Source: an uncultured virus (IMG/VR IMGVR_UViG_3300042869_000764)
Lineage: Duplodnaviria > Heunggongvirae > Uroviricota > Caudoviricetes
IMG/VR virus record: IMGVR_UViG_3300042869_000764
Direction: 5' to 3' (one strand)
Length of the DNA: 64,000 bases
In this document: in pieces, positions 1 to 64,000 of the stretch
How positions within the stretch are numbered: position 1 is the first letter of the stretch
How the letters are laid out: the number at the start of each line of letters is the position of its first letter
Position numbers and translations under genes: made by a program
Notes under the pieces: model-generated
Seen by the model: only the letters and a program-made list of their open reading frames with translations
Told to the model about the DNA's origin: nothing
Database searches by the model: none

Positions 1-3000
1 TTATTATCAACAAAGACCAAAGATTTGTTTTTTAACAGTGCTGCGGCCTGTTGATCAATATTAGAATAATCAAAAAATCTAGCAACGGTTAGTAACTGCA
101 GATTAGCTGTGGTACTTGTGTCTATCTCAGGATCATCTATATCTGCGTTTACTGTGATTGTTATGGTTGTGTTTGTTACTGCACTGATCTTGAAAAATCC
201 TTGCAGATTTGCAATTTCACGAATACCTATGTAGTCATCAACTGATATAACGTGTGGACGATTTAGTGTTAGTATCACTATGGTATCGTCTGGTCTGGCT
301 ACTGCCACTACATAAAGCAGCGAAGATTCATTTACTCGTAGAACTTGCCACGAATCTTGATAAAACGTCACCCAGATGTGATCATTTTCGTTAACTGTAT
401 CGATGGCTAAGGTAGTTAAATCATCCAAGGTTCGAATAGTATGTTGATACTGACCGGCACTTACGTAACCAGCTGTGAACAACGGCTCAGTCTGTGTCGT
501 AGTAGGTAAAAAATCCGCTGTGTAGGGCACAGGAGCAATAGTGAAATCGGTGGCAGTGATACGATAGAATGAATCTACAACTTGGGAATTCACTGAGAGA
601 TTAGAAATGTGCAGCTGAGGATTCAGTTTAAATTTAGCTTTTTCCAACTGTATTTCAACTTCTGTAAACTGGTCCGTGCCGCCAACTTGTCCTAGTCTAA
701 ATGCCCATTCTTCATTGAGAGTAACACTGCCTGCCGAAGATCTACTTAACTTATCAAATATCTTGGTTATGCTGTTTGCTGTACCTTTTTCTCTGATAAA
801 TCCTTGATATAGTTGAAATTGGCTCACAGAATCTTCTGCTAGATTTTGTAGATAATCTCGCTGTTGATATCCTATAGCGTGTCTAGCAAGTTCTCGTTGA
901 CTTTGATTTATACCTTGTGATGTAGTTTCAAAGTAGTCACTGAACTGATTTATTTTGTAATCAAAATTAGAAACCAGTTGTTTAACAGGAGTGGAATCTA
1001 ATTTAGTCCACGTCGCATCGTTAAAGTTTTCCGAACCTAATTGATTAACTAAACTAGTCCAACTATATGATTTGTAAGATACAATGTCTCCTAATTTGTA
1101 ATCTTTGAACGGTTGCCAAACTTGTATATCGACATTGTCGAATAAAAATCCTGGACTGGTGTAATCTCCGTCCCAATCTACTGTACGGAAAGCCTGCATT
1201 TTTATGCGTCCTTGCCGGTATCCTGTGGTCTTGTCATAGATGATATCATTAAATACGGTACGATCATCAAATACAGTTACATGCTCTTTGATAACATAAT
1301 GTAACCGTGCGTAATATATACCGTCAGTGGTATTTGTTGTTTCTAATTTAAAATTCTGAAAACTTCTATTAACATTAATAAATCTAGGAGCCAATACTGT
1401 GCCATCGCCTTTAAGTATCTGGTAGTCATAGAATCCGTCTAAGAGATTATCCGGTGTTCCTACAGGCACATTAATTTCTAATTTTTGCGCTGAGGGGCTT
1501 AGAGCTATAATTGCGCCAGGTTCCCAATTGTGTTTGGTCCAAAACATAAATTCTTTGGCAGCACTTAACCAATCCTGGCTAGTAGCATTCTGAGGATCAT
1601 AGTTATTGAATACAATACCCTGTGTTTTAAGATAACTGTCATAACCTAACAACAGATCCACCACTTGTTGTATACTGGTTAGCAATGTGCCATAGCTCAT
1701 CTGTCGCACTGTGATGGTATTAAAAACTCGTCTTCTCAGTGCTTCTACCGCGCCTAATTTAGGAACGTCTCTTAATTTCTGCCATTGATTGCGATCAAAC
1801 TCGTCGGTACTGCGATGTGTCTTCAATGCACGATAAAAATTGCTTTGATATCTTACTAATACACCGTTATTGTAGTTTTTTTCTTCAACCCAGTCTGTGA
1901 ACGGTTCACTTAAACCGCCTACTGAAATCACTGGATCTTTGCTGCTGGCTTGTGGCTGATGATAATTGAAATAGGGATGTATGTCATCATAACCTGCTAC
2001 TATCCAGCCGCCTCCAGTTTTTTCTAATCGAACTCCACTGTAACTAACCGTAGTTACTGGACTGCTGACATTGAATATAATATCATAGTTTTCAGGAGGT
2101 ATGAAAATACTTTTAGATTTAGCAGAAGGATTTTTAGAGTCTAGTAGATACTTCTGTTGTTGCTGATCTACGAATCCACTCATTCTAAAACTTAGGGCCA
2201 CATCTAATTTTTCTATTTTTTTCTGTAGACTATCTACAGGCAAGCCTTGTGATTTTATGTAACTAGTGAGATATCTCACTAGGCCTATATTATTAGCTTC
2301 AGACACATGCCTTGCAACATCTGAGATAGTTACAAACAATCCTGTGTCTGAATTTATATATTGATCTAGTTTATTTTTGGTGAATTTTGATCTATCAAAA
2401 TTGTCAGGAATATATTCGAATGGTTTCATCACACACATGGCTGTGATTACTGCATAGGGCCATTCTGAACTAGATCGCCAGGCATGTTCAACTGGACTGA
2501 CATCTCCTAGTACGAAAGGTCCGCGATTATTAATCAACGAAAAATCTTTTGCAAGATTCGAATCCAACGGACTCAGCAACTTGCCGTCACCGTCTACAGG
2601 GACGTGCGACGATAACCCGGGTCGTTTGTATCTATCATAACGACCTGCTCGAACGCCTTGGCGAATAATGCCGGCTTCGAGATCTTCCCACAATATCAAG
2701 TTATTGCTGGTATAAGGAGCGGCCCCGTATTCGGCTTCCCACCAGTCCGGTTGTTGACTGAATCCCAACATTTCCCAAGGACAGCGATGTGGTCTGTCTG
2801 TGTCATAGAAATGTTGATACACTCCTCTCCACCAACCAGGTATGTTTTTGGTCTTGGTGGGGTCAGACATGTTTGAATAGGTATAAGTGAATGAGTTTTC
2901 ACTGTCAAAATATTCATTTACAGTATAATTGATATTGGTATTTTGTATCCATTTCAAAAAATCTTGGACTATCACACTGTCTAGCTGAGTTTTGGTGTAT

Positions 3001-6000
3001 TCACCAACTCCATAATAACCGGCTAATATTTGATCTATATCGAACACTGCAGAATCATATTCCTGCTTGATATTGTTGTAGATACGTAATTCTAATTCCA
3101 ATAGTAGGTCATCTCTGTAATCTCCGTAAGCTGCTGTTATACTGCCGTCGTGACCTTGTATGACATATCTAGGCTCTTGATATGTGTCATCGAGAAATTT
3201 GGAAGGAGTGTATTTTTTATACAGTCCCATAGAGGTCGGGGTAGGTGGGATATGATTAGTAGATGTACTGAGATATTCTCTGATTTCTATGATATCTAAT
3301 AACTCTAGTGTTACTAATAATTTCACAAAGCTAAATGTCACGTCAAACACATAGTCAACACCATGTAATAACTGTGTGTCATTTTTGTATACATACACTG
3401 CTCTGCTACTAGGCTTTGTAAGATCAAATGGTTGTGACAAGGAAAACGTGCGTATCCCTGTGTCTTCTACCACTGTGGTCAACGCAGTAAATGCGCCTGC
3501 TCCGATCATATCTGAATCAGCAAATGCATCTTGTGCAGTTTTTACAGATGTAAGACTATTGATGATGTCATCTACAAAATCATTTACTGTATCATTGTAA
3601 TCGATTTCTACAGACCGTTGTAAAAAATTATTTTTAAAAATTGTATATTCTTTTTCAGCATATTGTATGGCTTTGACTATGTTATGGGTTTTGTCACATA
3701 ATGCCATTACTGCCAACGGCGTATTACCGCTGTGTTTTAAAAATCTTGACGCATGATATCTGTAATCTTGAAGATCTCTTAGATTGCTGACTCCTGGTAA
3801 AATACCAATAAACTCGTTGTCCCATTCTATCGCACTGGCAATATGATTAGTGGCCTGCCCGAGTGTAAATGATTGAATTGCAGTGTTAAGGGGATTCTTT
3901 TCAATGCCTATTGGCATTTCATAATATCCTTGATCAGGTTCTATGTCAGCAATGATCTTGATTACCACGGCATCTTTGGCAGCAAATGTTTTATCAAATA
4001 CAAATACATTTCGACTTCGAGTCCAATTACCTAGATATCTGTTTCCGTTGAGATAAAAATTTATATCGGGATCGACTGTGAGATTATCCCATTTCACTGT
4101 GTTAAATGTCAATGTATCAGTAGCAGTGTCTACTATAAGATTATCAATTATTGGTTGGATATATGTATTGTTTAATTTCTGCCACCCGTTGGCAAACACA
4201 TCAGATCCCAGTTTATAAAAACCAGTAGAGATTTTTTGTGTCACAGGCTTTCTATCGACACTGTATCGAAACGTTTGTGTTTCCCAATTCCAATTAAATT
4301 CAATGTCTCCAATATTGTCTATATTGAGATAACTAAGTCTAAAACCTAACTCGCTGTCGATTCTACCATTGCCGGGCTTATAGCTAAGGAGATGCGAACC
4401 TAAAAACTCTGTGTCGGAATACGTTGTGGTATCACCGAAACTTATTCCATCGCTGTCAAAAACATCAAACAATGGTGGTTGATTAACTGTGGTTTTTCGC
4501 TGACTAGCTACCCAGTTTGATCCGTTAAAGTGATACATCAATCCTTTGTTTTTGTTGCCTCTGGTGACAACTACCCCTTGTCCAAGTATTGATTCTGTAT
4601 CTTCAGTTTCCTGCAAATGTATCTGTTTTGAATTAGTATGAGTGATAAATTGCACTGTGTAGATTTTGTTGTTTGCTAATCTATCAGTGTCTGCTATCAC
4701 TAAAATTCTTGCACCGTTGAATAAAAATTCACCATCTACACTGTAGCCCGTCGATCCTTCGATGGTTGAAAATACATCGGCAGTATTTGTATCAATGTAA
4801 TCCACAGACATTTTTGCCGTGGTTCCATGATTAATCAGTTGTAGATTAGGCAGAAATTCGATTATAGGCCGTTTGGCTCTAGAAGTTTCTGTGGCTGGAA
4901 AATCTTGCCCTCGTAGTTTGTAGGCTTTTTCCAATACTGACCGATGAAACCAACGATTATATCGGCTCCACGGATTGTTGTCTAGGCTGTTTCTAGCGAT
5001 AGTGATATAATCTTTAAATGCAGCATATTCAGTGGCATCGTCAAACGGCTGAGTATCAAAGCCTTCGTTGTCGAATAATATTTCAGGAACGTTTGCGCTT
5101 AACTCCGGCACAACTAGATCGGTGAATCGTGTTAAGGTAATAGCCGTGCCTACTCCTTCTACCAACCACAGGTCTTTGGCATATTTTGAGGGAGTGACTT
5201 TGCCATCGAATTCCACAATCATTCCGTTTGAAAACTCCACAGCATTGCCGCTGGTATATGTGGTTTTTCCAAGTATCTCTAGCTCTACATTAATCGCTGT
5301 ATTTTCTTCTATGTCGGAGATGACGAATCTACCAAATGCATCGGGAGTGATGTTGCTTTGATAATAAAGGACATCGGGTGCATCATACGGCACAGTAAAA
5401 GTCAATGTTCCGTTTTCAATTCCGTTGTTTGTAACACCCTTGTCATAGGCAAGTGCTGCGCCTTGGTTAGCTGATTCAACAAACTGCCAATCTTGACTAT
5501 CAATGGCAATAGAACTGGCATCTAAAACAGACACATCACGAATTGCTCTCCATAATTTTGAATCATACACAGCAAAACTTCCTGCACGATACGGTTGGTT
5601 GGGTCGAAACAGTAGTGAGCCGGAATCAAAATTGGTGCGTAAGTTAAAGCCTTCGTCAGGAGCATTAATTTTAAATTTATATGTTTGGCCGCGGAATAAA
5701 GTTAGAGTGGGATTATTCGTGTAGCTGTCAGGACTAAAGACAAATGAATTTCTTGTTGTTCCTAGCACAACTTTATATGTGCTGACTATGTCCGCAGATT
5801 GACCAGTAATATTAATGCTGCGTGGACCTAATGGTTCCCAATAGTATTCACGATAGTTTATGAATTTGTCCCAATCTATGGGAGGGTTCCATGTGTAGTG
5901 AGTTTGATCGGTCAGCTTGTCATCTCGTTCAATGGAATTTCCAAAAAATTTCAGTTGATTTTTGACATCTATGTAGTCATAGAAATTTTCTATTTTATCA

Positions 6001-6266
6001 TGATTTTTAAATATGACTCCAGGTTCGAGCTGATAGCTGCTTCTCAAAGTAGCATCTGTATCAACATATACGTCATTGCCGTTATAGGTTTTGTCATATC
6101 TACGACCCACATAACCTACTACTTTATCTAACACACCGGGTTGAATCAGCGGATCAACTACTGCAGATAAAAATTTATCATTAGCAGGAGTTTGAAAAAT
6201 TGTAGGTAGTAATTCGACTGATCTGCGTATAGGCAACTCGCTTTTAGGAAATGTATTATCAGCCAT
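1..6266 (-). CDS. Giant (>2088 aa) virion/baseplate structural protein, 3'-truncated by window edge
   Basis: Not in the ORF track because it has no stop in the window. ATG at 6266 overlaps the gp6 stop (TAATG). Manual translation gives MADNTFPKSELPIRRSVELLPTIFQT at the start. Spot checks in the same frame read FSQQPDWWEAEYGAAPYTSNNLILWEDLEAG (~2650-2760) and LLKNKSLVFVDN at the edge. Lies in the baseplate operon. Confidence 0.8.
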   Translation of the reverse strand, partial: MADNTFPKSELPIRRSVELLPTIFQTPANDKFLSAVVDPLIQPGVLDKVVGYVGRRYDKTYNGNDVYVDTDATLRSSYQLEPGVIFKNHDKIENFYDYIDVKNQLKFFGNSIERDDKLTDQTHYTWNPPIDWDKFINYREYYWEPLGPRSINITGQSADIVSTYKVVLGTTRNSFVFSPDSYTNNPTLTLFRGQTYKFKINAPDEGFNLRTNFDSGSLLFRPNQPYRAGSFAVYDSKLWRAIRDVSVLDASSIAIDSQDWQFVESANQGAALAYDKGVTNNGIENGTLTFTVPYDAPDVLYYQSNITPDAFGRFVISDIEENTAINVELEILGKTTYTSGNAVEFSNGMIVEFDGKVTPSKYAKDLWLVEGVGTAITLTRFTDLVVPELSANVPEILFDNEGFDTQPFDDATEYAAFKDYITIARNSLDNNPWSRYNRWFHRSVLEKAYKLRGQDFPATETSRAKRPIIEFLPNLQLINHGTTAKMSVDYIDTNTADVFSTIEGSTGYSVDGEFLFNGARILVIADTDRLANNKIYTVQFITHTNSKQIHLQETEDTESILGQGVVVTRGNKNKGLMYHFNGSNWVASQRKTTVNQPPLFDVFDSDGISFGDTTTYSDTEFLGSHLLSYKPGNGRIDSELGFRLSYLNIDNIGDIEFNWNWETQTFRYSVDRKPVTQKISTGFYKLGSDVFANGWQKLNNTYIQPIIDNLIVDTATDTLTFNTVKWDNLTVDPDINFYLNGNRYLGNWTRSRNVFVFDKTFAAKDAVVIKIIADIEPDQGYYEMPIGIEKNPLNTAIQSFTLGQATNHIASAIEWDNEFIGILPGVSNLRDLQDYRYHASRFLKHSGNTPLAVMALCDKTHNIVKAIQYAEKEYTIFKNNFLQRSVEIDYNDTVNDFVDDIINSLTSVKTAQDAFADSDMIGAGAFTALTTVVEDTGIRTFSLSQPFDLTKPSSRAVYVYKNDTQLLHGVDYVFDVTFSFVKLLVTLELLDIIEIREYLSTSTNHIPPTPTSMGLYKKYTPSKFLDDTYQEPRYVIQGHDGSITAAYGDYRDDLLLELELRIYNNIKQEYDSAVFDIDQILAGYYGVGEYTKTQLDSVIVQDFLKWIQNTNINYTVNEYFDSENSFTYTYSNMSDPTKTKNIPGWWRGVYQHFYDTDRPHRCPWEMLGFSQQPDWWEAEYGAAPYTSNNLILWEDLEAGIIRQGVRAGRYDRYKRPGLSSHVPVDGDGKLLSPLDSNLAKDFSLINNRGPFVLGDVSPVEHAWRSSSEWPYAVITAMCVMKPFEYIPDNFDRSKFTKNKLDQYINSDTGLFVTISDVARHVSEANNIGLVRYLTSYIKSQGLPVDSLQKKIEKLDVALSFRMSGFVDQQQQKYLLDSKNPSAKSKSIFIPPENYDIIFNVSSPVTTVSYSGVRLEKTGGGWIVAGYDDIHPYFNYHQPQASSKDPVISVGGLSEPFTDWVEEKNYNNGVLVRYQSNFYRALKTHRSTDEFDRNQWQKLRDVPKLGAVEALRRRVFNTITVRQMSYGTLLTSIQQVVDLLLGYDSYLKTQGIVFNNYDPQNATSQDWLSAAKEFMFWTKHNWEPGAIIALSPSAQKLEINVPVGTPDNLLDGFYDYQILKGDGTVLAPRFINVNRSFQNFKLETTNTTDGIYYARLHYVIKEHVTVFDDRTVFNDIIYDKTTGYRQGRIKMQAFRTVDWDGDYTSPGFLFDNVDIQVWQPFKDYKLGDIVSYKSYSWTSLVNQLGSENFNDATWTKLDSTPVKQLVSNFDYKINQFSDYFETTSQGINQSQRELARHAIGYQQRDYLQNLAEDSVSQFQLYQGFIREKGTANSITKIFDKLSRSSAGSVTLNEEWAFRLGQVGGTDQFTEVEIQLEKAKFKLNPQLHISNLSVNSQVVDSFYRITATDFTIAPVPYTADFLPTTTQTEPLFTAGYVSAGQYQHTIRTLDDLTTLAIDTVNENDHIWVTFYQDSWQVLRVNESSLLYVVAVARPDDTIVILTLNRPHVISVDDYIGIREIANLQGFFKISAVTNTTITITVNADIDDPEIDTSTTANLQLLTVARFFDYSNIDQQAAALLKNKSLVFVDN

Positions 6267-9200
6267 TAAACGTATCCTCCGCTACTAGTCTGGTATGTTG
6301 TAACTTGTTCATTTTCAGATTGCACACTTGTGTTTGTTCTTATACCTATTTCAGCAGCCGTAATCGCAGATACAATTTCTATGTCATCAACTGTGGCTGC
6401 GCTAATTAAAATTTCATCAGGATTGCTTTGTATTTCAAAAAGACTGCCAAATGCCTGACTTGTTTGTCTTGGAATGATCACAATATTTGCTAGGTCCGGA
6501 GCTACAGTATTTAAAATATACGTGGTAAGTTCGCCCATATAGAATCTGTCTCCAAAATCCCAATTGTTGATATCAAAGAAATTATTGATAGCTGAAATGA
6601 TTCTTACCTTGAGATCGTTGTCGTTGATAGACAGATTTTGATTTTTTACAATCTTGAACACGGCCTGAAATGCAGGATCAGCCTTGGCCCCGAACAGCAC
6701 TTTATATTTTACAGGATGATATATTATATCATCACTGATGCTTTTTATCGAAGATAACGCAGATCCAAATGTGGTTCTTAGAATCTCGCTGGTCGGTGCT
6801 ACTGGTTCTATATCAGTGCCGCCTGCAAGATATATTCTGTAACTTTCATCATAACTTCTAATTAACAGATAGATATCAATAATGTTGCTAGAGGAAGGAT
6901 CTATTCTTCTATCAACGCTGGCGTTATGTATATATTGAAACTTGAGATTTCTCCTACCCACAACTGCAGAATATTCACTAGCGATATCTAGGATATTAGT
7001 TGTTCGATTTACTCGTTTAATCACATTTTCACCAATGTCATAAAAATAAATCAATTGTTGATCAGGATATGATAACACATCTGTAAAATCTATATTGTCT
7101 TGTTTGTCTCTGATTAATATGAAATCTGTAGAGTTATCAATTAGTGTGCTGATTCTGTTACCGTAGATATCGTTAGTAGCTTGGAAAAATAAAAAATTTA
7201 AATCCGTATCAACACCTACTATATTTTCAAATGCTTCAGGATTATCTATAACGCCGTCATCGTCGGAGTCTCTAAAACTTAGTTTGATTTCACTAGTGCT
7301 TTCATAGCCGTCACTGAACTTTATTGTATCGCTGATTTCAAAAGGAAAATCTTGAATCAGCTGTGTGACAAAATCTTTGCCAGTATTGACTCCTAGAACC
7401 TTGATTTGATCTTTTACTACTACCCCTAATTGATCATTGTAACGTTTTTCATTTGAGTCAAAGTAAAATCTATTCTGATTGACACTACCAAAAATATAAC
7501 CAAGCTTTCTAATTCTCACTGTGTAACTATCGGGTTGTTTGACAAATGCCACAATCCAAGAACTATCTATATTTGTGTTTGTGGTATCTCCGGCCTTGCC
7601 AAGAATAAAATCATCTATAAGATTCAAATTGTTACTGGTCACTAATTTCCACTGCGATTCAGAAGATTCATAACGCAAACCAAAATTTTGATTTTCAAAA
7701 ACTTGATTAACTATTTCTGTTTCTAATGCCGTAGGTAAATCATTGACAAATCTTGGCAGTATTCGTGTAGCAATTGCACCTGTTGGCACTACAATATTCA
7801 ATAATATAGGACCGAGACCTTTGACATAGCGGCCGTCGCCGGAAACTTTGATAATTTTCGCCCAGATATAGTCTGTTTGATCTGCGTCATTGGCATCAGC
7901 TGGAACAATTTTTCCTTTTTTAAATCTACTGCCTGCGGGGGCTGTAAATTTCACAGCTGCGTTAGTCAACACATATTTTAAGTTACTTGTTGAATATGCA
8001 CCTACCAACAATTGTGAGTTATCTACCACATTTTTAAAATAGCCTGTGCTGGTTGCTGTGGAAATAGACTGCCACACTGTGTTGGTATCTGTGAAAAGTA
8101 TTTTATCAAACTTGGTAAAATAAAAATTGTAAATTTCTGCGTCAGTAAAAACTGGTTCTATGCTGCGTCTAAGAAAGTTAATGATGTCTATTCTACTGGT
8201 AAATTTAAATGACAATACCGATTCGTCTTCTTGTTTATAAAGATATCCGTCATCACCAAATACGTTTATACTGCTGTATTTTCCCGTGGCATCAATGATG
8301 TCAAAATTTCTGCTGATGCCGCTGCTGGTTCTGTTGACTGATTTTATTTTTACAATGTTTTGCGATCCTAACAACGGAGCAAGATTATAATCTTCTGCAG
8401 TGATCATTCTATTCTGAGTGTAATACACTGCTGGCGCATTTGCTCGGATGGTGTCTATGTCTTCCGATGCTGCTGAGTTTGCTACAGTGCTCTGTAAAGC
8501 CAACCCTATAGTAAGTGTATGCTCAACATTATTTTTGTTTCTGTATAATACAGAAATGTTAATACCTCTTAATTCGTTGGGATATATGGTATAGGATAGA
8601 CCATTGCTGGTTCTATAAAATACCCTAAATGCTCCTTGCGGTAGATTTCCGTAAACGCCGTCTGCGAATACGAGATCTATGTTGTCATTTTCTTTGGTGT
8701 TGATAGCATATATGTTGCGTATGTCTTGTGTTACACTGTTATATGCAATATTATTACCTACTAACGATGATACTTTGGTCCATTCTTCCAGTTGGGCACC
8801 TTGCGAATTAAGAGAAAATAACCACACATCGTCATTATTGATATTACCTGCGTCTACTGCAATTTTTTCGTTGGTAGTTGGTACATCTATAGAAAAATCT
8901 GCTAGTTCCAAACTACCTTGCTTGAACTGTATAAAAAATCCTGTGTTAGCACTGCCTGGTCCAGATCCATCATTTTTATATATAAATCCCAATTGGTTAC
9001 CCGGAACTGGAGGCTCTTCATAGATATTTTCACTGTTCTTGAAAGATGTGCTGACTATTTCAAAATTTACACTTCTACTGGCCACAGTCTTGGTAAACGA
9101 GAACAAAGGTACATCTGTGCCCACAGTTCGGAATCTATATTGCTCTGTGGGAATTCCTTGGATGGTAGCAGAACCTTGGCTGCGACCAAATTCTGTGTTG

Positions 9201-9697
9201 TCGGCCATAGCACTGTTCAACACAGTGAGAAATTGTTCTAACCAGTTGGTATTGGTAGGGTCGTTCCAGGTTATCAACTGTTGGGCAAGATTCTTGCCAT
9301 TACTGTCGACGATAGTATCAGTGGTAGATACTGAAACAAATTTTAAAAGTCCGCTGGCGGCTGCTGTGCGTTTGGCATTGTAACTGAGCATGCGAGCAAT
9401 ACGCAGCACACTTTCTTTGGTCTCCGCTAGTTCAATAAAGTTTTCACGGCTGGCAAGATCTATGCGGAATGCTAGGCTCTGGCCCAAGAACGCTACGGCA
9501 TCTATCAATGCCATGTATTCTGATGATTCTATATAGTCGTTGAAATCTTCTGGGTAGTTTTCACGTAGGTATGTGATAATAACCCTGCGCAGATTTTCAA
9601 AGTCGTAGCTGCGGAAATCCGCGTTTTTAAAGGTCTGATATATCCTGGTCCAATCTTGATTCAGTATGAGATTGTTTTGTCTGCTAGTTGTAGTCAT
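6266..9697 (-). CDS. gp6: Baseplate wedge subunit, T4 gp6-like, with long insertion
   Basis: N-terminal DFRSYDFENLRR...YPEDFNDYIESSE...RENFIELA, LVFADGVYGNLP and EDIDTIRANAP...QNRMITAEDY motifs of the gp6/Baseplate J family; follows gp25. Confidence 0.85.
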   Translation of the reverse strand: MTTTSRQNNLILNQDWTRIYQTFKNADFRSYDFENLRRVIITYLRENYPEDFNDYIESSEYMALIDAVAFLGQSLAFRIDLASRENFIELAETKESVLRIARMLSYNAKRTAAASGLLKFVSVSTTDTIVDSNGKNLAQQLITWNDPTNTNWLEQFLTVLNSAMADNTEFGRSQGSATIQGIPTEQYRFRTVGTDVPLFSFTKTVASRSVNFEIVSTSFKNSENIYEEPPVPGNQLGFIYKNDGSGPGSANTGFFIQFKQGSLELADFSIDVPTTNEKIAVDAGNINNDDVWLFSLNSQGAQLEEWTKVSSLVGNNIAYNSVTQDIRNIYAINTKENDNIDLVFADGVYGNLPQGAFRVFYRTSNGLSYTIYPNELRGINISVLYRNKNNVEHTLTIGLALQSTVANSAASEDIDTIRANAPAVYYTQNRMITAEDYNLAPLLGSQNIVKIKSVNRTSSGISRNFDIIDATGKYSSINVFGDDGYLYKQEDESVLSFKFTSRIDIINFLRRSIEPVFTDAEIYNFYFTKFDKILFTDTNTVWQSISTATSTGYFKNVVDNSQLLVGAYSTSNLKYVLTNAAVKFTAPAGSRFKKGKIVPADANDADQTDYIWAKIIKVSGDGRYVKGLGPILLNIVVPTGAIATRILPRFVNDLPTALETEIVNQVFENQNFGLRYESSESQWKLVTSNNLNLIDDFILGKAGDTTNTNIDSSWIVAFVKQPDSYTVRIRKLGYIFGSVNQNRFYFDSNEKRYNDQLGVVVKDQIKVLGVNTGKDFVTQLIQDFPFEISDTIKFSDGYESTSEIKLSFRDSDDDGVIDNPEAFENIVGVDTDLNFLFFQATNDIYGNRISTLIDNSTDFILIRDKQDNIDFTDVLSYPDQQLIYFYDIGENVIKRVNRTTNILDIASEYSAVVGRRNLKFQYIHNASVDRRIDPSSSNIIDIYLLIRSYDESYRIYLAGGTDIEPVAPTSEILRTTFGSALSSIKSISDDIIYHPVKYKVLFGAKADPAFQAVFKIVKNQNLSINDNDLKVRIISAINNFFDINNWDFGDRFYMGELTTYILNTVAPDLANIVIIPRQTSQAFGSLFEIQSNPDEILISAATVDDIEIVSAITAAEIGIRTNTSVQSENEQVTTYQTSSGGYV

Positions 9698-9726
9698 ACC
9701 AATATTTACCCTTAAAAATAAACTGC

Positions 9727-10164
9727 TTAGTTAATCACACTGTTGTTTTTGTCAAAGTTCAAGGTCATACGTTCATTGATGTTAAACGGAATATACACCA
9801 AATCTGCTTGAATACGCATGCCTTGATCTGTGCTGTCTATGTTGATTTCAGTGACTGCAAATCTCGGATCATAGTTGATGATGGCTTCTACGTCCTTGGC
9901 TATGATTTCTTTGACATCAGGAGTAAATGGTTCAAACAGCATGTCCCAGATCACTGTGCCGAATTCCGGATTTTCCAGTTTTTCGCCTTTGCGAATATAA
10001 AAATGATTGATCAAATCCTGCTTGACAAGATTGATATCGTATAGCTTAAAGTTCTTATTAGCTTCAGTAGAGCTGAATCCTTTATAGGTGAACTGACCTT
10101 GATTCTGCGTTACCGTAGCAGAACGCTGCGCTGCTGTTTGTTGGTTGTATAGTCTTGTGGCCAT
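9727..10164 (-). CDS. gp25: Baseplate wedge protein, gp25-like
   Basis: LVKQDLINHFYIRKGEKLENPEFGTVIWDMLFEP...INYDPR matches the GPW/gp25 pattern. Confidence 0.9.
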   Translation of the reverse strand: MATRLYNQQTAAQRSATVTQNQGQFTYKGFSSTEANKNFKLYDINLVKQDLINHFYIRKGEKLENPEFGTVIWDMLFEPFTPDVKEIIAKDVEAIINYDPRFAVTEINIDSTDQGMRIQADLVYIPFNINERMTLNFDKNNSVIN

Positions 10165-10167
10165 GTT

Positions 10168-11763
10168 TTAGGTGTCCCTGTCAGTTTTATCTGGAGTTAA
10201 TAATTGCGGTGCTCTATGTTCATGCAAGGCCCAAGGCTCATGCATGGGTATGCGTTTCATGAAGCTTTTTACAATGCCAGCTTGGTAACGCTTGTCCCAA
10301 CCTGCTGTAGTGCTAGTGGCTAAATTGTCTCTGAGATCATAGGGTCTTACAAAGTCAGCAGCCTCGGCAGTTTCTGCGTTTGTAGGACCGTTAAAAAATA
10401 TTTTAGTACCGTTGACTTTGACTTCTGCGCCACTACCTAAATTGATATCTGAAGTGGAGCTAATTTTAGTTTCTGCTCCGGATGCAATATCTAGATCGTT
10501 GTTGGTGGATATTTTAGTCTTGGCTCCGACTAATATATCTAGGTTAGCACCCACTGTGAGTTTAGAATCATTGTTGATTAAAAATTCCATGTCTGTGGCA
10601 ATTTCTACGTGCCACTTACCCGATTCAGTTCTCATATTGATATTTCTACCTGCTTCTAGATTTATATCTCGAGCAGCACGTATGTTGAGATCTTGCTGTG
10701 TATGCACACTGATGCTGTCTTGTGCATAGACATCGATCTTACCGTTGCTGGTAAGTTCTATCCATGCTGTGCCACGAGCATTAGCAATATAGATTAGATC
10801 TTCTGAGTTGTGCATCAGGATCTGATGCCCAGTTCTTGTTCTTACTCTAAAATATTCACTAGCAGGGATCGTTGCAGATCCTGTATCACCTTTTTTCTGA
10901 TTAGTAGGATCTAAAAGATCGATGTATTTCACTGGACCTTCTGCAGCAGATTTTTCTCTGTGAAATCTATCATTGCCGTCATCCATGACCAACTGTGTGC
11001 CACCTAATCTACTCACTGGCACAGTGGCCTGACTGTCTGATTTGCCTATTTGTTGTTTTTTAGCACTGGTTCTGCGATCAAGCGGACCTGGAGTAGATAT
11101 ACCAAACACCATGCTAGGAGCTTCTCGCCTCGGTGAACTTGTATTGAATCCCCTGACATCATCTTCTAACAAACCTTGTTCGAGAAATCTATCTGCTATA
11201 GGATGGACTACTCTGGGATATTTTTCTGGATCAATTTCCTGCGTGTCGCCATTGATGCGTTTGTTGATTTCAGCCACAGGCAAGGGCAAGGTAGTATTAC
11301 CATATCTTTTTTTATCTTCAGCATCTAAACTGTTTACAGTGCTGCTAGCTATGGCTGGTACCATGTGATTGATGTTGATGCCAGGTACGCAGGCAAACCA
11401 ATAACCTGCTGCAGGATCGCCATTGACAAACAATACCAACACATTAACACCAACATCCGGCGGTACAAACCACATGCCGTATGATTTCTGTGTGTCGCTG
11501 AACCCGTCAATGGTTGACTTTGATCCATCGTTGTTTCCCATGAATTCAAATGGAGTATAACCGAAAAACGGCGATGCGTATTTCACAATAAAAGTTTGAC
11601 TGTCGTCACCTGATGCGTTTGACTGATCTTTCAATAAGGTAACTTCGATAGATCCCATGAAGGAAGGGTCAAGATGACTGATAACTCGGGCGATGTATAT
11701 GCCCGTGGTTAACCCACCGCTTCTGCCTTCATCATCAACTGACGGTCTTGATAATTCTGCCAT
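10168..11763 (-). CDS. gp5: Baseplate central spike, gp5/VgrG-like (OB-fold plus beta-helix, no lysozyme domain seen)
   Basis: YGMWFVPPDVGVNVLVLF OB-fold motif, RTRTGHQILMHNSEDLIYI, and beta-repeat C-terminus. Confidence 0.75.
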   Translation of the reverse strand: MAELSRPSVDDEGRSGGLTTGIYIARVISHLDPSFMGSIEVTLLKDQSNASGDDSQTFIVKYASPFFGYTPFEFMGNNDGSKSTIDGFSDTQKSYGMWFVPPDVGVNVLVLFVNGDPAAGYWFACVPGININHMVPAIASSTVNSLDAEDKKRYGNTTLPLPVAEINKRINGDTQEIDPEKYPRVVHPIADRFLEQGLLEDDVRGFNTSSPRREAPSMVFGISTPGPLDRRTSAKKQQIGKSDSQATVPVSRLGGTQLVMDDGNDRFHREKSAAEGPVKYIDLLDPTNQKKGDTGSATIPASEYFRVRTRTGHQILMHNSEDLIYIANARGTAWIELTSNGKIDVYAQDSISVHTQQDLNIRAARDINLEAGRNINMRTESGKWHVEIATDMEFLINNDSKLTVGANLDILVGAKTKISTNNDLDIASGAETKISSTSDINLGSGAEVKVNGTKIFFNGPTNAETAEAADFVRPYDLRDNLATSTTAGWDKRYQAGIVKSFMKRIPMHEPWALHEHRAPQLLTPDKTDRDT

Positions 11764-14171
11764 TAATTTTGTCCTAGATCTCGATAATATCTAAAGCCCA
11801 CTCTTCGTTGGGGTTGATTAGATGTAGTGGTTGGTTGAGCGCCTGTGCTAGAGGATGCAGTGTCAGCTCCAACTGTAGAGCTAGAAGCACTGCTGTCAAC
11901 CAATGATGTTTTTGGCGGTTCTTTGTCGCCTATTTCTACCGCTGGCACATCTGCTTTGTCTACCACTGATGCTTTGTCTCCGGTAATAGTTTCGTTGACT
12001 TCCGGTCCTTGTGGGCCTGGCATTCTAATACATTTCAATTTCTGTTTCCAATTTCCATCATTGAATTGATTTTCGCAGCTGACAACTCTATATATACCGC
12101 CAAAAGGGCTTTCCTTTCCTGCTATTGAAAAATCGTATAGACCAGTTAATGTGTTCACATCAGCTGGAGTTCTGAATGTCATATAGATATAGACGTTGCC
12201 GCTTTCATAGTTCATAGTGCCATCGTCTGTTATCTGTGCTGTGGGCGAAGCGGCTCCTACAAAATAGTTACTCATTCCCGAATCTATCAACCAATAAGGA
12301 TCACCAAGTATTTCAAGATTTACCGTGACCATGTCAGCACTGCTGCCACTGATAAACGCTTCTTGAAAATTCTCTGCAACGTTTTGTTCAACAGTTTTGT
12401 ATTCAGAACCGCCTTTGAATCCTTTCAATAGTCTAGGATCACGTTTTGGTCTAGCTCTACCGGTTTGTGCAGACTGCACTTCCGCAGCTTGTCCTTTACC
12501 TGTTTTAGTAGAAGAATTCTTTGTTTCAGCTGCGTTTTGATCTTGTGTGGAAGTTTTAGCGGCATCAGCTTCTGGTTTAGGATTTGCTCCTGCATAGAAT
12601 AAATTATTGATGTCAATACTGAAACTAAGAATATCTACATTTTGTCCGGTGTAGATGTATTGGTATTCTTTGACTACATCTTTCATTAGTTCCGCATAAC
12701 CCACCGGTGCGGATGTGGCGTTGGCAAATATGCTTTGATGCACTAGATATGGCACTACCCTGTAAGTGATCTTTTTTGCATAATCGCCTGTGATAACATC
12801 AAATTTCAACAGCTCTATTTGCACATCTAGTTTAAACCACTTGATAAATCCCTGCGGTGTTAGAAATTTAGGTTCTAAGGCTTCGGTGGCATATTCCGAA
12901 CTGAGGATCACTTGATTAATAATTGCTGTCAATGACTGACTCTGTCCAAATTGAAAGGCTCGAGTTTTTGGATCTATGGTCATGCCTTCTCTTTTTAACA
13001 CACCTGTTTTTTCATCGTATTGATCACCAGCTCGCTTGAAAACTGCACGACCGCCAGAACTTTGATCAAATCCCAAACTTGCAGAGGCTATGTTGTTCTG
13101 ATCCAGTAGCTGAGGATCTGTTTTAATCATAGAGCTTTGCACTGCTGATTTAGTAGAGGCTCCTTCGGATGGATTTACCGTTGCCTTTTTAACTTCTGAT
13201 TGATTGCCTGCTGAACTTTGCCAGTCACTGGACAGTATAGGAAACTGGATGACATATTCATCTTTTTCGGTGATCTTTCCTTCGGCCTTTAATTTGTCTT
13301 CATTCTTGTTGAGATATGCTACAAGACTGCCCTCGCTGCCCGACAACAAATCAAATACATGACCTTTGCCGCTGGCAAATATTTTTACATCACTATAAGT
13401 GGTGTTGATAGCATCAGAAAATCCTTGATGATTATATGGAATTGCTTCTACTTTATATACACTACCGCCTTCATTGACTGTAAACTTAGTAGACGACAGT
13501 TTCATTACAAAATACTTGGGTTTTATCTGAGACAAATTTTGTCCTAGTTCATTAAATCCCTGAATATCCATCCGCAATACAAATGGTGCGTTGTCTAGGT
13601 AACTAAGATATCCTGCTTTTACTGCGGCATTCTGCATGCTTTGTAACAACAGTCCCATAGAATGCGGTTCAATTATATCAAATGAAAATTTAACAGCATT
13701 GCTGTTGCCTGTGGCTTCATTGGCTCCTATCACTGTCTGCATTACAAAGTTGTTGATGTAGTATTCCGGACTGCCAAAAAATGTCGCCACTCTGTCTGCG
13801 TCGAATCGTCCTGCAGATGAAAACACTAAATTTTTCAATGCTGACGGATTATCTCTATAAGTTTTAGGATCGTTAAACTGCTGCGGAGTCAAACATGCCA
13901 ATGTCCACAACACATTATTACTGGCAAACACTTCCATGGGATTACGAACTAATGCAGGTAGATTTTTCTTAGCCGATGCAGCTGTGGTGTTTGTTTTTGT
14001 TTCCTGATTAGATTTACCATTTTCCAGCATGTCAGAGGCTCGTGCTGGAACTTCAAGGGTCGTTCTCACAGCATTGCCTATGGCAAGATTGCTGTTGGTA
14101 AATTCTGCAATAGCCCGGGTGCCGTCTGGTTTAAACTGTTCTATAGCGTTGGCTAAAAATCTAGCGACCAT
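11763..14171 (-). CDS. Putative baseplate hub protein
   Basis: Position between the gp53-like and gp5-like genes; LEILGDPYW and GIYRVVSCENQFNDGNWKQKL hub-like C-terminal motifs. Confidence 0.55.
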   Translation of the reverse strand: MVARFLANAIEQFKPDGTRAIAEFTNSNLAIGNAVRTTLEVPARASDMLENGKSNQETKTNTTAASAKKNLPALVRNPMEVFASNNVLWTLACLTPQQFNDPKTYRDNPSALKNLVFSSAGRFDADRVATFFGSPEYYINNFVMQTVIGANEATGNSNAVKFSFDIIEPHSMGLLLQSMQNAAVKAGYLSYLDNAPFVLRMDIQGFNELGQNLSQIKPKYFVMKLSSTKFTVNEGGSVYKVEAIPYNHQGFSDAINTTYSDVKIFASGKGHVFDLLSGSEGSLVAYLNKNEDKLKAEGKITEKDEYVIQFPILSSDWQSSAGNQSEVKKATVNPSEGASTKSAVQSSMIKTDPQLLDQNNIASASLGFDQSSGGRAVFKRAGDQYDEKTGVLKREGMTIDPKTRAFQFGQSQSLTAIINQVILSSEYATEALEPKFLTPQGFIKWFKLDVQIELLKFDVITGDYAKKITYRVVPYLVHQSIFANATSAPVGYAELMKDVVKEYQYIYTGQNVDILSFSIDINNLFYAGANPKPEADAAKTSTQDQNAAETKNSSTKTGKGQAAEVQSAQTGRARPKRDPRLLKGFKGGSEYKTVEQNVAENFQEAFISGSSADMVTVNLEILGDPYWLIDSGMSNYFVGAASPTAQITDDGTMNYESGNVYIYMTFRTPADVNTLTGLYDFSIAGKESPFGGIYRVVSCENQFNDGNWKQKLKCIRMPGPQGPEVNETITGDKASVVDKADVPAVEIGDKEPPKTSLVDSSASSSTVGADTASSSTGAQPTTTSNQPQRRVGFRYYRDLGQN

Positions 14172-14471
14172 TTATACTCCTAGAAACTTTGCAAGGTTTG
14201 TTTTTTTTGGCAAGTATATCACAGTTCCTGGCTCAAAATCGTATATAGGGTCTTTGATAACGCTCATGTTTCTTTGTACAAACACCCACCATAGTTTGGC
14301 ATTGCCATATACGTCATAGGCCAAAAGGTCGGGTCGATGCCTGTATTGGTTTTCAATCACATATCGAAAATCATCTGCTTCGGCTGGCACTGGTCTAATC
14401 TCTAAGAGATCGAGATAAAAATTATTCTGCCTAGTATCAGACCAGGGACTGGTTTTAGAGTATTTTGCCAT
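14172..14471 (-). CDS. gp53: Baseplate wedge protein, gp53/LysM-like
   Basis: RPDLLAYDVYGNAKLWWVF motif. Confidence 0.75.
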   Translation of the reverse strand: MAKYSKTSPWSDTRQNNFYLDLLEIRPVPAEADDFRYVIENQYRHRPDLLAYDVYGNAKLWWVFVQRNMSVIKDPIYDFEPGTVIYLPKKTNLAKFLGV

Positions 14472-15736
14472 TAGATATATCCTACTTGGCCTTCACCGGA
14501 CATTTTGCCTCTAGCATAGTCTTGTAAGCTAAATTTTCTCAGTCCTTGTCTGCTGTATACAGGCGCTACTTGCACTGTTATTGTGCTCAACACAGGCACC
14601 CAAGTGTATTTGCCGTTCTGAAAAGGATCACATTTGATGTAGTTTACATCGTCTTTGAAATCCACTGAGAATGATTTTATAATCACAGGAACCTTGTCAA
14701 ACACATGACTACCGTAACCTGTGAGATTACAAATAATAGGAGGATTACCTGCAAGATCACCTTGCCCAAAAAACATCTTGGTAGCTGTCTTAAAAAATGT
14801 AGTTGCTGCTATCCAGTAGGCGCCGTCTGTGGCAGTTTCACAACTGAACTCACCGCTGATTGATATATCATCAACCACACTGTTTTTGTAACTGTATTGA
14901 GAATAGTTGGCATGAGTTATAGGTATAGTATTGTATTCTGCCTTGGTGCTGACAGTGATGTTAGGCATGTATGGCCATACCACACCGCCAGTTTGTTTGA
15001 GAACTCCGAATAACGGACTATTAAAAGTATTCCATTCACAATTTATACGCACTCGCCAATCATCCTTGGATCCTGCTTTCAACTGTATAGCCTGCCCTTG
15101 TGGTGCAAACACTTCTGCCCCTTTGGGTATGTTGATGCCTCGCTTGAGACTAAGTATATTGTTGAGCATGCCTGCTGCTCCACTGATTTCGCCGGCAGCT
15201 TTCATTAATCCGCCTGCAAGATTGCCACCAGTGAGTTTGTTAATTGTTCCGGAGATATCTGCTGCTATGTTACTCGTCGAACCTGCAACTGTTCTTAGCT
15301 TATCAACTGCACCTCCCACAGCACTTTGTATGGTATTGTTACCACCCATAGCACTGGCTCCGAAGTTTTTTGCACCTCCTGCTAACTGGTTTAATCCTGA
15401 TTTAAATCCGCCAGATAGATCAGAAACCTTGTCGTCAAGTTTGAGTTTGTCCATGACAGAAGTAGCGTCTGGCAGGGCAGCTTGCCCTTCGTTAGTGGCT
15501 TGGCTGATGTTTTCCGAAATACCTGCTACCAGTTGTGAAAACGGAGCCACAGGATTACTGCCGGGTCCCGAAGATGGTGCTTTATCGCCGCCGAATCCAA
15601 ATGCCGCTGTTAATTTTTCATTAAGTGCGCGATTGTTGGACACTTGTGCAGCGGTGATGCTATCAGGCTTGCCGCTCTTCGCATTTATGCTAGCGGCTTC
15701 TTCTTCCGGCGTGTTGGGATAAGTCTTACGAGCCAT
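14471..15736 (-). CDS. Putative baseplate-tail tube junction protein (gp48/gp54-like) with low-complexity N-terminus
   Basis: C-terminal tube-like domain (GVVWPYMPNI...PPIICNLTGYG...VPVIIKSFSVDFKDDVNYI); first gene of the baseplate operon. Confidence 0.5.
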   Translation of the reverse strand: MARKTYPNTPEEEAASINAKSGKPDSITAAQVSNNRALNEKLTAAFGFGGDKAPSSGPGSNPVAPFSQLVAGISENISQATNEGQAALPDATSVMDKLKLDDKVSDLSGGFKSGLNQLAGGAKNFGASAMGGNNTIQSAVGGAVDKLRTVAGSTSNIAADISGTINKLTGGNLAGGLMKAAGEISGAAGMLNNILSLKRGINIPKGAEVFAPQGQAIQLKAGSKDDWRVRINCEWNTFNSPLFGVLKQTGGVVWPYMPNITVSTKAEYNTIPITHANYSQYSYKNSVVDDISISGEFSCETATDGAYWIAATTFFKTATKMFFGQGDLAGNPPIICNLTGYGSHVFDKVPVIIKSFSVDFKDDVNYIKCDPFQNGKYTWVPVLSTITVQVAPVYSRQGLRKFSLQDYARGKMSGEGQVGYI

Positions 15737-15820
15737 TTTGAGCAGATTTCCTTGTCATATAGACTATTTATTATGATAAAAATGTGCTATTATATAACAT
15801 ATAACGGAGAATTCTAACTA

Positions 15821-16663
15821 ATGATTGTGCCTAAAATTAAGTATCTAACCAACAAAGATTTACTAAGAGAAATACACCTAAGCAAGAATACCTACTGTAG
15901 TTTCACAGACCCTGCATACGAAGAATACGATTTAATTGTCACAACATTAGACAAACTGAACATACGCACTATCGCAGAAGCCAAAAGAAATAGAGCATCT
16001 AAAATGGCCAAGGCTGCACACGAAGCAGCTGTATACGCAGCTGGTAAAAAAATGCCAGCTAAAGAGTTTGAAGTTGATTATCGCAAAGTGCAGAAACAAG
16101 ATCTAGTTTTTCGTGTGATGACCTTTACACACATACCGTTAGCGCCGGGCCGTAAGAAAACTCTTAAAAACACTGCTGACAGTCATGACAAAGTAAACTT
16201 TCCGCCTTTCCAGCATTGGAAATATGATGACAACGATAACTTGATCTGTGTGGGCAAAAGTCATTGGAAAGGAGATCTTGATCATGGAGAGTTTTCAAAA
16301 GATCACGGACAAATGACCAACGACCTAGCTCGCATGTTTATCAAGCTCTGTGAGAGATATGCCACCAGAGGCAACGTCAGAGGCTACACATACAATGACG
16401 AAATGAAAGGTCAAGCTATTCTTCAACTAACTCAAATAGGACTCCAATTCGATGAAAGTAAATCTGATAATCCTTTTGCTTACTATACTGCTGCTGTCAC
16501 TAATTCATTCGTTAGAATTATCAACCTGGAGAAGCGCAATCAAAACATTCGAGACGACATTCTCGAAATGAATGGTATGAATCCTTCATGGACACGTCAA
16601 AACAGCTCCAATGGTGGTAAGAACGCTCCCGGACCAGTCACTGTCACAGATAGTTTAGATTGA
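15821..16663 (+). CDS. gp55: Late-transcription sigma factor, T4 gp55-like, with N-terminal extension
   Basis: GYTYNDEMKGQAILQL...FDESKSDNPFAYYT...NSFVRIINLEKRNQ; conserved 55-47-46 gene order. Confidence 0.8.
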   Translation: MIVPKIKYLTNKDLLREIHLSKNTYCSFTDPAYEEYDLIVTTLDKLNIRTIAEAKRNRASKMAKAAHEAAVYAAGKKMPAKEFEVDYRKVQKQDLVFRVMTFTHIPLAPGRKKTLKNTADSHDKVNFPPFQHWKYDDNDNLICVGKSHWKGDLDHGEFSKDHGQMTNDLARMFIKLCERYATRGNVRGYTYNDEMKGQAILQLTQIGLQFDESKSDNPFAYYTAAVTNSFVRIINLEKRNQNIRDDILEMNGMNPSWTRQNSSNGGKNAPGPVTVTDSLD

Positions 16664-16665
16664 GT

Positions 16666-16694
16666 TTGACCTTACATTTATATTCTGTTATAAT
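16666..16694 (+). promoter_or_regulatory. Sigma70-type promoter upstream of gp47
   Basis: TTGACC, 17 nt spacer, TATAAT with extended -10 TG; ATG follows after a 6 nt gap. Confidence 0.7.
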
Positions 16695-16700
16695 TAATCT

Positions 16701-17711
16701 ATGAATCTCTTTAAGAAAGTTGCATGCTTCACTGACATACACTTTGGATTAAAATCCGGAAGTCGTACACATAATCAAGACTGCGAAGATTTTGTGTCTT
16801 GGTTTTGTGACACAGCTCGAGCACAAGGCTGCGAAACAGCTATATTTCTAGGTGACTGGCATCATAATCGCAGTACCACTGATGTTAGCACTATGAATTA
16901 TACTGTGAGCAACTTGGAAAAACTCAGTCAGAGTTTTGAAAAAGTCTATTTCATTCTAGGCAATCACGATTTATTCTACAAAGACAAGCGTGAAATCAAC
17001 TCTGTAGAGTTTATGAGATTGTTTCCTAACATTGTGCCCATACGTGAGTTATACACAGAAGGGGATGTCACTATCATGCCTTGGCTGATAGGTGATGAAT
17101 GGACCACTGTAAAACAACTGAAAAGCAGATACATTTTTGGACATCTTGAGCTGCCGCACTTTTATATGAATGCCATGGTGCAGATGCCTGATCACGGTCA
17201 GTTGCAGACTGGACACTTTCAGAATCAAGAATTAGTGTTTACTGGACACTTTCACAAGCGGCAACAAAAAGGCAATGTGGTTTATATAGGCAATGCTTTC
17301 CCGCACAACTATGCAGACGCAGGTGATGACGATCGTGGTATGATGATCATGGATTGGGGTGGCAAACCCGAATATCATTCTTGGCCCGATCAGCCCATAT
17401 ACAGAACCTACAAGCTGAGTCAGATCATCGATAGGCCTGATGAGCTGCTGCGTGAAAAGATGCATTGTCGTGTGACCATTGACTTGCCTATCACATTCGA
17501 AGAAGCAAACTTTATCAAAGAACAATTCATGCCGCAGTATAAACTGCGTGAGTTAATGCTAATTCCAGAAAAAGTAGAAGTAGAAAGTGCTGTTAATCCC
17601 ATAGACATCACATTTGAATCTGTGGACACTATTGTAATGAATCAAATCAATAACATAGACAGTGATACCTATGACAAAAAATTACTGTTGGATATCTATA
17701 ACGAACTATGA
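16701..17711 (+). CDS. gp47: Recombination nuclease subunit, gp47/Mre11/SbcD
   Basis: Metallophosphoesterase motifs TDIH, GDWHH, GNHD, GH, GHFH. Confidence 0.92.
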   Translation: MNLFKKVACFTDIHFGLKSGSRTHNQDCEDFVSWFCDTARAQGCETAIFLGDWHHNRSTTDVSTMNYTVSNLEKLSQSFEKVYFILGNHDLFYKDKREINSVEFMRLFPNIVPIRELYTEGDVTIMPWLIGDEWTTVKQLKSRYIFGHLELPHFYMNAMVQMPDHGQLQTGHFQNQELVFTGHFHKRQQKGNVVYIGNAFPHNYADAGDDDRGMMIMDWGGKPEYHSWPDQPIYRTYKLSQIIDRPDELLREKMHCRVTIDLPITFEEANFIKEQFMPQYKLRELMLIPEKVEVESAVNPIDITFESVDTIVMNQINNIDSDTYDKKLLLDIYNEL

Positions 17712-19486
17712 TTAAAATCAACAATCTCACAGTGCGCAACTTCATGAGCGTGGGTAATCAGACCCAGGCCATTGATTTTGACAAAGGTCAGCTTACCTTG
17801 GTGCTAGGTGAAAATATGGACCTAGGCGGTGACGACAGCGGTGCTAGAAATGGCACAGGCAAGACTACTATTATCAACGGATTAAGTTATGCCATCTACG
17901 GACAGGCGCTGACTAATATCAAACGTGATAATCTTATCAACAAGATCAACAGCAAAGGAATGCTGTGTACAGTGACTTTTGAAAAAGATGGAGTCAAGTA
18001 TCATATCGAGCGAGGTCGCAAGCCTAATTTACTGAGATTCAGTATAAATGATCAAGAACAAGAGCTCAGCGATCTTGACGAAAGTCAAGGCGACAGCAGA
18101 GAAACACAAAAGGCCATTGAAGAAGTGTTTGGCATGAAACATGAGATGTTCAAACATCTCATTGCATTAAACACCTACACAGAACCTTTTTTGAGCATGA
18201 AAGCTGCAGATCAACGTGCTATTATTGAACAGTTGTTGGGAATTACCATACTGTCAGAAAAGGCAGAAGCACTTAAAGATGCAATTAGAATCAGCAAAGA
18301 CAGCATTGCAACAGAAAACACAAGAATAGAAACTGTCAAAGCCAGCAACGAAAGAATACAACAAAGCATAGAGTCGTTGATACGCAAACAACGCATGTGG
18401 GAAGAACAAAAAGAAACTGCTCTGACTAATTTACTCAAAAGCATTGATCGGCTCAGCGACATTGACATTGATCAAGAAATCGTCAATCAGCGAGCATTAG
18501 CAGATTGGAATACAAATAAAAAGGAACACGAGAGTCTAGCATCACTGAGTGCTAAACAAACTTCAGCTTTGGAAAAAGAACAGCGTATTCTAGACAAACT
18601 AGAACGAGAATTAGTCAGTCTAACAGAACACAAATGTCATACCTGCGGCCAAGAGCTACACGACGCCAAACATAATGAAATTATGTCTGCTAAGTCTGCA
18701 CAGATTGAAGAAAGCCGTGGCGCTATCAACGAACATCTCGAAGAGCTCAGTGTGATCACTGAAGCAATATCGCTGCTGGGCGAACTAGGTGCGTGTCCTT
18801 CAGTGACCTACGATAGTTTAGAAGCAGCATTGAACCATAAAAATACCCTAGACAGCCTAGAGCGTGACATTACTATCAAGACTGCAGAAGAAAATCCCTA
18901 TGACGATCAGATTGTTGAACTCAAAGAAACAGCTGTGCAGGAAATAGATTGGAACGGACTCAACGAACTAGTGCGTGTTAAAGATCATCAAGAGTTCTTG
19001 CACAAGTTATTGACCAACAAAGATAGTTTTGTTCGCAAACGAATAATAGATCAGAATCTTGCGTTCTTGAATCAACGTTTGACATATTATTTGGACAAGA
19101 TCGGATTGCCTCACACTGTGGAGTTTCAGAATGATTTAACTGTGGTTATCACACAGCTAGGACAAGATCTAGATTTTGACAATCTAAGCCGTGGAGAACG
19201 TAACAGATTGATCTTATCTTTGTCGTGGGCGTTCCGTGATGTGTGGGAAAACCTATACACCAGTATTAATTTGTTGTTTATCGACGAACTTGTAGATTCG
19301 GGCATGGATGCTAGTGGTGTTGAATCCAGTATTGCTGTGTTGAAACGCATGACTCGTGAGCGTGACAAGAATGTGTTCTTGATTTCACATAGAGATGATT
19401 TGACCAGTCGTGTTAATCACGTGCTGAAAGTGATCAAAGAAAATGGATTCACTAGTTATAGCAATGACATAGAGATTATGGCATGA
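17708..19486 (+). CDS. gp46: Recombination ATPase, gp46/Rad50/SbcC
   Basis: Walker A NGTGKT, coiled coil with CHTC zinc hook, LSRGE signature, Walker B LLFIDE, ISH. Confidence 0.93.
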   Translation: MIKINNLTVRNFMSVGNQTQAIDFDKGQLTLVLGENMDLGGDDSGARNGTGKTTIINGLSYAIYGQALTNIKRDNLINKINSKGMLCTVTFEKDGVKYHIERGRKPNLLRFSINDQEQELSDLDESQGDSRETQKAIEEVFGMKHEMFKHLIALNTYTEPFLSMKAADQRAIIEQLLGITILSEKAEALKDAIRISKDSIATENTRIETVKASNERIQQSIESLIRKQRMWEEQKETALTNLLKSIDRLSDIDIDQEIVNQRALADWNTNKKEHESLASLSAKQTSALEKEQRILDKLERELVSLTEHKCHTCGQELHDAKHNEIMSAKSAQIEESRGAINEHLEELSVITEAISLLGELGACPSVTYDSLEAALNHKNTLDSLERDITIKTAEENPYDDQIVELKETAVQEIDWNGLNELVRVKDHQEFLHKLLTNKDSFVRKRIIDQNLAFLNQRLTYYLDKIGLPHTVEFQNDLTVVITQLGQDLDFDNLSRGERNRLILSLSWAFRDVWENLYTSINLLFIDELVDSGMDASGVESSIAVLKRMTRERDKNVFLISHRDDLTSRVNHVLKVIKENGFTSYSNDIEIMA

Positions 19487-19701
19487 GTTCGGACGCACAC
19501 GATCGTATGATCCATGCCTTTCAAGAATACTTTAAATGGCAGGATCGATTTCATCACAAAAAATCCAACGAAGCAGGTATCAAAGCAAGATCATGGCTAT
19601 CAGAAATACGCACACAGGCATCAATCATAAGAGTAGAAATACAAGATAAACGAAAGGCACAGCGAGAATCCAGAAAAGGCATGAGAGGCAAGAAGCTTTA
19701 A
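19483..19701 (+). CDS. Small basic protein, resembles histone H1-like Hc1 N-terminal domain
   Basis: SNEAGIKARSWLSEIRTQ resembles the Hc1-type NKAAGTRARK..LE motif (from memory); K/R-rich tail; ATGA overlap with gp46. Confidence 0.5.
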   Translation: MSSDAHDRMIHAFQEYFKWQDRFHHKKSNEAGIKARSWLSEIRTQASIIRVEIQDKRKAQRESRKGMRGKKL

Positions 19702-19712
19702 CTAATTAAAGA

Positions 19713-20147
19713 GTGCAATGGACGTTTCAAAATCAAATAATAGACGAAATACCAGAAGGCTATATTGGCTTTGTTTATATAATCACGAATAAAACCACCG
19801 GACAGAAGTACATAGGCAAGAAATTAGCACAATTCAAACGTACCAAACCCCCACTCAAAGGCAAAAAACTCAAAAGAAGAAGTGTAGTAGAAAGCGATTG
19901 GCGCGAATACTATGGTTCATCTGATAGGTTAAACGCAGACGTCCAAACATTAGGTCCGGAAAATTTCACAAGAGAAATACTTTACCTTTGCAAGTCCAAG
20001 GCAGAACTATCATATTTAGAAGCAAGAGAGCAGTTTGAACGCAGAGTTTTAGAAACTGATGACTATTATAATGGTATTATAAATGTCAGAGTTGGCGGAT
20101 CAAACATACTTAGACAGCGTCTACTAGAACAATCTCAGGCAAAATAA
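19713..20147 (+). CDS. Stand-alone GIY-YIG family endonuclease (144 aa)
   Basis: GFVYIITNKTTGQKYIGKK, YYGSS, FTREIL and conserved E and YN; no long C-terminal DNA-binding arm. Confidence 0.8.
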   Translation: MQWTFQNQIIDEIPEGYIGFVYIITNKTTGQKYIGKKLAQFKRTKPPLKGKKLKRRSVVESDWREYYGSSDRLNADVQTLGPENFTREILYLCKSKAELSYLEAREQFERRVLETDDYYNGIINVRVGGSNILRQRLLEQSQAK

Positions 20148-20149
20148 AG

Positions 20150-20606
20150 CGGTTTTTTGGCTAGCGCAGGCTCAATTTCGTGCGCTCTAAACCTGGTCTA
20201 CGTGTACACAGGGATGGAAAACCTTGCCGCAAAGGTGCTTAACCACTACCCGAAAGGATGACGATCGCTACCAAGACCTGCGATTTGGTTATTTGAAAAG
20301 AAAAACAAGGCAAAAAGAGGGGAAATAAGCCCCACGTTTGCAAACATGTTAGCGTATGTTTGTAAGCCGCCGTCATATAAAGACGCAGCTCGAGGTACCG
20401 GATGACCGCCTCTGTAATGCTGTAACGCTAGAGTGTACTGTGCAACTCGCATAATGCTCTTATCTTTGCCCGGCCTGGGCAAAGTGTGACTGAACAATCT
20501 GCATAATACTTGAATTGCTTCGCAATTACAATGTCAATAATTATTAAAAAGAAGACAATCGCGTTGAGCGACAAGCGAAAACGCAAACGAGCGCAAGCTC
20601 GTTTTT
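20150..20606 (+). ncRNA. Candidate large structured ncRNA
   Basis: Largest intergenic gap in the window, containing at least 10 stems; G-U pairs and GNRA loops favour the + strand; ends in a GCAA-loop hairpin with a U tract. Confidence 0.6.
20585..20606 (+). terminator. Probable intrinsic terminator or 3' hairpin of the candidate RNA
   Basis: AAACGAGC-GCAA-GCTCGTTT followed by TT. Confidence 0.6.
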
Positions 20607-20642
20607 AATAAATAAAGTTATACCTTTTAGGAATGCCTTGAT

Positions 20643-21614
20643 ATGAGAATTAATGAACTATTAACCGAATCAGAAACCCAACATCTTGAAGAAGGACCTA
20701 TTTTAAATAAGATCGGTTCAGTTGTAGGTAATGCTGCCCGTGGTGTAGCTAACACTGTAGGAGCTGTAGCAGGTGGGGTAGCAGGTGCTGGTCGTGCTAT
20801 GAAGAAAGGATATCAAGCTGGCAAAGCATTTGTAGGCGATGATCCTGATCCTAATAAAGGACAGCCTGGGTATGATGCAGGTGGAGCGCCAACAGCACCA
20901 AGTGGCGGAACTCCTTCAGCAAAAGATATCAATGCGCAAGGTCCTACAGGTACAGCACCTGCTGTGGCACAAACAGGAGCAGCTGGCGCTGCGTTAGCTA
21001 AAACAACCGCAGCAGTAGACAAACAGACTACTGCCAAAGCAGGACAAACAGTCTACGCACAAGTAAAAGCCAACGTAGACAAGTTAGATAAGAAAGGCAA
21101 GCAGAGAATTTTACAGTTGTTGCAGAAATCGATGGCAACACCTGATCCTAAACCAGCTGTAGGAGCAGCACCGGCAGCGACAACTCCCCCAGCAGCGGGA
21201 GCCGCAGCAGCACCAGCTGCTGAACCAACAACGGCAGCAGCGGCAGATGCGGGAGCCGCAGCAGCACCAGCTAACACCATGGCCAATGCACCAGTTAGTG
21301 CCACAAACACCGCGGCTGCAGATAATCCCAATCAACCTCAAACCAAGAAAAGAGGCGGCAGAGTAGCGGGTCAAGTAAGTCAAACACCAAATGCTATACG
21401 TAAACGTGAAAAACGTCAAGCGGCAGCTGCTGCTAGTTCCACCGGCAACAAAGTGATGGCTAATATGGCTAATCAATTATCTCAACAAAATGCCAGCAAG
21501 ATTAATCATGGAAATACACTGTCAGAAGCTTTGGCTCAACGAGTGGAAATGCACAAGCAAAAAATGTTTGAAACCGGATTATCACAAGGCACGATCAGCG
21601 TATTTAGAAAATGA
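20643..21614 (+). CDS. Ala/Pro/Gly-rich hypothetical protein, putative internal head protein
   Basis: MRINELLTE...HLEE N-terminus, TAAATA at 20609-20614, perfect 24-nt repeat at 21195-21218 and 21249-21272, basic KKRGGR patch. Confidence 0.6.
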   Translation: MRINELLTESETQHLEEGPILNKIGSVVGNAARGVANTVGAVAGGVAGAGRAMKKGYQAGKAFVGDDPDPNKGQPGYDAGGAPTAPSGGTPSAKDINAQGPTGTAPAVAQTGAAGAALAKTTAAVDKQTTAKAGQTVYAQVKANVDKLDKKGKQRILQLLQKSMATPDPKPAVGAAPAATTPPAAGAAAAPAAEPTTAAAADAGAAAAPANTMANAPVSATNTAAADNPNQPQTKKRGGRVAGQVSQTPNAIRKREKRQAAAAASSTGNKVMANMANQLSQQNASKINHGNTLSEALAQRVEMHKQKMFETGLSQGTISVFRK

Positions 21615-22036
21615 AAATACGTGACATTGTGGTTGAAGTTGGACCAGTGGCCTACGAAAAAGGCAAGTCTAAGATGGACAAAGTGTTAAGTCCTAGTAAA
21701 TGGCTTGATGGCACCAACGCTAAACTACAGTATGACAAAGGTGCAGACAAGATGGACAAGCTATTAACTCCGTCTAGATGGTTTGAACCATCCGGCACTG
21801 AAAAATCTAAAACCAAATCCAATGCAGCTCCCGCTGACACTACAGAACTTAAGACCCTGATTGATCAAGCCATGTCCGGCAAGTCGTTGGACACAGCAAG
21901 TCTACAAAAATTAAGAACTTACCGTGGAGATATCAGTGATAAAGAATTAGGTGCTACCGTTGACAAAGTGCTGCGAGGCAGACCTCTTGATAGTCAAGAC
22001 TTGTTTGCTCTAAAGTCTTATAGAAACACGCTCTAA
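21611..22036 (+). CDS. Hypothetical protein, putative internal head protein
   Basis: MKIRDIVVE N-terminus; internal duplication YEKGKSKMDKVLSPSKW / YDKGADKMDKLLTPSRW; ATGA overlap with upstream gene. Confidence 0.6.
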   Translation: MKIRDIVVEVGPVAYEKGKSKMDKVLSPSKWLDGTNAKLQYDKGADKMDKLLTPSRWFEPSGTEKSKTKSNAAPADTTELKTLIDQAMSGKSLDTASLQKLRTYRGDISDKELGATVDKVLRGRPLDSQDLFALKSYRNTL

Positions 22037-22263
22037 AAGAAAGGTAGTCCTGTTTTTCTTGTAGTTTCGAGATTTTCTTTAACAATCTCTGCAATTATTT
22101 CTCGCTCGTCCCAGCTCATGTGCATAACTTCAGCAAAACTGAGTCCACGCATGTACCAACACAGTTTCATGCATTCTTTTTTGAGATCCTTGCCTTCTTT
22201 ATCTAAGCGATCAGATTCCCGTAAAATCTCCGGCAAGGATAACGTTAAGATTTTACGGCGAAA
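22033..22263 (-). CDS. Small hub/tail assembly ORF, probably the -1 frameshift extension of the upstream gene
   Basis: The -1 frame is open from the slippery site (FRRKILTLSLPEILRE...MSWDEREII...GLPFF); the track start is only a TTG at 22236 buried inside a hairpin. Confidence 0.7.
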   Translation of the reverse strand, partial: FRRKILTLSLPEILRESDRLDKEGKDLKKECMKLCWYMRGLSFAEVMHMSWDEREIIAEIVKENLETTRKTGLPFF

Positions 22264-22269
22264 AAATTT
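22219..22269 (-). promoter_or_regulatory. Programmed -1 ribosomal frameshift cassette
   Basis: In-frame A AAT TTT heptamer (22269-22263), then CCGTAAAATCT/AGATTTTACGG 11-bp stem (22258-22248 and 22229-22219). Confidence 0.75.
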
Positions 22270-23108
22270 GCCTGATCCATTGTAATAGGCAAGCTAAATG
22301 ACTTATTACATTCTCCACAGGTAACGTTTTGTGCTTCAAACTGAATGTTGTCTTTCATCTGTATCACATGGTTCTGTATTTTTTCAAATACATCTTTGGC
22401 ACAGTTTGCAATAAACTCTTTGATCATAGCTTGATCAGTAACAGTGCCTTCTGGTGCATCTATGGCAGTGATACAGTCTGCAATGATATCCACTGTGAGT
22501 TCTGTGAGCTTGATAAAACTAGCGCCAAATCTTTCTAGTTTGACTTCGTCTGTGAGGGTGTCATCATTGATGATCTGGAATATTCTCTGCTGCTCCATGG
22601 TTTGGATTGCAGTTTTTGTGACTTCTTTGTAGGTATACGGACGCACATGCACTGTTAGTTGATCTATTGGTATGTCTTTTTCGTATTGGAAATTGTTGAA
22701 CACACCAAACCAAGCAGTGAGATCGATGTCGTAGCTGTTTTCAGCTTCACAATGAGGACAGTTACACCCCACTTCCATCTTGTCTCCGTAGGTAGCAATG
22801 CGTATGGCTATCAGAGCAAAGTCTAGATCTATGTTTGGCATAGCCCAGGGATTGGTTATCGCTGGAATACAGCTCTTGATCAATTCCACAGTGCTTTGTC
22901 CGCTTAACAAGGCATCCGGAGTTTTAAACAGTAGTTCATCTTTGGCAGTCATTGCATAAACAGGATATTCTCCGTTGGCACTGACATCCAAACTGCCAGG
23001 TGGATAGAACTCGCCCTTGCTTGGTAGTTTGACATAGATCTTTGGCTGTCTATAAAAGCTGGCCAGCGGGTTCTTTTTTGGCTGACTGTAATTAGGAATT
23101 TGGTCCAT
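22245..23108 (-). CDS. gp26: Baseplate hub / tail assembly chaperone, T4 gp26-like
   Basis: LPSKGEFY, MTAKDELL, DLDFALIAIRIATYG, CPHC and CGEC motifs, ends NFF. Confidence 0.7.
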   Translation of the reverse strand: MDQIPNYSQPKKNPLASFYRQPKIYVKLPSKGEFYPPGSLDVSANGEYPVYAMTAKDELLFKTPDALLSGQSTVELIKSCIPAITNPWAMPNIDLDFALIAIRIATYGDKMEVGCNCPHCEAENSYDIDLTAWFGVFNNFQYEKDIPIDQLTVHVRPYTYKEVTKTAIQTMEQQRIFQIINDDTLTDEVKLERFGASFIKLTELTVDIIADCITAIDAPEGTVTDQAMIKEFIANCAKDVFEKIQNHVIQMKDNIQFEAQNVTCGECNKSFSLPITMDQANFFAVKS

Positions 23109-23119
23109 TTTATCTCCGG

Positions 23120-23148
23120 TAAATATATAATACGCAAGTGTATTTATA
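23120..23148. promoter_or_regulatory. Pair of oppositely oriented late promoters
   Basis: TAAATA (+) at 23120-23125 toward the tape measure gene; perfect T4 late TATAAATA (-) at 23148-23141 toward gp26. Confidence 0.65.
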
Positions 23149-23176
23149 TGCGCATTTATCCAGGAAAAAATAAGCC

Positions 23177-26143
23177 ATGGCAGTAATGATCGACATCCCA
23201 GGAATTGGCCAAGTTGAAGCTCAAAATGCAGCTTCCGAAGCCACGCTCAAGGCCTTACTTGCTGTAATGAGTAGCGGTGGTGGCCGTGGTGGCGCAGCAG
23301 GTGGTGGCGCAGCAGGTGGTGGCGCAGCAGGTAGTAGAGCAGGTGGCGGCGGAGCAGGTGGCGGCGGAGCAGGAGGTGGCGGTGCGTTAGGACTTGCTTC
23401 TGCTGCGGTCAGTAAATCTTTTAAAGGTGTAGGATTCATGGCCGGTATGGCTGTGGTTGGCATAGGCAAACTTAAAGATACTGCTATACAGACAGCTGGC
23501 GCCTATGTAAAATTTAGTGATACTGTGACAGGAGCAGTAGAATCATTGTCAAGATTGGACGGAAGTGCTACTGGTGCAGCACAAATGTTCAGCAGTATTC
23601 CGATATTCGGCAAGCTGTTTAGTGCAGTAGCAGGTGCAGCTGATGACGTAACTAAATCGTTTGTAGCTGTGTCACAGACCGGTGCTACATTTGGAGGCAG
23701 TATTAGTAATTTTGCCACAGCTGCTTCTCAAGCAGGTATGTCTATGGCAGAGTTTGGATCTATGATTCAGAAGAACAGTAATGCTATGACTGCTTTTGGA
23801 ACCACTACAGAAGGTGGTGCAAGTAATTTTGCTCGAGTGTCAAAACAACTACGTAGTACCAGCAGTGAATTATATGCGTTGGGATTCAGCACACAAGATA
23901 TCAATCAAGGATTAGCTAGTTACGGTGCATTGATGAAGGCTCAAGGTCTGCAAGGTAAGAAGTCCAATGCAGAATTGGCACAAGGTGCAAAAAGTTATCT
24001 TAAAGAGATGGATCTATTAGCAAAAGTCACTGGACAATCAAGAGCCGATATAGAAAAATCAAGAGAAGCGATGGCTAAAGATGCACAGTTTCAAGCATCT
24101 ATGCAAGGGTTAGGTGAAGGTGTAAGAAACAGTTTCATGTCGGTAACTGATGGATTGCAAGATACTGGACTGAAAAATTTTGCCAAAGACATCATGGCCA
24201 CTGGCACAGCAACCACAGAAGAAAATCAAAAGCTCATGGCAATGATGCCTCAAAGCGCAGCTATGCTGCAGAGAATGAATCAAAAGATGCAGCGTGGCGA
24301 GGCAGTGACCTTGGAAGAACGCAACGCTCTTAACAACATGATGAAGTCTGAAGGTGGAAAAAATCTTCAAAATATCAAATCTGCAGCAGCAGCCAATTCT
24401 GAGCTAGCAGGATTGACAAATTCTTTAGCTGCTACTCAGTCTCTAAACAAAGATTCTCTACTAGAAGCCACAGAAGAACAGAAAAAAGCAGCTGCTGAAA
24501 CAGACAAGATGAATCAAAAGATGCAGCAGTTCCAGGCTGCAATCGCAGAAGTAGGTAACAAATTCAAGATGCTGTTGGCTAACAGTGGCATATTAGACTA
24601 CCTAATCAGTGCGTTTGGCACAGTGGCTAATCTCGCAGAAAAATATTTGGTACCTGCTTTTAACCTTGTAGTGTCGGTGGCCATGAAGATATGGGAAGGC
24701 ATGAGTCTATTGTTGGCTCCTGTGATAGATTACCTCAGTGAAAAATTTGGTGCTTCGGGGTTAGGCGGTACAGTCGAATTCATTGACGGTATTATGAATG
24801 CTGTGTTTCCGGTTCTAGGCGGTTTAGTTAGGGGAGCTATATTGGCCTTTGACGGATTGTATAATGGCGTGATGCAGATCATTCAACCTTTGAAAGAATT
24901 AATGAGCAACATATTTGGAGTTTCAGAAAGCACAGGAGGGTTCGGTGAGATATTAATTAAAGTAGGTGCATTTGTAGGAGAAGCGTTCCAAGTGCTAGGT
25001 ACGGCTGTAGGAGTGCTAATTAAAGTGTTCGATTTTATGTTCACTCCAATTATCAAAGCAGTGGTAGCTATACTTGGTGGTATGTGGACGGTTGTCAAGG
25101 ACGTGATTAATGGCTTGGCAAAATTTATGGATATTATTCAAGATGTGGGATCATTCTTTGATGATTTAATGGATCAAATTTTATTTGCTATAGGAAAATT
25201 AACTAAAGGCCTAGCAGGTATCAGTGAAAAAGAATATGCCGAACGTAAAGAACAATCCGATCAGCGTAAAAAAGATCGAGCTGAAGAAAGAGCATTGCGT
25301 AAAACCAACAATGACGAACTGACTAAAGCACAGATAACCGGTTTGAAAAAAGACGAAGCTCAATTTAAAGAAAAGAAACTTACCCATGATAGACTCACAA
25401 CCGGAGCAAAAAAAGAAGCAGAAGCCAAAGAAGCTGCGGTAAAGGCTCAAGAAAAATTATTAGACTACAGTGCAGGACCAGAAGAACTGTTGAAACAGTT
25501 CAGCGGTAAGCAAGGCGGCGCTGTAGAAATTGGAATTAAAAAACAGGAAATTGGCAAAGAAAAAGATGCTGCTAACAAAGAACTAACAGAAGCCAAAACC
25601 ACAGCTGAAAAGAAAGCAGCTATTGAAAAAGTTGAAGCAGCCGAAAAGAAATTAGAAGCACTTACTAAAGCAGAAAAGGCTCAAAAAGAAGCAGAAAAAC
25701 AACAAATAATTAAAGATTTTGAAAAGTCTGGCAACGAAAAAGCCGATGCAGAAGCTAAGGAAAAAGCGGCAGTCCCAGCACCAGCTAAACCTCAACCTAC
25801 CACAGCTCCTACAGATAAACCAGCGGTCCCAGCATCAGCTAAACCTCAACCTACCACACAAACTGACGCAGGCAAAAAAGCTCTTGAAGCAGATGCCGAA
25901 AAGAAAAAACAAGAAGCAGATGCCAAAGCCAAAACAGATGCAGAAGCCAAAGCTAAAGAAGAAGCGGCAGCTAAAGAAAAACAAGAACAAGATAAAAAAT
26001 CTCAAGAATCACCTTCTACACTGCTCGCGGAGTTAAATACTAAGATGGCACAATTAATAAAACTGCAGGCGCAGACCACTACAAACACTTATGAAAATGT
26101 AATGGCTACAAAAGGCCTTAACAAGAATCTATACAAAGCATGA
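23177..26143 (+). CDS. Tail tape measure protein (putative)
   Basis: 988 aa, helical and Ala/Gly-rich with a long amphipathic/hydrophobic segment and charged C-terminus; adjacent to the chaperone pair. Confidence 0.7.
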   Translation: MAVMIDIPGIGQVEAQNAASEATLKALLAVMSSGGGRGGAAGGGAAGGGAAGSRAGGGGAGGGGAGGGGALGLASAAVSKSFKGVGFMAGMAVVGIGKLKDTAIQTAGAYVKFSDTVTGAVESLSRLDGSATGAAQMFSSIPIFGKLFSAVAGAADDVTKSFVAVSQTGATFGGSISNFATAASQAGMSMAEFGSMIQKNSNAMTAFGTTTEGGASNFARVSKQLRSTSSELYALGFSTQDINQGLASYGALMKAQGLQGKKSNAELAQGAKSYLKEMDLLAKVTGQSRADIEKSREAMAKDAQFQASMQGLGEGVRNSFMSVTDGLQDTGLKNFAKDIMATGTATTEENQKLMAMMPQSAAMLQRMNQKMQRGEAVTLEERNALNNMMKSEGGKNLQNIKSAAAANSELAGLTNSLAATQSLNKDSLLEATEEQKKAAAETDKMNQKMQQFQAAIAEVGNKFKMLLANSGILDYLISAFGTVANLAEKYLVPAFNLVVSVAMKIWEGMSLLLAPVIDYLSEKFGASGLGGTVEFIDGIMNAVFPVLGGLVRGAILAFDGLYNGVMQIIQPLKELMSNIFGVSESTGGFGEILIKVGAFVGEAFQVLGTAVGVLIKVFDFMFTPIIKAVVAILGGMWTVVKDVINGLAKFMDIIQDVGSFFDDLMDQILFAIGKLTKGLAGISEKEYAERKEQSDQRKKDRAEERALRKTNNDELTKAQITGLKKDEAQFKEKKLTHDRLTTGAKKEAEAKEAAVKAQEKLLDYSAGPEELLKQFSGKQGGAVEIGIKKQEIGKEKDAANKELTEAKTTAEKKAAIEKVEAAEKKLEALTKAEKAQKEAEKQQIIKDFEKSGNEKADAEAKEKAAVPAPAKPQPTTAPTDKPAVPASAKPQPTTQTDAGKKALEADAEKKKQEADAKAKTDAEAKAKEEAAAKEKQEQDKKSQESPSTLLAELNTKMAQLIKLQAQTTTNTYENVMATKGLNKNLYKA
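23286..23367 (+). repeat. In-frame 15-bp tandem repeats (Gly/Ala linker)
   Basis: GTGGTGGCGCAGCAG x3 (23286-23330) and AGCAGGTGGCGGCGG x2 (23338-23367). Confidence 0.9.
25772..25858 (+). repeat. 33-bp direct repeat in tape measure C-terminus
   Basis: GTCCCAGCA(C/T)CAGCTAAACCTCAACCTACCACA at 25772 and 25826, one mismatch. Confidence 0.9.
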
Positions 26144-27846
26144 GCTGGAAAAAATACTTTACCCCTGTTAACATAGATAACACCAGCGGCTCTATGAGTC
26201 CAATCAGTGGTCGCGGCCGTCCAGGTCCTGCTCGTGCTAATTATTCCAGCTATCTACCAGATGTTTACGCAGGTAGTCCCAATCGTGTAGAACGATACAT
26301 GCAGTATGATACCATGGACATGGACTCGGAAGTCAATGCTGCTTTGGACATACTCACAGAATTCTGTACACAAAAAGACAAAGAAAACGCCACACCGTTT
26401 CATACATTTTTCCGTGGTGAGCCCACTGCCACTGAAGTCAAGATACTCAAAGACAGCCTACAGAAGTGGTGCAAACAGAACAGCTTTGAAACCAGAATCT
26501 TCCGCATACTACGCAACGCATTCAAATACGGAGACTGCTTTTTTATTCGTGATCCAGAAACCAAAAAATGGTTGTTTGTGGATGCTTCTAAAGTCACTAA
26601 GATAATTGTTAACGAATCAGAAGGCAAGATTCCCGAGCAGTATGTGATCCGTGATATCAACTTCAACTTCAAAGAATTCATAGCTACCACACCACAAAAT
26701 ACCACAAACACAGCTCCAAGTGGTACTAGTTCATATCAGACAGGTGGTGGTTTTGCCCGCGGCTTTGCAGGTGATGCAGCACGTTCAGTAGGCACAAGAT
26801 TCAGTAATCAGACCAATGAAATAACAGTGGATGCCAAACATGTTATTCATATTTCATTGTCAGAAGGACTAGATAATAACTATCCTTTTGGTAATAGTCT
26901 ATTAGAATCAGTGTTCAAAGTCTACAAGCAGAAAGAATTGCTTGAAGATGCTATTATTATCTATCGTATACAACGTGCTCCAGAAAGACGAATTTTCTAT
27001 GTAGACGTTGGAAATATGCCGGCACACATGGCTATGAGCTTTGTTGAACGTGTTAAAAATGAAATTCAACAACGACGTATTCCTTCATCAACGGGTGGCG
27101 GAGCAAATGTCATAGACGCTAGTTATAATCCACTAAGTGTAAACGAAGACTACTTCTTCCCACAGACCGCCGAAGGTCGTGGATCAAAAGTAGAAACATT
27201 GCCTGGAGGTACAAATCTTGGCGAAATTACAGATTTACGTTATTTTACTAACAAACTGTTTAGGGCTCTTCGCATCCCTGCTAGCTATTTGCCCACAGCT
27301 ATCGACGAGCAAGCCAACACTGTATCAGACGGCAAAGTAGGCACAGCTTACATACAAGAATTGAGATTTAACGAATACTGCAAACGTCTACAGAGTATTA
27401 TAGTAGAAACATTTGATCTTGAATTCAAGCTGTGGCTTAATGATCAAGGTGTAAACATTGATAGTGGACTGTTTGAACTTAAATTCAATCAGCCGCAGAA
27501 TTTTGCTGCTTATCGTCAAAGTGAATTAGACACAGCTAGAGCAGCTACATTTTCACAGGTGGTACAGATTCCGCATCTCAGCAAGCGTTTTGCCATGAAA
27601 CGATTCTTAGGCATGACTGAAGATGAGATCAAAGAAAATGAAAAACTGTGGCGTGAGGAAAACGGTTCTAATATCAAAGCACCTGCCGATGCACAGAGTC
27701 AGTTGAGAGGCATAGGTGTAACACCAGGAGGCATGGCTGCAGATGTTGGAACTCAAGAAGCAGAAGCACCTTTAGATATGGCAGCTGCCGCAGAGCCAGG
27801 CGCAGATGCCGGGGCAGAAGCAGCACCAGAAGCACCAGTTCAGTAA
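26140..27846 (+). CDS. gp20: Portal protein, T4 gp20-like
   Basis: LLEDAIIIYRIQRAPERRIFYVDVGNMP, EDYFFP...GRGSKVETLPGG. Confidence 0.95.
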   Translation: MSWKKYFTPVNIDNTSGSMSPISGRGRPGPARANYSSYLPDVYAGSPNRVERYMQYDTMDMDSEVNAALDILTEFCTQKDKENATPFHTFFRGEPTATEVKILKDSLQKWCKQNSFETRIFRILRNAFKYGDCFFIRDPETKKWLFVDASKVTKIIVNESEGKIPEQYVIRDINFNFKEFIATTPQNTTNTAPSGTSSYQTGGGFARGFAGDAARSVGTRFSNQTNEITVDAKHVIHISLSEGLDNNYPFGNSLLESVFKVYKQKELLEDAIIIYRIQRAPERRIFYVDVGNMPAHMAMSFVERVKNEIQQRRIPSSTGGGANVIDASYNPLSVNEDYFFPQTAEGRGSKVETLPGGTNLGEITDLRYFTNKLFRALRIPASYLPTAIDEQANTVSDGKVGTAYIQELRFNEYCKRLQSIIVETFDLEFKLWLNDQGVNIDSGLFELKFNQPQNFAAYRQSELDTARAATFSQVVQIPHLSKRFAMKRFLGMTEDEIKENEKLWREENGSNIKAPADAQSQLRGIGVTPGGMAADVGTQEAEAPLDMAAAAEPGADAGAEAAPEAPVQ

Positions 27847-27856
27847 TAAATACATT

Positions 27857-28108
27857 ATGCTTCTTAACGAATTCTTTTATTTCAACGAAAAAAACAACGA
27901 CTTTGCTCAAGATCGTAGATATGAATCCAGCAGAGATCGCAGCATCATTGACAAAAAAGACACCAGAAAGATACGTCTTACGCTGCGACAAATCAATCAA
28001 CTGAGGCTTCAAAGCGAAGCACATCAATTAGAATCACAATCTGAACTGGACTTTATAAGACAAATGTATGGAACTCCAGTTGGCGAAGAAGCAGCATCTG
28101 CACAATAA
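27857..28108 (+). CDS. Small head-associated hypothetical protein (83 aa)
   Basis: Start moved to ATG 27857 (MLLNEFF), just after TAAATA and clear of the portal gene; RLTLRQINQLR...QMYG. Confidence 0.65.
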   Translation: MLLNEFFYFNEKNNDFAQDRRYESSRDRSIIDKKDTRKIRLTLRQINQLRLQSEAHQLESQSELDFIRQMYGTPVGEEAASAQ

Positions 28109-28724
28109 CCCCGCGTTTGTTATAGGCAACGGCACCAGTCGACAGTGCTTGAACCTGCGATCTCTAATAAACAAAGGTGTGACCTACGGCTGTAATGCAC
28201 AGTATCGTGAGTTTGAACCTCACTATTTAATAGCTGTAGATGTGAAAATGGTCAACGAAATCATCGAGTCTGGCTATAACAAAAAACATCAAGTTTGGAC
28301 TAATCCCAATAAAGGCATACAAACCAAACATGGTGTAAATTTTTTCAGTCCGCACAAAGGCTGGAGTTCAGGACCCACAGCACTATGGTTTGCAGCCACC
28401 CAAGAACATAAAAGCATCTACATTTTTGGATTTGACTATCAAGGGCTGAACGGTAAATTCAACAACATTTACGCAGACACATTCAACTATAAAAAATCAA
28501 CAGATGCAGCAACTTATCATGGCAATTGGCTGAGTCAAACTGAAAAAGTAATCAAAGAATTCCGTCACACACATTTTTTTAGAGTCATAGAACCTGGAGC
28601 ATTTATACCGGACAGACTAGGACCTGCTCTGACCAATCTCAGTCATATCACCTACGATGAATTTAGTAGAAGTTTTCCTGATACTATATATTCAGATCAA
28701 ATCAATCAAAAAACTACCATTTAA
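28068..28724 (+). CDS. Sialyltransferase (GT42/CstII)- or MAF_flag10-like protein
   Basis: FVIGNGTSR, YGCNA, SSGPTAL, IYIFGFDY parallel CstII GNGPSL, CN, TSG, IYLSGIDFY; start uncertain. Confidence 0.6.
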   Translation: MELQLAKKQHLHNNPAFVIGNGTSRQCLNLRSLINKGVTYGCNAQYREFEPHYLIAVDVKMVNEIIESGYNKKHQVWTNPNKGIQTKHGVNFFSPHKGWSSGPTALWFAATQEHKSIYIFGFDYQGLNGKFNNIYADTFNYKKSTDAATYHGNWLSQTEKVIKEFRHTHFFRVIEPGAFIPDRLGPALTNLSHITYDEFSRSFPDTIYSDQINQKTTI

Positions 28725-28784
28725 CACCGGTTTGTAATCTTCGTGTTAAATAAACAACAGCCCATACCATTTGAGGAGAATACC

Positions 28785-29618
28785 ATGGCCGACAATAAAT
28801 TACTACAACAGATGCTTGAGCATTTGGTCAATGATGATCAAGTTAAAGCAGAAGAACTGTTCCACGAATATGTGGTAACAAAATCTCGTGAAATCTATGA
28901 ATCTTTAATTGACAGCGAAATTGCTGAAGAAGAAGAAAAAGACGAAGAAGATGAAGAAGTAGACGAAGCTGCAAAAGACGACGATGCAGAAGAAGACAAA
29001 GTCGACGAAGAATTTGAAGACATTGCTATTGAAGGCGATGACGAAATGCCCGCAATGGGCGGTGATCCAACTGACGAGCTAGAAGGCGACATCGATGCAG
29101 AAATGGATGACGAAGAAGGTGAAAAGTCTGAAGAAGAACTATTCCAAGACCTAGATAGCATTGTAGACGAACTACAAGCCAAATTTGATGAACTCAAAGG
29201 CGGAGATGACATGGGCGACATGGGCGATGATGACATGGGCGACATGGGCGACGAAAAAATGAAAGACAGCATGGACCTAGCAACTGTTCGTGAATACGTC
29301 GAGAAAGTTGCACCAGCTAAAATGGGTGACGACGGCGTAAACAACAAGTCTATTGTAGCTGGCAAGAATGACATGGGCGGTACAACTGCCAACATTCTAA
29401 GCGGCAAGAATGGTGCTCCTGGTTCAGAAACAGGTGAATTAAAAGGTTCAGGATTGCTAAAAGGCAAGCCAACCGAAGATAATGCTGGCAACATCAATGT
29501 CCCAGGCGGCAAAGCAGGTAATGCGTTCTCTAAGAAAGAACCTGGACATGGTGCTGAAAAAGCTGGTGCAAAAGAATCACCAGACAACAAGCAAAGCCTT
29601 TTCCGTGGTCGTAGATAA
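28785..29618 (+). CDS. Acidic prohead core protein
   Basis: Extremely D/E-rich, directly upstream of the protease; GAGGAG RBS before ATG 28785; TAAATA at 28747-28752. Confidence 0.65.
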   Translation: MADNKLLQQMLEHLVNDDQVKAEELFHEYVVTKSREIYESLIDSEIAEEEEKDEEDEEVDEAAKDDDAEEDKVDEEFEDIAIEGDDEMPAMGGDPTDELEGDIDAEMDDEEGEKSEEELFQDLDSIVDELQAKFDELKGGDDMGDMGDDDMGDMGDEKMKDSMDLATVREYVEKVAPAKMGDDGVNNKSIVAGKNDMGGTTANILSGKNGAPGSETGELKGSGLLKGKPTEDNAGNINVPGGKAGNAFSKKEPGHGAEKAGAKESPDNKQSLFRGRR

Positions 29619-29627
29619 TAGGACTTA

Positions 29628-30260
29628 ATGGTGAAAACTACTCTATCAGAACATTTGAGTTTTGACCAGGCTAAGATTGTCTTGGAGCGCGACGAAGGCA
29701 GCGACGGTAAAAAGTCGCTGCATCTAAACGGCATTTGCATTCAAGGAGACATCCGTAATGCAAATCAGCGTGTTTACTCTTCTGAAGAAATTGGCAGGGC
29801 TGTCAAAACGCTCAATGAACAGATCGCTGGTGGCTACTCCGTTCTTGGAGAAGTTGATCATCCTCAGGATTTAAAAATTAATCTAGATCGTGTTAGTCAT
29901 ATGATTACCAAGATGTGGATGGATGGTCCTAACGGCTACGGAAAACTAAAAATACTTCCAACTCCTATGGGACAGTTAATTCAGTCCATGCTAGAGGCGG
30001 GAGTCAAACTGGGTGTTAGTTCCAGAGGATCCGGCGAAGTAGACAGTAGTGGCAAAGTGCAGGGTTTTGAAATAATCACAGTAGATGTGGTAGCACAGCC
30101 TAGCGCCCCGGGAGCTTATCCCACACCAGTATACGAACATTTAATCAATAACACAGGCGGTTACAAGGCATATCAAATAGCACAAGAAGTTCAAGGCGAC
30201 CCCAAGGCTCAAAAATACTTAGCAGAAAGTCTCAAGAGAATAATCTCTGGACTCAAATAA
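29628..30260 (+). CDS. gp21: Prohead protease, T4 gp21-like
   Basis: NANQRVY, LGEVDHP, RVSH, GVSSRGSG, DVVAQPSAPGAY. Confidence 0.95.
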   Translation: MVKTTLSEHLSFDQAKIVLERDEGSDGKKSLHLNGICIQGDIRNANQRVYSSEEIGRAVKTLNEQIAGGYSVLGEVDHPQDLKINLDRVSHMITKMWMDGPNGYGKLKILPTPMGQLIQSMLEAGVKLGVSSRGSGEVDSSGKVQGFEIITVDVVAQPSAPGAYPTPVYEHLINNTGGYKAYQIAQEVQGDPKAQKYLAESLKRIISGLK

Positions 30261-30275
30261 CAGTAGGAGAATCAC

Positions 30276-31370
30276 ATGCTAGACATCGTAAAACAATTGT
30301 TTGAAAACAATGTGATTTCCGAAGAAATCAAATCGGAAATTGAATCAGCTTGGGAAAGCAGAATTCAAGAAAGCCGTGATCAAGTAACCGCTGAACTACG
30401 TGAAGAATTTGCTCAGAAGTATGAGCATGACAAAGGCGCAATGGTAGAAGCTGTAGAAGCTATGCTAACAGATCGCTTGCAGGCAGAGTTAGGTGAATTG
30501 GCAGAAGATCGCCAAGGACTTATCGAAGCCCGCGCCAAGTATACTAAGAAAATGAAAGACGATTCCAAAGCAATGGAATCATTTATCTTTAATAATCTTA
30601 ACAAAGAATTGGCAGAACTACACGAAGATCGCAAGACAGTTGCAAACAATGTTGCAAAATTAGAATCTTTTATCGTGGATGCCCTGGCGAAAGAAATCGC
30701 AGAATTCCACACAGATAAGAAAGATTTGGCCGAAACTAAAGTAAAATTAGTACGCGAAAGCAGAGCCAAGTTTGACAATCTCAAGAAAGAATTTATCACA
30801 GCAGCTTCCGTAAAAGTAGCAGAAACAGTGCAGAACGGTCTACGTTCTGAAATGACTCAGCTCAAGGAAGACATTGAATCAGCTAGAAGAAATGACTTTG
30901 GTCGCAGAATTTTTGAATCATTTGCCAGCGAATATGCTGCAAGTCATCTAAATGAGAAATCTGAAACAGCAAAACTTCTCAAAGTTATGATGACAAGAGA
31001 ATCTGAATTGGAACAAGCAGCAAAAATGGTTGCAGAAGCACAGCAACAAGTAGCACAGAAAGAACGTGAACTACATGTCATCAAAGAAAGTAATCAACGC
31101 AAGGAAGTTATGAGCGAATTGCTGAATCCTTTGGCTGGTGACAAACGTGAAGTCATGAAAAGTCTGCTTGAATCAACACAAACAGAAAAGCTACGTACAG
31201 CTTTCGACAAATACCTACCAGCAGTAATGAATGGTGGAGCACCGGCGAAGAAAGTACTATCAGAAGGCAAAGAAATTACAGGCGATAAACAGGCACCTCA
31301 ATCCAGCGGTAAAGAAGAAAAAACCGCTGAGATATTTGACATCCGCAGGCTTGCGGGACTAAAAGTTTAA
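30276..31370 (+). CDS. gp22: Prohead scaffolding protein, T4 gp22-like
   Basis: Coiled-coil, Glu-rich, many L/I-x-E sites; between protease and capsid genes. Confidence 0.85.
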   Translation: MLDIVKQLFENNVISEEIKSEIESAWESRIQESRDQVTAELREEFAQKYEHDKGAMVEAVEAMLTDRLQAELGELAEDRQGLIEARAKYTKKMKDDSKAMESFIFNNLNKELAELHEDRKTVANNVAKLESFIVDALAKEIAEFHTDKKDLAETKVKLVRESRAKFDNLKKEFITAASVKVAETVQNGLRSEMTQLKEDIESARRNDFGRRIFESFASEYAASHLNEKSETAKLLKVMMTRESELEQAAKMVAEAQQQVAQKERELHVIKESNQRKEVMSELLNPLAGDKREVMKSLLESTQTEKLRTAFDKYLPAVMNGGAPAKKVLSEGKEITGDKQAPQSSGKEEKTAEIFDIRRLAGLKV

Positions 31371-31381
31371 GGAGAACTATA

Positions 31382-32548
31382 ATGTCACAATTACTCGAGT
31401 CACGCTGGTCGGAAACCAAAGACGCCCTTTTAGAAGGTCTTCAAGGTAACAAGCGTTCAGTAATGGCAACAACTCTAGAAAATACCCGCAAGTATTTGGC
31501 AGAGAGTGCCACCGCTGGAGCAACATCCGCCGGTAACGTTGCAACACTAAATCGTGTGATCCTTCCTGTGATCAGACGTGTAATGCCTACGGTCATTGCT
31601 AATGAATTAGTTGGCGTACAGCCAATGACAGGTCCAGTTGGTCAGATCCATACTCTACGTGTTCGCTACAGCGATACATTTAGCGGCACTGGTGGAAACG
31701 TTACAGCTGGTGAAGAGGCTCTAAGCCCATTCAAGATTGCTGAAGGTTATGCTGGTGCTACTACTGGTAAGGCTGCTTCAACAGCTGCACTAGAAGGCGT
31801 AGCAGGTAACAAACTAAGCATTCAAATCTTGAAGCAAACAGTTGAAGCTAAGACACGTAAGTTGTCAGCTCGCTGGACATTCGAAGCAGCTCAAGATGCA
31901 CAAGCCCAACAAGGCATTGACATCGAAGCTGAGATCATGGCTGCTCTTGCACAAGAGATCACAGCTGAGATCGATCAAGAAGTTCTACGTAGCCTAGCTA
32001 CATTGTCTTCAACAGTATTAACATATGACCAAGCTGCTGTATCTGGAACAGCAACATTCGTTGGTGACGAGCATGCCGCATTGGCAGTTCAGATCAACCG
32101 TGCTGCTAACTTGATCGCTCAGCGTACACGTCGTGGTGCTGGTAACTGGGCAGTTGTATCACCAACAACATTAACATTGTTGCAAAGTGCTACTACTTCT
32201 GCTTTTGCTCGCACAACAGAAGGCACATTTGAAGCTCCAACAAACACCAAGTTCGTTGGTACATTGAACAGTGCAATGAAAGTGTATGTTAACACATATG
32301 CAGAGAACGACAACGTTCTAGTTGGTTACAAAGGTTCTAGCGAATCTGACGCAGCAGCATTCTATTGCCCATACATTCCATTGATGAGCAGTGGTGTTGT
32401 TCTTGACCCAGCAACTTTTGAACCAGTCGTGTCCTTCATGACACGTTATGGTTATGTTGAGTTGACAAACACAGCTTCTTCTCTAGGTAACGCAGCTGAT
32501 TACTTGGCGACTGTTGCTGTAACATCCGCTAACCTACGTTTTGCTTAA
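31382..32548 (+). CDS. gp23: Major capsid protein, T4 gp23-like
   Basis: VGVQPMTGP, AKTRKL.ARWT.E..QD, EITAEIDQE, FYCPYIPL, FMTRYG. Confidence 0.97.
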   Translation: MSQLLESRWSETKDALLEGLQGNKRSVMATTLENTRKYLAESATAGATSAGNVATLNRVILPVIRRVMPTVIANELVGVQPMTGPVGQIHTLRVRYSDTFSGTGGNVTAGEEALSPFKIAEGYAGATTGKAASTAALEGVAGNKLSIQILKQTVEAKTRKLSARWTFEAAQDAQAQQGIDIEAEIMAALAQEITAEIDQEVLRSLATLSSTVLTYDQAAVSGTATFVGDEHAALAVQINRAANLIAQRTRRGAGNWAVVSPTTLTLLQSATTSAFARTTEGTFEAPTNTKFVGTLNSAMKVYVNTYAENDNVLVGYKGSSESDAAAFYCPYIPLMSSGVVLDPATFEPVVSFMTRYGYVELTNTASSLGNAADYLATVAVTSANLRFA

Positions 32549-32572
32549 TCTGTAACACGTATAACGCAACTT

Positions 32573-32598
32573 CAAAAAGGCTCTTCGGAGCCTTTTTG
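32573..32598 (+). terminator. Intrinsic terminator after the capsid gene
   Basis: CAAAAAGGCTC-TTCG-GAGCCTTTTTG with C(UUCG)G tetraloop. Confidence 0.9.
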
Positions 32599-32613
32599 TT
32601 TGACTTAAATATC

Positions 32614-32886
32614 ATGATGAAAGTGGAATCGGAACAAGACTTCAAACAACTACGTGAGCAGTTTACGGCATGGAGAAATCGCTTTCCAATGTTTACGCAT
32701 GATGTTCAACGCATTGAAAAAATAATAAACCAACACATTACTGCGCACAGTAAAATAATGGTCTTGTATAGACAAACTAAAAATCGCGGATATTTAGAAA
32801 AAGCACAACAAGAAATCAATGCCATCAATACAATATTAAACACTGTAGAAAAAATGGAACTGATGAGTCTGCTAAGTCGCGGATAA
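32614..32886 (+). CDS. Hypothetical protein
   Basis: ATG ATG at 32614/32617 just after TAAATA (32606-32611); helical ORF filling the gap. Confidence 0.6.
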   Translation: MMKVESEQDFKQLREQFTAWRNRFPMFTHDVQRIEKIINQHITAHSKIMVLYRQTKNRGYLEKAQQEINAINTILNTVEKMELMSLLSRG

Positions 32887-32894
32887 ATAAAGTA

Positions 32895-32938
32895 TCTAGA
32901 AGAATTATGCGGTACCCGCCGCGTAGACCTAGAACGTC
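32895..32938 (+). promoter_or_regulatory. Candidate structured 5' leader
   Basis: TCTAG/CTAGA outer stem and TATGCGG/CCGCGTA inner stem between TAAATA (32884-32889) and an AAGGAG RBS. Confidence 0.4.
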
Positions 32939-32956
32939 AAACACAAGGAGAAACAA

Positions 32957-33364
32957 ATGGGACGCCCACTAAACAAGAAATTTTTTGGTTTATTAGATGA
33001 TGGTACTAACATCACGGTAAACTGTCAAGTAGGATCAAATGCAGAATCTGCAGTAGGTTATATCGTTCGTCAACGCTCACCAAAAAGATTTATAGTCAAC
33101 GACAAAAAAACTGGTACAAACAAACTAGTAGGTGACACTGAATCAGGAAACAGCCAAGGTAATGTAGGAGTTTGCCAACTAGTAGATAAAGCAGACGGTG
33201 CTTTAGATGCAAATGAAATGAGCATTATGGGTGAATTTAACGGACAGGGTATAAGAATAGCCAAGTTAACCAACAAAATAGCTGTAGATTTTAACGGCAC
33301 AAGATACAAATGGTCTATAGTTAACGACTCTACAACTAGCATACTTTCTCTAACAGCACCGTAA
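32957..33364 (+). CDS. Putative virion structural protein
   Basis: Strong RBS and late promoter; first gene of the structural cluster. Confidence 0.55.
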   Translation: MGRPLNKKFFGLLDDGTNITVNCQVGSNAESAVGYIVRQRSPKRFIVNDKKTGTNKLVGDTESGNSQGNVGVCQLVDKADGALDANEMSIMGEFNGQGIRIAKLTNKIAVDFNGTRYKWSIVNDSTTSILSLTAP

Positions 33365-33377
33365 TTTAGGACCGTAA

Positions 33378-34430
33378 ATGGGACAGTTTCTAAGAGTCAA
33401 CGGCGACTACAACATTCGAGCAGGCGACGGTGCCAAGATAACACTTGACACTGGACCTGCTGTGAGTGGTGGGTCAGTACGAGTCACTGGTAATCTCGTG
33501 GTCGAAGGTGATACCTTTAATATCAGTACTACTAACTTAACCATTGAAGATAACATTATATCGCTAAACACTGGTGAAGTAGGACCAGGTGTTACCCTGA
33601 TATATTCTGGTGTTGAAATCGATCGTGGCAATACTTCTGCAGTAACTCCGCAGAACAACGCCAGCTTGCTCTACGACGAAAGCACTGACTCGTGGTTAAT
33701 CGCGCATGGTTCTGCTCCAGGGCCGTTTAATTTTGATGCCAGTAGTCTTCGCCTCAAACAGATACTAACAAACAGCACCACCGATTCAGGTGACCTCACA
33801 CTGATAGGAACCGGCACCGGAGTAGTAAAAGTGTTGGGTACTATTAATTATGAAGATCAAGTCACAGAAGATGATGATATTCCAAACAAGAAATTTGTTG
33901 ATGATGCAATTCAAAATAATCCCACATTTCAAATTGTAGCACCACAAAGCCAAGACACCAGAGTGGTTATTGCAGACAAAGATATTACTCCTAATCTCGC
34001 TGGCACAGCTGGATCGTTGGCATATTTTACAGCAACCACTAGTTATAATACTTTTGGTGAAAGTGCAGTTTCGATAATAGTAGACAATGCTCTAGTCGGA
34101 CAGTTCTATACAAATAGATTTGAAGTAGGCGATCTAGAAATTGGTGGCGGGCCGGATCGCAATGAAATTACAAGTCGTGCCAGCATAACCAACGAAAACA
34201 TTTATGTAAGAACTCAAGGCACCGGTAAACTTCAAACCAACTATGCCATGCAGTTTGAAAAAATTGGCACAGTGCCCGGATATGTATCAAATAATGTATT
34301 GCTATATGCAGCTGTGCCTGGCACAGGCACCACAGGAGTATATTTTGTCAACGACAGCGCAGAAACTGCAAAACAAAATGGTGAGTTGATAAGTAAAAAC
34401 AAAGCACTGGTATTCAGCATGCTATTTTAA
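33378..34430 (+). CDS. Virion structural protein
   Basis: Beta-rich VTGNLVVEG...IEDNIISLN fibre-type motifs; IPNKKFVD. Confidence 0.6.
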   Translation: MGQFLRVNGDYNIRAGDGAKITLDTGPAVSGGSVRVTGNLVVEGDTFNISTTNLTIEDNIISLNTGEVGPGVTLIYSGVEIDRGNTSAVTPQNNASLLYDESTDSWLIAHGSAPGPFNFDASSLRLKQILTNSTTDSGDLTLIGTGTGVVKVLGTINYEDQVTEDDDIPNKKFVDDAIQNNPTFQIVAPQSQDTRVVIADKDITPNLAGTAGSLAYFTATTSYNTFGESAVSIIVDNALVGQFYTNRFEVGDLEIGGGPDRNEITSRASITNENIYVRTQGTGKLQTNYAMQFEKIGTVPGYVSNNVLLYAAVPGTGTTGVYFVNDSAETAKQNGELISKNKALVFSMLF

Positions 34431-34439
34431 GAGACACAT

Positions 34440-34841
34440 ATGATAAGAAACTATGAAAATCCCGAAGGCACACTATCACTGGTAGATTCTACCAATGTCA
34501 CTATTCCAGTTAAAGTGTTTACCAGCTCAACCACAGGCGGGCCTATTGGAGGTGGAGTGACGGGTAGAGAAAATGCCGTGACCACCATAGCATTGTGCAA
34601 CACACTAGCACCCGATCCTGCAGACGAAACTACTAACAGTGTTACAGTAAATATCTATATAGTTCGAAGCGGACTAAGTTATGCAGCTGGTAATCTTGTG
34701 GTCAGCAATCTTGTAATACCTGCCGGTGAAACTGTGTTCTTTTCTGAAGAACGCATAGTGTTGGCCAGCGGCGACCAAATATGGGTTGGCACTTCACAAG
34801 CCGCAGGACTAAGTGTAACTGTGAGCGTATTAGCTGTATGA
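34440..34841 (+). CDS. Small beta-rich virion protein (paralog family A)
   Basis: LCN...IPAGETV..ERIVL..GDQI; similar pattern to 37851 and 52089. Confidence 0.6.
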   Translation: MIRNYENPEGTLSLVDSTNVTIPVKVFTSSTTGGPIGGGVTGRENAVTTIALCNTLAPDPADETTNSVTVNIYIVRSGLSYAAGNLVVSNLVIPAGETVFFSEERIVLASGDQIWVGTSQAAGLSVTVSVLAV

Positions 34842-35563
34842 AATTCTTAAAGACTAAAAATATTTCTCAGTTTAGCATCAACGATCGTGCGTTGATTTAT
34901 TATCCTGCTGGCAACGGTCCTGGCAATAGAGTAGTGATCAACGCCAACGGTGGTATGATGTTGCCCAAAGGCACAACTGCACAACGACCACAGTTGACCA
35001 GTGTTCGGCAACCTACAGATGCCAACGGCACTATTCGGTATAACACAACAATTCCAGCACTAGAAGCTTATGTAGGCGGCGCCTGGGTCACAGTAGCAAG
35101 TCCATTTGCTGCTGCTATTACCAAACAAACACTAGGCCCAGGAGACGGTGTTTCTACTATTTTTGGACCGTTGAACAGCACCTATGCACCATCGTATGCT
35201 GCCAGTGCAGATAATGTGTTGGTATTAGTAGAAAACGTCATGCAGATTTCTACCACCAATTTTACAGTGGTTCAAAATCCCACAAGCACAGGAACAGGCG
35301 CAGAAATTAATGCCACATCATTGAGTAGCGGAAACAACGGCACAAGTTATATAATTACTTCGGTAGGAACTACAACATTTACATCATTCGGTGCAGGTGC
35401 AAACACAGTAGGCACAGTGTTTACAAAAAGTGGCGGGACTCCTACAGGATCAGGTAAGGTACGTATCGCTGGATACTATCTCACATTTACATCAGCAGTA
35501 CCAGCATCGGGAGGAGGCGGTAATCCAGTTTACGTAACTGTATACTACGGATACGCCAACTAA
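34838..35563 (+). CDS. Virion structural protein
   Basis: Start moved to ATG 34838 (ATGA overlap with previous stop); PKGTTAQRP...GTIRYNT...LEAYVGGAW motif. Confidence 0.65.
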   Translation: MKFLKTKNISQFSINDRALIYYPAGNGPGNRVVINANGGMMLPKGTTAQRPQLTSVRQPTDANGTIRYNTTIPALEAYVGGAWVTVASPFAAAITKQTLGPGDGVSTIFGPLNSTYAPSYAASADNVLVLVENVMQISTTNFTVVQNPTSTGTGAEINATSLSSGNNGTSYIITSVGTTTFTSFGAGANTVGTVFTKSGGTPTGSGKVRIAGYYLTFTSAVPASGGGGNPVYVTVYYGYAN

Positions 35564-35565
35564 CC

Positions 35566-36663
35566 ATGAGTCAATTGGGGCGCATAGGTGGACAGGTATT
35601 AACAGACAACCTGTTACGTGCAGGCGTTGACCTTGCGTTTGAAACTAATCTACTATATATAGATGTCAACAATCAACGTATTGGCGTTAGAGATTCAACG
35701 CCAGTATATACGTTAGATGTAAACAGCAATTTTACAACCAACGATCTCACTGTAGTCACACAGATAGCTCCAGGCAATTTAAGAATAAATTCACCTGATA
35801 ATTTTACCACCAGTGTAGGTGGTATTGATGTGTATATCAACGGTGACGGCGAAATATTTCATGATCGATTGATCACAAACAATCTTGTATTAGATGGCAA
35901 TCTTATATCTAGCTTGTCTAACAGCGACATAGTTCTAGATCCCAACGGATCAGGAACAGTAGAGTTAAGAGCCAACACTGACATCGCTGGTAATCTTGCA
36001 GTAAGTGGAAACATCAATATCAGCGGAAATTTATCAGGTCAAGGAACCTTGACATTTGGTGACCAAACTTTAGATACGATTACTATAAACACAGATTTTA
36101 CTCAAAGCATCATACCTGGAGATGATTTGACCTATGCTATGGGTGCAGACGCAGGTGACAGCAGTGCAAGGCGTTGGAGTCAAATACATGCACCGGACTG
36201 GACAAATATAACCAACGGAGCATGGCCCGGCAGCGGACTACGGTCGCAATCAGTAACAGTTAGTGATCAACTTATCCTTAACGGAGTAATTAATAAAATA
36301 TCGGCCACGCAGAGCAACGACGATGTAGTATTATTGCCAGACACAGGCATTACTCGCATAGAGGCCACACAGTGGCAGAACAATGACATAACCAACCTCT
36401 TAAATACACCATTGATTTTTGCCAGCACAGCAGGCATTGGATATTTGAGATTCATGGATACCAATGCATTTGTCATACCCTCAGGAGATAATTCCCAGAG
36501 AAGAGGCAGCCCAGAAGTTGGTGAAACACGGTGGAACACTGAAGAAGGATATTTAGAATGTTACGACGGCACTGTGTGGGCAATCGGCACAGGTGGCGGT
36601 GTCGAAGTTAGTGTTGAGATTATGGAAGACCTCAGCCATATTTATAACCTGATGTTAGGGTAA
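35566..36663 (+). CDS. Virion structural/fibre protein (paralog family B)
   Basis: GRIGGQVLTDNLLRAGVDLAFETNLLY N-terminus; PSGDNSQR...RWNT...LECYDG. Confidence 0.65.
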   Translation: MSQLGRIGGQVLTDNLLRAGVDLAFETNLLYIDVNNQRIGVRDSTPVYTLDVNSNFTTNDLTVVTQIAPGNLRINSPDNFTTSVGGIDVYINGDGEIFHDRLITNNLVLDGNLISSLSNSDIVLDPNGSGTVELRANTDIAGNLAVSGNINISGNLSGQGTLTFGDQTLDTITINTDFTQSIIPGDDLTYAMGADAGDSSARRWSQIHAPDWTNITNGAWPGSGLRSQSVTVSDQLILNGVINKISATQSNDDVVLLPDTGITRIEATQWQNNDITNLLNTPLIFASTAGIGYLRFMDTNAFVIPSGDNSQRRGSPEVGETRWNTEEGYLECYDGTVWAIGTGGGVEVSVEIMEDLSHIYNLMLG

Positions 36664-36691
36664 TTTTCAAAAATCGATAAATACTTTTAAT

Positions 36692-36790
36692 TGCAAAAAC
36701 GACCATTTTTGCAGGATCCGACTGCGGTAAACCGGCAAAGAGCGTGAGCTGAAAATCTGGTTAACGGTGTAACACCGGGTAAATTGGAGA
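36692..36790 (+). promoter_or_regulatory. Candidate multi-stem cis-regulatory leader RNA
   Basis: Five stems between TAAATA (36678-36683) and ATG 36795; the closing stem pairs part of the GGAG RBS. Confidence 0.55.
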
Positions 36791-36794
36791 GCTA

Positions 36795-37847
36795 ATGGCT
36801 ATCGGTCGCATTTCCGGTCAGCTCTTGAAGTCAAATCTTCTTCGTGCAGGAGAAAATCTGGCATTCGAGACGGACTTACTCTATCTAGATGTTGTGAACT
36901 CTCGAATCGGGATACGCACAGCGACCCCAACGGTTGACCTCGATGTCAACGGACACACCCGTTCTACAAACGTCACAGTAGACAATCAATTAAATATTGG
37001 AAACTTACACTTTACTGGTAATACCATAACTAGTGATTCCAACACTATAAATTTTGCAGCGGCAGCAGGTGAAGCCACTGTTTACCACTCAAGACTGCAG
37101 ATAGACGATTTACAACTGCAAGGCAATGTTATATCAACCACTGTCAGCAACAGTTCTATAGAAATAGACCCTAATGGAACCGGCACAGTTAATGTCATAG
37201 CCAACACCAATATCACAGGAAATCTAGCAGTTACAGGAAATGTAAGTGCTACCGGTAATATAGTCATTGGCGGAAATATAACTATTGGTGATGCTCTTAC
37301 AGATAATATTGTAATCAATGCCAGCATTCGCAGCGACCTTGTGCCAGAAACTGATAATCTTTATGATCTAGGATCTCCCACATTCCGTTGGAGAGCTATC
37401 TATGTCAATGATTTTTATACCAATACTATAAACGTTCCAGCATTGGATGTTGGAAACTTGATGTTCCGTGACAATGAGATTACCACAACTACTGGACAAG
37501 ATCTATACATTGATGGCAACGGTGCAGGCGGTGTTAGATTAGGTAATTTTAGAATTGTTGACAACGTTATTACAAATGTGTCTACAAATGCAATCACACA
37601 AATAGCACAGTCTGGCACAGGCTATTTTAAAATACAAGGTACTAATGGGTTTGTTCCTCCTAGAGGAGATGACGGACAACGTCCTACAGCTTATGCAGTT
37701 TTAGGAATGACTAGATTTAATACCAATTCTAAAGCATTAGAAATATGGGACGGGTTAACTTGGGCATCACCGGCTGGAGCATCGGGAGCTGTGAGTATTA
37801 CCCAGGCCAACGACATTGCAGTGCAGATAGCACTCACACTAGGATAA
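36795..37847 (+). CDS. Virion structural/fibre protein (paralog family B)
   Basis: GRISGQLLKSNLLRAGENLAFETDLLY; colinear with the 35566 gene. Confidence 0.65.
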   Translation: MAIGRISGQLLKSNLLRAGENLAFETDLLYLDVVNSRIGIRTATPTVDLDVNGHTRSTNVTVDNQLNIGNLHFTGNTITSDSNTINFAAAAGEATVYHSRLQIDDLQLQGNVISTTVSNSSIEIDPNGTGTVNVIANTNITGNLAVTGNVSATGNIVIGGNITIGDALTDNIVINASIRSDLVPETDNLYDLGSPTFRWRAIYVNDFYTNTINVPALDVGNLMFRDNEITTTTGQDLYIDGNGAGGVRLGNFRIVDNVITNVSTNAITQIAQSGTGYFKIQGTNGFVPPRGDDGQRPTAYAVLGMTRFNTNSKALEIWDGLTWASPAGASGAVSITQANDIAVQIALTLG

Positions 37848-37850
37848 AAT

Positions 37851-38183
37851 ATGCCAACCTTATTTAGACATGCGGTTAACACTAATATAGGAACTACTCC
37901 TGTTGATGTAATACAGATACCACTGGGAGTAAGAGCTACGGTGATTGGATTGAATTTGGCCAATATCACAGACTATGACACCGCCGTAGTTGACGTGTAT
38001 ATTATAGATGAAAATTCTACTCAAGCACACTATATACGAGGATTATCAATTTCTCCTAACAGCACAGCTAAGATTATCACACAAGGTGAAAAACTGATAT
38101 TACCAGAAACCGCAGGTATACGAATAGTCAGCGATACCGAAGACAGCATTGATGTTGTTGTTAGTTATGTAGAAATATCTTAA
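37851..38183 (+). CDS. Small beta-rich virion protein (family A)
   Basis: LNLANI...ISPNST...GEKLIL...IRIVSD. Confidence 0.6.
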   Translation: MPTLFRHAVNTNIGTTPVDVIQIPLGVRATVIGLNLANITDYDTAVVDVYIIDENSTQAHYIRGLSISPNSTAKIITQGEKLILPETAGIRIVSDTEDSIDVVVSYVEIS

Positions 38184-38192
38184 GGAAAAATC

Positions 38193-38558
38193 ATGCCAAG
38201 TAATTATTATTTAGGTCAAAGTCCAGATGAAGCACTAGGAGATAGTCCTCGCTATTGGTATGCTCTGCGTAGAAACAGCGACGGAGAATTATTTTTGTAT
38301 AGAAGTGATCAACTCAAAGACAAAGACAGCATTGAATTAAATTTACCAGGCGCTCCTGAAGAAAATTTTGAAGATTTTGAACCAGGCGTAGATTATTTTG
38401 ATGGTATCACGCAAGATCACGAAGTAGAATATGACAATTTAGTCTGGACACAATATCGTTGGGACAACAGAAACATGTTGTATTATGTAGATAATCAGGG
38501 AAGATTAACCCAGAGAATAAATCAGGGATACACCTATCCCACAGGTCATTCAAGTTAA
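38193..38558 (+). CDS. Hypothetical, probable virion protein
   Basis: AAGGA RBS; embedded in the structural operon. Confidence 0.55.
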   Translation: MPSNYYLGQSPDEALGDSPRYWYALRRNSDGELFLYRSDQLKDKDSIELNLPGAPEENFEDFEPGVDYFDGITQDHEVEYDNLVWTQYRWDNRNMLYYVDNQGRLTQRINQGYTYPTGHSS

Positions 38559-38571
38559 AGTGGAATAAATC

Positions 38572-41500
38572 ATGGCAGAATTTAAGATCAGTAGAATTAG
38601 ATATACGTGGAAGAATGAATGGGCAGCTGATTCAACTACGTATTTTAAAGATGATGTGGTGAGGTATGGAGGCAGCACTTGGATATGCCAAAGACAACAC
38701 ACAGCATCCACTTTTGCGGGTGACCAAAATTACTATAGTAATCCTGGAGACACTCAACCGACTCCGGCCTGGATTAAGATGACCGACGGATATGCATGGC
38801 GCGGAAATTGGAATCCTACAACTCTATACAATCCAGGTGATCTAGCACTGTATGGTGGTGTTATCTATATTTGTATTACCAGCCACACGTCTGTAGCAAT
38901 ATTCGACACTAGTTTAATAAATTGGGCTGTATATCTATCAACAGACAATTGGAGATCAGCATGGACGCCAGCTACTAGATACGGTATTGGAGACATTGTT
39001 AGATACAACGGTATTGTTTACAGATGTATTATAGGTCACACTTCATCTACTACAAATTTGGGTTTAGAAATAGGAAACAATGATACCGAAGACGACAGTG
39101 CCGGGGAATTATGGCAAATATACTACGAAGGTATAGAATATAAAGGAACATGGACTGCTACTACTAGATACAGACGCAACGACCTTGTAAAATATGGTGG
39201 TAGTATTTTACGTTGTGTTACAGGACATGTTGCAGGATCTAATATCACCAATGAAAATTTTGTTACAGAATTTTCTGGATTTAATTTTTATCAAAACTGG
39301 AGCAATGCAGTTTATTACGCCATTGGCGACATAGTAAGATATGGAGGATATCTATATATCTCCGTTACCAATCATACCAACAGTTCTAGTATCACCGAAG
39401 ACACTGTAAATTGGAAGGTACTATCAAAAGCCACTGATTTTATGGGCACATGGAGTGCAGATACAGATTATAAAGTTGGAGATGTAGTTCGTCGTGGAGG
39501 AAATCTATACACAGCGATAGCTGATACAGTAAATGATGGCAGTTCTTTGGATTATTTAGATTCCAGTAATTGGGAACTGGTTAATGTGGCTCAAACATTT
39601 AGAGGTAGTTGGATTGTAGGTGCATCGTATAGTCTTAATGAACTTGTGGTATTTAAAGGCAATACCTATAAGGCCACAGTTGAACACATTGCTGCCAATG
39701 CTAATTTTCCGGGAGATAACGGCGAGGGTATAAATTATTGGGATCTCGTGCTTCAGGCAGGTTCAGAAATAGGAATGTCGCAGCGTGGGGATTTATTAAC
39801 CTTTGACCTTTCAAGATCAATCGTAGGTGACGGCAGCACGTTTGGTCTCACTAGTGTTCCGGTTGGATTAGAAAATCAAGTTGTTATAGCAAATCAAGAA
39901 AGCAGTATTGACTACGCATACTGGGGAGATCTAGCTAGAGTAAGATACGTGGATCCTACAGGTGTCGATGATTACACCAATCCAGAAAGAGGCACCAGTC
40001 AATTCTTGCCTTGGAAAACTATTAGATTTGCCTGTGAACAGGTTAATGATGGCTACAATGGACATACCACCATCAAGGTTGCTGTAGGTGAATACACGGA
40101 ATTAACTCCGATTATTGTGCCACCTAAAACAGTGATACTAGGTGCTGAACTTCGTAGCACAACAATAAAGCCATCGAGCCCAGTGCTATCGGCTACAGAT
40201 CGCACACGACATATAGCTGTGTTAAATAGAATTTCCGGAATAATACAAGCGATTATAGCAGGAACTCCAATCAGTCCAGCGAAATCTGTGGGTAATTCTT
40301 TGAATCAAGTGATTTTGACAGAATCGATTCAAGTATCATTTAACCCACCAATATTTGACCCTGAGAATCCGCTAAATGAGATACTAAACACAGTTATTCA
40401 GCCTATCACTACCAGCAGTGCTGCTGCTGTGGCAATACAAAACAAAATCACAGATATAATTTCCTACATCAATTTTTATGTAAACAGTTCTGGTTCAAAT
40501 CCTGCAGTAGTAGGCACTAATACTGCACAGACTTCTACAGCATACACCAATACTGTGTTGGTGTTAGAAGCCAACAAGAATTTTATCATTGCAGAAGCTG
40601 TGGCCTACATGCAGGCCACATATCCTACATATGATTTTGATGCGGATATGCTGCGACACAGTATTCGTGGATATGTAGATGCTTGGAAATATGATATCAT
40701 ATATACAGGCAATTACAAATCTTTGTTAACAGCAAGATATTATAGAAATCAAATACTAGGATGCACAAATACCGAAGACATGTTCTATGTGAGAAATGCT
40801 ACCGGAATACGCAACTGCACTTTGAAGGGATTAGAATCAACCCTGAATCCGCCTGTGGCCTTTGATCTATATCAGATACCGCTGGGAGGTGCCTATGTGT
40901 CGCTGGATCCAGGATGGGGACCAAACGATAATAGTACCTGGATCACTACTCGATCTCCTTATATTCAAGGTGTTACTACCATAGGCACAGGCTGTGTTGG
41001 ACAAAAGATCGACGGTGCTCTGCACAACGGAGGCAATAGATCTATTGTTAGCAACGACTTCACACAGGTCTTAAGTGACGGAATCGGAGCTTGGGTGCGT
41101 AATAACGGTCGAGCAGAATTGGTTTCGGTGTTCACATATTATTGTCATATTGGATATTTTGCCGAAGACGGTGGTGTTATACGAGCCACAAACGGCAACT
41201 GTTCTTATGGTACGTATGGCGCCATCGCAGACGGCATCGATGCCTCAGAAACACCAGTCATAGCAAGGAACTATACCAGAGCTCAACAGGCCATTGTGGC
41301 AGCAGCTTTTGCTGGAGATTTTGTTGACGAAATACAGATTTTAGAATGGGCAAATATGGGTCAGGATTATACCTCGGCTACTGCAACGTTTGCTGGTGCT
41401 GGCGTCAATGCCAGTGTGGTTTTTGAAGAGTTCAGAGATGATGCTGTGTTTGAAGCACGACGACTTGATGTCAATGCCGGCACCACTCAAATAGCACAAG

Positions 41501-44187
41501 AAATTGGCGGCAGTGGTTATGTAGTAGTACAGAACAATGCACAAGGTGGCGATGCAACAACAATTACCATAGCCACCAATGATGCCAACTCTATCGCAGA
41601 ATATCTTGGCATGCGGATAATTCTTACCAGCGGTGCAGGCACAGGACAGTATGGGTATATTACTGCATATGATAACGTCACTAAAGTGATGAGTGTGGCT
41701 AGAGAATCCGATGATCAACCGGGCTGGGATCATGTGGTGCCTGGAAAACCAGTCACAGTTCCGTTGTTGACCAACACCACATATAGAATAGAACCTAGAG
41801 TAATATTTTCTGCTCCGGTGTACTCAGCCCAAGAAATTACAACTCCTGCTACTACAACATGGTCAGAAATTGTGTTTGGTGACACTACTGAAACTTATAC
41901 AAACATAGCGGTTAATGAATCAGGCACTGGCACTACTATAGATATTGTTGCTGCGTTAGCTACGTTTGACATAGTGAAACAAGGTAGAAATTACACACTG
42001 ACTATCAACAATGCAGGTGCAGGATATGAGGCTGGACAGCTACTAACCATAGACGGTAACCTTATAGGTGGAGCTACACCGATCAACGATTTATTAATTT
42101 TAGTTACTGATGTTAGTGATGACAGCACAAATTCTATACTGTCCGCACAACAAAAGACCTACGGCACAGGAGAAGACAATCTAGCAGCCAGCGGTAGATT
42201 TGTGGTGGTATCTACTGCCGGTAGTGCTGCTATGTATAGTTCAGATGGCACCAACTGGACTACATTCAATATGCCTACTGTAGGTGATTGGAAATGTCTA
42301 GCAGCAGGCAGAGTAACTTATCCAACATTAGGTAATCATTTATTTGTAGCAATTCGAAAAGGCAGCGCAGTAGCAGCAAGTTCTACAGATGGCATAAATT
42401 GGATCACAAGAAGCATGCCAGCATCTCGCCAATGGAATTCCTGTATCTACGGTGGCGGTTTATTTATTGCTGTGGCCACAGACTCTAACTCAGCAGCCTA
42501 CAGTCTCAATGGCACTACCTGGAGTTCACTGGTGTTACCCTCATTCGGCGATTCTACACTAAACGAATGGGTGGACGCGGCCTATGGCAAGCAGAGATAT
42601 GTGGCATTAGCCAACAGTGGAAACATCGTGGCAGTAGGCACATATAACAGCACATTAAACACATGGTCATGGACAGGCCATATCATGGATGTGGTCGCAG
42701 ACTCCAGCGCCAAAGATTGGGTCAGCATTGCCTACGGCAACGGTAGATTTGTTGCAATTTCCAGCACAGGCGATGTTGCCTACAGCTTCGATGGCAATGA
42801 TTGGTTGCCTGCTGTTATGCCGTCACAAGATGGCAGCACCGCACACAACTGGAAAAAAATTAGATATGCACAAGGTGTGTTCTTTGCAGTGGGAGACACC
42901 GGATTTAGAACAGTCGGTAATGATCCAACGTCGGGTCTCACTAATTTTGCAGCAACCAGTTTTGACGGTGTTGTATGGACCTCAAGAACACTAGCTAGTA
43001 TACAGTCATGGCAGTCAGTGGCATTTGGCACTCCGTACGTAGATCTTAGAGACTCCACAGTAGGAAACAATACACCTACATGGATCGCTATTGATAATTC
43101 AAATAAATTTAACAAGATACAAACTGGTGCAAGAGCATTAGGGCGTGTGACAATCGCTAGTGGAGTAATAAGCGGTGTGAAATTATGGGATCCAGGATCC
43201 GGATATACCGAAGGGCCTACCTGCACATTTGTCGATCCCAACAACAATAGAGATGCAAAAATTGAATGCCGCACTGGAGACGGAGTATTAGCACAGCCAA
43301 GTTGGCTGAATCGGGGACTAGGATATAGAACACTATCTACTAGAGTAACCGTATCTGGTGACGGATTTGCAGATGTGATTCCCACTGGAAAATTTATTGT
43401 TATCAACGATTTAGATGCATATCCAGGACCTGGAGCAAATTTAGTAATTTCAGGACTCAGCGGATCATACACTCTTGTGACCATCGAAGAACTAGGTCTC
43501 ACAGACAGAGGGCTGGCAGCAAGAATACGTGTAACACCAGAAATTAAAGCTCGTGATAATTTACAACATCTCACAGAAATAACTATTAGAACACGATTCA
43601 GCCAGTGCAGAATTACAGGTCATGATTTCTTAGACATAGGCACAGGCAATTTTGAAGAAACTAATTATCCAGAATTATACAGTGGATTTTATGAACCACA
43701 GCCTTTTAATGAAATAGTAGAAGAAGATCGAGGTAGAGTGTTTTATACCTCAACAGATCAAAGTGGTAACTTTAGAGCAGGCGAGTTGTTTGCAGTTGAA
43801 CAATCCACAGGAACTGTGACAATTAGTTCTGATTTCTTTGATCTTTCTGGACTCACTGAACTGCGACTCGGTGGAATTAGAATTGGTGGAACTGGCGCAG
43901 TAGTTAGAGAATTTTCTACTGATCCGTTGTTCATAGCAGATTCTAATAACATTGTCCCAACCCAAAGAGCCATAGCTGCTTATCTAGCAAATAGACTCAG
44001 CGTAGGGGGGTCGGAAATTGCAGTAGGCAGTTTTATAGCAGGAACTGTGTTAGTAGGACCTGATAGAATCAATAACACTGCAGGACTACGTGTTATTGTG
44101 CCGGTATTAGCGGAATTTAACATGGCAAATTCAGGAATAAGTGGCAGCATGTTGGCCCAGACAATGTTTTACAGATCGTTCAAGTAA
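38572..44187 (+). CDS. Giant fibre/structural protein (1871 aa)
   Basis: About 7-8 W-x5-Y-x3-D-x-V-x-YGG-x2-Y-x-C-x3-H-T repeats (CBM5/12-like), PWKTIRFACE beta-helix entry, SxDGxxW propeller-like repeats. Confidence 0.75.
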   Translation: MAEFKISRIRYTWKNEWAADSTTYFKDDVVRYGGSTWICQRQHTASTFAGDQNYYSNPGDTQPTPAWIKMTDGYAWRGNWNPTTLYNPGDLALYGGVIYICITSHTSVAIFDTSLINWAVYLSTDNWRSAWTPATRYGIGDIVRYNGIVYRCIIGHTSSTTNLGLEIGNNDTEDDSAGELWQIYYEGIEYKGTWTATTRYRRNDLVKYGGSILRCVTGHVAGSNITNENFVTEFSGFNFYQNWSNAVYYAIGDIVRYGGYLYISVTNHTNSSSITEDTVNWKVLSKATDFMGTWSADTDYKVGDVVRRGGNLYTAIADTVNDGSSLDYLDSSNWELVNVAQTFRGSWIVGASYSLNELVVFKGNTYKATVEHIAANANFPGDNGEGINYWDLVLQAGSEIGMSQRGDLLTFDLSRSIVGDGSTFGLTSVPVGLENQVVIANQESSIDYAYWGDLARVRYVDPTGVDDYTNPERGTSQFLPWKTIRFACEQVNDGYNGHTTIKVAVGEYTELTPIIVPPKTVILGAELRSTTIKPSSPVLSATDRTRHIAVLNRISGIIQAIIAGTPISPAKSVGNSLNQVILTESIQVSFNPPIFDPENPLNEILNTVIQPITTSSAAAVAIQNKITDIISYINFYVNSSGSNPAVVGTNTAQTSTAYTNTVLVLEANKNFIIAEAVAYMQATYPTYDFDADMLRHSIRGYVDAWKYDIIYTGNYKSLLTARYYRNQILGCTNTEDMFYVRNATGIRNCTLKGLESTLNPPVAFDLYQIPLGGAYVSLDPGWGPNDNSTWITTRSPYIQGVTTIGTGCVGQKIDGALHNGGNRSIVSNDFTQVLSDGIGAWVRNNGRAELVSVFTYYCHIGYFAEDGGVIRATNGNCSYGTYGAIADGIDASETPVIARNYTRAQQAIVAAAFAGDFVDEIQILEWANMGQDYTSATATFAGAGVNASVVFEEFRDDAVFEARRLDVNAGTTQIAQEIGGSGYVVVQNNAQGGDATTITIATNDANSIAEYLGMRIILTSGAGTGQYGYITAYDNVTKVMSVARESDDQPGWDHVVPGKPVTVPLLTNTTYRIEPRVIFSAPVYSAQEITTPATTTWSEIVFGDTTETYTNIAVNESGTGTTIDIVAALATFDIVKQGRNYTLTINNAGAGYEAGQLLTIDGNLIGGATPINDLLILVTDVSDDSTNSILSAQQKTYGTGEDNLAASGRFVVVSTAGSAAMYSSDGTNWTTFNMPTVGDWKCLAAGRVTYPTLGNHLFVAIRKGSAVAASSTDGINWITRSMPASRQWNSCIYGGGLFIAVATDSNSAAYSLNGTTWSSLVLPSFGDSTLNEWVDAAYGKQRYVALANSGNIVAVGTYNSTLNTWSWTGHIMDVVADSSAKDWVSIAYGNGRFVAISSTGDVAYSFDGNDWLPAVMPSQDGSTAHNWKKIRYAQGVFFAVGDTGFRTVGNDPTSGLTNFAATSFDGVVWTSRTLASIQSWQSVAFGTPYVDLRDSTVGNNTPTWIAIDNSNKFNKIQTGARALGRVTIASGVISGVKLWDPGSGYTEGPTCTFVDPNNNRDAKIECRTGDGVLAQPSWLNRGLGYRTLSTRVTVSGDGFADVIPTGKFIVINDLDAYPGPGANLVISGLSGSYTLVTIEELGLTDRGLAARIRVTPEIKARDNLQHLTEITIRTRFSQCRITGHDFLDIGTGNFEETNYPELYSGFYEPQPFNEIVEEDRGRVFYTSTDQSGNFRAGELFAVEQSTGTVTISSDFFDLSGLTELRLGGIRIGGTGAVVREFSTDPLFIADSNNIVPTQRAIAAYLANRLSVGGSEIAVGSFIAGTVLVGPDRINNTAGLRVIVPVLAEFNMANSGISGSMLAQTMFYRSFK

Positions 44188-44220
44188 TGAACAAACTAAA
44201 TATAGAATACGGAGTAGAAA

Positions 44221-47200
44221 ATGGCAGAATTTAAACTAGGTAGAATTAGATTTGTTTGGAAAAACACATGGACCCCATCTACCACTTATTATATTGATGA
44301 TGTGGTAAGGTATGGTGCTCGCACCTATATCTGTGCAGTGGGACATACTTCTGCTTCAGATTTCAACACAGATTTAGAATACAGTCCAACCAAATGGAAT
44401 CAGATGAGCGACGGTCAAAGCTGGACCGGGGACTGGAATGTTAGCACTTTCTACAAACTCAACGACGTGGTCAAATACGGCGGGTTGCTTTATATTTGTA
44501 ATGACAGTCACACTTCAGCAGCTACCACAGCGTCAGGCTTAGAAAATGATCAATCCAAGTGGACTTTGTATGCAGAAGGATTAGATTGGAAAAACGATTG
44601 GACAGTATCCACTCGCTACAAAGTAAATGATCTAGTGCAGTATGGAGGTTATACCTATGTGTGTAATCTTCACCATACTTCTGCAGCTACCGCTGCATCC
44701 GGATTAGAACAAGACCAGGCTAAATGGGATTCATTTAATCCTGGCATAGAATATAAAGGTGATTGGGTAGCTTCTGTAACCAGATACAAAGTCAATGATG
44801 TGGTAAAATATGGTGCCGGCCTGTGGATCTGTGTCACACAGCATACCGCAGACGCTGCATTTTTAACAGATTCTACAGCAGGGCGTTGGAGTCAATTTGT
44901 AGAAGGCACAGAGTATGAAGATACATGGAACAATGCAACTCTGTATCAGCACGGCGACATTGTTAGATATGGCGGTAATCAATACATAGCAAAAACGATT
45001 CATACTGCCGCAGTTGCTTCTGAAACACCACCAACACAGTCATCAAGATGGGACCTCTATACAGAAGGATTTAAATTTCAATCTGTGTGGGCAGCCGGCA
45101 CTTCTTATAAAATTGGTGAAGTAGTTAGTATGGGTGGCTATACCTATTTGGCCTTACAGGATTCTCCTTCAAACACTTACACTGTTACAGCAGTCACAGC
45201 GGCTACAGATACATTTACTATAGCTTCGACAGTAGGTATGGCAGTAGGCATGGCAGTAAGATTTACTGGAACAACATTTGGTAATGTGTTTACCACAGCT
45301 AGATACTATGTAAAAACTGTAGCAGCAGGCAATATCACAGTGAGTACAACACCAGGTGGCACAACCTTCGACATCACTGCAGATGCTGCAGGCACAATGT
45401 CTGCCACTGTATCAGCAGAACCACCTAATGCTACATACTGGTCAAGACTCAACGCTGGTATCAGCTGGCAGGGAGAGTGGTCAGATGACAGAGAATATGT
45501 GTTAGGTGATGCCGTAAGATTTGGTGCTAACGCCTTTATCTGCGTATTGGCACATAGATCAGAAGGTGATGACGGTTCTACTGTAGGTGCAGCAGGTGGT
45601 GGACAAGCTAACAGCAGACCTGATCAAGACAACACAGGAACATATTGGAATATTCTAAACGTCGGCACAGAAACCAGTGTGTTATCAGTGCGCGGCGATC
45701 TAGTCTTTTATGGCGGTAACGGGCCTCAGAGACTACCAATCGGCCGTGAAGGCCAGGTATTAACCTCCACAGGCATCGATCCAGCATGGGTCACTCTAGG
45801 CGAAATAGATCACACCTATTTTGTAGCAACTACAGGCACTGATCTACCATCACCAATACACGGTAGAACCTGGGACAAACCTTGGAAAACTATTCGCTAT
45901 GCTTGCGAACAGGTAGAACGTGGTCCTCGCAATCCCGATGCACGATATTTGTTGGAATTAAATCGTGTGTTCATTCAACGCGAAGTCACAGAATTTATTC
46001 AGAATCAAATTACTAACAACATTGCACCATTTACTTCCGGATTTGTCTACGATGATTTCAAATGCGAACGAGATGTAGGATTTACACTAGATGCGGTAAC
46101 CTATGATCTATGCCATGGTGGTAATATTAAATCACGCGGAGTTGCTAATTCTCTAATCGGCGGACTCAGCGAAGGCGAAACAGAAGCATATCCAGGCTTA
46201 GCAATTGAATCAGACGAATCCGTTGCTGCCTACAACTACATGCTCACAGTTGTTGGAAATGTTTTAGCACAGACAGCTCCAACAATAAATTATCAGACAC
46301 TGAACGGCGACAACTCTACTGCCACAGTAGCTCAATATTTCAACAGCGATCTCACAGCAGAATCTGGAGCATTGGCTAATGTGACAGCAAGTGTTACACT
46401 GATCACAAATGCTATCACAGCTAGAGCAGCAGCGGTTACAGCACCTCAGATAGCAGCCGCCATAGCTAGTGTGCCGGCAAGACGTAGTCCTAGTAATTTG
46501 ATCCAAGTGGCTACCGGACAGTATAGAGAAACATTACCTATTATTGTGCCAGAACAGACCTGTATACAAGGTGACGAATTACGCTCAACCAACGCAGGTC
46601 CTGCAGGTAGCCTGACCAACAGATCCGATGCAGGCTACAGCATAGGAGCATTGACTAGACTGCAAACAGTGGTTGACCAAATTGTTCGAGGAGCCAACGT
46701 TACAGAAAGCTCAGGTAACACTGCAATTCAAAGTGCGTCATTTCCATATGCCAGCACCGAAGAAGCAGCAGATGCAGCACAATTGGTCAGAGTCATGCAG
46801 CATCAAATTGATTTCAAGATCAGTTCCACATTCATGGTGAGTTCCGCAGATCCTACAGGATATAATAGTTCATTCTTATCAGGATTTGGTGATGCAAGAA
46901 CGCTGCTGATTGAAAACAAAGAATTTATCAAAGACGAAATCACAGCGTTCTTAAATGAAAATTATAGCACATTAAAATTTAGTAGAACCAAATGCAAGCG
47001 TGATGTAGCATTTATTGTTGATGCTATGAGCTATGATTTGACCTATGGCGGAACCTGGGCTACACTAGTAGCCGGCACAGCCTACTTTGACGGAGATAAC
47101 AGCTCGGCACTGCAAATTGACAGCACAGAAATCGCCGCAACGGCAGCTGCCTACGGTAGACTAAAAACTATTGTGCAACAGATCATTGCCAATACCACAG

Positions 47201-50200
47201 TAACAAAATCCACAGGCAACACTGCTACTCAATGGACCGACAGCACTAATTTAACGGGTGGAGCAGCAGCTAACGCTACAGTAGGTGCATTGGTAGACAT
47301 CATCACTAACATCATACAAGGTGATAGCACAGAAGCCACAACACCACAGATCACAGTTACTACAATATCTGGTACAGACACACTTACCAGCAACAGTCAT
47401 GGATTAAGTGTAGGAGATGCAGTTGTTCCAAGAGAAACTGGCAACGGGTTAACCAACGGTGTCAAATATTGGGTAGTAGGCACAGTAAACACTAACACAT
47501 TCCAACTGGCAGCTACATATGGCGGCGCAGTGTTAACTACATTTACCAACGGTGCTGGTATTAGCATACCTGTAGAAGTTATAGACTATCCTACTGCTAC
47601 CAATGCCGTGACATCAACAACTGCTTTGATTGCTGCTGCGGTGACATTAGACGCTGCACAAGAAACCATTGTCCAAAATGTTGTAGATGATCTAAATGCA
47701 GTAGCATGGCACACTGACTTTGTAGTAGACGAAACTTCGTTGACCTCGACAGATTTTAGAATCTACGTTGGTAAGCATACTCTCGCACACACCTATGTCA
47801 GTGGTGGAATAGTAACGAAATCCAATGGAACAGAGTTAGCAGTTAGTAACTTTGTCTATAATAACTCTACAGGATATGCGGTAGTGACTACTGCAACACA
47901 CGGATTAGCAGCAGGCGACATTGTTAACATAACAAGTATTACTGTATCTTGCCTATCGTCAGGTGGTACTTCCTTTACTGCGATATTCCCAAGTGCATAC
48001 AAAACTGATGGTGTTACTCCTAAGATTCGATATCTACAAACCAAGTGTATTAGAGATACTCGATTGATTCTAGAAGCTGTGATGTTTGACTTTATGTTCA
48101 ACAGCAACTTCAAATCTAGAGAAGCAGCATACTCATATCTAAGAGCTTCAGCAGCAGAGGTATTTGTAGGTAATCAAAAAACCATTACTAGAGACGCATT
48201 AACTAATGCCAAAACAGAAGCACTGGCCAATGTGGGCGGTAACGCAACTGCACAGGCTCGTATTGAAACACTAATGACCTTAGTAGATGATATCCTTTAC
48301 GGTGCCACTAATGAAGGCAGTCGTTGTGCCACAGGCAACAGAATGATTGACTATGCTGTGCTGCAATTAGAGAGAAATAGAGATTATATAGTTGCAGAGA
48401 TTGATGCTTACATCGATTCAACATATACAACTACAGTAACTAATGCCACAGCAGCCACAGATGTGTTTACCTGCACTAGCACTTCCTGGATGAAACGTAA
48501 TACAGCAGTAAGATTTACAGGAACTGCATTTGGCGGAATTAGCACAGACACTACCTACTATATACAAAACGTTGTAAGTTCAACAACTTTTAAAATTGCT
48601 ACAACTAGAGATTCAAACACAGCATTTAATATTGCATCAAATGCCACCGGATCTATGACAGTAGCATTGTATTACAATAGTGCATCGTGCCTGCGAGATG
48701 TTGGCACTTATATCGATGCGCTAAAATATGATTTGAAATATCCAGGCAACTACAAATCTAGATACGCAGCTAGATACTATGCAAATAGTGTAACAGGCAG
48801 TTTAGAAGAAGACATGTATTATCTCAGGGATGCCACAGGTCTAAGAGATCAAACACTCGAAGGACTTACTGGTGATCTGTTAGCAGAAAATGAATTCGGT
48901 ACTTCTAGAGTAAGTGCAGGAGCATATGCTTCGTTGGATCCAGGATGGGGGCCAGAGGATTATCGTACATGGATTATAACACGTTCACCATATGTGCAGG
49001 GGTTGACCACATTGGGCACAGCGGCTGTAGGTCAAAAGATTGATGGCTCACTGCACAACGGTGGTAATGATTCTATAGTTAGCAACGACTTCACCCAGGT
49101 AATATCAGATGGTATCGGTGCTTGGATTACTAACAACGGTCGTGCTGAACTTGTTTCAGTGTTTACTTACTATGCTCACATTGGATATTTGGCTGAAAAT
49201 GGCGGACGTATCCGCGGAACAAACGGCAACAATTCATACGGAGATTTTGGTTCTGTAGCAGAAGGGGTTGACAACTCTGAAACTGCCGGCACAGCCATAG
49301 TTGATAATAGACTGCAATTTGACGCAGAGATCGATCGTGTTATCACTGACGGATCAGCATTGGTGCAATTAGAATTCACAAATGCAGGTATTGACTATAC
49401 AGAAGTCACTTATACACTCACCGGCGGCGGCTCCGGAGCTATAGTCGAAGCAGATGAATTCCGTGATGACGCTGTGTTTGAAGTTCGAATGTTAGACCTA
49501 ATTGACGACAGCACTAATGCTCCTGAGGCTGAGGGAAATCTTGGCGGATTTGGTTATATCACAAACTCCAACACTGCCCAAGGTGGAACATTGACTTCTG
49601 TAACCATAGCTGCCACAGACGGCGAATCTAGTTCTGCTTACATAGGCATGAAGATAGTGCTCACAGGTGGCGCAGGTGTTGGTCAGTTTGGTATTATCAC
49701 CACATATAATTCAGGTACAAAAGTAGCTGGGCTGATCAAAGAATCCGACGGTACAGCAGGTTTTGATCATTTAGTAGCAGGCACAGCAATTATATCTCCA
49801 GATGCTTCTTCGACATATATCATTGAACCTAGAGTAACGTTCTCAGCGCCTGGATACACCAGCACAGCTGCCACTCTGCCAACCAGCGGAGCCTGGACAG
49901 CAGTGAAATATGGCGAAACTGCTGCGGTGTATACTACAGTCACAGGCACATATACAGGCACAGGAGTAGGAGCCACATTCACCGTGATACGCAATGGATG
50001 GAAATATACACCATCAACACAGAGCGCAGGCACAGGATATACCAGACTAGAAACCATAACAATTTTAGGTAATAGTCTAGGCGGCACAACTCCTGCCAAC
50101 GATTTAATAATTACTATTACCGCAGTGAATTCTACCACAGGTGCTATCTTAGATTTTGATCACTCAGGTTACGGCATAGGTGGCAGATATGTAGCTCTAC

Positions 50201-52065
50201 GCAATGGAGTTACCGCTGGTGCAACATCAGAAGATGGCGTTAATTGGACTTCACAAACTAGCTTGATGCCAAGCGGAGCGAACTGGTCTGCAATGGCCGC
50301 CGGTCTGTTTGACGACAATTCCACAGTGGGCAAGGTCAGCAAATTCGTAGCAGTAGCAGGCACAAGTGCAAATACTACCGGAGCATACAGTAGTGACGGT
50401 ATTACCTGGTCAGCAACCAGCATGCAGACTTCTGCGGTATGGGTCGATGTGGCCTTCGGTGCACAGAAATTTGTGGCAGTCAGCAGCGATGTAACCACAG
50501 TGAGAATCAGCAATGACGGCGAAACATGGGATCAGACAGGCACATTGACCACGACTGGATTCACAGCCATAGCCTACGGTAAAAATAGATTTGTTGCAAT
50601 TAAGAGCGGCACTAATGTTACCAATCATGCCACATCAACCACAGTTACAGGAACATGGACTGCAGGCACATTGCCGAGTTCGTCAAACTGGAACAGTATC
50701 GCCTATGGTAACAACAGATTTGTTGCTATTTCGAGCACCAGCGGCACTGTTGCTGCCTATAGTTTAGACGGTATAACTTGGTCATCTAGCACATTACCAG
50801 CTACAGCATCGTGGACCAAAGTTACATACGGTCAGGGAGTATTCCTTGCCGTGAGCACAACTACAGCAGCAGCAACATCGCCAGACGGAGTAACATGGAC
50901 CACTAGAACTACTTCTACGGCAGCTAGCGGTTTCTCAGCAATCACTTTTGGTAATAGAAATCGCTACGGCCTGTTTGTAGGTGTAGGTGGCAGCACAGGC
51001 ACAGTGGCCACTTATATTAGAACCGGAGCCACTGCTAGAGGTCGTGCTAAAGTGGCTGCTGACAAACTGTTCCAGGTTAATATCACAGAGCCTGGATCGG
51101 GATATGCCTCGGCGCCAACAATTACATTCACTGATCCTAATAACACATTTGAATCCCCCGTGACCGTGAGAACCGGCAGCGGTGTGTTAGCTAATCCTAG
51201 TTTTGTTAACAGAGGATCGGGTTATGTCACAGGTAGCGGTGAAGTAGACATAGGTGATGGTTATTCCAACCTATTCCAACCTGGTTCGTTTGTGGCGCTG
51301 AGAAGAATCAGCATTCAACCAGTGCCCGGAGCCAACGTGGTGTTCAGTCATCTACCTGACAGAACTTTTAAGTTGGTCAACGTGATCACATTCTTGGGTG
51401 AAAACGAGGGTGCTTACACAGCATTCTTCCAAATTAGCCCACAACTGACAAGATCAGAAGCTCCGGCAGACGGAGTTAGTGTTGAAACTAGGATTAGATA
51501 CAGTCAGGTTAGATTAACTGGACACGATTTCTTGGACATAGGCACAGGCAGTTTCATTGACACTAATTATCCCGGTGCGCCTAATCAACCTGCTATTCCT
51601 GCCAACGAAGCTGTGGACAACGGAGGAGGTCGAGTGTTCTTTACCTCCACAGACCAAGACGGTAACTTCCGTGTTGGTGATCTGTTTGCTATCGAGCAAA
51701 GCACTGGTATTGCTACACTGAATGCAGATGCATTTAACATTAGCGGACTGCAAGAACTTAACTTGGGCAACGTAACACTAGGCGGCGGTTCAGCTACAAT
51801 CACTGAATTTTCAACAGATCCATTCTTTACAGCAGATTCGGATAATATTGTGCCCACACAGCGAGCAATCAAAGCTTATATTGCGGGCCAAATTGGAGGT
51901 GGTGGTGCAAGTTTGAACGTGAACTCTATCACAGCAGGTAGTGTGTTTATTAGTTCTAACATTATAACTACTACTACTGGCGGCCCAATTAAAATAAATG
52001 CTAATTTTGAATTCAGAGGCGGAGTTACCGGAGTTCCCCTGGCATTCAACTACTTTTTGAACTAA
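44221..52065 (+). CDS. Giant fibre/structural protein (2614 aa), paralog of 38572
   Basis: Same N-terminus (MAEFKLGRIRFVWK), repeats and C-terminus (FSTDPFF.ADSDNIVPTQRAI); extra KC.RD helical repeats; TAAATA at 44197-44202. Confidence 0.75.
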   Translation: MAEFKLGRIRFVWKNTWTPSTTYYIDDVVRYGARTYICAVGHTSASDFNTDLEYSPTKWNQMSDGQSWTGDWNVSTFYKLNDVVKYGGLLYICNDSHTSAATTASGLENDQSKWTLYAEGLDWKNDWTVSTRYKVNDLVQYGGYTYVCNLHHTSAATAASGLEQDQAKWDSFNPGIEYKGDWVASVTRYKVNDVVKYGAGLWICVTQHTADAAFLTDSTAGRWSQFVEGTEYEDTWNNATLYQHGDIVRYGGNQYIAKTIHTAAVASETPPTQSSRWDLYTEGFKFQSVWAAGTSYKIGEVVSMGGYTYLALQDSPSNTYTVTAVTAATDTFTIASTVGMAVGMAVRFTGTTFGNVFTTARYYVKTVAAGNITVSTTPGGTTFDITADAAGTMSATVSAEPPNATYWSRLNAGISWQGEWSDDREYVLGDAVRFGANAFICVLAHRSEGDDGSTVGAAGGGQANSRPDQDNTGTYWNILNVGTETSVLSVRGDLVFYGGNGPQRLPIGREGQVLTSTGIDPAWVTLGEIDHTYFVATTGTDLPSPIHGRTWDKPWKTIRYACEQVERGPRNPDARYLLELNRVFIQREVTEFIQNQITNNIAPFTSGFVYDDFKCERDVGFTLDAVTYDLCHGGNIKSRGVANSLIGGLSEGETEAYPGLAIESDESVAAYNYMLTVVGNVLAQTAPTINYQTLNGDNSTATVAQYFNSDLTAESGALANVTASVTLITNAITARAAAVTAPQIAAAIASVPARRSPSNLIQVATGQYRETLPIIVPEQTCIQGDELRSTNAGPAGSLTNRSDAGYSIGALTRLQTVVDQIVRGANVTESSGNTAIQSASFPYASTEEAADAAQLVRVMQHQIDFKISSTFMVSSADPTGYNSSFLSGFGDARTLLIENKEFIKDEITAFLNENYSTLKFSRTKCKRDVAFIVDAMSYDLTYGGTWATLVAGTAYFDGDNSSALQIDSTEIAATAAAYGRLKTIVQQIIANTTVTKSTGNTATQWTDSTNLTGGAAANATVGALVDIITNIIQGDSTEATTPQITVTTISGTDTLTSNSHGLSVGDAVVPRETGNGLTNGVKYWVVGTVNTNTFQLAATYGGAVLTTFTNGAGISIPVEVIDYPTATNAVTSTTALIAAAVTLDAAQETIVQNVVDDLNAVAWHTDFVVDETSLTSTDFRIYVGKHTLAHTYVSGGIVTKSNGTELAVSNFVYNNSTGYAVVTTATHGLAAGDIVNITSITVSCLSSGGTSFTAIFPSAYKTDGVTPKIRYLQTKCIRDTRLILEAVMFDFMFNSNFKSREAAYSYLRASAAEVFVGNQKTITRDALTNAKTEALANVGGNATAQARIETLMTLVDDILYGATNEGSRCATGNRMIDYAVLQLERNRDYIVAEIDAYIDSTYTTTVTNATAATDVFTCTSTSWMKRNTAVRFTGTAFGGISTDTTYYIQNVVSSTTFKIATTRDSNTAFNIASNATGSMTVALYYNSASCLRDVGTYIDALKYDLKYPGNYKSRYAARYYANSVTGSLEEDMYYLRDATGLRDQTLEGLTGDLLAENEFGTSRVSAGAYASLDPGWGPEDYRTWIITRSPYVQGLTTLGTAAVGQKIDGSLHNGGNDSIVSNDFTQVISDGIGAWITNNGRAELVSVFTYYAHIGYLAENGGRIRGTNGNNSYGDFGSVAEGVDNSETAGTAIVDNRLQFDAEIDRVITDGSALVQLEFTNAGIDYTEVTYTLTGGGSGAIVEADEFRDDAVFEVRMLDLIDDSTNAPEAEGNLGGFGYITNSNTAQGGTLTSVTIAATDGESSSAYIGMKIVLTGGAGVGQFGIITTYNSGTKVAGLIKESDGTAGFDHLVAGTAIISPDASSTYIIEPRVTFSAPGYTSTAATLPTSGAWTAVKYGETAAVYTTVTGTYTGTGVGATFTVIRNGWKYTPSTQSAGTGYTRLETITILGNSLGGTTPANDLIITITAVNSTTGAILDFDHSGYGIGGRYVALRNGVTAGATSEDGVNWTSQTSLMPSGANWSAMAAGLFDDNSTVGKVSKFVAVAGTSANTTGAYSSDGITWSATSMQTSAVWVDVAFGAQKFVAVSSDVTTVRISNDGETWDQTGTLTTTGFTAIAYGKNRFVAIKSGTNVTNHATSTTVTGTWTAGTLPSSSNWNSIAYGNNRFVAISSTSGTVAAYSLDGITWSSSTLPATASWTKVTYGQGVFLAVSTTTAAATSPDGVTWTTRTTSTAASGFSAITFGNRNRYGLFVGVGGSTGTVATYIRTGATARGRAKVAADKLFQVNITEPGSGYASAPTITFTDPNNTFESPVTVRTGSGVLANPSFVNRGSGYVTGSGEVDIGDGYSNLFQPGSFVALRRISIQPVPGANVVFSHLPDRTFKLVNVITFLGENEGAYTAFFQISPQLTRSEAPADGVSVETRIRYSQVRLTGHDFLDIGTGSFIDTNYPGAPNQPAIPANEAVDNGGGRVFFTSTDQDGNFRVGDLFAIEQSTGIATLNADAFNISGLQELNLGNVTLGGGSATITEFSTDPFFTADSDNIVPTQRAIKAYIAGQIGGGGASLNVNSITAGSVFISSNIITTTTGGPIKINANFEFRGGVTGVPLAFNYFLN

Positions 52066-52088
52066 ATATATACATGGAGAAATAAATT

Positions 52089-52409
52089 ATGGCAACAGGA
52101 AGATTAGGAACCGCAGATTTATCAGCAGTCACGCTGACAACACTGTATACAGTGCCTGCTACAACATTCACAGTGGCAACAGTCAGTGTGGTAAATCGTG
52201 GTGCAAGTGCAGCACTGATACGAATAGCACTAGCAAGTTCTGCGTCACCCACTGACGCTGAATGGCTGGAATATGACGTGAGTCTATCTCCTAAAGGTGT
52301 GTTAGAACGCACCGGTATTGTTATGGATGCAGCAAAATTACTGGTAGTTCGTTCCAGTGCTACTGGTGTCAATGCAGTGGTCTATGGCATTGAAACTGCA
52401 ACGGCCTAA
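52089..52409 (+). CDS. Small beta-rich virion protein (family A)
   Basis: TLYTVPA...VVNRG...LERTGIVM...VYGIE; TAAATA at 52063-52068 and GGAG RBS. Confidence 0.6.
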   Translation: MATGRLGTADLSAVTLTTLYTVPATTFTVATVSVVNRGASAALIRIALASSASPTDAEWLEYDVSLSPKGVLERTGIVMDAAKLLVVRSSATGVNAVVYGIETATA

Positions 52410-52422
52410 CTAGGAGAATACC

Positions 52423-53325
52423 ATGGGTAGAAAACATACAGCAGGAACAGCAGGCGGCTCAGGAGTTGGTGGTTTTAATATAGATAACACCACCCTAACT
52501 GCTGCTGACGATCTGGACATTACCATAGATCCTGCCGGCACTGGCATATTTAAAATAGCTGGTGATGCACAGCTACAGGCTCAGGGGGATCTTCGATTTG
52601 CAGATTCAGATAGTTCAAACTGGGTGGCGTTTCAAGGCCCAGCTACAGTCTCATCAAATGTAACCTGGACACTGCCCGGTACAGACGGCACAAACACACA
52701 GTTGTTATCAACTAATGGATCAGGTGTGTTAAGTTGGGCCACTGCCGGATTATCTTTAACGGATAATACCTCTGATGCTGCATCTCACTTTGTGACGTTG
52801 ACTACATCTACTACAGATACTACTATCACCTCAGTGAGACGTAGTTCTTCAAAATTGACTTTCCAGCCCAGCACAGGAACATTAAGTGTCACTGAGTTAA
52901 GAGTAGCAGGACTGGCTACAAGTCTCCAAGTAGAAAATGTGCAGACAAGCAGTTATACCTGTGTATTAGAAGACGCTGGAAAAGTTGTTACCATGAACAA
53001 CACCAGCTCAGCAACTATAACCATACCTCCCAATAGCAGTGTGGCGTATCCCATAGGCACAGTGATCAGCATAGCTAGAATCAACACGGGTAGTGTAGCT
53101 CTCACAGCAGGTGCTGGAGTCACACTCACAGGAAATACTGGTACTGGGGCTATGAATGCTAACGAACAATTATTTTGTAGAAAACGCAGCACAGACACCT
53201 GGTTGGTAGTTCACACCTTGGTCACTGGTTCCGTTAGCGCCACTGGTGGTACAGTCACAACACCCGCCGGATATAAACTTCATCAGTTTACATCAACTGG
53301 TGCCCAAAGTTTTATTATATCGTAA
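52423..53325 (+). CDS. Tail fibre protein
   Basis: Thr/Ser-rich; SYTCVLEDAGKVVTM...ITIPPNSSVAYPIGT fibre-type domain. Confidence 0.65.
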   Translation: MGRKHTAGTAGGSGVGGFNIDNTTLTAADDLDITIDPAGTGIFKIAGDAQLQAQGDLRFADSDSSNWVAFQGPATVSSNVTWTLPGTDGTNTQLLSTNGSGVLSWATAGLSLTDNTSDAASHFVTLTTSTTDTTITSVRRSSSKLTFQPSTGTLSVTELRVAGLATSLQVENVQTSSYTCVLEDAGKVVTMNNTSSATITIPPNSSVAYPIGTVISIARINTGSVALTAGAGVTLTGNTGTGAMNANEQLFCRKRSTDTWLVVHTLVTGSVSATGGTVTTPAGYKLHQFTSTGAQSFIIS

Positions 53326-53340
53326 GCATAGGAGAAATAT

Positions 53341-54285
53341 ATGCCTTTTATCAGCACAATAAGAAGTCAATCAAATATTCAACAGCCCGAAAAAGCAATT
53401 TCGGAATCTATCTATGAAATCACTGGCGGTGATAAAGTATACACTGCTGGCGGCTATACCATTCACATGTTTACCACCGTGGGAGATCATCAGCTAAATG
53501 TCAAAGTCAAAGACCAATACAAAAATTCAGCAATGAATTTGGTGAATACCGCCGCTGGTATAACTGTGGAGTATCTAGTTATTGGCGGTGGCGGCAGCGG
53601 CGGCCAGGGATACAGCACCAACGGCAATGGTGGCGGCGGTGCCGGAGGATACCTATCAGGCACCACACCCCTGACAACAGGCACGACGCCAGTTACAGTT
53701 GGCACAGGTGGTGGACCTCAACCTTACAATGGCGGTGCAAATGGCGCTTCTAGTAATCTTGGACCTATACAGGGCATCTATGGAGGTTACGGCGGCTATT
53801 ATCATGGCTCAGCCGGCCAATACGGTGGAAGTGGTGGCGGAGCAGCCTACGGCTACGGCGCCGGTTCGAGCCAACCGGGTCAAGGGTTTCCAGGTAGTCC
53901 ATACACATATACTTGGTCGGGCGGTGGCGGTGGTGGGTCCAGTCAAGCCGGTCAGAATCATCAAGGTGGACTTGGTACCAGCAGCTCAATCACTGGCTCT
54001 GCATTAGCTCGAGCAGGTGGTGGTGGTGGTGGTGGTAACAGCTCAGAACCAGGTGGAGATGGAGCCAGCGGTGGCGGTAGAGGTCACGGATCTACTCCAA
54101 ATTGGGGCTACAGCTACTATTCATACAGTCAAGATCCTCGCGGAGGATGGGGAGTAACTCATGCCTATACAGCTAATTCCGGATCAGGCGGCGGCGCAGG
54201 CTCATACTGGGCTCCAAACATTGGCTGGGGTGCAGGTTCGGGATACGGTGCCAGCGGCCTAGTGGTAGTAAGGTATCCTAACTAA
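53341..54285 (+). CDS. Glycine-rich domain fibre/receptor-binding protein
   Basis: GYTIHMFT, VEYLVIGGGGSGG, GGGGAGG, terminal GASGLVVVRY. Confidence 0.7.
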   Translation: MPFISTIRSQSNIQQPEKAISESIYEITGGDKVYTAGGYTIHMFTTVGDHQLNVKVKDQYKNSAMNLVNTAAGITVEYLVIGGGGSGGQGYSTNGNGGGGAGGYLSGTTPLTTGTTPVTVGTGGGPQPYNGGANGASSNLGPIQGIYGGYGGYYHGSAGQYGGSGGGAAYGYGAGSSQPGQGFPGSPYTYTWSGGGGGGSSQAGQNHQGGLGTSSSITGSALARAGGGGGGGNSSEPGGDGASGGGRGHGSTPNWGYSYYSYSQDPRGGWGVTHAYTANSGSGGGAGSYWAPNIGWGAGSGYGASGLVVVRYPN

Positions 54286-54713
54286 TGGCAATTTTTAAAA
54301 CCAATCGAGACATATTCACAGCGCCTTGGGAAGATGAATTGTTCAATGAGAATTGGATGGATCATGATGTTCCTTATGCGCCACCAACTGTGGATTGGAA
54401 ATATGATAGAGAAATGAGGATCGAGGATGTGGAAATCTGGGAACAGATTTGCTACAAAACCGGAGGCATAGGGTTATATGCTGCATATCTGCCCTATGCT
54501 GAATTTTATATTGTCACAGGAAAATGGATACAGGCAAAACCTGGCAATATTGAATGTTTTTACGGCCCAGGTTCCATGCAGGCTGCATATCGCAGAGCCA
54601 AAGAAGTAGGAATGATAGTTGCTGTAAAAGAAACCTGGGTAGACGATAAAGATCTGTGGTTGCATCAACCTGGTGGAGCCAAACAGCAAGGCAATGTCAC
54701 ATTGTCTGATTAA
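54285..54713 (+). CDS. Hypothetical protein (paralog family C)
   Basis: IWEQICYKTGGIGLYAAYLPYAEFYIV; TAATG coupling to the Gly-rich gene. Confidence 0.65.
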   Translation: MAIFKTNRDIFTAPWEDELFNENWMDHDVPYAPPTVDWKYDREMRIEDVEIWEQICYKTGGIGLYAAYLPYAEFYIVTGKWIQAKPGNIECFYGPGSMQAAYRRAKEVGMIVAVKETWVDDKDLWLHQPGGAKQQGNVTLSD

Positions 54714-54721
54714 TTCCGGAA

Positions 54722-55321
54722 CTAGGCATATTCAAAGTTTGCGCTAATGCTAATCCTAAGCTCTTTACTGTAATTTTTTTCCACCATGTGTGGAACATTA
54801 GATCTAAATATCAAAAGCAAATCGTCTACTGGTTCATACGTACAGGTTTTCCTGCTAGCAAAATTTTCAAGATTGCCTTCTACCGGAAGAGTATACATGT
54901 CAGTCATGGCTTCTATGCTTCTAAACCGAATTTTTCCACAATTTTCTAACACAGACAGATAGTAACTAACACTGAAATGAGATCGTGTGTGTTGATGATA
55001 TTCTTGATAGGCTCCCGGTTCTGCAAGATTAAACCAAAAGTCTTTGCAGTAAAGAGTTTCGATGGGAAGATTAATACCGTAGTTTTTACCAAATTCGTGT
55101 ACCTTGTTTCGAAGCAGCTCAATCAAGGATATAACTATAGTGTCTTGATCAGATCTATAATCATAAAATCCCACAGTATTGTAGGTATCACAGGCCCACT
55201 TGGTAACAGTATGACCTTGAGTCTGAAAATATATGGTCTTGGCCTTGTTTACAAGATACTGTCTATGTTGAAAATTTAATGTATCATTGTAGATCAGTGT
55301 GGGGAACCAACCGTCTATCAT
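54722..55321 (-). CDS. Putative 2OG-Fe(II) oxygenase (TIGR02466-like)
   Basis: WFPT, WFN, HQH, SYYL, LLIFRSNVPHMV, RISISAN. Confidence 0.8.
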   Translation of the reverse strand: MIDGWFPTLIYNDTLNFQHRQYLVNKAKTIYFQTQGHTVTKWACDTYNTVGFYDYRSDQDTIVISLIELLRNKVHEFGKNYGINLPIETLYCKDFWFNLAEPGAYQEYHQHTRSHFSVSYYLSVLENCGKIRFRSIEAMTDMYTLPVEGNLENFASRKTCTYEPVDDLLLIFRSNVPHMVEKNYSKELRISISANFEYA

Positions 55322-55995
55322 TTGGTGTATTGGATATAGGATTTCTCAGCCACAGCATCACCGGGTTTAGTAGATGTTTTATATTCTTTTAGAAGTTCTA
55401 GACTAGGGACGGTGCCTAGCATGCCCAAAGAATCACGTTTGTCCCATTTCCATTCTGCATTTGGTCCATGAGCATCTACATAATGAAAGAAAGCCTGCAC
55501 TTGCCAAGCATCTTGACCTTTGTCGAAAGGTTCGCGCCAATGAGGCACATCACATCCTCGATAAATTGCTAGGTCACCGGGTAGTAGATCCACTCGATTA
55601 CCATCCATATATATTGACCAAACTTTGTCAGCATCGTAATTGAAATTGAAACACAGAGTTGCAGAAATTTCACAACTAGGCCTATCTACATGGGGAGTAA
55701 GTGTGTCACCGTTTCTATAAACTCTATAATAGCAATAAGTTGGAAACAGAGAAAAACCCACTGCTTGTTCTAGCACAGGTTGCAGATGCAACAACATGCT
55801 TTCCATTGCAGGATCACAGTATTTTGAATGAGCTTCAGCACACTGAGCTCCGTCGCCCATTAAGGCTTTTTCCGGAGTGAAATCTTGCATTTCATCAAAC
55901 AGAGCATATTGAGTGACAAAATCTCTTAGTTCCGTGGAGATTGCGGATCTTAATACTAAGTATTTGTTTTTTTCAAAAAAGTCTTTATTTTCCAT
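55318..55995 (-). CDS. 2OG-Fe(II) oxygenase
   Basis: RVYRNGDTLTPHVDRPSCEISATL...HWR...FFHY; start moved to 55995 (AAGGAG RBS). Confidence 0.8.
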   Translation of the reverse strand: MENKDFFEKNKYLVLRSAISTELRDFVTQYALFDEMQDFTPEKALMGDGAQCAEAHSKYCDPAMESMLLHLQPVLEQAVGFSLFPTYCYYRVYRNGDTLTPHVDRPSCEISATLCFNFNYDADKVWSIYMDGNRVDLLPGDLAIYRGCDVPHWREPFDKGQDAWQVQAFFHYVDAHGPNAEWKWDKRDSLGMLGTVPSLELLKEYKTSTKPGDAVAEKSYIQYTK

Positions 55996-56788
55996 TTGAA
56001 GCTCCTTGATGAAAAGGACAACCAAGTGCTTGTTGTTCTATTTTTTCATGCAGTCTTTTTTTGTTATTATAAAGTTGAGTAGAATCACGATATTCATCTC
56101 TTTTCATCACAAATTTATCAATGCCAAATACTCGTTGATATTCGGACTGAGTGACCAAATGATGCACAAGTTTGATCTTCTTTTCAGTCATAGGGTGCAT
56201 AATAGCCAGTGGAGTCAACGGCAGTATGGTGCAAGTTTGCAATTCTTTGGTCTGTTTTACAAATAGGTTAATTTCAGTGGCATGGGTATATTTGTAGTTC
56301 ACTAAGCCAGGCAATACTGATATAACTCCATGGGTGTCTTGCATATTCCATAACGGTTCAGTCCAAGTAAAATTCATGTCTTTTTTAGTTTTAATTGCCC
56401 AGGGAGAAATAAGTTTTATATTATGACCATGCTGGCCAGCAAAGCCAGGAAATTGCACACCTGGATGATTAGTAGGAGTAGAAACGTCCCCGTTAGAACT
56501 CACCCATTCCCACTCTTTTTCAGATCCTATGGGATTTACCATCATATTCATTTCAAACCATGAAGGAATAGCTATGCCTTTTTTATAGTATTCTATAATT
56601 GCGTTACAATGTTTTATGGTTACCAAAGGGGGATCAGAGTCTGGCACTTTTGATGGCAACTGTCTCCACCAATCCGGAGCATACTTCATAGCCCAGTCAA
56701 TTTTAGCGTAGTCGTAGGCATGTGCAAGATGAGTAAAGCAGTCTACTACCACTTCTTCTTGTCTAGTAAAAAAATACGGAAATTTCAT
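55985..56788 (-). CDS. Hypothetical protein (paralog family D)
   Basis: PDWW...TIKHC...GIAIPSW...KLISPW...TPLA; shares pattern with the 62972 gene. Confidence 0.6.
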   Translation of the reverse strand: MKFPYFFTRQEEVVVDCFTHLAHAYDYAKIDWAMKYAPDWWRQLPSKVPDSDPPLVTIKHCNAIIEYYKKGIAIPSWFEMNMMVNPIGSEKEWEWVSSNGDVSTPTNHPGVQFPGFAGQHGHNIKLISPWAIKTKKDMNFTWTEPLWNMQDTHGVISVLPGLVNYKYTHATEINLFVKQTKELQTCTILPLTPLAIMHPMTEKKIKLVHHLVTQSEYQRVFGIDKFVMKRDEYRDSTQLYNNKKRLHEKIEQQALGCPFHQGASNGK

Positions 56789-57453
56789 AATAATATTTGT
56801 CTCGATGCAGGAATAGGAAAATAATCAGAACTTACTTCTTGAATAAAAAATACCTGTGTAAGTCTGGGCCTGTTATCATGCCCTGTAAATTTATTTACAC
56901 CATGATACTGGAATCCGTCATAGGCAACAATTCTATTATAGATATTTTTAAAATTCACAGTTTCTTCAAATAGACTGTTGTTTTCCTGTAGCTTTTCATT
57001 ATAGAAATCAGTTTTAGTTCTATCAAAGTTCAAAAACATATCTTGTTTTTCTTCTAGATTGATCGGTATATCAAATGGTTTTTTTGGTCTAAACAACGAA
57101 GTGCCGCAGCCCGTATCTATACCGGGAGTGAGATATATCACCCCAGCATATGGCTTATAGTCTGCATGAATCCATCCTTGATTGATTGATGAGTATTGAT
57201 CTGGTTCTGCAATTTGGAAGTAGGTTTCCACAGCCCATTTAACACTGTTGGTTTTTTTAAAATCAAAGGTCAGGGAAAATAGCTTATCGCAGAAATTTTT
57301 AAAAAATACAGGATTTACAGAATCTAGGGAAGGTGATCTTTTGCCAGGCCATGGCACATTAGAAGTTGTTTTGAATTCTAAAGATAACGCAAACTCTCTG
57401 ATCACATTCGGATCGTTATAAAAATTATCTACACACAGAGAAGGAAAATACAT
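56785..57453 (-). CDS. 2OG-Fe(II) oxygenase-like (DUF6445-type)
   Basis: VDNFYNDP, WPGKRS, GWIHAD, AGVIYL, YNRIVAYDG..H, RLTQVFF. Confidence 0.7.
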   Translation of the reverse strand: MYFPSLCVDNFYNDPNVIREFALSLEFKTTSNVPWPGKRSPSLDSVNPVFFKNFCDKLFSLTFDFKKTNSVKWAVETYFQIAEPDQYSSINQGWIHADYKPYAGVIYLTPGIDTGCGTSLFRPKKPFDIPINLEEKQDMFLNFDRTKTDFYNEKLQENNSLFEETVNFKNIYNRIVAYDGFQYHGVNKFTGHDNRPRLTQVFFIQEVSSDYFPIPASRQILL

Positions 57454-57454
57454 A

Positions 57455-58084
57455 TTATATTTCTCTATCCTTGATCCACGTTACCATGCTGTATTTTGTG
57501 CCAGATGTTATTGGGTGTGCAATGTGTAGATACGCATAGTTGGATGGGAACAAAATTAACATTCCGGGTTCAGGTTTAATTTTTACGTGAAAATTAGGAA
57601 ATTCCAACTCACCTCCTTCAAAATTGTCATTTAAATAACACAAGCAAGATATTGCTCTTCCTATAGGAGTTCCGCCATCATAATGTCCTTTGTATTCTTC
57701 GCCTTGATCGTATTTTAACATTTGATAATGTTCGTGCCAAAGACCTTCCTTGATATTAAATCTTTTAGCATAGGGAATTGATGCTGCTAATAATAACATA
57801 TAGAACTGATTATGAACATTTTGTAATACAGCATTATTGGTAATTCCTGCTAGATGAGTAACTCCCATCATTTTGTTTGTTCTGTGTGTTTGATGTGGTC
57901 CTTCCTGAGTGGTTTCGGCTCGTTGCCAATGCACTCCGGAATCTGAATTAGAAGCTGCGTTTTCCACCATCTTGATAGTGTTCTCTGGGTTCGGCCAGGC
58001 ATTTTCATAAATGGCAATACAACCTGCTATCACAGTGCTTGGCTGTAGTTCCCCAGGAAAAAAATTGTTTATTACCACGGTCAT
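57455..58084 (-). CDS. Prolyl 4-hydroxylase-like 2OG-Fe(II) oxygenase
   Basis: YKGHYD, YLNDNFEGGEL, FPSNYAYLH, KYSMVTW. Confidence 0.85.
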   Translation of the reverse strand: MTVVINNFFPGELQPSTVIAGCIAIYENAWPNPENTIKMVENAASNSDSGVHWQRAETTQEGPHQTHRTNKMMGVTHLAGITNNAVLQNVHNQFYMLLLAASIPYAKRFNIKEGLWHEHYQMLKYDQGEEYKGHYDGGTPIGRAISCLCYLNDNFEGGELEFPNFHVKIKPEPGMLILFPSNYAYLHIAHPITSGTKYSMVTWIKDREI

Positions 58085-58111
58085 ATTGTTGTCCTTTTAT
58101 ACGAGCTATGC

Positions 58112-58145
58112 TATTTAAGAGAGCAACGGAATTATTTCATAAATA
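58112..58145. promoter_or_regulatory. Divergent late-promoter motifs
   Basis: TAAATA (-) at 58117-58112 toward the oxygenase operon; TAAATA (+) at 58140-58145. Confidence 0.55.
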
Positions 58146-58151
58146 CTGATT

Positions 58152-58496
58152 ATGGCCACCCGTTTTATTTCCAGCGACGAGATATTCAGTCACAAGTTTT
58201 ATAAAAATTATTGTCAAAACATCTCGTCTAACAATTTGCAAACTACTGCTACTCCTTGTGTTGCAGATATAACAGTTTGGGAAGAAATTTATTTTAAACC
58301 AGGTGTAATAGGTGTATACGCTGCCTGGGATCCTTATTGTGAATTCTATTTGGTTTATTATCCTGTGTTAGCGGAAACAAAGTTCCATTCGTTGACATTT
58401 TTTGGAAAAGATGCTTCGAATAGGGTTCAGGAATTTCTTGCAACATATGATATAGATCTTGCTACCAACAATGTATGGGTAGATGAAATCAACTGA
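58152..58496 (+). CDS. Hypothetical protein (paralog family C)
   Basis: VWEEIYFKPGVIGVYAAWDPYCEFYLV, clearly similar to the 54285 gene. Confidence 0.65.
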   Translation: MATRFISSDEIFSHKFYKNYCQNISSNNLQTTATPCVADITVWEEIYFKPGVIGVYAAWDPYCEFYLVYYPVLAETKFHSLTFFGKDASNRVQEFLATYDIDLATNNVWVDEIN

Positions 58497-58725
58497 ATTT
58501 CAATGAAAAAGTCATCAGATCTAAACTATTTGAAAACTCAATGCAACTCCAATCTTCAGAAATTGATGATTTAAATTCTGTTTGCCAGTGATGTCTAATC
58601 ACAGACTGTAGATCTAAAGACAACTGATCTGTATTATTTTGTTTTTCTATAAGATATTCCACGGCTTTGAGAAAAACAGGACTCACAGCGCAGTCATCTT
58701 GTAGTATTTTGATAGTCAAAGTCAC
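58489..58725 (-). CDS. Small hypothetical protein
   Basis: Fills the gap; TATAAATA (-) at 58737-58730 just before the GTG. Confidence 0.5.
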   Translation of the reverse strand: MTLTIKILQDDCAVSPVFLKAVEYLIEKQNNTDQLSLDLQSVIRHHWQTEFKSSISEDWSCIEFSNSLDLMTFSLKFS

Positions 58726-58791
58726 TGTTTATTTATAGGTATCCAGTCTGCATTTTTAGAATAAATAATAGACTAATAACAAAGAATATCA

Positions 58792-61074
58792 ATGGCCAAA
58801 ATATCCGTATCCGATGCAGTAAGAATAATTCCAAGAGACGCTGAATTTCTGAACAGAAAGTCAGGGCTAAGAGGTGAAGTTTTTTACGATCAAACAGCTA
58901 ATACCCTTAGAATTTACAACGGATCATCCACTGGCGGATTAAATTTAGCTAGAGGAGATCTTGCCAATGTGTCAACCAGTGATTTTAGATCTAAGTCTGT
59001 GGTTTCTAAACTGGCTACAGTCACATATCAGGTAACAATCACAGGTCCTCAAGGCGGCGATACAGGCAACAAATACAATCTTAACGGTGTTTATCGTCCT
59101 ATACTGAATTTTGTAGTGGGCTATACCTATGTGTTTGTTCAGGACGATCCTACCAACGTCTACTTTCCTAACGTCAATGGAACTACAGTAAATCAGCATC
59201 CTTTGAATTTTTCCGCAGATAATCTCAGTGGAAACAATGGCGGCGGCACAAGTTATCTTGTAGATGTGCAATATTACCTAGATAATGTTAATGTTACACA
59301 GGCAGTGTATAACAGTAATATGTTTGCCACAGCCACTGCACGGCAGGTGCGTATCACAGTCACTAATTCTACGCCAGCTTTGCTCTACTATTGGTGTTGG
59401 AATCACTTGGCCATGGGTCAGTCAATAGCAGTAGCAGATCCTGGATCAGGAACCGGTAGCGGAGGCGCACTAAATGACTTGAGTGATGTTGTGTTAACAA
59501 CTCCAACAATTAACCAGGTGTTGAAGTATAACGGCACAAATTGGATTAATGATACAGACTTAGAGTCTAATAGTTTTGCCACAATAGCAGTAGCAGGGCA
59601 AAGCTCAGTGGCTGCGGGCACCCCCACAGATACGCTGACACTAGTGGCAGGCGCAGGTATAACCCTCACAACTAATGCTGGCACAGATGCCATTACAATT
59701 ACCAGCACAGCCAGCACAGGCAACATAACATTTGTTGCTAACACCATAGACAGCACAGACAGCACAGCTATCACTGTAACTCCTGCTGTAAATTTTGAAT
59801 CAGATGTGGTAGTAGGCAATGAAATCGTATTTGCAGACGGCACAAGACAGAATACTTCTGCTGTAGGTGTACCTGGGCCAGTAGGACCGCAAGGGCCAGC
59901 AGGAGCTTCGGGAGCAGGTACAGGAGATGTTCTTAGCAGTGGTGGCGGATATGTCGATAATGCTATTGTACGCTATGACGGTACTACCGGTACTATCATA
60001 CAAACCAGCTCTGCAACCATATCAGATGCTGGACTACTTACGGCCACTAACTTCAGTGGTGGAGGTTCAGCACTTACTTCGTTAAATGCTACGCAGTTGA
60101 CTTCAGGCACCATACCGGACGCCAGATTTCCGGCTACGTTGCCTGCAGTGAGTGGCGCAAATCTCACAGCACTTCCTGCAACATTACCAGCGGCCAGCGG
60201 GGCTAATCTCACAGCATTAAATGCTACACAACTCACCAGCGGCACAGTACCCATCGGAAGACTCGGGTCGTCAGGAACACCTAGTGCCAGCACCTACCTT
60301 AGAGGCGACAATACATGGGCTACTGTTTCGGGCGGAGGATTAGCATCTGACAGTTTTGCCACTATATCTGTGGCAGGCCAATCGAATGTTGTAGCAGATT
60401 CAGCCACAGACACACTAACACTGGTGGCAGGTACAGGCATTACTATTACCACAGATGCAGGTACAGACACTGTGACCATTACCAACTCAGGTACTGGCCA
60501 AAACACTTTTGAAACAATAGCAGTAGCTGGGCAGAGTTCTGTGGTAGCAGATTCGGCCACTGACACTCTTACTATAGCTGCAGGCACAGGGATCTCAATA
60601 ACCACGGATGCCGGCACAGACACAGTGACAATTACCAGCACAGTCAGCGCAGGCGCCACATCATTCACCGGACTAAGTGATCGTGCAGATCTCACCATAG
60701 ACCAATTTTATCTACAGGCAATAACAAGACTTAATGTCACAAACAACGGAGCTAGTGCTTACAGATTTGACCAATATGGCACCACTGACGATCCTACAGT
60801 CTATGCCATCAATGGCACCACCATAGCTTTCAATCTCAATGTGACTGGACATCCATTCTTGATACAAGACGGCGCTGGCGCAAATTATAACACAGGATTG
60901 GTACACGTGACCACAGGGGGCACCGTAACTACAGGAGCGTCGGCTCAAGGTCAAACATCGGGCACACTATATTGGAAGATTCCAGATTCAATTACTGGTA
61001 GCTACAGATATCAGTGTAGTGTTCATGCTGCTATGATTGGAACTATTCAGATTAAAAACTTTGCCAGTATTTAA
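58792..61074 (+). CDS. Tail fibre-like protein with collagen triplets and two cupredoxin-like domains
   Basis: GVPGPVGPQGPAGASG; three F.TI.VAGQS.V.A...TDTLT..AG.GI repeats; HPLNF...CWNHLAM and HPFLI...CSVHAAM; TAAATA at 58762-58767. Confidence 0.7.
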   Translation: MAKISVSDAVRIIPRDAEFLNRKSGLRGEVFYDQTANTLRIYNGSSTGGLNLARGDLANVSTSDFRSKSVVSKLATVTYQVTITGPQGGDTGNKYNLNGVYRPILNFVVGYTYVFVQDDPTNVYFPNVNGTTVNQHPLNFSADNLSGNNGGGTSYLVDVQYYLDNVNVTQAVYNSNMFATATARQVRITVTNSTPALLYYWCWNHLAMGQSIAVADPGSGTGSGGALNDLSDVVLTTPTINQVLKYNGTNWINDTDLESNSFATIAVAGQSSVAAGTPTDTLTLVAGAGITLTTNAGTDAITITSTASTGNITFVANTIDSTDSTAITVTPAVNFESDVVVGNEIVFADGTRQNTSAVGVPGPVGPQGPAGASGAGTGDVLSSGGGYVDNAIVRYDGTTGTIIQTSSATISDAGLLTATNFSGGGSALTSLNATQLTSGTIPDARFPATLPAVSGANLTALPATLPAASGANLTALNATQLTSGTVPIGRLGSSGTPSASTYLRGDNTWATVSGGGLASDSFATISVAGQSNVVADSATDTLTLVAGTGITITTDAGTDTVTITNSGTGQNTFETIAVAGQSSVVADSATDTLTIAAGTGISITTDAGTDTVTITSTVSAGATSFTGLSDRADLTIDQFYLQAITRLNVTNNGASAYRFDQYGTTDDPTVYAINGTTIAFNLNVTGHPFLIQDGAGANYNTGLVHVTTGGTVTTGASAQGQTSGTLYWKIPDSITGSYRYQCSVHAAMIGTIQIKNFASI

Positions 61075-61180
61075 TTTTCTTTCAATTCTGACATTATAAA
61101 TCAAATAGTTGATAATAGCTAATTTATTTTTGAATCTGAAATTATTGAATTAAATACTCGTTTGCAAAGTATATGAGATC

Positions 61181-61780
61181 ATGAATCCACAAATTATTCC
61201 AATTTTTCCTGCAGCTATCTATAGAATCAATCTTAGAAAGTTATCAGCGGCTGAACGAATTGCATATGACACTAATACCGTAACCTCTATAAGTAGACAA
61301 GGCAATCAGACATCTGTTAATTCAACCCTGCTTGATAGCGATGTATTCTCAGATTTGAAAAACATATTCATGGAGCATGTACATAATTATGCTCGAGAAG
61401 TGATTAAAACAAACTGCCAATTTTATATGACAAATTCCTGGAAAAATCAAAATAAAAAAGGACAACCACACGATCTGCACAATCACAGAAATAGCGTGAT
61501 TTCAGGAGTATACTATGTGAATGTTGCAGACAGTGAAAATTCTATCTGTTTCAACAGGCTAACATCACCGTTTTTTATGGAGTTTGAGTGCAGCGAACGT
61601 ACACCATTTAACAGCATAGAATGGCAGATTCCTGTTGAAGATGCAATGTTAATACTTTTTCCTTCCACTCTCTTTCACAGTGTGCCTGTAAATACCACAA
61701 ACAACGAACGATTGAGTATTTCTTTTAATACTTTCATCAAAGGTAATTTCAATAATAACACTCTTGTGATCAACGCATAG
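61181..61780 (+). CDS. Putative 2OG-Fe(II) oxygenase (TIGR02466-like)
   Basis: IFP, SWKN, HNHRNSVISGVYY, LFPSTLFHSV, RLSISFN. Confidence 0.85.
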   Translation: MNPQIIPIFPAAIYRINLRKLSAAERIAYDTNTVTSISRQGNQTSVNSTLLDSDVFSDLKNIFMEHVHNYAREVIKTNCQFYMTNSWKNQNKKGQPHDLHNHRNSVISGVYYVNVADSENSICFNRLTSPFFMEFECSERTPFNSIEWQIPVEDAMLILFPSTLFHSVPVNTTNNERLSISFNTFIKGNFNNNTLVINA

Positions 61781-61824
61781 CATAAATACACTATATAATT
61801 TTACTCATTCCGGAGATCATTTAC

Positions 61825-62355
61825 ATGAACACAGAATTACCAGTCCCAGAGGGATATCAAGAACCATTAATTCCGCCCCCTGATCTTGATCCAAATACAC
61901 CGTTGGCTATTCCAGTGGCATTGAATAGCAAGACTGCAGCCAATCTTAAACTGGCGTTTGCTGCCGAGGCACGATCTAATGATAGATATCACTATTTTGC
62001 TACTGTGGCTGAAAAATATGAAGATGCAAATGCTACAGCTTATTTTAAACAGATTGCCGAAGAAAAACATATGTTTGCTCAAGGCCATTTAAAAGAAGCT
62101 ATTTTAGGTGGATTAGGTGATCCAGATACTGGAAAGCCATCAATGCATATTACCCAGGTATTGGAAACTGCAATTGCTTCTGAAATGCAAGCATCGGTTG
62201 AGCTGTATACAAAATATGCAGATGATGCTCGAGAAGACAAGTTGCCGCATTTAGCAGAGTGGTTTATTGAATTATCAAGAAGAGCATCTGCTCATAAAAA
62301 ATCATTCGAAGACCTGCTGAAATACTACGATCCTGCCCCACCCGACAACGAATAA
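61825..62355 (+). CDS. Rubrerythrin-like (ferritin-fold) protein with degenerate metal ligands
   Basis: TAANLKLAFAAE..S..RY.YFA, GDPDTG, AIASE...LY..YA..ARE...LAEWF. Confidence 0.75.
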   Translation: MNTELPVPEGYQEPLIPPPDLDPNTPLAIPVALNSKTAANLKLAFAAEARSNDRYHYFATVAEKYEDANATAYFKQIAEEKHMFAQGHLKEAILGGLGDPDTGKPSMHITQVLETAIASEMQASVELYTKYADDAREDKLPHLAEWFIELSRRASAHKKSFEDLLKYYDPAPPDNE

Positions 62356-62373
62356 GTTATATAATCTGTTCGC

Positions 62374-62928
62374 ATGAATCGAGTAGACTCAACTCTACCA
62401 ATATTTTTACACCAAGGGTTAAAATCTTATCCAATTGATTGGATGAAGACACAGGTGTTAGCCGCACATCACAAGGCAGACTACAACACCGGAAATAATT
62501 TTCAAATCAACGATTCTTCGGGAGTGTTTCACACCTTATACAAAGATTTTTTTCATATTGCCAACCAGCATTTTGGTCCACTAGAATTAGATCAAAGAAA
62601 TCTTGCCAGCTGTTGGGGTTATGTAACGAACAAATTTTTTTACAAAGGTGGCATCCATAATCACCTAAATACCTGTGTAATTAATGCTGTTTACTATTTG
62701 AATATACCCGAGACTGCAGATAGACATCAAGGGTCTCTAAGTTTTTATGATAATAACTTTCATGAAATCTATAATATAAGACCCAACGTTGGTGATTTGA
62801 TTATTTTTCCAGGATATCTTAACCATCAGCCTCATCAATCATTTAGTTTAGATTATAGAGTTTCTATTAACATGGAAATTATTTGTCAAAATGTCTGGGG
62901 TGTTGACAACAACTCTGTTTTGAGTTAA
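62374..62928 (+). CDS. Putative 2OG-Fe(II) oxygenase
   Basis: IHNH, INAVYYL, LIIFPGYLNH, RVSINME. Confidence 0.8.
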   Translation: MNRVDSTLPIFLHQGLKSYPIDWMKTQVLAAHHKADYNTGNNFQINDSSGVFHTLYKDFFHIANQHFGPLELDQRNLASCWGYVTNKFFYKGGIHNHLNTCVINAVYYLNIPETADRHQGSLSFYDNNFHEIYNIRPNVGDLIIFPGYLNHQPHQSFSLDYRVSINMEIICQNVWGVDNNSVLS

Positions 62929-62935
62929 TGATTGC

Positions 62936-62964
62936 TTGTAAAATCTGTGTTGATGTGTTATAAT
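62936..62964 (+). promoter_or_regulatory. Sigma70-type promoter
   Basis: TTGTAA, 17 nt spacer, TATAAT with extended -10 TG; ATG after a 7 nt gap. Confidence 0.6.
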
Positions 62965-62971
62965 CAAAGAC

Positions 62972-63700
62972 ATGACTGCACAAAAGATTATATTTTATCC
63001 CACTATACCTGGCATCGATAAGACAATGCCGATTTTATCTGCAGATAAAATCGTGCATAATTGGAAACAGGAAGCAGCTAGAGAATTTAAAAATCAAAAA
63101 AATAATCTCGGGCATGCCATACACAGCATTTCTAATTGTCCCGGAATCAACATCTTACAGAGTCAAGGGTTTGTAGTGCGAGCATGGCAAGATATCTACG
63201 TCAAAGCAGATTCGTCACAGGATAAAATACAGTGGAGAACTCCTATTGATCAAGAAAAAATCAACGGCAGTCCGGCGATTGAGGAACATCAAGACAGTTT
63301 GTTTAAAACATTTCAAAACTGGCCGAATCATTCTAGCCGATCTGTGATAAAATTTATCACTGGCTGGTGCTGTAAAATTCCCAGTGATTATCTTTTAATA
63401 CAAACTTCTGTATTCTACGCCGATGAAAATCGATTCACTGCTCTAAGTGGGATTTATTCAAGTGACTACGGAATCAATAACATAAATGTTCCGGTATTTT
63501 GGCACAACCTCAATGAGGAAACCGTGATCAAAGCTGGCACCCCCCTTGCACAATTAATTGCAGTTCCTAAGAATTCCTTGGAATTAGAAATCAGAACTGA
63601 TATTAGCAAAGAAGAACTAACGATAAATTATATATTGATGAACAATACTTTCGTAAGAAATTACGCTAAGATCAAATCATATTTTCAGGGAAATCAATAG
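62972..63700 (+). CDS. Hypothetical protein (paralog family D)
   Basis: SISNCPGI...GFVVRAWQD...KFITGW...IKAGTPLAQLI. Confidence 0.6.
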   Translation: MTAQKIIFYPTIPGIDKTMPILSADKIVHNWKQEAAREFKNQKNNLGHAIHSISNCPGINILQSQGFVVRAWQDIYVKADSSQDKIQWRTPIDQEKINGSPAIEEHQDSLFKTFQNWPNHSSRSVIKFITGWCCKIPSDYLLIQTSVFYADENRFTALSGIYSSDYGINNINVPVFWHNLNEETVIKAGTPLAQLIAVPKNSLELEIRTDISKEELTINYILMNNTFVRNYAKIKSYFQGNQ

Positions 63701-64000
63701 TGCAAAGTACATTGTTTGAAACAAAATTTTATAGTTATTATATCAATGATTGGGAATCAAAGAAAGAAAAAATTTCAAAAAAAATTAATGCAGCGGCATT
63801 GGTAAGAAAGCCCGGTCAATTGTTTGCAAGCGATCGAGGTAATAACAGCTATCAGTCTGAGTTTGTTGAAATTTTTAAGAATGAACTGGCTCTGTTTTCT
63901 AATGAAATTAAAGTAGAATCATTAGATATAGGCGACGTATGGACAGTGTCTTATGCAAAAGATGAATTTCATATCCCTCATAATCACTCGGGGGTGGGAT
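63700..64000 (+). CDS. Putative 2OG-Fe(II) oxygenase, 3'-truncated
   Basis: Not in the track. GTG overlaps the previous TAG; manual translation MQSTLFETKF...DVWTVSYAKDEFHIPHNHSGVG stays open to the edge. Confidence 0.65.
   Translation, partial: MQSTLFETKFYSYYINDWESKKEKISKKINAAALVRKPGQLFASDRGNNSYQSEFVEIFKNELALFSNEIKVESLDIGDVWTVSYAKDEFHIPHNHSGVG

Follow-up and report, generated by a model that had tools for sequence, protein, structure and literature searches.

The RNA described here lies within a 64-kb window (the whole stretch of DNA that was analysed, 64,000 nucleotides), which forms part of the 282-kb record of an uncultured T4-like jumbo phage. The gene run ahead of the RNA reads gp55, gp47, gp46, a 72-aa ORF (ORF72) and a GIY-YIG nuclease. 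Positions 1-6265 of the window hold no ORF of at least 120 aa and the rest is gene-dense. The features of the locus are as follows.

15821-16663, plus: T4 gp55-like late sigma factor (phrog_12791, E 1.7e-80)
16701-17711, plus: gp47/SbcD-like recombination nuclease (assigned together with gp46 by phrog_100 and phrog_77)
17708-19486, plus: gp46/SbcC-like recombination nuclease (assigned together with gp47, same families)
19483-19701, plus: conserved 72-aa ORF without a family
19713-20147, plus: 144-aa GIY-YIG nuclease of the SegE_GIY-YIG / phrog_447 family (PF19835, E 9e-37)
20159-20507, plus: structured RNA of ~350 nt, proposed primer RNA
20159-20294, plus: 5' domain, Rfam RF01718 Polynucleobacter-1 (101.1 bits against a cut-off of 37; model positions 1-141)
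20163-20186, about 20194-20210, and 20220-20236, plus: hairpins of the 5' domain
20240-20245/20286-20291, plus: helix closing the 5'-domain junction
20160:20171, plus: extra pair in the 5' domain (covariation)
20319-20333, plus: short linker hairpin (covariation at 20319-20321/20331-20333)
20336-20431, plus: central domain, cow-rumen-2-like
20337-20347/20356-20366, plus: long G-U-rich hairpin of the central domain
20349-20355/20425-20431, plus: pseudoknot 1 (mutual information)
20373-20376/20402-20405, plus: pseudoknot 2, with the loop of the CGG/CCG hairpin (mutual information; absent from the preliminary description of this DNA)
20386-20389/20419-20422 and 20392-20395/20409-20412, plus: central-domain helices
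20443-20455, plus: repeat X1, 7-nt core 20449-20455, proposed to pair with the template strand of X2 (identity covariation with X2)
20464-20484, plus: hairpin between X1 and X2 (98% paired; G-U 49 against A-C 2)
20495-20507, plus: repeat X2, 7-nt core 20501-20507 (island-type RNA sequence conservation ends here)
20513-20527, minus: hairpin with a C-GNA-G loop on the minus (template) strand, proposed single-stranded DNA signal
20500-20560, unstranded: A+T-rich stretch with a purine run, proposed unwinding element (70-78% in the 40-nt windows from 20500 and 20520)
20561-20603, plus: two tail hairpins, 20561-20584 (GAGCG-N-AGCGA at 20566-20578) and 20586-20603, proposed displaced-strand signal for lagging-strand initiation (covariation)
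20609-20614, plus: TAAATA, T4-late-promoter-like box of the next (variable) gene at 20643 (conserved in the alignment; outside the RNA)

TAAATA boxes precede 50 of the 271 ORFs genome-wide. The gene downstream of the RNA varies among relatives, carries a late box of its own and is convergent in some loci, and only two genes separate the RNA from a convergent block. The genes after the RNA (20643-22036 and their counterparts in relatives) are diverse, yet combine the late box with a common N-terminal motif, M-R/K-I-x-E/D-I/L, which we presume to resemble the capsid-targeting sequences of T4 internal proteins. Scanning the RNA locus for promoters and terminators gave chance-level results, as did a search for minus-strand promoter-like sites of the kind that RNA I-type antisense control would use. 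Each of the six freshwater jumbo-phage records searched has the RNA once.

The nuclease belongs to a family common in T4-like phages (phrog_447/PF19835, matched by 703 isolate records), whose frequent name 'NAD synthetase' is a mis-annotation. Y22, Y33, G35, E103, and N120, which include the catalytic Tyr, Glu, and Asn, are invariant across 86 homologues. The predicted structure (pLDDT 96) comprises a GIY-YIG catalytic domain, one additional helix and, at residues 40-60, a basic beta-hairpin; its top fold match is the I-TevI catalytic domain (Z 8.7), in agreement with a GIY-YIG fold, and neither a Foldseek search with the model (nothing at E <0.001) nor the GIY-YIG profile run against PDB sequences (zero matches) added to this. 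The protein had previously been described as lacking a long DNA-recognition arm, and the model, with its catalytic domain and one helix only, bears this out; such armless short GIY-YIG proteins are ordinary, with T4 EndoII (134 aa) among the fold matches. An I-TevI-type homing endonuclease was rejected as its identity, given the 144-aa length, the missing C-terminal DNA-binding domain and a fixed locus with no sign of mobility.

Structure and identity of the RNA

All stems listed in the preliminary description are able to pair, with GAGT placed at 20431-20434. Single-sequence folding is only modestly better than that of shuffled sequences (z -2.5 for the plus strand and -1.8 for the minus strand), and the case for structure is hence built on comparison, using 125 non-redundant relatives (of 166 usable; effective number 91). 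Across these, the pairs with the highest mutual information are Watson-Crick and fall on the stems listed earlier, and the pseudoknot suggested between TAGCGT and ACGCTA is confirmed by covariation at 20349-20355/20425-20431. The proposed GAGT/ACTC stem, by comparison, has to be given up, as all four of its pairs form in only 6 of the 125 relatives and its first base is used by the pseudoknot. When the central and 3' domains are aligned for 35 sequences, pairing holds in 96.2% of cells and 28 of 38 pairs show two-sided changes, a count that leans towards structure because the structure came from a set including the same rows; none of 500 shuffles reaches the observed value, and slid registers give 36-49%. 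The structure is real, with strong compensatory covariation behind its helices and both pseudoknots. Beyond these pairs, G20369 covaries with the 20468:20480 pair, which hints at a base triple or an alternative pairing of the central domain with the hairpin between X1 and X2, and 20379 covaries with 20467:20481.

The ratio of G-U to A-C cells in the core is 330:20 for the long hairpin, 44:5, and 49:2 for the hairpin between X1 and X2, and this large excess throughout the core agrees with the original assignment to a plus-strand RNA. The tail hairpins have no such bias (10:25, 17:38, and 5:8, the first two less well aligned). Because the bias is confined to the core and the GNA loop lies on the minus strand, we place the RNA between roughly 20159 and 20507 and interpret the tail as a set of DNA signals; the length first proposed, ~460 nt, is thus reduced to a probable ~350 nt, as the RNA-like part stops near 20507. 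Part of the stretch was found in 17 metatranscriptomic RNA runs, in none of them as much as half of it, and contigs from four metatranscriptome runs span the nuclease gene and the RNA alike, although contigs cannot give strand, ends or level.

Comparison with Rfam assigns the 5' domain (20159-20294) to Polynucleobacter-1 as a full-length member, so that the RNA, initially considered an undescribed ncRNA, is described for its first 136 nt (RF01718) and uncatalogued in Rfam for the rest. The earlier failure to match it to tRNA, tmRNA, RNase P or group I/II introns is reproduced with Rfam and ARAGORN, and no gene is split at the site. A group I intron core was also rejected by eye, since the pseudoknot lacks both a bulged G-site and an exon context. 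GOLLD and ROOL, large ornate RNAs of lake and rumen phages, and OLE, likewise large and ornate, resemble the RNA in kind and were rejected as identities for want of an Rfam match. A blastn search with the RNA against isolated phages gave no match.

Polynucleobacter-1 is known from a table row in Weinberg et al. (2010; PMC2864571), which gives 16 representatives and, in that row, no function. The motif covers only the 5' 136 nt, whereas conservation in phages and bacteria continues for another 200-330 nt. The central domain has a weak match to a second orphan motif, cow-rumen-2 (RF02947), at 20336-20440 (22.3 bits, E 0.24), which is below the threshold of 66. The likeness to this motif consists of a hairpin with a pseudoknot-type loop, a GCCGCC element, a ACNGGAUGACC loop and a 3' repeat-hairpin-repeat; cow-rumen-2 differs in its 5' domain, in having two to four copies per phage, in the lack of a GIY-YIG gene and in that no GAGCG tail was seen, and the window scores just 22 bits against it. 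Polynucleobacter-1 and cow-rumen-2 look like fragments of one larger RNA class. Our literature search found no account of the full-length RNA, the X repeat or the DUF6641 islands discussed below; the descriptive supplements of the motif papers lie outside its coverage and may hold more.

The repeats, the relatives and the bacterial islands

Four positions in X1 (20449, 20450, 20453, and 20455) covary with the positions 52 nt downstream by identity (98-99%) and not by complementarity, and no Watson-Crick partner of X1/X2 was found in the RNA or within -900/+500 nt. The X repeat is present in 120 of the 125 sequences, and all nine of nine bases are identical in 83 of these 120, compared with 7% of mismatched pairs. 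Same-sense covariation of this type is expected if the RNA pairs with template DNA; the 7-nt match is short, and concerted change of X1 and X2 could also mean two sites for one protein. A helical-phase iteron pair is disfavoured by the variable spacing of the repeats (mostly 47-60 nt), and a genome-wide guide role by the search for extra X copies in the phage genome, which yielded single chance-level hits only. The layout recurs in 25 of 36 divergent marine loci (null 2.8%), where several of the misses show the repeat by eye, and in ~14 of 34 cow-rumen-2 elements by eye, where it is less clear; it is also kept in type 2 RNAs (see below) and in bacterial island RNAs, whose other domains cannot be aligned. 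One relative (L072) lacks X1 and the inter-repeat hairpin through a ~70-nt deletion, either a real loss or an assembly error.

Downstream of X2, the C-GNA-G loop occurs on the minus strand in 80 of the 89 hairpins found among the 120 sequences. Loops of this kind are unusually stable in DNA. The GAGCG-N-AGCGA copy in the tail is the only one in the window and in the 282-kb genome; being short, the motif may turn up often in mobile DNA.

Among close relatives, 66 of 80 have at least 450 nt of sequence behind the nuclease, and all of these carry an RNA at this position (type 1, as in the window, in 64 and type 2 in two). A search by RNA motif only returned 120 loci, 80 of them with long flanks. 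In these 80 the nuclease adjoins the RNA in 67, lies 1-1.3 kb away in three, falls beyond a flank that is too short in five and is absent from five (one of which is a chance hit). L086 was dropped as a chance match in coding or unrelated DNA. In L115 (1234-1755) its place is taken by a RusA-like resolvase (phrog_244, E 2e-20), in L153 and L100 by proteins that are RusA-like by eye, and L140 has no nuclease; phrog_244 was in turn absent from all six GIY-type records searched, two of them near complete. Between resolvase and RNA, just ahead of the latter, L100 has a 13-nt unit repeated in tandem as well as an ORF that is RNase H-like by eye. The RNA also occurs without GIY-YIG in bacterial islands and rumen phages. 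Conversely, the same nuclease family occurs without a match to the RNA model in Melnitz, ACP17, P-SSM4, and 19 Melnitz-like loci, where the 3' X repeat was found in none of the 11 distinct loci with enough sequence, and nucleases 89-95% identical to that of the window precede another RNA type (95% at L018). The idea that the RNA partners the adjacent nuclease is therefore not sustained: the RNA is kept where another gene stands in for the nuclease, where the nuclease lies farther off and where there is none, members of the nuclease family are found without the RNA, and their adjacency is, as judged from these genomes, conserved gene order and no obligate pair. That a RusA-like resolvase occupies the exact GIY-YIG slot in three loci suggests that phrog_447 is a branch-resolving nuclease, and GIY-YIG is probably a co-located, branch-processing replication/recombination enzyme, not a partner of the RNA.

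At least two further RNA types (~200-450 nt) without an Rfam match share the locus and the 3' layout (L018, L062, and L242-L247; L377, L383, L403, L416, and L421; L387, L407, L409, and L411), and type 2 is preceded by an 86-92-aa CxxC ORF in six loci. Closely related phages may carry very different RNAs (types 1, 2, and 3) and yet have the same 3' layout. A pattern search for cow-rumen-2 gave 61 loci (L303, L337, and L339 were dropped as chance matches in coding or unrelated DNA); all nine that were scanned pass the Rfam cut-off, and none of the 61 has a GIY-YIG gene nearby. Rumen jumbo phages carry two to four copies each (up to four on one 416-kb contig) in varied gene contexts, and three of the seven copies looked at have their own sigma-70-like promoter. 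R1, a model built from the RNA family of the window, matches several of these loci at the expected place (best E 8e-5), a result that is partly circular because the loci were picked by a similar motif.

The 5'-domain pattern gave 44 hits in GTDB genomes, of which three are phage contigs in MAGs and 22 were examined as non-coding, the remainder including hits in ORFs. The 22 lie mostly in freshwater Burkholderiales, such as Polynucleobacter rarus and Limnohabitans sp. Bal53. These island RNAs exceed the Rfam Polynucleobacter-1 cut-off in seven of the seven scanned, extend for ~330 nt with their elements in the same order as in the phage RNA, and have TAAATA 105-136 nt upstream of the motif in 12 of 12 cases. 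The islands encode an integrase, a DUF6641 protein, a small tyrosine recombinase and a clamp-loader-like ATPase, and one of them (G010) measures 8.9 kb and is bounded by 40-bp repeats at tRNA-Phe. Apparently undescribed ~9-kb integrase islands of this kind (L353-L356 and L438-L473, Burkholderiales) number up to four per genome, and their small genes behind TAAATA boxes have N-termini that resemble the phage's own M-R/K-I-x-E proteins. Searching with DUF6641 identified 27 loci in 15 of 401 genomes, in which the slot behind TAAATA holds an HUH gene (eight loci), a Polynucleobacter-1-type RNA (five; two above the Rfam cut-off, L460 and L463 below it and L458 unscanned), another RNA-like element with repeat or tail (four) or something else (two), and is unclear or cut in eight. 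In L439, L440, L447, and L464 an ORF of 95-135 aa precedes a conserved RNA-like element of a different kind, in which a G-rich tract and a direct repeat are combined with the same tail (the three scanned have no match in Rfam), and in L444 and L454 the slot is a short repeat-rich non-coding stretch with a 150-180-aa ORF without a family.

The HUH proteins have a conserved H and Y-x-x-K, and their model (pLDDT 88) matches SIRV1 ORF119 (Z 8.8), AAV5 Rep (8.2), MVM NS1, and pMV158 RepB, with Z values just above the level of a common fold; they remain under the Pfam cut-off (PF23343, E 3-5e-4 for two of eight). Judged by the predicted model, they combine the fold, His motif and Y-x-x-K that define HUH Rep proteins. 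The RNA-type islands examined yielded no HUH gene, and neighbouring gene order is common to an island with the RNA (L355), one with another RNA (L467) and one with HUH (L471). Of the comparative evidence, the alternation of an RNA with a Rep-fold gene in a single slot hints most strongly at a role in initiation; the slot may also be a general site for phage-triggered payloads, in which case HUH protein and RNA need not share a job. We regard the DUF6641 islands as candidate satellites of these jumbo phages, a dependence on the helper that we infer. They are presumably comparable with the phage satellites PICI and PLE, being ~9-kb integrase islands at a tRNA with phage-late-type boxes, and differ from these in having no recognised primase or helicase and a replication slot filled by RNA or HUH protein. 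A blastn search of the island RNA against plasmids gave no match, and the one pattern tried in IMG/VR found no free island.

A primer RNA as the proposed origin

We hypothesize, with a probability of roughly 0.55, that the structured RNA is an R-loop primer that serves as the replication origin of this jumbo-phage clade and has been borrowed by satellites, resembling ColE1 RNA II in its working without being homologous to it. RNA polymerase would transcribe the region, which in the present phage would mean reading on from the gp46-GIY-YIG operon, and the folded transcript would present X1, which would pair with the template strand of X2 during transcription and create a persistent R-loop. An RNase H-type or other nuclease would then generate a 3' terminus close to X2 or beyond it, from which the leading strand would be primed, and the tail hairpins on the unwound strands would load helicase and primase. 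The integrated islands would fire their own version when a helper-phage replisome is present, as their placement behind a phage-late-type promoter leads us to propose, and sister islands would use an HUH Rep. GIY-YIG would act as a co-located replication/recombination nuclease, replaceable by a RusA-like resolvase.

Several observations argue for such an origin, namely the identity covariation of X1 and X2 in the absence of a complementary partner, the island slot that holds either a Rep-fold gene or the RNA, the tail hairpins that lack G-U bias (the first with its GNA loop on the template strand), and the occurrence of the RNA in 66 of 66 close relatives with enough sequence. The tail motif, moreover, is found once in ColE1 (chance 0.04). 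The ColE1 record contains two same-sense G6 tracts, an A5 run and, ~135 nt past A5 on the RNA II-sense strand, a single GAGCG-N-AGCGA. We take the exact position of the ColE1 origin, and the identity of the motif there as a primosome site, as assumptions. The two systems share a long folded transcript, a same-sense RNA/DNA repeat near the origin (in the window, the proposed one), an A run and GAGCG-N-AGCGA downstream on the RNA-sense strand. They differ in that the repeat in the window is a variable mixed 7-mer instead of G6, that its RNA has two pseudoknots and no identified equivalent of RNA I or Rop, and that RNAs of this type occur in phages and integrated islands, not plasmids. No homology is apparent, with no Rfam hit to RNA II in the window and none of model R1 in ColE1. 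According to PMC4412123, ColE1 depends on base pairing between the rG stretch in RNA II and the template's dC stretch.

T4 offers a second comparison. T4 itself uses several R-loop origins according to the sections of PMC3016281 on which we draw, in line with the origin proposed here and with the two to four copies in rumen phages, and oriF and oriG are likewise A+T-rich, transcript-primed sites in a phage of the same kind. As described in those sections, however, oriF and oriG are ~100 bp long, sequence-independent and in need of only a promoter and an unwinding element, with no folded RNA among their described parts, which counts against a requirement for one here. Two further results count against an origin. 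GC and AT skew in three genomes (G000, G001, and G002) follow gene strand; at fourfold sites the GC skew does not switch consistently at the locus, and the strand in the sense of the RNA is G-poorer, opposite to the usual leading-strand bias and confounded by gene class; a unidirectional origin would need no strand-composition switch. An RNase HI gene is absent from all four phage records searched, and our guess is that host enzymes or GIY-YIG itself could replace it.

The RNA might instead act in trans, as a scaffold, ribozyme or protein sponge comparable with GOLLD, ROOL or OLE, with X1 and X2 as two sites for one protein and the island copies as late decoys that jam the phage. Its dense tertiary structure goes beyond the apparent needs of an R-loop, some cow-rumen-2 copies have promoters of their own in varied contexts, and the late promoter of 12/12 islands fits a triggered payload. 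Against this, the DNA-type tail stays beside the RNA in phages and islands alike, base-by-base identity of X1 and X2 at several positions suits pairing better than protein recognition, and the RNA types diverge strongly between close phages while the 3' layout is retained, and we consider a trans-acting role unlikely. To a structure formed in single-stranded DNA (a single-strand origin or a packaging or nicking signal on the displaced plus strand, in which X1 would slip across to pair with the X2 complement) we give little credence: the DNA-like tail hairpins, the action of HUH systems on ssDNA hairpins and contig data blind to strand, ends and level would all accommodate it, but the heavy use of G-U (330 against 20 A-C in the long hairpin), the two pseudoknots and the promoter box directly ahead of island copies point to a transcript, and metatranscriptome contigs, weakly, cover the region.

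Still less can be said for a role tied to the flanking genes. A cis-regulatory mRNA element (a 3' stabiliser, a processive antiterminator or a switch for the next gene) would suit the position between an operon and a late gene, and a row of the 2010 table (PMC2864571) lists Polynucleobacter-1 as possibly cis-regulatory; we find it improbable, given that the next gene varies, has its own late box and is convergent in some loci, with only two genes before the convergent block. Least probable of all is an RNA that guides or activates GIY-YIG in the manner of HEARO/omega RNA, or, in a weaker form, is a primer that GIY-YIG trims. Direct adjacency in 67 of 80 RNA-first loci, metatranscriptome contigs that bridge gene and RNA in two runs, the basic beta-hairpin of the protein and the lack of RNase HI in the phages speak for such a role, which is opposed by RNA without nuclease (L100, L115, L140, L153, the bacterial islands, and all 61 cow-rumen-2 pattern loci), by nuclease without RNA (Melnitz-like, ACP17, and cyanophage loci), by 95%-identical nucleases ahead of different RNA types (L018), and by a single copy at a fixed locus with no variable guide-like segment or sign of mobility. 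The likeness to HEARO is that of a large ornate RNA beside a nuclease gene; HEARO/omega RNA with IscB was rejected as an identity, as there is no RF02033 hit, the protein is GIY-YIG and not HNH/RuvC, and the linkage is not obligate, and the RNA of the window differs in having no guide segment and in not being mobile within the clade.

Returning to the R-loop primer, a fuller version of the proposal, which we advance tentatively and at somewhat less than even odds, is that, in a widespread clade of jumbo phages from fresh water and the sea, replication is started by a primer RNA that loads itself, has two pseudoknots and finds its template through a short, variable coupling repeat; that Polynucleobacter-1 and cow-rumen-2 are fragments of this class; and that an undescribed family of Burkholderiales satellites without a protein initiator replicates by expressing a copy of its own under a phage-late promoter, with an HUH Rep as the interchangeable alternative. 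To our knowledge, hardly any replication origin has been mapped in uncultured jumbo phages, and the large ornate RNAs of bacteria mostly have no function assigned to them. An origin of this kind would give a precise function to two orphan motifs, would represent a second natural route to RNA-primed initiation beside ColE1 RNA II, and would let the RNA mark a new family of satellites; an RNA that forms R-loops, is compact and can be reprogrammed would have practical use as a tool, too.
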